A DNA stretch of 32,000 nt from Gammaproteobacteria bacterium. Its GTDB lineage: Bacteria > Pseudomonadota > Gammaproteobacteria > S012-40. The notes below the pieces were generated by a model. The model made no database searches, was not told where the DNA came from, and saw nothing but the letters and a program-made list of their open reading frames with translations. The DNA lies in assembly GCA_029881255.1 (NCBI GenBank), contig JAOUMY010000006.1, positions 136,013 through 168,012 of the forward strand, read 5' to 3'. The position numbers and the translations under genes were made by a program. Positions 1 to 32,000 of this stretch are shown in pieces (positions within the stretch are counted from its first letter, which is position 1; the number at the start of each line of letters is the position of its first letter).

Positions 1-144
1 ATAGTAGTGTCGATTTATTTTTCCCTCCTTAAAAATTTCTCCCACCGCTGTAGTTAACTGAAAAAATGAACATTTTCTGAGGATTGGCTTAACCTGTCGG
101 AGCTGACAACCGATAAGACATGCTAGACTTTTCCACTCCAATCC

Positions 145-1464
145 GTGGCCAATAAAGGAAAAATCTTGTCAGATAAACGAGTTGCACTCCCTACACGCGA
201 AGTCCTTGGCTGGGCGATGTATGACTTTGCCAATTCAGGCTATGCGACCGTTGTTCTCACCGCGGTATACAGTACCTATTTTGTGGGTGTGATTGCAGCA
301 GACCTGGGAAATGGTGATGCCACTTTCTTGTGGACGATGAATATTGCCCTGGCCAATCTGCTGGTTTTAATCACCGCCCCATTAATAGGGGCCATAGCCG
401 ATCACAGCGCCTGTAAGAAGAGATTTCTTCTGATAACAACTAGCGGCTGCGTAATATTTACTGCCAGCCTCGCGCTCACCGGGGCGAATGACGTCATGAT
501 CGCGTCCATCCTCGTTGTTGCCGCTACGATCATGTTTCACAGCGGTGAAAACCTCATTGCTGCGTTTCTACCCGATATCAGTACGCCCGAAAATATGGGA
601 AGAACCTCAGCCTTTGGCTGGACGGTAGGCTATCTCGGGGGACTACTGATACTCGGTATCTGTCTGGCTTACGTAACCCATGCACAGGCCCAGCAGGCCT
701 CAGCAGAATCCTATGTCCCGGTGACTATGTTAATAGTGGCAATCGCATTTGCCCTGGCAAGCATTCCCACCTTTCTATGGCTGAAAGAAACAAAGCAGGT
801 CCAAAACCACGCCGCCGGTCACGCCATACGCAGTGGTTTCCAAAGGCTATGGGTAACCTTTCAACATGCCCGCCACTATCGGGATCTATTTCGATTTCTG
901 GCCACCGTGTTTATCTACCACTGCGGCATACAAACCGTGGTTGTGCTCGCCGCTGTATACGCCCAGGAAGTCATGAAATTTTCCACTGCGGACAACATGG
1001 TGTTGATATTGGTCGTGAATGTCACTGCCGCCGCGGGTGCATTTCTTTTTGGACGAGTACAGGACGCTATTGGATCTCGTCCAACACTAATCTTCACCTT
1101 ATTGATTTGGATTGCCGCGCTGGTACTGGCGTTTTTTACTGAAAGTCGAGCCACGTTTTGGCTGGTTGGGAATCTCGTAGGATTAGCCCTGGGCGCTAGC
1201 CAAAGCGCTGGACGTGCCCTTGTTGGCATATTCTCTCCTCCCTCACGTAGCGGTGAATTTTTTGGGTTGTGGGGCCTGGCCACAAAATTGTCTGCCGTAG
1301 TTGGGCCGCTTGTATATGGACTGATCGCCAGTCTTAGCCACGGCAATCACCGCTATGCGTTACTTTCCACCGCAATATTTTTCATTGTGGGTATTGTTAC
1401 GCTACTCAGCGTAGACGAGACACGCGGTAAGATCGCCGCCCGAAGCAGTGATCTCGCGCAATAA
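145..1464 (+). CDS. MFS transporter, UMF1/Atg22-like family
   Basis: 439-aa ORF with a GTG start and about 12 hydrophobic spans in two halves. The N-terminal LGWAMYDFANSGY motif is typical of UMF1-type MFS permeases. Confidence 0.7.
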   Translation: MANKGKILSDKRVALPTREVLGWAMYDFANSGYATVVLTAVYSTYFVGVIAADLGNGDATFLWTMNIALANLLVLITAPLIGAIADHSACKKRFLLITTSGCVIFTASLALTGANDVMIASILVVAATIMFHSGENLIAAFLPDISTPENMGRTSAFGWTVGYLGGLLILGICLAYVTHAQAQQASAESYVPVTMLIVAIAFALASIPTFLWLKETKQVQNHAAGHAIRSGFQRLWVTFQHARHYRDLFRFLATVFIYHCGIQTVVVLAAVYAQEVMKFSTADNMVLILVVNVTAAAGAFLFGRVQDAIGSRPTLIFTLLIWIAALVLAFFTESRATFWLVGNLVGLALGASQSAGRALVGIFSPPSRSGEFFGLWGLATKLSAVVGPLVYGLIASLSHGNHRYALLSTAIFFIVGIVTLLSVDETRGKIAARSSDLAQ

Positions 1465-1527
1465 CATGCCTTGAGGCACTGATTGAGATACAATCCAAAA
1501 AATTCAGGTTTGGAACATCGGTCAACT

Positions 1528-2007
1528 ATGTTTAAAGCAGAAAAATCCCCCATGCAGGCCGCAATTGGAGACGCGCTGAAACACCTTAGTGATGAAGGGG
1601 GCGGTCCCTTCGGTGCATGTATTGTCAAAGATGGAAACATTCTTGCCGTCGCGCACAACACCGTACTGGCTGACAATGACCCAACGTGTCACGCGGAGGT
1701 GAACGCGATACGTATGGCAGCAAAAAAACTGGGCGATTATGATTTGAGTGGATGTGCCATTTATTCCACCACTGAACCCTGCCCCATGTGTTTCAGCGCA
1801 ATCCACTGGGCACGTATCGATACTATTGTTTATGGCACTACCATTCAGGATGTGCAAAATCTTGGCTTTAACGAGTTATCCGTATCCAATCATGAAATGA
1901 AAACACGTGGTGGCAGTAGCGTGGAAATTCATGCGGATTTTATGCGTGATGAATGTCTGGAACTACTCCAGCAGTGGTCGCAGAATACCCGTGGTCAGAC
2001 GTATTAA
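1528..2007 (+). CDS. guaD: guanine deaminase (CDA-fold, Bacillus GuaD type) / nucleoside deaminase
   Basis: Zinc motifs HAEVNAI and PCPMC are present. The string GGPFGACIVKDG...DPTCHAEVNAIR...EPCPMCFSAIHWAR parallels GuaD-type guanine deaminases. The track ORF starts at TTG 1483, but ATG 1528 gives the usual ~159 aa. Confidence 0.65.
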   Translation: MFKAEKSPMQAAIGDALKHLSDEGGGPFGACIVKDGNILAVAHNTVLADNDPTCHAEVNAIRMAAKKLGDYDLSGCAIYSTTEPCPMCFSAIHWARIDTIVYGTTIQDVQNLGFNELSVSNHEMKTRGGSSVEIHADFMRDECLELLQQWSQNTRGQTY

Positions 2008-2606
2008 TGCCTATTGATACACCTTTGCCGGTGTCGGCGATCATACTCGCAGGAGGTAAAGCAAGACGCCTGGGAAATTGCCAAAAGGCTTTGTTGAAAC
2101 TTAACGGAAAACCGCTGCTGCAATATGTCATCGATAGACTGCAACCCCAGGTTCAACAAATTGTGATCAGCGCAAATGTTGAACTCGATCAGTATCGGGC
2201 CTTTGGATTAGCTGTTTACCCTGACAAACTTGGGGAAGACCAAGGGCCGCTTTCCGGCATCGCAAGTTGTATTGAGCATTTGCAACATGACACAGTCGTT
2301 GTTGTTCCCTGTGATACGCCATTTCTGCCCATTGATCTCGTTTCACGTATGTCATCCCAAAACCATTCTGGTTTCTGTATCGCGTTTGACGGTCGGCGCG
2401 AACAAGTGTTGACCATGTTGTTCAGGCGCAAGCTCGCCACGAAACTCGGTGAAAGCGTAGTCGCCGGACAGCGTAAAGTGATGGAATGGGTACATAGGCA
2501 ACAACCCACGCTGGTGGACTTCAGTGACAAACCTGATGCATTTTTCAATATCAATACCCCTGAAGATTTAGCGACCGCACGGCAGGAGTTGTCTCGTGTT
2601 GAGTAA
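2007..2606 (+). CDS. mobA: molybdenum cofactor guanylyltransferase MobA
   Basis: Motifs AIILAGGKARRLG, VVPCDTPF and AFFNINTPEDL. ATG 2007 overlaps the guaD stop (TAATG). The track start at 1953 is an over-extension into the upstream gene. Confidence 0.85.
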   Translation: MPIDTPLPVSAIILAGGKARRLGNCQKALLKLNGKPLLQYVIDRLQPQVQQIVISANVELDQYRAFGLAVYPDKLGEDQGPLSGIASCIEHLQHDTVVVVPCDTPFLPIDLVSRMSSQNHSGFCIAFDGRREQVLTMLFRRKLATKLGESVVAGQRKVMEWVHRQQPTLVDFSDKPDAFFNINTPEDLATARQELSRVE

Positions 2607-3135
2607 CGCAAAAATTCCTATCTGCGGTTTTGTCGCATTTAGTGGAACTGGCAAAACGACATTACTCGAAAAAATTATTCCCCAACTCGGACAACAAGGT
2701 GTGCGTATTGGCGTAATCAAACATGCCCACCATCAGTTCGATATCGATAAAGAGGGCAAGGACAGTTATCGTCTGCGTCAGGCAGGGGCCAAAGAAACCC
2801 TGGTGGCGTCTTCAAACCGTTGGGCGTTGGTACACGAACATTTCCATAATCAAAGCGATCCCGATCTTGATCAATTGTTATTACACCTTTCACAGGACGA
2901 ACTTGATCTAATTCTTGTAGAGGGTTTTAAACACGTTCCATTCCCCCGAATCGAACTGCATCGCCCTTCCCTGGGAAAACCACTCTTATTTCCCGAAGAC
3001 GACACGATAATTGCGGTGGCCAGTGACGACACCATCGCCATTGAGACCCCGTTACCCATACTCGATTTGAACAATCCGGAAATAATTGCCGAATTTGTTT
3101 GCAACCAATTCTTAAAATTGAAGGAGAGCCCGTAA
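2596..3135 (+). CDS. mobB: molybdopterin-guanine dinucleotide biosynthesis adapter protein MobB
   Basis: P-loop GFSGTGKTT plus IKHAHH, GKDSYRLRQAGA and LILVEGFK, all near-canonical MobB strings. The GTG start overlaps the mobA 3' end by 11 nt. Confidence 0.85.
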   Translation: MLSNAKIPICGFVAFSGTGKTTLLEKIIPQLGQQGVRIGVIKHAHHQFDIDKEGKDSYRLRQAGAKETLVASSNRWALVHEHFHNQSDPDLDQLLLHLSQDELDLILVEGFKHVPFPRIELHRPSLGKPLLFPEDDTIIAVASDDTIAIETPLPILDLNNPEIIAEFVCNQFLKLKESP

Positions 3136-4388
3136 TGGACAAACAACCTTCTTGCGCGGATGAGTATGACCCAAGCTCATTGGATGCCGACCTGGCCTTG
3201 CAACGCATACTTGATCGTATTCGTCCATTGGAGGGCCATGTCAGATTGTTTTTGCGTGAATCACTTGGGCGTGTACTCGATCAAGATGTGCTTTCCCCAA
3301 TCAACGTGCCCGCCTATACCAACTCGGCCATGGACGGATACGCGATACGCTCGCAAGATCTGCAAGGCAACGACGGCACATCGCTAAAAGTTGTTGGCAA
3401 GGCCTTCGCCGGTCACCCTTTTGAAGGAGCGATCGGCTCCGGTGAATGTATTCGTATCATGACTGGGGCACCTGTGCCCAGTGGCGCTGATTCAGTCGTC
3501 ATGCAAGAGCATGCGCAGGTCAATGGAGATTTCATCAATGTGAGCGACGTGCTTCGTGCAGGGGAGAACGTTCGACATGCAGGTGAAGACCTTTCGATGG
3601 GACAACCTGCCTTGCTCAGCGGTACGCTACTACGCCCCGCCGACATCGGTTTGCTTGCATCACTGGGGATCGCTGAGGTACGGGTAAAACGCAAAGTACG
3701 TGTCGCCTTTTTTTCGACCGGTGATGAACTCAAGTCGATTGGTGAGCCGCTGGACAAGGGACAAATTTACGATAGCAATCGTTATACGTTATTCGGCATG
3801 CTCTATCGGCTCGGCGTCGAGATGATCGATATGGGAATCATTCCTGATAACAAAGCAGAGATTCGTAGCGCCTATGAGATCGCATCGAAAAATGCCGATG
3901 CGGTAATCACCAGCGGGGGCGTATCTGTTGGTGAAGCGGACTTCGTCAAAATGCTACTCGAGGAAATGGGGGATGTTCATTTCTGGAAAATTGCGATGAA
4001 ACCAGGCAAACCACTCACCTTTGGTCAATTACAAGGTAGTTATTTTTTTGGTCTACCCGGTAATCCAGTCTCCGCTATGGTCACTTTCTATCAATTTGTT
4101 AAACCCGGTCTACTAAAGCTAATGGGGATACCTCCTAGCCCACCGCTAACTATCAAAGTACGCAGCTCTGAAAATCTGAAGAAAAGACCTGGTCGAAAGG
4201 ATTATCAACGAGGCATTTTGTTTCAAACTGCCCAGGGAGAGTGGCAGGTGAAAAGTACGGGAAATCAGGGTTCACATATACTCAACTCTATGAGCCTGGC
4301 GAATTGCTTTATCGTATTACCATTGGAATCAGGTGGTATCAAAGCGGGGGAATGGGTCGATATACAACCTTTTGAAGGTTTGGTCTGA
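3135..4388 (+). CDS. moeA: molybdopterin molybdenumtransferase MoeA
   Basis: MoeA motifs NSAMDGYA, MTGAPVP, FSTGDEL, SGGVSVGEADF and GLPGNPVSA. ATG 3135 overlaps the mobB stop (TAATG). The track start at 3099 is an over-extension. Confidence 0.9.
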   Translation: MDKQPSCADEYDPSSLDADLALQRILDRIRPLEGHVRLFLRESLGRVLDQDVLSPINVPAYTNSAMDGYAIRSQDLQGNDGTSLKVVGKAFAGHPFEGAIGSGECIRIMTGAPVPSGADSVVMQEHAQVNGDFINVSDVLRAGENVRHAGEDLSMGQPALLSGTLLRPADIGLLASLGIAEVRVKRKVRVAFFSTGDELKSIGEPLDKGQIYDSNRYTLFGMLYRLGVEMIDMGIIPDNKAEIRSAYEIASKNADAVITSGGVSVGEADFVKMLLEEMGDVHFWKIAMKPGKPLTFGQLQGSYFFGLPGNPVSAMVTFYQFVKPGLLKLMGIPPSPPLTIKVRSSENLKKRPGRKDYQRGILFQTAQGEWQVKSTGNQGSHILNSMSLANCFIVLPLESGGIKAGEWVDIQPFEGLV

Positions 4389-4406
4389 CTTTTTTCGCGT
4401 ATAAAT

Positions 4407-4433
4407 AAAAAGGCCGCTGATAGCGGCCTTTTT
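4407..4433. terminator. bidirectional rho-independent terminator between convergent moeA and the K/A-rich gene
   Basis: 8-bp stem AGGCCGCT (4411-4418), loop GAT, AGCGGCCT (4422-4429). It is flanked by an A-run upstream and a T-run downstream, so either strand reads hairpin plus U-tract. Confidence 0.8.
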
Positions 4434-4452
4434 ATATCCAAAAAAATCTGGA

Positions 4453-4941
4453 TTATGCTGCAGCAGCAATAGACGAAACGGTCGCCTTAGAAGCTTTACG
4501 ACGACGCGTAGTCTTCTTACGCTTGGACGCAGATTTCTTTTCCTTCTTCGCCCATGCAGCTTCCCATTTCTTCTCAAAAGCAGCCATAGCCTTCTTCTTG
4601 GCCGCTACTTTTGCTGCTTTGGCCTTCTTGGCCTTCATCAGTTCCTTACGCTTGGCAGCTGCCTCACGACGCTTGGCCGCAGCAGCACGCTTCTTAGCTA
4701 AAGCCGCCTTCTTCTTGACAGCAGCAGCTTTCTTCTTAGCAGAAGCCGCTTTCTTCTTAGCAGAAGCCGCAGCCTTCTTCTTTACAGAAGCTGCCTTCTT
4801 CTTTGCAGAAGCTGCTTTCTTAGAAGCTACCTTCTTAGAAGCCACCTTTTTAGAAGCTACCTTCTTCTTAGAAGCTACCTTCTTACGTGAAACCGCTTTT
4901 TTGGAAGCGGCCTTTTTCTTACCAGCTCTCTTCTTTGCCAT
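4453..4941 (-). CDS. Lys/Ala-rich histone H1-like (AlgP/Hc-like) nucleoid-associated protein
   Basis: 162 aa with 57 Lys and a comparable number of Ala, arranged as KKVAS / KKKAASA repeats. A strong SD (AAAAGGAG) lies 9 nt upstream of the ATG. The composition matches bacterial H1-like basic proteins. Confidence 0.6.
   Translation of the reverse strand: MAKKRAGKKKAASKKAVSRKKVASKKKVASKKVASKKVASKKAASAKKKAASVKKKAAASAKKKAASAKKKAAAVKKKAALAKKRAAAAKRREAAAKRKELMKAKKAKAAKVAAKKKAMAAFEKKWEAAWAKKEKKSASKRKKTTRRRKASKATVSSIAAAA
4657..4884 (-). repeat. in-frame tandem repeats inside the K/A-rich gene
   Basis: Three consecutive 15-nt units TTCTTAGAAGC(T/C)ACC at 4817-4861 and an 18-nt variant at 4862-4879. 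Degenerate ~24-27-nt GCAGAAGC(C/T)GC...TTCTTCTT units lie upstream of these. All unit lengths are multiples of 3. Confidence 0.8.
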
Positions 4942-4979
4942 ATCTACTTACTCCTTTTAGGGTCCCCAACGGTTGACAT

Positions 4980-5008
4980 ATAATCACAAAAAAAAGTTTA
5001 AGATGCAA
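4980..5008 (-). promoter_or_regulatory. candidate sigma70 promoter of the K/A-rich gene
   Basis: Minus strand reads TTGCAT (5008-5003), a 17-nt spacer, then GATTAT (4985-4980). This sits about 40 nt upstream of the ATG at 4941. Confidence 0.4.
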
Positions 5009-5377
5009 ACATCTTGAGTTAATTTTCGTCATAACTGCTAAATAGTTTAGTATTTTTTCTAGAATTTGCAGTTTTTTTTCAAAAAAAATGATTTTTTTTT
5101 CACTTTTTTTGAAAAACATGTCCTCCCACATCAAATTTTTCTCCATCAAGCCATCTCGCGTACAAAAAATCTTTCCCCTTTTGCCTGCTCAAACTCACCG
5201 ACACAAACTTTTTTGTGTCGCACTTTGCCCAAAGGAGAAGTCACTCTCAAACTTTTTTTAGTCTCGAGCTCGGCACTGTTGAAAGGATGCACAGAATACG
5301 AATTTGTTTACATTCTGGAAACACAATATGAGTTTTGAAGAGCTGTTTTTGGCTTTCGAAGTAACAATTCGATCACG

Positions 5378-7822
5378 CTATGCGCGTATACGGGCTTTTC
5401 TTAAGAATTGAACAGCTGGAAACAGCACAAGAAGGATCAAAAACGGGTCAATATTCTCGCCATTGCCCACGCTGCATCCACCAACCCCTGATCGCGACGT
5501 AGTGCGATCATACACAGAGATGGTCATTTCACCATAAAGCGCAACTGGCGACTCTGACGATGTACCTGAGAATCGAATTTTATGGTCCCCAGGTGGACCT
5601 GCATTACTCCAAGTTAAACGACGTGTCTCACTATCGAATGTAACACCTGGGGGGGCATATATCATCGACAGACTTCGAACACCCTGTCCATTAATCTGTC
5701 CCTGTATATTCGTCTCGACCACTCCACCGACTGTCACGTTGTAGTTAGGCGGTGTAATCCCAAGACCCGAAGCCATTTGATTATCGTCTTTAACGAAGAC
5801 CACCATCGTATCTTCCGCATAAGCACATGCGTTGTCGGATGCATGTAGCGTCAGTTCAAACAGCCCCGCAACTGGAAACTGGGCGGTTGAATTTACACTC
5901 CTGCTATCGGTGATAGTGACATCACTGAGCGTATTTGCATCCCACCAAAGAAGGCGAATGTCTCCATCTGGATCGTCTGCAAGGCCTTTAAGCGAAATCG
6001 TACTGCCTGCTTTTATCTCCATATCTGCTCCCGCGTTTACATTTGGCGCAGAATTGGGTTCATTTGCAGATAAGTGACAAACTCTCAGATCAAATTCGAT
6101 TGGCGTTTGGGCAACTTCGGCGCTTGGCTGCATATCAAATACGGCGATATGGAAATTCTCCGGCGTTGAAACGGGAAACCCCACGCGCTCCACCCCTGCA
6201 CCAGACGCTTTCACACGATCAGCCCCTCTAACGGTAAAATTTCCGTCGTTAACCGCATTATATTTCACGCTCGGTCGGTCATTTTTCGAGATTGCGAGGC
6301 CAATTTTTCCTTTTTGAGGCGGATAGGCAAGCTCAAATACGATACTGTCTGAATCAGTTCCCGAATTAGCTTGAAAATACTTCATCTCATCCTGCGGATT
6401 TTGTCTGAGTTGTGAGGAAATAAAGACACGCTCATTGAGTATGCCGGACTGCAAAGGAAGCCCTCGACGATAGTCAACGACCCCTCCCGCATACAATGCC
6501 GTCATATCCACATTAAGAGTAGTGGCCCGATGTCCACTAAAGATTGTTGCCTCGGCGGGAATCTCAACAGATGCACTTACGCCTTTATCAATTCGTGAAA
6601 TGAATCCGCTGGAGTTCACCGGCTTCAGAATTTCACCTTTGGAGGCAATATCTACCTCGATATTTGTAGCGCTTTCTCCGATATTTTCTATCAATAGCTC
6701 AATCACCCCGGTCTCTCCCGAGTCTGGAACACCGTTAACGCGCAGACTTTCCTGTTTCCATCTCCACGATTTGATCACCAACACAGGTTTGCGCTGATTG
6801 ATTGCCTGCATCGCCGTATACGCATGTAGATTTCCACCGCTCGCCAGGCGAGGGAAACTATCAGATACAGGACTGACGGTTGACATGATCAACGCACGCA
6901 TATCGACAGGCTGTAAATCCTCCACACCATCCAGCAAATCTACTGACTTTATTAGCGCGGCAACGCCACTGGTTACAGCTGTGGCTGCAGAGGTTCCCGA
7001 GATTGCGGAGTAGCTATCATTGTCGAGATCAATTGCAAAAATGTCTTCGCCAGGAGCCCCTATATCGACATGCGTGGCGCCATACTGCGACCAGGAAGTT
7101 AAACGCCCGCGTTGATCAACTGCTGCCACACTCAACATGTTCTGCATATCCAAATCTGCAGGGTACATGGGGAGAATGTCGTTACTGCTGTGAAAATTTC
7201 CGGCGGCTGCAATAAAGAGTGCATTGGCGTTGGCAAGCTGAGAAAGGTAACTCGCATCATGTAAGGGAAATGTGGCACCGCCATAACTCATATTGATGAT
7301 ATCCGCGCCATGACTCAGTGCATAATTGATTGCCTGTGCCTCAAGACTCGACGAATAAGAACAACCAATTCGCAAGGGCATAATTTTTACGTTCCAGGCG
7401 ATACCGCTCATGCCTTTGTTATTGTTGCCCACAGCACCAATTATTCCTGCCATCGCAGTACCGTGTGATGCCGGTGGGTTGCATCTATCTGCGGAGTCGG
7501 GTGAAGGATTGCTGTCTCCGTCTACAAAATCGAATCCTTCGACCAGATTACCCACCAGATCAGAATGGAAAATATCAATCGCGTCATCGATGACGGCGAC
7601 GATAATGGTTTCATCACCTGTAGAAACGTCCCAGGCCGCTTCCAATCCAATTTGAGACAATACGTCACGTTGATGGGTATATAGCGGGTCTCGAGGAATG
7701 AGCTGCGCCTGCGTGGAAAAAAGAGGATATTGTGGCTCAGACTGATGTAGTTGCGTAGAGGCTACGCTTGCGCACACGCAAATCAACGATGTGATTAACA
7801 GTTTCCGTCGCATGTCTCGCAT
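5378..7822 (-). CDS. secreted S8 subtilisin-like serine peptidase (paralogue B) with PKD-like and Ig-like domains and a C-terminal GGC-DP-hydrophobic-basic tail
   Basis: Signal peptide MRDMRRKLLITSLICVCASVAS. Catalytic triad contexts are AVIDDAID (Asp), HGTAMAG (His) and GTSAATAVTSG (Ser). It carries a NAGAD...DPDGD PKD-like repeat and an APPGVTFDSETRRLTWS putative Ig domain. The terminal 38 aa are RSGVGGCSVGNGENIDPFLILLVLFPAVQFLRKARIRA. Confidence 0.85.
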   Translation of the reverse strand: MRDMRRKLLITSLICVCASVASTQLHQSEPQYPLFSTQAQLIPRDPLYTHQRDVLSQIGLEAAWDVSTGDETIIVAVIDDAIDIFHSDLVGNLVEGFDFVDGDSNPSPDSADRCNPPASHGTAMAGIIGAVGNNNKGMSGIAWNVKIMPLRIGCSYSSSLEAQAINYALSHGADIINMSYGGATFPLHDASYLSQLANANALFIAAAGNFHSSNDILPMYPADLDMQNMLSVAAVDQRGRLTSWSQYGATHVDIGAPGEDIFAIDLDNDSYSAISGTSAATAVTSGVAALIKSVDLLDGVEDLQPVDMRALIMSTVSPVSDSFPRLASGGNLHAYTAMQAINQRKPVLVIKSWRWKQESLRVNGVPDSGETGVIELLIENIGESATNIEVDIASKGEILKPVNSSGFISRIDKGVSASVEIPAEATIFSGHRATTLNVDMTALYAGGVVDYRRGLPLQSGILNERVFISSQLRQNPQDEMKYFQANSGTDSDSIVFELAYPPQKGKIGLAISKNDRPSVKYNAVNDGNFTVRGADRVKASGAGVERVGFPVSTPENFHIAVFDMQPSAEVAQTPIEFDLRVCHLSANEPNSAPNVNAGADMEIKAGSTISLKGLADDPDGDIRLLWWDANTLSDVTITDSRSVNSTAQFPVAGLFELTLHASDNACAYAEDTMVVFVKDDNQMASGLGITPPNYNVTVGGVVETNIQGQINGQGVRSLSMIYAPPGVTFDSETRRLTWSNAGPPGDHKIRFSGTSSESPVALYGEMTISVYDRTTSRSGVGGCSVGNGENIDPFLILLVLFPAVQFLRKARIRA

Positions 7823-7880
7823 AATCTGACCAAGAATTTTCAGACGCAGTTTACTTGTTTGCGCCTGATCCAGGCCTTAA

Positions 7881-9992
7881 TTATGCCGCATAAGCTCTGC
7901 GTAGATAAACCATCGCCGCAAAAACCATTAACCACAACAATGGATCAAAACGTCCGCCAGCGAGTGTACAACCTCCTGAACGAGTGCCGGAAGCAAAACT
8001 GGCGGTGAGGGAATATTTCACGTTATTGTCTGCTTGTTCTCTTGGCGCTAACACGGCTATATAGTAGGTCGCATTCCCAGGGTTACGTATATTTATTTCA
8101 TCATTACCGTAAACACCGGAATATTTCACGCCAACGTCGGTTGCGCCCGCCAGCCCTAAATCGGTGTAGTAGAAGCCCGGGTAGGTACTCTTCGCCACCA
8201 AAAGATTCACATCGACACTGGTGCGTGTATCCGTGCGTTTGAGTGTCACTTTTAAATTATCCCTGCCACTAGGGACGTCGATGGTGTAGTAGTGTATGGC
8301 GTCAAGATGCATTCCTTCTCGTAGTAATTCGCCGTTGACCTTTACATCAGGGGTCAACACGCCCCAGTCCAGATTAAACTGTCGCGTATAATCACCGCGC
8401 AAGGTGTCTTTGGCCCAATTCACAGTGAGTACAAAAGGAAGCTCTGTGAAAGAGTCCGCCTCGAACTGTAATGAATCCACTTTGAAAACCAGTTCCTGCG
8501 TTTCTCCCTCGTTAAAAGGGCTGATGGTCACTTCCCGACTATAAATCATTAGCGGAGACGAAAGCGTGGCGACGACAATATCAGCGGAATTCCAAACATT
8601 TTCTAACGTTATTCGCAGTTGAAAGGTTTCCTCCTTATCAACAACTGAATTACCGTTTCCATATAGGCTGTCATCGACGACGATTTTGTTAATGACAATC
8701 ACAGGGTCCAGGCTTTCCATATTTGCGTAGGCCTGTACCGCATTAATTTTACCATCCGTCGCCGTACGACCTTTTGCGACCAATGGCGTAACGGAAGACA
8801 ACATTGCCCCCCGTAATTGGCGAAAGCCTGCGAGCGGATATGCCGTTTTTAGCAGCGCAGCAATACCACTGACCAAAGGCGCCGCGAAGGAAGATCCATA
8901 TTTGCTTGAGTCATAACTACCCGTGGCACTAGTCGTCACCCAACCTTGACCAGGGGCTGCAAAATCCACGGTCGTTTGTCCAAATTGCGCTTCGTGGGAA
9001 AGCTCACCCGCGGTGTCTGAAAATGCGACGGAAACGATATTGGGCAGATCCAAACCCGATGGATAGTCCGGTACCTTATCATTGCTAACAGGATCATTAC
9101 CTGCCGCGGTAATGACCAGGACATTCTGGTCCTGGATGGCCTGCAAGATATTTTCTTCGGCAATCGAATACATTGGACCGCCGTAGCTGAGATTGATAAT
9201 GCTAGCGCCTTTACTGATAGCGTATTCCACCGCTTGGATCTCAGCCGCCGTGTCATATAAACAACCGATGCGTATCGGTATGACTTTCACATTCCAAGCC
9301 GCACCCGCAATACCAATACCGTTGTTGGTTTGCGCACCCACCACGCCTGTCACAGAGGTGCCGTGAGCTTCAGAATATATTTTTCCTGTATCTGGGTCTT
9401 TACATGTGTCCGCTGGTGAGGGATCCGCATCGTTCTCGACAAAGTCCCAAGGAGAGACCATATTTCCACTCAAATCTTCGTGATGAATATTAATCGCATC
9501 ATCTATTACAGCGACTATCACGTTACCGCTTTCGCCCTTCACGATATCCCATAGTTGTTCAACCCCTGCCTGTACGAGGGGCGCTTTTTGACTGTCATAA
9601 ACACCCAAACCCTCAGCGGGAACCGCACGCGGGTAGCGTCTGTAATTCGGCTCAGCAAAGAGTACATTGGGATCGGCGCGCAGCGATTCGATGGTTTGTT
9701 CTACTGAGAGATCAGGAGGAAGCTGCCACTGTTCTAGTGGTAGTAATTGAAAACGGCCTTTGACTTGTATTCGCTTATCCTGACGCAGACGCGATTTTTG
9801 TTTCGCGGTGATACCTGTTTTGTACTGCACCAGTAACTCGCCGGGAACATATTGTTGAACTGAACCTGCCACCACCAGGGAGGGCAATCCAAAAAGAATG
9901 AGTATTACAGTTAGAAACAGGACAGGCATGATGAGCTTATTATTGCGGATATTGTCGGTTTTGGACACAGAGAATTCAGGAAAATTCCCCAT
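7881..9992 (-). CDS. secreted S8 subtilisin-like serine peptidase (paralogue A) with I9 propeptide, PPC-like domain and a C-terminal GGC-DP-hydrophobic-basic tail
   Basis: Hydrophobic signal/anchor PVLFLTVILILFGLPSLVVAGS and an I9-type prodomain (LLVQYK...LFAEPNY). Triad contexts are AVIDDAIN, HGTSVTG and GSSFAAPLVSG. A pre-peptidase C-terminal-like domain (YYTIDVP...YYIAV) precedes the tail RSGGCTLAGGRFDPLLWLMVFAAMVYLRRAYAA. The start is ambiguous: TTG 10040, ATG 9992 or ATG 9929. Confidence 0.85.
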   Translation of the reverse strand: MGNFPEFSVSKTDNIRNNKLIMPVLFLTVILILFGLPSLVVAGSVQQYVPGELLVQYKTGITAKQKSRLRQDKRIQVKGRFQLLPLEQWQLPPDLSVEQTIESLRADPNVLFAEPNYRRYPRAVPAEGLGVYDSQKAPLVQAGVEQLWDIVKGESGNVIVAVIDDAINIHHEDLSGNMVSPWDFVENDADPSPADTCKDPDTGKIYSEAHGTSVTGVVGAQTNNGIGIAGAAWNVKVIPIRIGCLYDTAAEIQAVEYAISKGASIINLSYGGPMYSIAEENILQAIQDQNVLVITAAGNDPVSNDKVPDYPSGLDLPNIVSVAFSDTAGELSHEAQFGQTTVDFAAPGQGWVTTSATGSYDSSKYGSSFAAPLVSGIAALLKTAYPLAGFRQLRGAMLSSVTPLVAKGRTATDGKINAVQAYANMESLDPVIVINKIVVDDSLYGNGNSVVDKEETFQLRITLENVWNSADIVVATLSSPLMIYSREVTISPFNEGETQELVFKVDSLQFEADSFTELPFVLTVNWAKDTLRGDYTRQFNLDWGVLTPDVKVNGELLREGMHLDAIHYYTIDVPSGRDNLKVTLKRTDTRTSVDVNLLVAKSTYPGFYYTDLGLAGATDVGVKYSGVYGNDEINIRNPGNATYYIAVLAPREQADNNVKYSLTASFASGTRSGGCTLAGGRFDPLLWLMVFAAMVYLRRAYAA

Positions 9993-10060
9993 GAAATATG
10001 ACAAAGCCCCGGATAGACAGGATCCGGGGCTTGTGTTCAAAAATTAAAATCGTTCCAGTC

Positions 10061-10930
10061 TTAGAATCGAACGCCAAGTTTTCCAGTATAGGTCAGCACG
10101 CCACCCGTCTGATCCATCTCCACTGCTACATTGATCAGGAAGATTTGCAGATTGGCGCCGATGAACCACTTGAACAGATTCCCCGATACATCTTTGATAA
10201 TTTTATCATTCAGATTAGGAAACTGAGCAGCAAACGTGTCCCGGATAGTTTGTGAAACATTTTGATCGACCAAATATTGGAGTGTCATATCTGACGAAGC
10301 TGTATAACGGTGAAAACCAAGACCCGCAAATGGTGTCACCTTCAAACCAATACCAAAGCCCTTGGAGATTGCGAGCTCTGCACCATATGAAGACATTTTC
10401 GCCAAATCTGTCCCACCATATGACCCCGCAAAATTGCTGAACACACCGCGCACAGCAACCGCAGGTAATAACACATTACCGCTGGCGATATTCACTTTTA
10501 ATTCACCGCCCAAATGCGAAATTGTGTTTGGCAACGATAGATAGGATACACCGATATCAACTGCCGGAATCAACGGAACAAATGGAATATCTACACCAAC
10601 GTGCGCGTGAAGTTTAGGAAATGGGAGATAGGCCATACCCTGCATCCACGATGGAAGTAAACCATTCAAAAATGATCCTGTTGGCAACTGCGTCGCCGAA
10701 ACTTCCAGGCCGGCGTCAAGCCCGACAGGCAAAATCCCATCTGCTGCAGAGGCCGCTGGAGAGTTTGACTTGTATGTAAATGCTGGCGCGATATCACCGG
10801 CTAAGGAACTGAAATTATCATTGATCACTGTTACGCCAGGACCAACTACATCGTCTACAATTGACGCATGTATTTGGGTACTCCCCGCCAGCAATGCCAC
10901 CGCACTAAAAACTCGAATTACCTGTCTCAT
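10061..10930 (-). CDS. outer-membrane beta-barrel protein, unknown family
   Basis: Signal peptide ending in IHAS. Repeated amphipathic Gly/aromatic-rich stretches are consistent with beta strands. The C-terminus is LGVRF, matching the terminal-Phe OMP signature. An SD (GGAG) lies 10 nt upstream of ATG 10930. Confidence 0.6.
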   Translation of the reverse strand: MRQVIRVFSAVALLAGSTQIHASIVDDVVGPGVTVINDNFSSLAGDIAPAFTYKSNSPAASAADGILPVGLDAGLEVSATQLPTGSFLNGLLPSWMQGMAYLPFPKLHAHVGVDIPFVPLIPAVDIGVSYLSLPNTISHLGGELKVNIASGNVLLPAVAVRGVFSNFAGSYGGTDLAKMSSYGAELAISKGFGIGLKVTPFAGLGFHRYTASSDMTLQYLVDQNVSQTIRDTFAAQFPNLNDKIIKDVSGNLFKWFIGANLQIFLINVAVEMDQTGGVLTYTGKLGVRF

Positions 10931-10977
10931 CGATTAATCACTCCTGATGTCGTCTTTCCGTTACCGCTTTTGCAGTC

Positions 10978-11005
10978 ATTATAGTCAAGCTTTCAAAAAT
11001 GTGAA
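10978..11005 (-). promoter_or_regulatory. candidate sigma70 promoter of the OMP-S8-S8 operon
   Basis: Minus strand reads TTCACA (11005-11000), a 16-nt spacer, then a perfect TATAAT (10983-10978). This sits about 48 nt upstream of the OMP ATG. Confidence 0.5.
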
Positions 11006-11366
11006 TGAACTGGTTCTCAAAAACTGTTTCCAAACATTAATTTGCAAAGCTTATGCACATTAAATGCCGTCCCCATGCCTTCCGGCATTGACAAGAATGA
11101 AACAAGCGGTCGTTTCAGCGGTCAGAGCACTCAGTATCCTCTGAGTAAGTCGGCTAATGGCAAAAGCGCTGCCCTCATTGATAAAAACATCCGCCTCGCT
11201 GATATCTCTGCACTCTCGCTTGCCAGGAGAATCATAGAGGAAAACGAGAGAACTTTCAGACCACGCCTAAGGCGAAATACGATAAAATTCAGTATAGAAA
11301 AGGTCTGGATAATAATTAGTAATGTATGCTTCCAGGGATTTTGGCGTTGGGGAAACGGGATCGGGA

Positions 11367-12956
11367 ATGAAATTACGAAATTTCACGACACTGATTGCAT
11401 GTTGTGTGCTATTACCCCTGAGCGCATGCTTTCATAACCCGGCCACCGGGCCTTCAGATAAATCCAACCCAACTGCAAACCCCTCGACGGCGGGCCTGCC
11501 GATTCTTACCATCACTTCGCTATCCAACCCCGATCTTAACGTACCCGAATCTCGCCCAACCATCAGTTTTAGAGCGAAGCTGTCGCAAATTGCCACTGAA
11601 GATATTCCATTCCGCTTTCGAATTACCGATGGCACGGCAACGCGACAAAACGACTTTTTTATCAATAACACTGGCCGCGACACTGGCGCATCGGTAGAAA
11701 CCATTCCCGAGGGAAGTGACTTTGCTGACTTTAGCGTCAATATACAAAATGACGACATTGACGAAATCAATGAACAATTCACCGTCGATTTTCAGTTACC
11801 CGAATTTGCCGATGGCCGAGGTCCACAGGTTGTGTTGGACGCACCTCCACTCAAAATCATCATAATCGATGACGATGACGCGCCTGTCGTCCAGATTGCC
11901 CCTGAAACTGGAAACCTGATTACCGTGCGTGAAAGTGTCGGGGTAGTAAAGTTAACGCTAACTATGCCATTGAAGCTGGCCAGTCAGGATGTGGAAATTC
12001 CCATTTTAGTGACCTACCCCAGTGTTGGCTTTGCTACACCTGGTAGCGACTTCGAAGTCCCGCAAACCATCATCTATCCAGCGCAAAATGGCGGTACTTC
12101 CCGTACGTTTGAATACAACTTATACATTAAAGACGATGCCTTGAAAGAAGAAAATGAGACGTTTTTTGTTTCCCTGCTGGATCCCCTGAATCATATCGCA
12201 TTTCTTGGATCAACAGGTTTATCCTCAGTAACAATCACCATACTAGATGATGATGCCATTGGTGGCATTAACGACACCCAGGTGACGACTTGCGCAAACT
12301 ACACGAATTACAATGTGGGTTGCTCGACAACAACTGACTTTCCCGGCCAGGATGGCGAATCAAACACGCCTATGAACATGCAGTTTGTCGACGAAGCCGG
12401 CTTCCCCACCCAAGACCCCAACCTCGCCGCCTGCGTGAAAGATCTCAACACTGGCCTGATGTGGGAAGTAAAAGCATCGGCCCCAGATGCGTCACAACGC
12501 AGTGCCAAATTTTTATATTCCTGGTACAACCCCTTGATCAATGCTAACGGAGGGCAAATGGGTTTCGAGGGCAACAGTTCGAGTTGTGGTGGATCGTTAG
12601 ACACCTGCAATACCAGTGCGTATATCGAATTTCTTAATAAAAATGATCGCTACTATGGAAATGGTCTATGTGGCTCCACCGACTGGCGTCTGCCCAAGAT
12701 TCATGAGTTGGTTTCTATTATGCGTTTCTCTCCACTCACTGATTTGTCAAAAGATGCAGTCATGTTCGATGAATCCATCTTCCTGGGAAAACAACCCGGA
12801 TATTATTGGACATCTAACCCAAAGGCCAATTTTTCACTCGAGGCATGGGCAGTCTTTATGGGTAAGACACCCGATTCATATGGAAAAGGGCGTATGTTTG
12901 TTGTGGGCCTGTTTAAAGACAAGACCGCGTTTATTCGCGCCGTAACTCATTACTGA
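11367..12956 (+). CDS. lipoprotein with two Calx-beta domains and a C-terminal DUF1566 (Lcl C-terminal-like) domain
   Basis: Lipoprotein signal MKLRNFTTLIACCVLLPLSAC with lipobox LSAC. Two Calx-beta-like units are present (ITDGTATRQNDF...NDDIDEINEQFTV and FATPGSDFEV...KDDALKEENETFFVSL). DUF1566 strings are NTGLMWEV, DWRLPKIHEL, YYWTSNP and IRAV. The track start at 11322 precedes the signal peptide. Confidence 0.7.
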   Translation: MKLRNFTTLIACCVLLPLSACFHNPATGPSDKSNPTANPSTAGLPILTITSLSNPDLNVPESRPTISFRAKLSQIATEDIPFRFRITDGTATRQNDFFINNTGRDTGASVETIPEGSDFADFSVNIQNDDIDEINEQFTVDFQLPEFADGRGPQVVLDAPPLKIIIIDDDDAPVVQIAPETGNLITVRESVGVVKLTLTMPLKLASQDVEIPILVTYPSVGFATPGSDFEVPQTIIYPAQNGGTSRTFEYNLYIKDDALKEENETFFVSLLDPLNHIAFLGSTGLSSVTITILDDDAIGGINDTQVTTCANYTNYNVGCSTTTDFPGQDGESNTPMNMQFVDEAGFPTQDPNLAACVKDLNTGLMWEVKASAPDASQRSAKFLYSWYNPLINANGGQMGFEGNSSSCGGSLDTCNTSAYIEFLNKNDRYYGNGLCGSTDWRLPKIHELVSIMRFSPLTDLSKDAVMFDESIFLGKQPGYYWTSNPKANFSLEAWAVFMGKTPDSYGKGRMFVVGLFKDKTAFIRAVTHY

Positions 12957-12966
12957 ACCTAATTTG

Positions 12967-13509
12967 ATGAAACATAGTTACTACAAATTCATTTCTCTCT
13001 TTCTGGCGCTGTCGCTATTCGTTGCGCCAGCCAGCGCACAGATTTGCGCGCTCGACACCACGCCACAAAGCATTTCTCCAACAAACTTTTCCATCAATCA
13101 GGGTGTCATCACTGACATCGCTTCAAGTTTAACTTGGCAACGTTGTTTTTACGGTCAGACCTGGAACGAGTCACTTCAACGGTGCCAGGGCAATCCGATC
13201 AAGCTCGACTGGAAACAGGCTCTCAATGCAGCGGCGTCGTTAAATGGGAACTGGCGCCTCCCTAATGTCAAAGAGATACTGACCATAGTCGACTACCAAT
13301 GCATGAGCCCCCCATTAAACCCCGAATTATTCCCGGAAGCGCCTTCGTCGCTCAGAAGTGGACTGTGGACATCAACACCCTTGCAAACCAATATTTCGAT
13401 AACCTCGCCGGTTCAATCGGCCTGGTTGATAGAACTCGGACACGGCTCCTTACAACACCACACGATGGACGATCCAAATTATTTACTACTCGTTAGGGAC
13501 GGTTTCTAG
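12967..13509 (+). CDS. secreted DUF1566 (Lcl C-terminal-like) domain protein
   Basis: Signal peptide ending in ASAQ. DUF1566 strings are LTWQRC, NWRLPNVKEILTIV, LWTSTPL and LLLVRDG. It starts 10 nt after the upstream gene. Confidence 0.65.
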   Translation: MKHSYYKFISLFLALSLFVAPASAQICALDTTPQSISPTNFSINQGVITDIASSLTWQRCFYGQTWNESLQRCQGNPIKLDWKQALNAAASLNGNWRLPNVKEILTIVDYQCMSPPLNPELFPEAPSSLRSGLWTSTPLQTNISITSPVQSAWLIELGHGSLQHHTMDDPNYLLLVRDGF

Positions 13510-13645
13510 GTAGTCTCTTTAGACAATATTTACTCACGCTAAAGACCCGTACCACTCGTTCGCATTCTTGTTAACCCATCTCTGAAAAAATCCCGCTATC
13601 GGACGATAACAAGCCACCAGGTCTATATTCCACGATAGGTTTTTT

Positions 13646-14608
13646 ATGGCTGTTTGGCGTGGAGTCGCGTCAGCAATTTCGGCAATTTTTCTGCTATCGC
13701 CTTTTCCGCTGATTGCTGCAGGGCCACCTGTTCCCTTCGACGCTTGGTCTGTAAACCAGGGTAGTATTACGTCTTCATGCCCCGGCGGATCGAGTTGCCA
13801 GAACACCATCAGCGACCAAGGCATGATGCAACGGACGCTAATAGACTCTTCTGGTCAACGCTACTATCAAACCATCATCTACGATCAACAAAAAGACGGC
13901 ACACAACTCACAAGCGAAAGCTTTGTTAAGGGCAATAGCCAAGAGGGCGGAATTTCAACCCGACAGGTATTGAGCATCCCCGGCACAACCACCATAAATA
14001 GCGTCTCCGTATTAAATACCGGCTGGGCGAGCAATTCCGGGGCAGGGTCAGACATTCAAATACACCAGACACTCGAGGACCACAGCATCACCAAGGTCGG
14101 CTACATCGACAGTTTCACATTTGAAAGTTCGCAAGATGCAAACGAAAATGTCACCGGCTATTACCTCGATATTCGCCAGGAAGTAACGAATTCAACGCTC
14201 ATCGGTGGTGACGGCGTCACGACAACTGGTCAGGACAAGCACGTCTTCGTCACGCGTAAAACCTCCGGAAACTTCGTTACTTCCCCTGGTTCCGCTTCTC
14301 TCCCGAGATCAGGAGGTATGGGGGGCATGATGGATGGCAGTGGCCCACAAGGTGGTACTGTGTCTTGGCGTGTTGGAGATGAGATACAGGTAATTTGGAT
14401 AGGACAGGTTTGTGAAGGATGCCAGTCCGGAGGAATGATGGGTGGTGGCGGTGGTGGTGGCGGAATGATGAGCGGCGGTTCATCATTTTCTTACCAGGCC
14501 TATGACAATTTATCCGACTCCAGTGCAGGTATCGCCACGCGTTCGATATCGCAGACAGCCCCCATTAACTGGCAGACTGCCCCTTTTGGCGAGCAGCCAA
14601 AATTCTGA
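13646..14608 (+). CDS. secreted protein of unknown function with Gly/Met-rich tracts and CxxC
   Basis: Signal peptide AISAIFLLSPFPLIAAG. The Ser/Thr/Gly-rich body has no motif I recognise. The C-terminal third contains GGMGGMMDGSG, CEGC and GGMMGGGGGGGGMMSGG. Confidence 0.5.
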   Translation: MAVWRGVASAISAIFLLSPFPLIAAGPPVPFDAWSVNQGSITSSCPGGSSCQNTISDQGMMQRTLIDSSGQRYYQTIIYDQQKDGTQLTSESFVKGNSQEGGISTRQVLSIPGTTTINSVSVLNTGWASNSGAGSDIQIHQTLEDHSITKVGYIDSFTFESSQDANENVTGYYLDIRQEVTNSTLIGGDGVTTTGQDKHVFVTRKTSGNFVTSPGSASLPRSGGMGGMMDGSGPQGGTVSWRVGDEIQVIWIGQVCEGCQSGGMMGGGGGGGGMMSGGSSFSYQAYDNLSDSSAGIATRSISQTAPINWQTAPFGEQPKF

Positions 14609-14616
14609 ATAAAACT

Positions 14617-14982
14617 CTACACCGTGGTAAATTTTTCAATTTTTTCCATCAATCGCGCGAAATCGATCGGCTTGGTTTCATAATCATCACAACCTGCTTC
14701 AAGCGCTTTTTCACGATCACCAGACATCGCGTGGGCGGTTAACGCAATCACTGGAATTGCGGCAACGCTGGAATTTGCCTTTATCTTGCGGGTCGCTTCC
14801 CAACCATCCATTTCCGGTAGACTCATGTCCATCAGTATTAGATCTGGATTTTCGCTGCTGGCCATGTCAACGCCTTCGACGCCGTTCACAGCTATGGCTA
14901 CGGAAAAACCACGTCGTTCAAGACGCCGTTGCAGCATATCCCGGTTCATTTCATTGTCCTCAACTAACAAAATATGTGGCAT
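14617..14982 (-). CDS. single-domain CheY-like response regulator
   Basis: 121-aa receiver with LLVEDN, LILMDMSLPEMDG (phospho-Asp), ALTAHA and YETKPI. An SD (GGAGA) lies 9 nt upstream. Confidence 0.85.
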   Translation of the reverse strand: MPHILLVEDNEMNRDMLQRRLERRGFSVAIAVNGVEGVDMASSENPDLILMDMSLPEMDGWEATRKIKANSSVAAIPVIALTAHAMSGDREKALEAGCDDYETKPIDFARLMEKIEKFTTV

Positions 14983-15006
14983 ATTCTGATCTCTCCATTC
15001 ACTGTA

Positions 15007-16173
15007 TTACTCTTCATCATCCGCATAAAAACTTCGAATACGCTTGAACTCATCTTCAATATTTAGAAACGCTTCAACCACGGCCGGATCAAAATGCGAG
15101 CCGTTGGAATCTACGATAATCCCTTTCGATTTTTCATGACTAAATGCTTCCTTGTAACAACGCTTTGAGGTTAAAGCGTCATACACGTCGCCTAATGCCA
15201 GGATACGCGCTTCTAACGGTATATCGTCACCACGAGTACCGTACGGATAGCCTGAACCATCCCATTTTTCATGATGAAACTCCGCAATAGCGATACCTGT
15301 TTTAATAAACTCATTCCCCGGGTGCTGGCGATCAACAGCGCGCAAGGTATCTGCGCCTATAATCGGGTGCTTACGCATAATTCGCCAGTCATCTTCTGTT
15401 AGCGGACCATTTTTCAGCAATACATCGTCGCTTATTCCCACTTTCCCTATGTCGTGCAGAGGACTCGCGGCATAGATATTATCGATAAACGGCCTATCAA
15501 CGATTCCTTTGAATTTCTCAAGACTCGATAAATGTTCGGAAATAACCTTGCAATACTCTCGCATACGTTCCAGATGCGTTCCCGTCTCCGGATCTCGCGA
15601 CTCCGCCAGCTTCGACATAGCGAATATGGTCGCCATTTGAGTTGAAGTAATCTGCTTAACCTGAGTACGTACTCGCTCACCCAGTTGCTTGTTTACATCT
15701 TCAATGAACTCACGATATTGCAGTTCCCTGTCGTGCAGCCATTTCTTGTGTAAACAGGCGTTAACGCGCGCCTTTAATAGCGTCGGGTTAAATGGTTTAG
15801 GCAAATAGTCTTCAGCGCCGAGCTCGATACATTTTACCGTGGTTTCCATATCGCTCAACGCCGTAATTACCACAACAGGAATACTCTTTAAATTTTCATC
15901 TTTTTTCAAATGCTCAAGAACCTGGTATCCATCCATTTCTGGCATCATCAAATCCAGCAGAATCATGTCCACGGTTTGTTCACGCAATTTGTCCAAAGCG
16001 ATTCGACCATTTTCTGCCACAACGACTTTATGGCCTTGTCGTTGAATACGACGCGTCAACAAATCACGGTTGTTCTCATTGTCCTCAACAACCATAATGA
16101 GCGCTTCCCGCTCAGTCGGATCTGTGTAGATCGCCTCCATTTTCGGCTCAAATTGTTCGTTCTGGCTATTCAT
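15007..16173 (-). CDS. response regulator with HD-GYP domain (RpfG-family c-di-GMP phosphodiesterase)
   Basis: N-terminal receiver (MVVEDNENN, ILLDLMMPEMDG, YLPKPF). C-terminal HD-GYP motifs are HDIGK and HHEKWDGSGYPYG. Confidence 0.85.
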   Translation of the reverse strand: MNSQNEQFEPKMEAIYTDPTEREALIMVVEDNENNRDLLTRRIQRQGHKVVVAENGRIALDKLREQTVDMILLDLMMPEMDGYQVLEHLKKDENLKSIPVVVITALSDMETTVKCIELGAEDYLPKPFNPTLLKARVNACLHKKWLHDRELQYREFIEDVNKQLGERVRTQVKQITSTQMATIFAMSKLAESRDPETGTHLERMREYCKVISEHLSSLEKFKGIVDRPFIDNIYAASPLHDIGKVGISDDVLLKNGPLTEDDWRIMRKHPIIGADTLRAVDRQHPGNEFIKTGIAIAEFHHEKWDGSGYPYGTRGDDIPLEARILALGDVYDALTSKRCYKEAFSHEKSKGIIVDSNGSHFDPAVVEAFLNIEDEFKRIRSFYADDEE

Positions 16174-16189
16174 ATTCTGTATCTCAGCC

Positions 16190-18178
16190 TCATTCCTGTT
16201 TGCGCAGCTTGCGCGCTACCATGCTTTGAATATCAAACAGGAAACTCTCGAGGTCCATATCTCGGCGTTCGTATACCTTTTCCACCTTTCCACTTAATCG
16301 CTTGATCTCATCCGCGCTAAGATCCTTGGAGGTCAACACAACAATGGGAATATCTTTCCATTTCGGGTGTCGACTGACTTCCTCACTGAAACGAAAGCCA
16401 TCCATCTCCGGCATTAACAAGTCCAGCAAAATGAGATCCGGCGTCTCTTTCTCCAGGGTATCCAATGCTTCCAACCCATTTGCCGCTTCGAGTATTCGTA
16501 TTCCCTGTACGGACAGGGTTCGTGCAATAATGCTTCGATTTTCAGGCTTGTCGTCGACGACCAAAACCTTGCTTTCGCTACCGCCCCGCAGATGTTTAAC
16601 CACGGTTTCCATCAAAACGTCTTTTTGTATGGGCTTAATGAGATAGTCTGCGGCACCTAGTGCGAAGCTAAGATCCAGCTCATCCATCATCGAGACCATA
16701 ATCACCGGTATATTTTGCGTTTCCGGGTTACGTTTGAGTTCTGACAAAACGGTCCAGCCGTCCATAACCGGCATCAAAACATCTAACGTGATGATATGCG
16801 GCTTGTATGATGACAGGATAGAAATTCCTTCCTGACCACTGGCAACTGCTTTGACATCGAAACCTTCACGCGTCAGATAGCGTTCCATCAAATCTCTTAC
16901 CGAGGGATCGTCATCGATCACCAGAATTTTGCTTATGACTTTGCGACGCTCAACCCCCGGGTTGTTTCCCGAAAAACGAACATTCTTAGGATCAACTTTG
17001 GGACCAAGGCTAAGTTCCATACCGATCTGATTGGTATGTAGCTTCGCAGAGTTAACCGGTATCGTGACAATATATCGCGCCCCTTTACCTTCCTCACTCT
17101 GTACATCCAGACTGCCGCCGAGAATTTGCGCAAAGCGCTGACACAAAACCAAACCCAGACTTGCGCCCGCCAGTTTTTTTGAAGCATCATTTTCTTCCCG
17201 AAAAAACTCTTCAAAAATCTGCTTTTGTTCTTCCGATGACATTCCAGGACCGTTGTCCTCGACAACAAAAACAATGGAGTCGCGATTAAGACTCTTTTCG
17301 CGGCTGGCACGCAGTACTATCTTGTCGGCATTGGAATGCTTGATCGAGTTACTTATCAGGTTTAACAGAATCTGCCGTACCTTTGTTACGTCAGACAGTG
17401 CAACGCCTAGATTTTCATCCAGCACGAGATCCAGTTGAATTTCATTCGATTGGGCTAAACGACGTATAGTGTCGACCACCTCATTCAGCATGGCGTCGAT
17501 CTGAAAATACTCCAGACTCAAACCCATCTTTCCCGCTTCAATTTTTGACAAATCGAGAATATCGTTGATCAACGATAGCAGGTGCTTCCCGGCATTGTGG
17601 ATGCGTTTCAGATCCGTTTCGCATTGCTCATTTCCGAGCAAATCTTCTTGCAGTATTTCGCTATATCCAATAATTGCATTCAAAGGCGTGCGTAGTTCAT
17701 GACTCATGTTTGCCAGAAACCCACTACGCGCACGACTGGCGGCCATGGCTCTATCTCTGGCAAGCGCCAAATCTCTTACACTGCTTTCCAGGCGATCTTC
17801 CAACTTACGCACAGTACTGGCAGCAACCTTCTCACGCATTTTGTAAGTCGTAACATCTAGACCACGGCCTATGTAAAACACCTGCTCGCTATCGCGTTTC
17901 TGAAAAATGTCGAAATTCAGATATTGTTTGTTTTCTTTGTCCGCTGACAAATCCACCTCGAGGACCGAGTGCCCCTTAGACTCGGCCTGGGCCAACGCCA
18001 GGGTCCAGCTGTTTTGGTTCGCCTGACCAAAGATGTCACTCTGATCCGGAGCGAGATTGTTTATACCTAGTAGCTTTTCCAGGTCCGCGGACACGGCGAT
18101 CACGACATAGTTGTCATCTGCCAGCCACGCATAGCCAGGGGACCGTACAATCTCGTTCTTCCAATCTGCTAGGTTCAT
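16190..18178 (-). CDS. soluble hybrid sensor histidine kinase with two C-terminal receiver domains
   Basis: No transmembrane span. The ~130-aa N-terminal region is possibly PAS-like. It has an H-box (SHELRTPLN), HATPase_c motifs (DNGPGM, GASLGL), REC1 (LVIDDD...ITLDVLMPVMDG...YLIKP) and REC2 (LVVDDK...ILLDLLMPEMDG...VLTSKDL). Confidence 0.85.
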   Translation of the reverse strand: MNLADWKNEIVRSPGYAWLADDNYVVIAVSADLEKLLGINNLAPDQSDIFGQANQNSWTLALAQAESKGHSVLEVDLSADKENKQYLNFDIFQKRDSEQVFYIGRGLDVTTYKMREKVAASTVRKLEDRLESSVRDLALARDRAMAASRARSGFLANMSHELRTPLNAIIGYSEILQEDLLGNEQCETDLKRIHNAGKHLLSLINDILDLSKIEAGKMGLSLEYFQIDAMLNEVVDTIRRLAQSNEIQLDLVLDENLGVALSDVTKVRQILLNLISNSIKHSNADKIVLRASREKSLNRDSIVFVVEDNGPGMSSEEQKQIFEEFFREENDASKKLAGASLGLVLCQRFAQILGGSLDVQSEEGKGARYIVTIPVNSAKLHTNQIGMELSLGPKVDPKNVRFSGNNPGVERRKVISKILVIDDDPSVRDLMERYLTREGFDVKAVASGQEGISILSSYKPHIITLDVLMPVMDGWTVLSELKRNPETQNIPVIMVSMMDELDLSFALGAADYLIKPIQKDVLMETVVKHLRGGSESKVLVVDDKPENRSIIARTLSVQGIRILEAANGLEALDTLEKETPDLILLDLLMPEMDGFRFSEEVSRHPKWKDIPIVVLTSKDLSADEIKRLSGKVEKVYERRDMDLESFLFDIQSMVARKLRKQE

Positions 18179-18338
18179 TAATTTTTCAATAAATTCAATA
18201 TGCTATATGACATCACACATGTCGCGGAATAATCCACTTCTATACTTGTTCAACAGATATCGGCAAGACGCCAGAAAACTACAATGGCGAAATCACGTAT
18301 TTTCTTGTTAATGATTGAAAAATTGGCATGGAAGGGCC

Positions 18339-18373
18339 AAATAAAAAGGTCGGCCAACCTTTCGGCTGCCGAC
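18339..18373 (-). terminator. rho-independent terminator of the His-rich protein gene
   Basis: Minus strand reads GGTCGGC (18373-18367), a 12-nt loop, GCCGACC (18354-18348), then TTTTTATTT. It starts about 27 nt after the stop at 18400. Confidence 0.7.
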
Positions 18374-18399
18374 CCTATATGAAATGAAAAAGATAAAAC

Positions 18400-18951
18400 T
18401 TAATTACTGGAGAATTGCGTACCGCCGCCTTCATGTCCGATGTGCGCAACATGCTCCACAACCTCGATAAGTTCAGCAGAAGCGCGCGCAAGATGTTCAG
18501 ATTTACGGGTACGCTTATACTCTTTTAGCGCAATATAAGACGTCGCCGGGTGAATAATTGCGTCCATCAGACTGAACAACTCACCGAAGTGATCCAGCTT
18601 TTCCAGATCGTGGCCTTTGCTTTTCATGAACTTGCCCATGTGCCATTGATCTTCGATCTCATCCAGACTCATGTTCATCATATTGTCTGCATTATCAACA
18701 ACAGTCCCCAAGATATCTTTATGCTCCGGGTGACGTTGTATGTAGTCATGAGCACCTTTCTTGCCCAGTTCTACTAATTGTTCTTGTACTTTGATGAGAT
18801 GTGTAATGTTGGCAACAAATCCCGAATTGGCTTCCTGGATGGTGTCGTTTGCCAGTTTGGTATATAACACAGTGTCCAGCGCCTGTGCTTGTGTCGAAAC
18901 GGCTAGGCCGAGGCCGATAGCCAGCATTGTTTTCTTTAATGAAATCCCCAT
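18400..18951 (-). CDS. periplasmic His-rich helical protein, unknown function (possible metal binding)
   Basis: Signal peptide ending in AQA-LD. There are 12 His in 183 aa, including the C-terminal HVAHIGHEGGG. The heptad-like hydrophobic spacing suggests a helical bundle. A strong SD (GAGGGAAGG) precedes the start. Confidence 0.5.
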   Translation of the reverse strand: MGISLKKTMLAIGLGLAVSTQAQALDTVLYTKLANDTIQEANSGFVANITHLIKVQEQLVELGKKGAHDYIQRHPEHKDILGTVVDNADNMMNMSLDEIEDQWHMGKFMKSKGHDLEKLDHFGELFSLMDAIIHPATSYIALKEYKRTRKSEHLARASAELIEVVEHVAHIGHEGGGTQFSSN

Positions 18952-19152
18952 AACCCTTCCCTCACGTTTGTAGTTTTTTAAAAAATACCGCCCCTAGTCG
19001 ACCAGATGCAGATGTGTCCGAATCAAAGGCTAGGGCTGGCAGATTAATTGTGGATTAATATGCACCAAAACAAAAAGTTAACATTTGGTAAGAATTGACT
19101 GGTGCGTGGACGAATAAGCTTTACCGGTAAACCTATTCATTAAGTTCAATGT

Positions 19153-20055
19153 CTATCTGTCGGTATAAACGGCTGACTCCAGCGCTACTTTTTTGCTGAG
19201 TTCCTTTGCGGGTTTATTTTCCTTTTGCCCTAGGAAAACATGTCGATAAGCGACGTAAACATAGGCGCCAAACAGGGGAAAAAGCACCGCGCTTGCAATC
19301 GGTACGACGCTCATGGAGACCATGAACATCAATATCCAGGTTACCAGGGCCATACTGATTGCCTGAATATTGATGTAGATTGCGCGCTGACTCAAAGCCT
19401 GTGCCTCAACGTAATTCAGATCATGAAAAACAATCAGCGGAATACTGAAAAAGGTTCTCAATCCTACCAGTGCCAGGATCAGGAAATACAACACTGTCGC
19501 GGTGAGTTTAAAGATAAAGGAAATGGGATTGTCCTTATCCAGTAAGATGCTGGACAAAACTTTATCGCAGGCCTGATATAAATCCCGACTCGGGTGAACA
19601 TATAGAAAAGTCACCCAGATAGAGGCTCCAACCAATAATGCCATTAATGCTAGACGTAATAATTTTTTCTGTTCCGGCAACACCGTACGTAATCTCTCGC
19701 CGGGGTCCGCCGCCAAGGAGTTGTCCGATAAAAAGGCCAGGACGATAAGATCTGTCAGAATAACAAACAAAGAAAAGGCGCAAAATATTAGAAATATACT
19801 CAGGATTAACAATGATGGACTTTCGGGTATAAGAGGAACGACGGCTCGTATCGCGACATACACCGAAACAACAAACAAGGTGACTGAACCAATGAAAACG
19901 AGTAAACGACGACTGATAAGTTCTAACGCCTCCTTCAGCCAAAACAAGGTATCTGCTACGGCAATTCTACGAGGTTCTATGGTCTTCACATTCCCATCCT
20001 TTGCAAGGAAAGACTTACAGTTCATATAGAAATATAGACGTCGAATTTTTTCCAC
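19153..20055 (-). CDS. multi-pass inner-membrane protein, unknown function (YciC/BPSS1780/DUF2189-like topology)
   Basis: About 5-6 hydrophobic spans. The N-terminal cytoplasmic segment IAVADTLFWLKEALELISRR resembles the conserved entry helix of that loosely defined family. The start is uncertain: GTG 20055 or ATG 20025. Confidence 0.45.
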   Translation of the reverse strand: MEKIRRLYFYMNCKSFLAKDGNVKTIEPRRIAVADTLFWLKEALELISRRLLVFIGSVTLFVVSVYVAIRAVVPLIPESPSLLILSIFLIFCAFSLFVILTDLIVLAFLSDNSLAADPGERLRTVLPEQKKLLRLALMALLVGASIWVTFLYVHPSRDLYQACDKVLSSILLDKDNPISFIFKLTATVLYFLILALVGLRTFFSIPLIVFHDLNYVEAQALSQRAIYINIQAISMALVTWILMFMVSMSVVPIASAVLFPLFGAYVYVAYRHVFLGQKENKPAKELSKKVALESAVYTDR

Positions 20056-20440
20056 GCAAGTTGTGTCATGTATTACTCAAAATACCTAATCAATACCAAA
20101 ACGCCACACTCAACTTTTACAGCGGTCGAATAAATCTTTGTCTACGGGTAATATCGAAAACCTGCTTGAGTAGAGTATGCATCTGACACAAACAATCGAA
20201 TGGAATAGAAATACTTTCCACAACAGCCACATTATCCGCAAAAACTGAATTCAAGCCACAAGCTCAAAAAGAGTTCTTTCAATTCGACACGGGATAAAGC
20301 ATACGCCCAGACACAAGGTCTGAGTCTGCAGAGCACCAAAATAGGTGCATAACCAAAACATATGATCTATTTAGAAAGCACTAAATGAACCAGTTGGAAA
20401 CTTTTACTCTTCCTGGCAATACGAATTGAGCAATGTCGTG

Positions 20441-20812
20441 CTAAAAGTGTTCGCGGATGATGTCAGTATCTTTACAAACAGTTGAACCAAGCTTGGAATT
20501 GACGCAAAGACGTAAAAAGATTTCATCATAGCCGATTTCTTCGTCGAGTATCTTGCAAGGTACGGTAAAGGTTCGACTTGCTTCAATTCTGGCTTTGGCA
20601 TCTACGGTGTGCGCGTCGTAACCTGCGCTTCCCAGAGACTTGTTGTGCAGTGTTTCCTTTCCCCATAACTCAACCCAAACCCCAATTTCGTTTGCCAGCC
20701 GATATTCATCCACGCTGAGCAATAGCTCGTAGCGATAGCTAATCTGACAAATCGAACCACTGGGGTAGCTGTCACGGATAATGTGAAAATTAACGTCCTG
20801 AATAATAGGCAC
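20441..20812 (-). CDS. hypothetical protein (123 aa, no signal peptide)
   Basis: Intact ORF with a GTG start, lying between two terminator or spacer regions. The alternating beta-like pattern carries no family motif I recognise. Confidence 0.35.
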   Translation of the reverse strand: MPIIQDVNFHIIRDSYPSGSICQISYRYELLLSVDEYRLANEIGVWVELWGKETLHNKSLGSAGYDAHTVDAKARIEASRTFTVPCKILDEEIGYDEIFLRLCVNSKLGSTVCKDTDIIREHF

Positions 20813-20866
20813 GGTATCGCGTTGTCCTGGAGAATTTTGGGAGAGATTTATTAATACAGAAGAAAG

Positions 20867-20889
20867 AAGCGGGTGACAAGCACCCGCTT
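20867..20889 (-). terminator. terminator hairpin downstream of the Irr-like gene
   Basis: 9-bp stem AAGCGGGTG / CACCCGCTT with a 5-nt loop, beginning 10 nt after the stop. On the minus strand it is followed by CTTTCTTCT. On the plus strand a T6 run follows. Confidence 0.6.
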
Positions 20890-20898
20890 ATAGATTTT

Positions 20899-21318
20899 TT
20901 AGCTTGCCTGGCGAAGTCGAACTACGACTTCAATGCCATCCGCGGCTGTTCCTAACGGTAATGTAGGTAACTCGCCTACGCTAATATTGTCTTTCGAGAT
21001 ATCAACCAGTTCGCCGGTATCAACATTGTAAAAATGATGATGACTGTCTGTATTGGAATCGTAAAAAATCTTGGTTGGATCAATTACGAGTTCACGAACC
21101 AGCCCTTTACGTGCGAACAGACCGAGAGTATTGTAAACCGTGGCTTTTGAAACCTTAGCTCTTTCTACATTGACCTGCGCCAAAACCTGTTCCGCAGAGA
21201 GGTGTTGATGTTTGGCCAACAGTATCTGCGCAATTTCCACGCGTTGCTGAGTGGGTGAAATTCGATGTTTACGCAATACATCGATTACTTCTGATTTACT
21301 TCTTGCTTCGTTCATCAT
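20899..21318 (-). CDS. Fur-family transcriptional regulator, Irr-like (Cys-less, HHH motif)
   Basis: Fur-type winged helix (PTQQRVEIAQILL...LSAEQV...VSKATVYNTLGLFARKGLV). The C-terminal half FYDSNTDSHHHFYNVDTGELVDI...IEVVVRLR parallels Bradyrhizobium/Rhizobium Irr (..THHHYY...HELVDI...IDMVVRLR). It lacks the CxxC pairs of Fur/Zur/PerR. Confidence 0.7.
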   Translation of the reverse strand: MMNEARSKSEVIDVLRKHRISPTQQRVEIAQILLAKHQHLSAEQVLAQVNVERAKVSKATVYNTLGLFARKGLVRELVIDPTKIFYDSNTDSHHHFYNVDTGELVDISKDNISVGELPTLPLGTAADGIEVVVRLRQAS

Positions 21319-21497
21319 GGTCTATGCCCTACCATAAGTTCAGTTTTTATTTGACTTACTGCTTCAACCTGTTCCTCCACTCCAACAACACTTTATTATG
21401 TCTAAAACATCGGCTAAAACCTATGTTTTCTTGAGTGGAATAATGAACATTTTTTTACAATTTTTATAATTAATTGAAACTAGAGCGATTTTAATAC

Positions 21498-22583
21498 CTA
21501 TAATTGGTATAAATATGGTTCGAACAGAGGTGTTTCCCCGAGAAGCAACGTCGCCAGATGCCGCGCCGACGCAGGCCCGAGGACTACACCATTGCGAAAA
21601 TGACCGGTGTTGAGATAGCAGTTCTGGTATTGGGGGTGTTTACATATATAAGGTATTCCATCCTGTGTTCCGGGACGCAGGCCAGCCCAATGCTTTTCTA
21701 TTTTGGCTGTTTTCAACATCGGAATGAGATTTTCCGCATCGGTTTTTAAAGACTCTCGTGCATCCTCAGTTGTCTGTTTATCGAAACCAACATCTTCCAG
21801 GGTGCTACCAACCAACACCCGACCATCTCGACGTGGAATCACATAACGCCCTTTTCGCATCACCATATGTGACACGCTTCCAGGCTCAGTTTGGTATAAC
21901 AACATCTGGCCTTTTATAGGCCTCACTGCCGGGCGAATACCCAGATCGGAGATTAATTGTGCCGACCATGCGCCAGATGCAATGACAAAATCCTCGGCGG
22001 TAATCGATCCCGCGTCAGTTTCCGCAGCAACTATCCTGACTTCGTGATGAGTGAAAGACTTGACTGCATGAGACTCAAAAATCTGCACGCCCAGTTTTTT
22101 TACATAGGCAATTAAAGCTGCAACCAGGCGCGGGTTGCGTACCTGCGCCAGATCTGGAAACCACAGTGCCGAGTCATATGACGGATTAAGACCGGGTTCG
22201 AGATTCCTGATTCCGTCAGTTACGGTTTCAATCGCTGTCGAATAGCTTGTTGCCCATTGATAGGCCTGTTCCCGCTCATCCATATCGAGGAGCAAAATTC
22301 CACTTAACGTCCATTCCGGATCGATACCGGTTTCCGAATGAAGTTGTTGAGACAGTTCTCGGTAGAATGGCTGACTCCACTTGGCCAATTGATTAACGGC
22401 CTCAGAATACCGCCAGGGATAAAGCGGGGACAGAATACCTCCGCCCGCCCATGAGGATTCTTTTCCACACTGTCCACTTTCCAGAATACAAACACGCTTG
22501 CCCGCAAGCGCTAACTCTCTTGCCGTAAGAAGGCCGATGAGTCCGCCACCTATGATTGCAACATCAGCGGTTTGTGTTTTCAA
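21498..22583 (-). CDS. thiO: FAD-dependent glycine oxidase ThiO
   Basis: Dinucleotide fold VAIIGGGLIGL and the ThiO-typical string ESSWAGGGILSPLYPW. 361 aa with a TTG start 8 nt after the pgsA stop. Confidence 0.65.
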   Translation of the reverse strand: MKTQTADVAIIGGGLIGLLTARELALAGKRVCILESGQCGKESSWAGGGILSPLYPWRYSEAVNQLAKWSQPFYRELSQQLHSETGIDPEWTLSGILLLDMDEREQAYQWATSYSTAIETVTDGIRNLEPGLNPSYDSALWFPDLAQVRNPRLVAALIAYVKKLGVQIFESHAVKSFTHHEVRIVAAETDAGSITAEDFVIASGAWSAQLISDLGIRPAVRPIKGQMLLYQTEPGSVSHMVMRKGRYVIPRRDGRVLVGSTLEDVGFDKQTTEDARESLKTDAENLIPMLKTAKIEKHWAGLRPGTQDGIPYICKHPQYQNCYLNTGHFRNGVVLGPASARHLATLLLGETPLFEPYLYQL

Positions 22584-22591
22584 AACGAAAT

Positions 22592-23152
22592 TTAATCTGC
22601 TTGTTTGAAAGCTGGAATGGCGGCCTTCAGATATAACAGCATCGACCAGATGGTCAGCGCCGCGGCAACATAAAGCAGCACTACACCGACCTCGAAGACA
22701 GGAAATTCAAAGATGGGCTCACGATATACCAGGAGACTGATCGCCGCCATTTGCAATGCTGTTTTCACCTTGCCCAATGTCGAAACCGCAACCTGAGCAC
22801 GCTCACCGATTTCCGCCATCCACTCACGCAAGGCTGAAATCGTAATCTCACGACCAATGATAATAGCTGCGGCAATAGTAAAAACCGGCGTCGGGTTAAA
22901 TTCCACCAGCAGCAACAGCGCAACCGCTACCATGATTTTATCCGCAACCGGATCAAGAAAAGCACCAAAACGTGAGGTCTGATCCCACTTACGTGCCAGA
23001 TAACCGTCTGCCCAGTCAGTGATCGCCGCTAATACGAAAACAAAGCAAGTCACTTCATTTGCCCAGGAAAATGGCAAGTAAAAGCACACCACCAGTACTG
23101 GGATGAGGGCGACACGTAGCCAGGTCAGAAACGTAGGTATACTCATTAACAA
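22592..23152 (-). CDS. pgsA: CDP-diacylglycerol--glycerol-3-phosphate 3-phosphatidyltransferase
   Basis: The [15 protein letters not shown]-terminus and the CDP-alcohol phosphatidyltransferase motif [11 protein letters not shown]...[13 protein letters not shown] 23152 directly abuts the uvrC stop. An alternative ATG lies at 23146. Confidence 0.9.
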
Positions 23153-24988
23153 CTATTCCGAGTGAAACACATCGTAGATCTTCTGTGCAAGATCCTTGCT
23201 CACTCCTTTTACAAGTGATAAATCTTCAACGCCAGCACGGGCAATACCCTGCAGGCCACCAAACTGTTTCAGCAACTCCTGACGCCGTTTAGGTCCAAGC
23301 CCGGGGATTTCCTCCAGTGGAGACTGCTGGCGTTTTTTGGCTCTACGCGCCCGGTGCCCCTGTATCGCAAACCGATGCGCTTCATCACGCACGTGTTGAA
23401 TCAGGTGTAGCGCCGGCGAATTGCCCGGCAGTATAAACGGCTGGGGATTTCCCGACAACCACAGCGTCTCCAATCCGGGACGCCTCTCCACTCCTTTGGC
23501 CACGCCTATCATCATCACTGAATCAATCCCTAATTCTTCCATGACTTCCTCCGCCTGGGCCAACTGCCCCTTGGCCCCATCGATCAACAAAATATCCGGC
23601 AGTTTACCCTCTGATTCCCGCACCCGTTTATAGCGTCGCGATAAGGCCTGGCGCATGGCCGCATAGTCATCGCCAGGCGTAATGTCGGTGATATTAAAGC
23701 GACGATAGTCCGACTTCAGTGGTCCGTTGGTGTCAAATACCACACACGAGGCCACCGTCTCCTCGCCCATCGTATGGCTGATATCAAAACACTCGATACG
23801 TTGCGGCAATTCATCCAACGACAAACTATCCTGTAATTGCTCAAAGCGCTGTAACATATTTGCCTTGTCGGCAAGCCTGGCCTGAAGCGAACTCTGTACG
23901 TTGATTTCTGCCAGTTTCAACCAACGCGCCCGTTCACCCCGGACTTTGTCACGTATACGCAGTTTGCGGCCTAACTGTTCACTCAAAACCGCCTCTAGCC
24001 AATCACGATCGGCAGGCATCTCATTGCAGATAATTTCATTCGGAACATAACGCCCACCCTGACGACCGATGTAATACTGTGCAATAAAAGCAGAAAGCAA
24101 TTCCGCCGTATTGCTGTGTTGCGAATGCACAGGAAAAAAAGATTTGCTGCCCAGGCTGTTGCCGCCCCGGATAAAAAAAACAGTCACGCAGGCGATCCCC
24201 TTGTCCATCATCGTCGCGATCACATCGACATCACTCTGTCCTTCGCCGGTAATATACTGCCGCTCCTGAACTTTGCGCAGTGCCATAATCTGATCACGCA
24301 GCATTGCTGCTTTTTCAAAGGCCAACTGTTGCGAAGCATTCTCCATGGCACGCACCAGTTCATTAATCACGTCATCGTTTTTTCCTTCAAGAAACATTTC
24401 CGTATGCCGTACCTGTTGTGCGTAGTCTTCCTTGCTCACCAGATTTACACATGGGGCACTACAGCGTTTTATCTGATACTGCAGACATGGCCGCGAACGG
24501 TTACGAAAAAAACTGTCTTCACATTGACGCACAGCGAAAAGTTTCTGCAACAGATTCAAACTCTCTTTGGCTGCACCTGCCCCAGGAAACGGTCCGAAAA
24601 ATCGCCCTTTTTCCCGGCGTGCGCCGCGATAATAACTCAGCCGTGGAAAGTCTTGCTCGGTGGAAAGATAAATATAGGGATAACTTTTATCATCGCGGTA
24701 CAAAACATTGTACTGAGGGCGTAGGGATTTAATGAGATTACTCTCAAGTATCAATGCCTCGTTTTCGGTGTGCGTAATAGTGACTTCGATACGGTGGATC
24801 TGTGCCACCATTACCCGTGTTTTTATAGACTGATCTGATTTGGTGAAATAGCTTGATACTCGTTTTTTTAAATTCTTGGCCTTGCCGACATAAATGACTT
24901 CATCTCTGTCGTTGATCATGCGATAAACACCAGGCTGTTGAGTCAGACTGGTGAGAAATGACTTATAGTCAAACACGTCTTCCGACAT
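23153..24988 (-). CDS. uvrC: excinuclease ABC subunit C
   Basis: 611 aa with a GIY-YIG N-terminus (PGVYRM...VIYVGKAKNLKKRV), a UVR domain, an endonuclease domain and a C-terminal (HhH)2 (IPGLGPKRRQELLKQFG). Confidence 0.95.
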   Translation of the reverse strand: MSEDVFDYKSFLTSLTQQPGVYRMINDRDEVIYVGKAKNLKKRVSSYFTKSDQSIKTRVMVAQIHRIEVTITHTENEALILESNLIKSLRPQYNVLYRDDKSYPYIYLSTEQDFPRLSYYRGARREKGRFFGPFPGAGAAKESLNLLQKLFAVRQCEDSFFRNRSRPCLQYQIKRCSAPCVNLVSKEDYAQQVRHTEMFLEGKNDDVINELVRAMENASQQLAFEKAAMLRDQIMALRKVQERQYITGEGQSDVDVIATMMDKGIACVTVFFIRGGNSLGSKSFFPVHSQHSNTAELLSAFIAQYYIGRQGGRYVPNEIICNEMPADRDWLEAVLSEQLGRKLRIRDKVRGERARWLKLAEINVQSSLQARLADKANMLQRFEQLQDSLSLDELPQRIECFDISHTMGEETVASCVVFDTNGPLKSDYRRFNITDITPGDDYAAMRQALSRRYKRVRESEGKLPDILLIDGAKGQLAQAEEVMEELGIDSVMMIGVAKGVERRPGLETLWLSGNPQPFILPGNSPALHLIQHVRDEAHRFAIQGHRARRAKKRQQSPLEEIPGLGPKRRQELLKQFGGLQGIARAGVEDLSLVKGVSKDLAQKIYDVFHSE

Positions 24989-24996
24989 GGCCCAAC

Positions 24997-25629
24997 CTAT
25001 TTCTCCAACAAACGCTGCGCCGATTGAAACACCTTGCGAAACATCGCTTCTGTCAGACGCTTTGTTTGGGTGTTGTATCGTGAACAGTGGTATGAATCGA
25101 GCAATGTTAACTCATTCTCGAGTTTGTGTTTGGCATTGTGCGCAAATTTATAAGACGACAATTTCTCTCCCAAGGCTTTCAATACCGCATTATGCGCAAT
25201 ACTGCCCAGGGCGAGTATGACAGAGCCTGGACTCATCGACTGTAACTCAGAAGCGAGAAAGGGATTGCAGATATTGATCTCCTCCCCCGTAGGTTTATTC
25301 TGTGGCGGCAGGCATTTGACCGCATTGGTAATGCGGCAATTTCGCAATTTCAGCCCATCATCGGCCGAAACAGATTCAGCGCGATTGGAAAACCCAAAAT
25401 CATAAAGTGTCTGGTAAAGCAGGATCCCGGCAAAGTCGCCGGTAAACGGCCGCCCGGTTCGATTCGCGCCATGCATGCCCGGTGCAAGACCAACAATTAA
25501 CAAACGGGCTTTTTGATCACCAAAGGCGGGTACGGGCGCAGCAAAATAATCAGGCTTCTCCGACTTCACTTCTTTGAGAAAGTTGGCTAAGCGAGGACAA
25601 CGCTGACAGTTCGCTTCAAATTGGTACAT
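24997..25629 (-). CDS. uracil-DNA glycosylase superfamily protein (family 5/UDGb-like, Fe-S type)
   Basis: N-terminal CQRCPRL and the motif LLIVGLAPGMHGANRTGRPFTGD, which is characteristic of family-5-type UDGs. Later Cys residues (KCLPP...ICNPF) are also present. It lies 8 nt upstream of uvrC. Confidence 0.7.
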   Translation of the reverse strand: MYQFEANCQRCPRLANFLKEVKSEKPDYFAAPVPAFGDQKARLLIVGLAPGMHGANRTGRPFTGDFAGILLYQTLYDFGFSNRAESVSADDGLKLRNCRITNAVKCLPPQNKPTGEEINICNPFLASELQSMSPGSVILALGSIAHNAVLKALGEKLSSYKFAHNAKHKLENELTLLDSYHCSRYNTQTKRLTEAMFRKVFQSAQRLLEK

Positions 25630-25848
25630 TTATACATCCCGAAATTGATGGCGCAGTATATCACTCAACATACACTGAGCAGGATTGAATAATAAAAAGT
25701 CTGACTATCAAAAACACGTCATTTTCACCGTTTTTTGTGTGCCAATAGTAGCTTATATTCCTGTCCTCTGACACCGATTTTCCTGATAACATGCCTGCTA
25801 CTACAAACGGCAATCATTAATTCCATCGCTGCCTATGAACCTCCACTG

Positions 25849-28332
25849 ATGAAACAAGCACAAACACTGGCAAAAAGCACGCTCAGCAGTATCGCTGTAC
25901 GAGTCTCCGTGCTCATTATATTCATCACGGGTCTGACCTATATCCATGTTACCGATTTGTATTCACAACAAACGCTGGATTATCTCGAACGGTATGTCCA
26001 GGAAAGGGCGCAAAACGATAGTGAAATTTTCATGCTGGCGGAGGAGAACCACCGCAGCATGAGAACTTCAATATTGAAAAAACTTGGCGAGCAGTCCAAT
26101 CCAGAGCATTTAATTCGCTTTGATCAACTCTTTGAAAAACTGCCTGATGGTACGACCCGAAACCGGAAAACTGGTGAATCCGAAGAACATCTGCCTTTTG
26201 CTTACATGGGTCGCGACGTTGTTATCGACAACGACCTAAAACATTTGGCCACAATTTTCTACGACGCTAGCCTACAATATGGTTCTGTCTGGCATCATCT
26301 CTTTCAAAATCTATATTTCACGACGCCCAATAATGTATTAATTGGATACTGGCCCGAATTCCCTAACTGGGCTCACGATCTGCCCGCCGATTTTGACATG
26401 ACTACCCAAGAATATGTTTGGATCGCTGACACACAGCATAATCCGAATCGAAAAATGGTCTGGACGGGATTATTTTATGACCTTGGCAGCAAGAGCTGGA
26501 TGACATCTATCGAGACGCCAATTGATTACAATGGAAAGCACATAGCAACCATTGGTAATGACGTCACGTTGAATGAGTTAATCAGTCGCACGTTAAATGT
26601 GAACCTCGAAGGTTCTTACAATATTATTTTTCGCGACGACGGGCGCATGATTGCTCATCCCGAACTGTTAACGCACGTTCAAACCAACCAACAACCGAAG
26701 TTAATTCAGGACATGAATAATCCCGTCCTGAAGAATATCTTCGAGGCAGTAAAAAATCACCAGAGCAGCTCCATGATAATCGACGATCCTGGGTTAGACG
26801 CCTATCTTGCTGTAGCTCGCTATGAAGGCCCTGACTGGCATTTCGTAACTGTATATCCGCGTAATTTGGTTAATGGTGCGGCATATGATACGGCAAGCTT
26901 TATACTTATTGCCGGGATACTCTCGCTGGCGCTTGAGCTTTTGATTTTTTATTCAGTTATACGTAGAAAAGTTGCTTTGCCTTTTTCTTCATTTCTCACC
27001 ACTATCGGACGCGTCTCTCGAGGTGACTACGACTCAAAACTTGACGACTCACGCAAGGACGAACTCGGACATTTCGCTGCGGCGTTTAATCATATGATCC
27101 AGGTTGTCCAAGAACGAACCAGACAACTTGAATCAAGCCAGAATTTACTGAAAAAGGCTTTGGAAAAAGAGACCCGTGAGGCACAAAACAACCGCGCGCT
27201 TTTTGAATTGTCACCGATAGGACTCGCACTCACCAATATGCGGGGTGATCTTATCGAAGTAAATTCTGCCTATGCCAACATTATTGGCTACACCACCGAA
27301 GAGTGTAGCGAACTAAGCTACTGGGACATCACCCCAGAAAAATATGCCCTGATGGAACAACAGCAACTTAATTCACTTAATCAAACGGGGCGATACGGCC
27401 CATATGAAAAAGAGTACCGACACAAGAATGGGCATCTGGTTCCGGTCCGGCTTGTCGGCATGATTTTATACCGTGATGGAGAGCGCTTTATCTGGTCTAG
27501 CGTGGAAAACATCGCCAGCGAAAAGAATATTCAGAAACACCTGGAACAATTGGTTAAAGAACGCACGCAGGAACTAGAGAATGCACAGACAGAACTTATA
27601 CGCAGGGAAAGACTCGCCACTCTTGGACAATTGACGGCAACCGTGAGTCACGAAATGCGCAATCCGCTAGCGGCGATCAGACCGGCGGTTTACATCCTGA
27701 AGCGAAAATTCGCAGAAACCGAGGATGAAAGTGTAGCCAAAGTTCTGGAGCGCATTGATCGAAACATAACGCGCTGTGATCACATTATTGATGAATTGCT
27801 CGATTTTGCTCGAACCTCTAATCTCTATTTTTCAAATATCCAAATTGATGAATGGCTAAAAGAAGTCGTAAAAGAACAAACTATACATCCCGGCATTATG
27901 GTTGACCTCGAGCTCGGACTCAATGAGGTCTCGATAAGAATTGACTCAAATAAGGCCAGACGCGCCATTATCAATATTATTGAAAATGCTTGCCACGCCA
28001 TGCTCAATGACAGCCGGGCATCGCCAATACACGACAAGTGCCGTCTTCGAATTAGCACTCGTCAAAATAGTCATTACATTGAGATATCCGTCGAAGACAA
28101 CGGAATCGGGATGTCACAGGACGTATTGGATCAGATATTCGAACCGCTATATTCCACCAAATCTTTCGGTGTCGGTCTGGGCATGCCAATCATAAAGCAA
28201 ATCATGAATCAACATAACGGAGAAATAGACATCGTCAGTACACCTGGCCACAGCACTACGGTTACCTTACGATTCCCCATTAGCCATTCTCAAAATACAA
28301 CTATGGAAAGCAAAGATACGGTTACTGCCTGA
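25849..28332 (+). CDS. membrane sensor histidine kinase (Cache-like periplasmic domain, HAMP, PAS, HisKA, HATPase_c)
   Basis: Two TM segments flank a ~320-aa periplasmic domain. It has a HAMP domain (DELGHFAAAFNHM), a PAS domain (SPIGLALTNMRGDLIEVNSAY...), an H-box (SHEMRNPL) and ATPase boxes (ENACHAM, DNGIGM, GVGLGM). The track start at TTG 25735 is probably an over-extension, and ATG 25849 precedes TM1. Confidence 0.8.
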   Translation: MKQAQTLAKSTLSSIAVRVSVLIIFITGLTYIHVTDLYSQQTLDYLERYVQERAQNDSEIFMLAEENHRSMRTSILKKLGEQSNPEHLIRFDQLFEKLPDGTTRNRKTGESEEHLPFAYMGRDVVIDNDLKHLATIFYDASLQYGSVWHHLFQNLYFTTPNNVLIGYWPEFPNWAHDLPADFDMTTQEYVWIADTQHNPNRKMVWTGLFYDLGSKSWMTSIETPIDYNGKHIATIGNDVTLNELISRTLNVNLEGSYNIIFRDDGRMIAHPELLTHVQTNQQPKLIQDMNNPVLKNIFEAVKNHQSSSMIIDDPGLDAYLAVARYEGPDWHFVTVYPRNLVNGAAYDTASFILIAGILSLALELLIFYSVIRRKVALPFSSFLTTIGRVSRGDYDSKLDDSRKDELGHFAAAFNHMIQVVQERTRQLESSQNLLKKALEKETREAQNNRALFELSPIGLALTNMRGDLIEVNSAYANIIGYTTEECSELSYWDITPEKYALMEQQQLNSLNQTGRYGPYEKEYRHKNGHLVPVRLVGMILYRDGERFIWSSVENIASEKNIQKHLEQLVKERTQELENAQTELIRRERLATLGQLTATVSHEMRNPLAAIRPAVYILKRKFAETEDESVAKVLERIDRNITRCDHIIDELLDFARTSNLYFSNIQIDEWLKEVVKEQTIHPGIMVDLELGLNEVSIRIDSNKARRAIINIIENACHAMLNDSRASPIHDKCRLRISTRQNSHYIEISVEDNGIGMSQDVLDQIFEPLYSTKSFGVGLGMPIIKQIMNQHNGEIDIVSTPGHSTTVTLRFPISHSQNTTMESKDTVTA

Positions 28333-28355
28333 CACTTACCAGAGCCGGTTGCGTA

Positions 28356-31010
28356 TCAAACATCCCCGAGAGTTTTTGCCACAATTTCGTACACATCTTT
28401 CGGCAGTCCCGCGGCTTGCTCAATTCGAGTCAATTGCGCACGCATCATATCCGCTCGCTGAGTATCGAATCGACGCCACTGACTGAAGGCAGTTGCAATG
28501 CGCGCAGACATTTGTGGATTCAATTTGGCCAACTCAAGGACGGCATCCGCGACAAAATGATAGCCTTCACCGGAAACATCGTGAAAATGCACCGGGTTTC
28601 CAAAGGCAAATCCGCCAATAACGGAACGAACTTTGTTTGGATTGCGGATTTCAAAAGCCGGATGCTGTACGAGCGACTTGATCTGAGCAATGGCATCGGG
28701 TTGGTCAGCTCGTGATTGAACAGCAAACCATTTATCTACAACCAGTGGATCGTATTGCCACTTGTCGTAGAAACGCTGTAACACCTCAAGCCGTTCCCCA
28801 CAGGCGATATTGGCCAACGCGCCCATCGCTGCCAATTCGTCCGTCATATTATTCGCATTATCGAATTGATGTACTGCCAATGCTCTGGTATCTGCATCAT
28901 TGAGACGAACCAGGTAGGCTAGTGCCGTATTTTTCAGTTGACGAGCAGCAACGTTTTCCGCGTTGAAAACATAATCACCTTCCAGTCGATTTGACTGATA
29001 CGTCTTCTGCCAATCCTCGCGCAATGCTGAAGCTAAACGATTTGCCACGAATTCACGTGCCCGGTGAATAGCGGCAGGGTCGACAACGCTTTGCATCTCT
29101 GCCAGATAGATTTCATTTGGTAGCATCAGCGCCTGTGACACCAATGATTTGTCCAGTTGTTCGTTTAACAACACCTTGCGAAAAGCCTGAACAAGATCAT
29201 CACGCAATGACAGCGTTTTGCCCACACTAAGATCACCGATCAATCCATTGATGATACGCACGGCCAGGCGTTGTCCAGCTTCCCAACGATTGAATTCATC
29301 GTTGTCATTGGCCATCAGAAACATCAATTCATCGTCGCTATAATCGAATTCCAGTTTTACCGGCGCCGAAAAACCACGCAGCAGTGACGGTACAGGCTCG
29401 CGTTTGATTTGAGTAAATCGAAACTCCTCACTACTGTTCTTTAACTCCAGTATTTGCTTGCCTTCAATGACAGTCGCACCTGAACTGGCATGGAGGGCTA
29501 AATCGTTACCCTCATGATCGAGCAAACCGACGGCGACCGGAATATGAAACGGTTCCTTTTTCGACTGTCCCGGCGTTGCAGGACAAGCCTGCGTAAAACG
29601 CAAAACATACTCCTGTTTAACGGCATCATATTCACGCTCGACATTCACTACTGGCGTTCCAGCCTGGCTATACCAATGCTTAAACTGGCTTAGATCGACT
29701 CCGCTGGCGTCCTGCATGGCCTGAGCAAAATCATCGCAAGTGACGGCCTGTCCATCGTGTCGCTGAAAATATAAATCCATACCCTTGCGAAAGTTCTCTT
29801 TGCCTATCAAGGTATGCATCATGCGCACGACTTCGGCGCCCTTGTTATACACGGTCACAGTGTAGAAGTTACTAATGTCGATAAAAGAGTCCGGTCGTAC
29901 CGGATGGGCCATGGGCCCGGCGTCTTGTGGAAATTGTGCTGTGCGCAATACGTTCACATCCGCAATACGTTTCACCGGACGCGACATAACATCGGAGGTA
30001 AATTCCTCGTCGCGAAAAACTGTCAATCCTTCTTTCAAACTCAACTGAAACCAATCGCGGCAAGTGACGCGATTTCCCGTCCAGTTGTGAAAATATTCAT
30101 GTGCGATAATGGCTTCGATATTTTCAAAATCTGCATCCGTGGCCGTGTCGGAACGCGCCAACACGCAAGAGGAATTGAAAATATTTAGTCCCTTGTTTTC
30201 CATCGCGCCCATATTGAAGTCATTCACCGCGACGATCATGTAAATATCCAGATCATATTGCAGACCAAATACCTCTTCATCCCATTTCATGGCCTTCTTC
30301 AGTGCCAACATCGCGTGGGCGGTTTTGTCTATATTTGCCTTCTCAACAAAGATCTGTAAAACCACTTCGCGGCCGGAGCGGGTAACAAAGGTATCTTCCT
30401 GGTGCAGCAAATCGCCAGCAACCAGAGCGAACAGATAACTGGGTTTACGGTAGGGGTCATGCCATTTCACCCAATGACGACCATCATCAAACACCCCTTC
30501 GTCCACTCGATTGCCATTGGATAGTAATACGGGATACTTTTCGCGATCGGCAATTACTGTGGTGGTGTAAAACGCCATCACATCCGGTCTGTCGAGAAAA
30601 TACGTAATGCGGCGAAACCCTTCGGCCTCACATTGGGTGCAAAACATACCACTGGATTTATATAAACCTTCGAGAGTGGTGTTGTTCTGAGGCTCAATCA
30701 GCGTTGCAATCTGTAAATGAAATTCTTCCGGTACGCTATTGAGCGTGATTCCTTCAGCGTTTTGTGAATACCCACTTTCAGCTAATTCGTCACCATTGAT
30801 CGAAATCTGCGCCAGTTGCAATTCGGTTCCATATAAAAACAAACTCGTGTCAGTGCCCTGATAGAGGGGATTGCGCTTGACGTGACTCAAGGCCGTAACC
30901 CTCGTCTGTTCCTCACCCAATTCAAATGTCAGTTGCACGTGATCGATCAGGAAATTGGACGGTTGGTAGTCTTTAAGATAGGTGATGCGTGGCGAATCCG
31001 TGGTTTTCAT
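28356..31010 (-). CDS. pepN: aminopeptidase N (M1 family)
   Basis: 884 aa with GAMEN and the zinc motif HEYFHNWTGNRVTCRDWFQLSLKEG. Full-length PepN architecture. Confidence 0.95.
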   Translation of the reverse strand: MKTTDSPRITYLKDYQPSNFLIDHVQLTFELGEEQTRVTALSHVKRNPLYQGTDTSLFLYGTELQLAQISINGDELAESGYSQNAEGITLNSVPEEFHLQIATLIEPQNNTTLEGLYKSSGMFCTQCEAEGFRRITYFLDRPDVMAFYTTTVIADREKYPVLLSNGNRVDEGVFDDGRHWVKWHDPYRKPSYLFALVAGDLLHQEDTFVTRSGREVVLQIFVEKANIDKTAHAMLALKKAMKWDEEVFGLQYDLDIYMIVAVNDFNMGAMENKGLNIFNSSCVLARSDTATDADFENIEAIIAHEYFHNWTGNRVTCRDWFQLSLKEGLTVFRDEEFTSDVMSRPVKRIADVNVLRTAQFPQDAGPMAHPVRPDSFIDISNFYTVTVYNKGAEVVRMMHTLIGKENFRKGMDLYFQRHDGQAVTCDDFAQAMQDASGVDLSQFKHWYSQAGTPVVNVEREYDAVKQEYVLRFTQACPATPGQSKKEPFHIPVAVGLLDHEGNDLALHASSGATVIEGKQILELKNSSEEFRFTQIKREPVPSLLRGFSAPVKLEFDYSDDELMFLMANDNDEFNRWEAGQRLAVRIINGLIGDLSVGKTLSLRDDLVQAFRKVLLNEQLDKSLVSQALMLPNEIYLAEMQSVVDPAAIHRAREFVANRLASALREDWQKTYQSNRLEGDYVFNAENVAARQLKNTALAYLVRLNDADTRALAVHQFDNANNMTDELAAMGALANIACGERLEVLQRFYDKWQYDPLVVDKWFAVQSRADQPDAIAQIKSLVQHPAFEIRNPNKVRSVIGGFAFGNPVHFHDVSGEGYHFVADAVLELAKLNPQMSARIATAFSQWRRFDTQRADMMRAQLTRIEQAAGLPKDVYEIVAKTLGDV

Positions 31011-31016
31011 CTGTCG

Positions 31017-31511
31017 CTATCCAATAATGATTTGCTTTAAATATTGAAAAATGGCACGTGCCGACTTGGGTGGCTTGTTCGCCGCGCGCTCCCGCTGGTT
31101 ATTCCGAATCAATTGCCTTAGATGCTGGACATCAATATCAGGATATTGTGATATTAGCTCCTCCAAGGCTCCACCAGATTCGCCGAGCAACCGGTCTCGC
31201 CAGTGTTCGATCTCGTGAAACGCTTCGACATTTTGGTGATGCCGATCATCATAGCGCGCCAGTTCCTGAGCAATCGGTTCAACATCTATGCCGCGCAACA
31301 ACTTCCCCAGGTATTGAAACTGTCGTTTTTTTGCTGCATACGACCGTATACTTCGCGCCTCGCGCACAGCCTCAAGTATATTGTCAGGCAGACCCAGCTC
31401 GACTAACACCTTCTCGGGCATCGCCACCAATCGTTCACCCATCTCGCGTATGGCATGGGCCTCGCGCTTGAGTTGGCTTTTACTTACTAATTCGTCGTTA
31501 TCTTCCGTCAT
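31017..31511 (-). CDS. yjgA: ribosome-associated protein YjgA/DarP (DUF615)
   Basis: 164 aa with the YjgA-typical strings SKSQLKRE, LPDNILEAVREARSI and KRQFQYLGKLLR. It lies 6 nt upstream of pepN. Confidence 0.8.
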   Translation of the reverse strand: MTEDNDELVSKSQLKREAHAIREMGERLVAMPEKVLVELGLPDNILEAVREARSIRSYAAKKRQFQYLGKLLRGIDVEPIAQELARYDDRHHQNVEAFHEIEHWRDRLLGESGGALEELISQYPDIDVQHLRQLIRNNQRERAANKPPKSARAIFQYLKQIIIG

Positions 31512-31526
31512 TTACGTAACAGCCTT

Positions 31527-31554
31527 TTGAGTCTGCCTCCTACTTAGGTATATA
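31527..31554 (+). promoter_or_regulatory. candidate sigma70 promoter of the small zinc-ribbon membrane protein gene
   Basis: TTGAGT (31527-31532), a 16-nt spacer, then TATATA (31549-31554). This sits about 85 nt upstream of ATG 31640. Confidence 0.35.
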
Positions 31555-31639
31555 CTTAGCGCTCGCTGTCAAACTGCTCAATGGACAAATAAACCTTAGA
31601 GCATAGTTGGCTGAATTATATACCCATTTTGGAGACATC

Positions 31640-31921
31640 ATGCAGCAAGCCGAAACCATACAAGGCATTCAATGCAAGGATTGCGGCTTTCAGGGAGAAG
31701 CCAGATCAAACAGTTCGCAATTATTTCTCATTTTCATTGCCATGATACTGTTGTCGGCTTTTTTTCTGCCGCTGATTATACTCGCCCTTGCCTACCTGGT
31801 CTGGATAATTTCGAAACCATCGAAAAAATCATGCCCGCAATGCAAATCGCATAATATCGAAACGGCGACACTGTCGCTGGAAAAGAAAACGTCGAACATG
31901 GAAGCGGATGAAAGTCATTAA
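31640..31921 (+). CDS. small membrane protein with split zinc ribbon (LITAF-like topology)
   Basis: The order is CKDC, then a ~32-residue hydrophobic stretch (LFLIFIAMILLSAFFLPLIILALAYLVWII), then CPQC. An SD (GGAGA) lies 4 nt upstream of ATG 31640. The track start at 31607 is an over-extension. Confidence 0.55.
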   Translation: MQQAETIQGIQCKDCGFQGEARSNSSQLFLIFIAMILLSAFFLPLIILALAYLVWIISKPSKKSCPQCKSHNIETATLSLEKKTSNMEADESH

Positions 31922-32000
31922 CAAAAAAATTTGAATGTACTGTTGACGTCTAAGCCCGACTGATGTGGAATATAGCCCACCACCAAAAACGGAACACTCA

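What the first reader, a model, noticed from the sequence alone, without database searches (positions are those of the whole stretch)
5378..7985. Both S8 proteases end in the same tripartite C-terminal tail, a candidate undescribed sorting/lipid-anchor signal
The last 38 aa of protease B (nt 5381-5494) read RSGVGGCSVGNGENIDPFLILLVLFPAVQFLRKARIRA. The last 33 aa of protease A (nt 7884-7982) read RSGGCTLAGGRFDPLLWLMVFAAMVYLRRAYAA. The domains just upstream of the tails differ between the two proteins (PPC in A, PKD/Ig in B), yet the tails align. The shared pattern is R-S-G-(x)-G-C-[ST]-[LV], then 5-6 residues, D-P, a 13-14-residue hydrophobic helix and an Arg/Lys cluster. Signature, transmembrane helix and basic end is the layout of processed C-terminal sorting signals such as PEP-CTERM, GlyGly-CTERM, MYXO-CTERM and LPXTG. 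GlyGly-CTERM is known on gammaproteobacterial secreted proteases, and MYXO-CTERM uses an invariant Gly-Cys. This tail combines GG and Cys, adds a spacer with an invariant Asp-Pro, and matches neither as I remember them. No rhombosortase, exosortase or CPBP-type protease is recognisable in this window.
Basis: partly seen in the sequence, partly recalled or inferred. Interest (0 to 1): 0.72.

Follow-up and report, generated by a model that had tools for sequence, protein, structure and literature searches.

The report
Known JDVT-CTERM sorting tails on proteases
The shared tail on the two subtilisin-like proteases is real, but it is the already described JDVT-CTERM surface-sorting signal rather than a new one; the only unusual point is that two such proteins sit side by side with no partner processing enzyme nearby.

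Summary
Two tandem minus-strand S8 protease genes (A 7881-9992, B 5378-7822) end in exactly the tails quoted. The claim that the tail is undescribed is not supported.

Both tails match the curated NCBIfam model NF033191, JDVT-CTERM (cutoff 27 bits):
- Tail A scores 36.8 bits alone and 30.3 bits as the whole protein.
- Tail B scores 29.0 bits alone but 21.6 bits as the whole protein, which is below cutoff.

They show every published hallmark (Haft 2023): a single invariant Gly-Cys, Asp-Pro 8-9 residues later, a Leu-rich helix and a basic end. A profile built from 20 orthologue tails retrieved 374 protein clusters, nearly all matched at the extreme C-terminus. Ten of them checked against Pfam carry unrelated surface or secreted domains or none. 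All 60 sampled tails hit NF033191.

The most likely mechanism, by analogy with MYXO-CTERM/MrtX, has four steps. The protein is exported by Sec, held in the inner membrane, modified on the Cys, and cleaved by the CPBP-family protease MrtJ, leaving a lipid-anchored surface protease.

Two features are atypical. There are two clients in tandem, and no mrtJ lies within the 52 kb seen of this contig or beside the protease in seven of the eight related loci; the eighth, L091, was checked only through its called genes. Canonical systems put mrtJ directly downstream of the client, which I reproduced in 6 of 10 MrtJ loci. I could not test whether the genome encodes MrtJ elsewhere.

The parts
7881..9992 (-). 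S8 protease A, including its stop codon. It has 703 aa from the start at 9992; NCBI aa from 9968, and the longest ORF starts at 10040. Layout: signal peptide, Fervidolysin-type N-prodomain, Peptidase_S8, PPC-like C-terminal domain, JDVT-CTERM tail. NCBI MDH5546550.1.
7884..7982 (-). JDVT-CTERM sorting domain of A: RSGGC-TLAGGRF-DP-LLWLMVFAAMVYL-RRAYAA. The Cys-to-Asp offset is 8.
   Evidence: NF033191 scores 36.8 bits for the tail alone and 30.3 bits for the whole protein, cutoff 27. Sequence; offset.
5378..7822 (-). S8 protease B, 814 aa, including its stop codon. Layout: signal peptide, Peptidase_S8, shared middle domain, K319L-like PKD, Ig-like region, JDVT-CTERM tail. NCBI MDH5546549.1.
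5381..5494 (-). JDVT-CTERM sorting domain of B: RSGVGGC-SVGNGENI-DP-FLILLVLFPAVQFL-RKARIRA. The Cys-to-Asp offset is 9.
   Evidence: NF033191 scores 29.0 bits for the tail alone and 21.6 bits for the whole protein, which is below the 27-bit cutoff. Sequence; offset.
10061..10930 (-). Conserved upstream neighbour: a 289-aa protein with a signal-peptide-like N-terminus and a C-terminal ...GVRF. It is a putative outer-membrane beta-barrel with only a weak DUF6588 match. Orthologues lie upstream of protease A in the five syntenic loci where I compared them.
   Evidence: Orthology E 1e-27 to 1e-36.
10004..10032 (-). Terminator-like hairpin (11-bp stem, 7 G-C pairs) between the putative OMP gene and protease A. 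A consensus match only.

Best explanation

Proposed pathway:
1. Each protease is exported through Sec by its N-terminal signal peptide. This is inferred from reading the sequence.
2. It is held in the inner membrane by the C-terminal helix, with the Arg/Lys cluster in the cytoplasm and the Gly-Cys at the periplasmic face (inferred).
3. The Cys is modified, probably lipidated (inferred by analogy).
4. A CPBP-family glutamic intramembrane protease of the myxosortase type, MrtJ, cuts just after the Cys and removes the helix. For JDVT-CTERM this rests on computational evidence only. It has been shown experimentally only for MYXO-CTERM/MrtX in Myxococcus xanthus.
5. The mature protease stays lipid-anchored and reaches the cell surface, probably through the type II secretion system (inferred).

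What is shown here is membership of the sorting-domain family and conservation of its signature. In this lineage the processing enzyme is not encoded beside its clients and must act in trans.
For: - NF033191 hits: A 30.3 bits whole protein and 36.8 bits tail alone; B 29.0 bits tail alone; cutoff 27. No GlyGly-CTERM, MYXO-CTERM (TIGR03901) or PEP-CTERM hit at E<=10.
- The signature matches the published description. There is one Cys. The Cys-to-Asp offset is 9 in B and 8 in A, and the modal offset among orthologues is 9.
- 20 of the 21 Cys-bearing tails in the alignment (the two window tails plus 19 homologue tails) hit NF033191.
- A profile of the protease tails found 374 cluster representatives at E<=1e-3 among 1.84 billion proteins, nearly all at the extreme C-terminus.
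- Among 135 top tails, the offset is 9 in 85 and 10 in 29, and 131 have a single Cys.
- 60 of 60 sampled tails hit NF033191, best E 1e-16.
- Ten of those carriers were checked against Pfam. Seven carry unrelated surface or secreted domains (M4 peptidase, DUF11, PKD, beta-propeller, Ig, cadherin, HYR) and three had no Pfam hit.
- The canonical client-mrtJ pair was reproduced. L009 has a JDVT-tailed choice-of-anchor-F protein followed by a 163-aa CPBP that scores 120.7 bits on NF033192 (cutoff 75), next to gspD and gspE.
- 6 of 10 MrtJ loci have a JDVT-tailed ORF ending immediately upstream. In L013, a Nitrospira MAG, that ORF is an S8 protease homologous to A and B.
- The mechanistic precedent is MrtX, which cleaves MYXO-CTERM in a Cys-dependent way, also in E. 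coli (PMC11980579).
Against: - No MrtJ-like ORF was found in six-frame searches of the window plus its two extensions, 52 kb of one contig.
- None lies next to the orthologous proteases in L002, L003, L004, L006, L007, L008 or L090. In L091 the called genes carry no CPBP Pfam hit, but I did not search it in six frames.
- Haft reports adjacency in 16 of 17 cases and typically one client per genome. Here there are two clients in tandem.
- The whole-protein score of B, 21.6 bits, is below the curated cutoff.
- Five orthologues (P0002, P0003, P0004, P0008, P0022) keep the helix and basic end but have lost the Cys. The tail can therefore persist as a plain anchor.
- Nobody has shown cleavage or lipidation for any JDVT-CTERM protein.
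Confidence: 0.8

Rival explanations
1. The tail is a plain, unprocessed C-terminal membrane anchor that the two paralogues inherited. It tethers the proteases to the inner membrane, and neither cleavage nor lipidation occurs.
For: A and B are paralogues, 34% identical over 512 aa. No mrtJ lies within 52 kb or beside the orthologues. Some orthologues lack the Cys yet keep the helix and basic end.
Against: G, C and D are invariant and P is at least 90% conserved across 20 orthologue tails whose other columns vary. The same signature ends hundreds of protein clusters, and the carriers checked have unrelated domains. It sits directly upstream of mrtJ in canonical loci. A simple anchor would not conserve Gly-Cys and Asp-Pro.
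Confidence: 0.1
2. The JDVT-type tail is processed here by an enzyme other than MrtJ. One candidate is the generic CPBP protease about 29 kb upstream on the same contig (L005:1443-2210). Another is a rhombosortase acting on the Gly-Gly.
For: A 255-aa PF02517 protein with intact EExxxR, FxxxH and HxxxD motifs lies on the same strand, about 7.3 kb beyond the right end of the window. More distant S8 relatives carry poly-Gly tails. The only GlyGly-CTERM-type hits in that 32-tail set (TIGR03501, SVAGG and MprA_tail; five member matches at E<=0.01) presumably come from these tails, although the output does not say which members matched. Sorting signals therefore seem to have been exchanged in this protease family.
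Against: That CPBP scores 21.1 bits on MrtJ (cutoff 75) and 21.8 bits on Mrt_core (cutoff 100). Its best match is the ABC-permease/CPBP type at 63.9 bits. It lacks the MrtJ-invariant LLFGYFRDRH block. The window tails give no GlyGly-CTERM hit at E<=10. CPBP genes are common, so one within 30 kb is weak evidence.
Confidence: 0.08
3. The tail is a previously undescribed sorting signal distinct from all curated C-terminal sorting domains.
For: B's whole-protein score is slightly below the NF033191 cutoff.
Against: Curated-model hits for both tails. A profile made from these tails retrieves only tails that hit NF033191, 60 of 60 sampled. The published description matches feature by feature.
Confidence: 0.02

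Closest known systems
JDVT-CTERM sorting domain (NCBIfam NF033191) with its CPBP-family protease MrtJ (NF033192); Haft 2023, bioRxiv 10.1101/2023.06.07.544157
   Same: Position at the extreme C-terminus. Tripartite layout. A single invariant Cys preceded by Gly. Asp-Pro 8-9 residues after the Cys. A Leu-rich helix and an Arg/Lys cluster. HMM scores above cutoff (for B, as an isolated tail only). Secreted or surface-type carrier proteins.
   Different: Two clients in tandem instead of the usual one per genome. No mrtJ adjacent or within 52 kb, against adjacency in 16 of 17 published cases. B is below cutoff as a whole protein.
MYXO-CTERM with myxosortase MrtX (TIGR03901; Guo, Haft and Wall, mBio 2025, PMC11980579)
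   Same: Tripartite Cys-containing tail, and the same presumed chemistry: Cys modification, then cleavage by a CPBP glutamic intramembrane protease, then surface display through the type II secretion system. There, several clients share one enzyme encoded elsewhere, which is the arrangement this locus most resembles.
   Different: MYXO-CTERM has no charged or Pro residues in the helix region and often has a second Cys (GCGC). The window tails have the Asp-Pro and one Cys, and give no TIGR03901 hit at E<=10. The lineage is Gammaproteobacteria, not Myxococcota.
GlyGly-CTERM with rhombosortase (TIGR03501), e.g. the Vibrio cholerae VesB protease
   Same: A tripartite tail on secreted gammaproteobacterial serine proteases. 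Distant members of this same S8 family carry poly-Gly tails of this type.
   Different: GlyGly-CTERM has no Cys and is processed by a rhomboid serine protease. The window tails do not hit that model.

Membership tests
JDVT-CTERM (NF033191) | Score at or above the curated cutoff of 27 bits | tested here: met
   A scores 30.3 bits as a whole protein and 36.8 bits as a tail. B scores 29.0 bits as a tail but 21.6 bits as a whole protein, so it is borderline.
JDVT-CTERM (NF033191) | Tripartite domain at the extreme C-terminus: signature, hydrophobic helix, Arg/Lys cluster | tested here: met
JDVT-CTERM (NF033191) | Exactly one Cys, invariant, in the signature | tested here: met
   One Cys in each tail. 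The Cys is invariant in 20 orthologue tails. 131 of 135 related tails have a single Cys.
JDVT-CTERM (NF033191) | Near-invariant Asp-Pro about nine residues after the Cys | tested here: met
   The offset is 9 in B and 8 in A, and the family mode is 9. Definition taken.
JDVT-CTERM (NF033191) | The carrier is an exported protein with an N-terminal signal peptide | tested here: inconclusive
   Both N-termini look like signal peptides on reading, but no predictor was available.
JDVT-CTERM / MrtJ system | Cognate MrtJ (NF033192) encoded next to the client (16 of 17 published cases) | tested here: not met
   No CPBP in the window. No MrtJ-like ORF in six-frame searches of 52 kb of this contig or of seven related protease loci. 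L091 was checked only through its called genes.
JDVT-CTERM / MrtJ system | MrtJ present somewhere in the same genome | not testable with these tools
   Only 52 kb of the 232.8-kb contig could be read. The MrtJ homologue list was saturated by close relatives of the seed, and the genome scan was cut off at 600 stretches.
JDVT-CTERM / MrtJ system | Typically a single client per genome | tested here: not met
   There are two tandem clients here, and also in L004 and L090.
MYXO-CTERM (TIGR03901) | HMM match; no charged or Pro residues in the helix region; often a GCGC motif | tested here: not met
   No TIGR03901 hit at E<=10 for either tail. The only myxo-type hits are whole-protein B to the myxosortase-dependent M36 peptidase model NF038112 (43.1 bits, cutoff 1500) and tail A to MXAN_2561_fam (12.6 bits). 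The Asp-Pro is present and there is only one Cys.
GlyGly-CTERM (TIGR03501) / rhombosortase | HMM match; Gly-Gly signature without Cys | tested here: not met
   No hit at E<=10.
MrtJ (NF033192), applied to the CPBP protein at L005:1443-2210 | Score at or above 75 bits and the conserved LLFGYFRDRH block | tested here: not met
   21.1 bits. The block is absent (one search compared).

The most novel reading that the evidence does not exclude
In this clade of uncultured Gammaproteobacteria the JDVT-CTERM signal may have become uncoupled from a dedicated, adjacent MrtJ. One possibility is that a distant MrtJ works as a housekeeping enzyme for several clients, as myxosortase does. Another is that an enzyme outside the NF033192 family processes the tails. 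In either case the conserved upstream DUF6588-like putative outer-membrane barrel might be the surface partner of the two lipid-anchored proteases.
Probability: 0.2. Interest if true: 0.35.

Novelty: already known. Interest (0 to 1): 0.15.

Why it matters
The finding mainly improves annotation. Two MAG proteins deposited only as 'S8 family serine peptidase' are predicted cell-surface proteases that carry a JDVT-CTERM anchor signal.

There is some modest wider value:
- The data suggest that JDVT-CTERM is far more widespread in metagenomes than the 26 of 5,846 genomes first reported: 374 clusters at 50% identity.
- In at least one clade the clients occur in tandem and away from mrtJ. This blurs the published contrast between 'one client, adjacent enzyme' for JDVT and 'many clients, remote enzyme' for MYXO.

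Neither point opens a new class of system.

Tried and rejected
- Exact look-up of the NCBI form of protease A (P0001) found nothing on record, so I could not retrieve the 232.8-kb NCBI contig.
- The supplement of the Haft preprint, which holds the species and client lists, is not held as text.
- The tail profile run against the word-indexed protein database returned only 18 short fragments. It still led to one canonical JDVT-mrtJ locus.
- The MrtJ homologue search listed only the best 120 of 512 hits, all close relatives of the seed. A possible MrtJ from this MAG could not be seen.
None of its 80 loci belongs to the assemblies of the syntenic relatives, GCA_975955525.1 and GCA_031416175.1.
- I considered the small ORF downstream of protease B (4453-4941) as a hidden sorting enzyme. 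It is a Lys/Ala-rich histone-H1-like protein.
- I considered the CPBP gene beyond the right end of the window as MrtJ. It fails the model.
- I tested whether the upstream putative OMP is homologous to the barrel domains fused after internal JDVT motifs in P0121, P0182 and P0262. It is not detectably so.
Full report
**Observation**

The window carries two tandem genes on the minus strand: 5378-7822 (protease B, 814 aa) and 7881-10040 at its longest (protease A). Gene callers give A as 703 aa from 9992 or 695 aa from 9968. Translating exactly the coordinates in the finding gives the two quoted tails letter for letter.

Both proteins are Peptidase_S8. A has a Fervidolysin-type N-prodomain. B has a K319L-like PKD domain and a weak Ig match. 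They are paralogues, 34% identical over 512 aa. B has about 250 extra residues before its tail, and the tails still align at 46% identity over 35 aa. Two qualifications apply: the genes are on the minus strand, and A's 'PPC' domain is seen only through its orthologues.

**Identity of the tail**

I scanned both proteins and both isolated tails against NCBIfam. The only sorting-domain model matched was NF033191, JDVT-CTERM, cutoff 27 bits:

| Query | Score (bits) | E-value |
|---|---|---|
| A, whole protein | 30.3 | 2.7e-7 |
| A, tail alone | 36.8 | 2.7e-9 |
| B, tail alone | 29.0 | 7.2e-7 |
| B, whole protein | 21.6 (below cutoff) | 1.5e-4 |

No GlyGly-CTERM, PEP-CTERM or MYXO-CTERM (TIGR03901) hit appeared at E<=10.

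The paper that describes this domain defines it by five features (Haft, bioRxiv 10.1101/2023.06.07.544157):
- the tripartite layout;
- a single invariant Cys;
- a nearly invariant Asp-Pro nine residues after the Cys;
- a Leu-rich helix;
- an Arg-rich end.

The Cys-to-Asp offset is 9 in B and 8 in A, and 9 is the mode among orthologues.

**Is it modular or just inherited?**

Of the 21 Cys-bearing tails in the alignment (the two window tails plus 19 homologue tails), 20 hit NF033191. In an alignment of 20 such tails, G, C and D are invariant and P is at least 90% conserved, while mean column identity is 35%.

A profile of these tails, searched against 1.84 billion cluster representatives, found 374 proteins at E<=1e-3. 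Nearly all matched at the extreme C-terminus, in proteins of 42 to 3,575 aa. Among 135 top tails the offset is 9 in 85 and 10 in 29, and 131 have one Cys. All 60 tails sampled hit NF033191, best E 1e-16. Ten carriers were checked against Pfam. Seven hold M4 metallopeptidase, DUF11, PKD, beta-propeller, Ig-like, cadherin-like or HYR domains, and three had no hit. The tail is a mobile sorting module, not a quirk of these paralogues, and it belongs to the curated family.

**The partner enzyme**

Haft predicts that the CPBP-family glutamic intramembrane protease MrtJ (NF033192) processes JDVT-CTERM. He reports it adjacent to the client in 16 of 17 cases, with typically one client per genome.

I reproduced the canonical arrangement. 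In L009 a choice-of-anchor-F protein with a JDVT tail is followed directly by a 163-aa CPBP that scores 120.7 bits on NF033192 (cutoff 75), beside gspD and gspE. Its homologues include Vibrio proteins named MrtJ. Of the ten MrtJ loci (L009 plus nine, L010-L018, from the genome collection), six have a JDVT-tailed ORF ending just upstream. One of these, in a Nitrospira MAG (L013), is an S8 protease homologous to A and B.

The window locus differs:
- No CPBP, rhombosortase or exosortase is in the 32 kb.
- Six-frame searches with an MrtJ sequence and an MrtJ profile found nothing in the window plus its two extensions, 52 kb of Logan contig SRR7132271_1567.
- Orthologous protease loci were recovered from seven other assemblies and metagenomes, as eight loci; L002 and L003 are near-identical copies from two sources. 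None shows a nearby CPBP. L002-L004 and L006-L008 were searched in six frames, while L090 and L091 were checked only through the Pfam annotation of their called genes.
- The five loci L002, L004, L006, L007 and L090 keep the gene order putative OMP, protease A, (protease B), Lys/Ala-rich protein, then moeA-mobB-mobA on the opposite strand.

A 255-aa CPBP gene lies about 7.3 kb beyond the right end of the window (L005:1443-2210). It has intact catalytic motifs but scores only 21.1 bits on MrtJ. Its best match is the ABC-permease/CPBP type, and it lacks the MrtJ-invariant LLFGYFRDRH block. I treat it as a generic paralogue.

I could not determine whether the genome encodes MrtJ elsewhere. The contig could only be read to 10 kb beyond window genes. 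The MrtJ homologue list was saturated by close relatives of the seed.

**Mechanism**

The best-supported model follows the MYXO-CTERM/MrtX work (PMC11980579). There MrtX cleaves the tail in a Cys-dependent way, including in E. coli. [quoted passage not shown]

Applied to this locus, A and B would become lipid-anchored surface proteases. Membership of the signal family and conservation of the signature are shown here. Cleavage, lipidation and the export route are inferred, and for JDVT-CTERM they have never been tested experimentally.

In the window tails only 13-14 hydrophobic residues separate the Asp-Pro from the basic cluster. The membrane span must therefore start near the Cys, which places the Asp-Pro inside the bilayer. 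This fits recognition by an intramembrane protease.

**Rivals**

- A plain inherited anchor would fit the paralogy, the missing mrtJ and the orthologues that lost the Cys. It does not explain the invariant Gly-Cys and Asp-Pro, or the same signature on the unrelated proteins checked.
- Processing by another enzyme, either the nearby generic CPBP or a rhombosortase, cannot be excluded. It has only circumstantial support.
- A new signal is refuted.

**Verdict**

The tail is the known JDVT-CTERM domain, so novelty is 'already known' and interest is low. The residual curiosity is that this clade has two tandem clients and no mrtJ in cis.

Noticed in passing
L005:1443-2210 (same contig, equivalent to about window 39302-40069, minus strand): A 255-aa CPBP/Rce1-like intramembrane protease with EExxxR, FxxxH and HxxxD motifs lies about 29 kb upstream of protease A. 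It scores 21.1 bits on MrtJ (cutoff 75) and its best match is the ABC-permease/CPBP type at 63.9 bits.
   Followed up: yes
window 10061-10930 (-); orthologues at L002:3267-3995, L004:9099-9833, L006:9104-9838, L007:6555-7292, L090:2828-3568: A putative outer-membrane beta-barrel (N-terminus that reads as a signal peptide, C-terminal G-x-R-F, weak DUF6588 match) is conserved upstream of protease A in the five syntenic loci compared. It may be a functional partner of the surface proteases. No structure prediction was run.
   Followed up: partly
L002:4133-9988, L003:4133-9988, L090:3756-9580: In some relatives a JetA-JetB-JetC (Wadjet-type defence) cassette is inserted between the putative OMP gene and protease A. 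L002 and L003 also lack protease B.
   Followed up: no
window 4453-4941 (-); L004:15606-16172; L002:12663-13220: The conserved gene downstream of the proteases encodes a 162-188-aa Lys/Ala-rich, histone-H1-like repeat protein (AKKKAAA repeats) with no Pfam or NCBIfam hit.
   Followed up: partly
Homologues P0002, P0003, P0004, P0008, P0022: These protease-A orthologues keep the hydrophobic helix and basic end, and some keep D/N-P, but have lost the Cys. This looks like decay of the sorting signal into a plain anchor in some lineages.
   Followed up: partly
Homologues P0035-P0038, P0041, P0050, P0071: More distant members of the same S8 family end in poly-Gly tails of the rhombosortase GlyGly-CTERM type instead of JDVT-CTERM. 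Sorting signals appear to have been swapped within one protease family.
   Followed up: partly
P0121 (res. 1230-1261 of 1475), P0182 (208-243 of 607), P0262 (48-80 of 256): These proteins have internal JDVT-CTERM motifs followed by a second signal-like segment and what reads like an outer-membrane barrel or OmpA-like domain. This parallels the internal MYXO-CTERM plus barrel of M. xanthus MXAN_5598. The barrels are not detectably homologous to the window's putative OMP.
   Followed up: partly
window 11322-12956 (+) and 12964-13509 (+): Two adjacent Lcl_C-domain proteins, the first also with Calx-beta repeats, are transcribed divergently from the protease operon. They are conserved in the syntenic loci L002, L003, L004, L007 and L090.
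   Followed up: no
window 13646-14608 (+): A 320-aa protein whose N-terminus reads like a signal peptide has Gly/Met-rich low-complexity runs (GGMGGMMDG, GGMMGGGGGGGGMMSGG) and no family hit.
   Followed up: no
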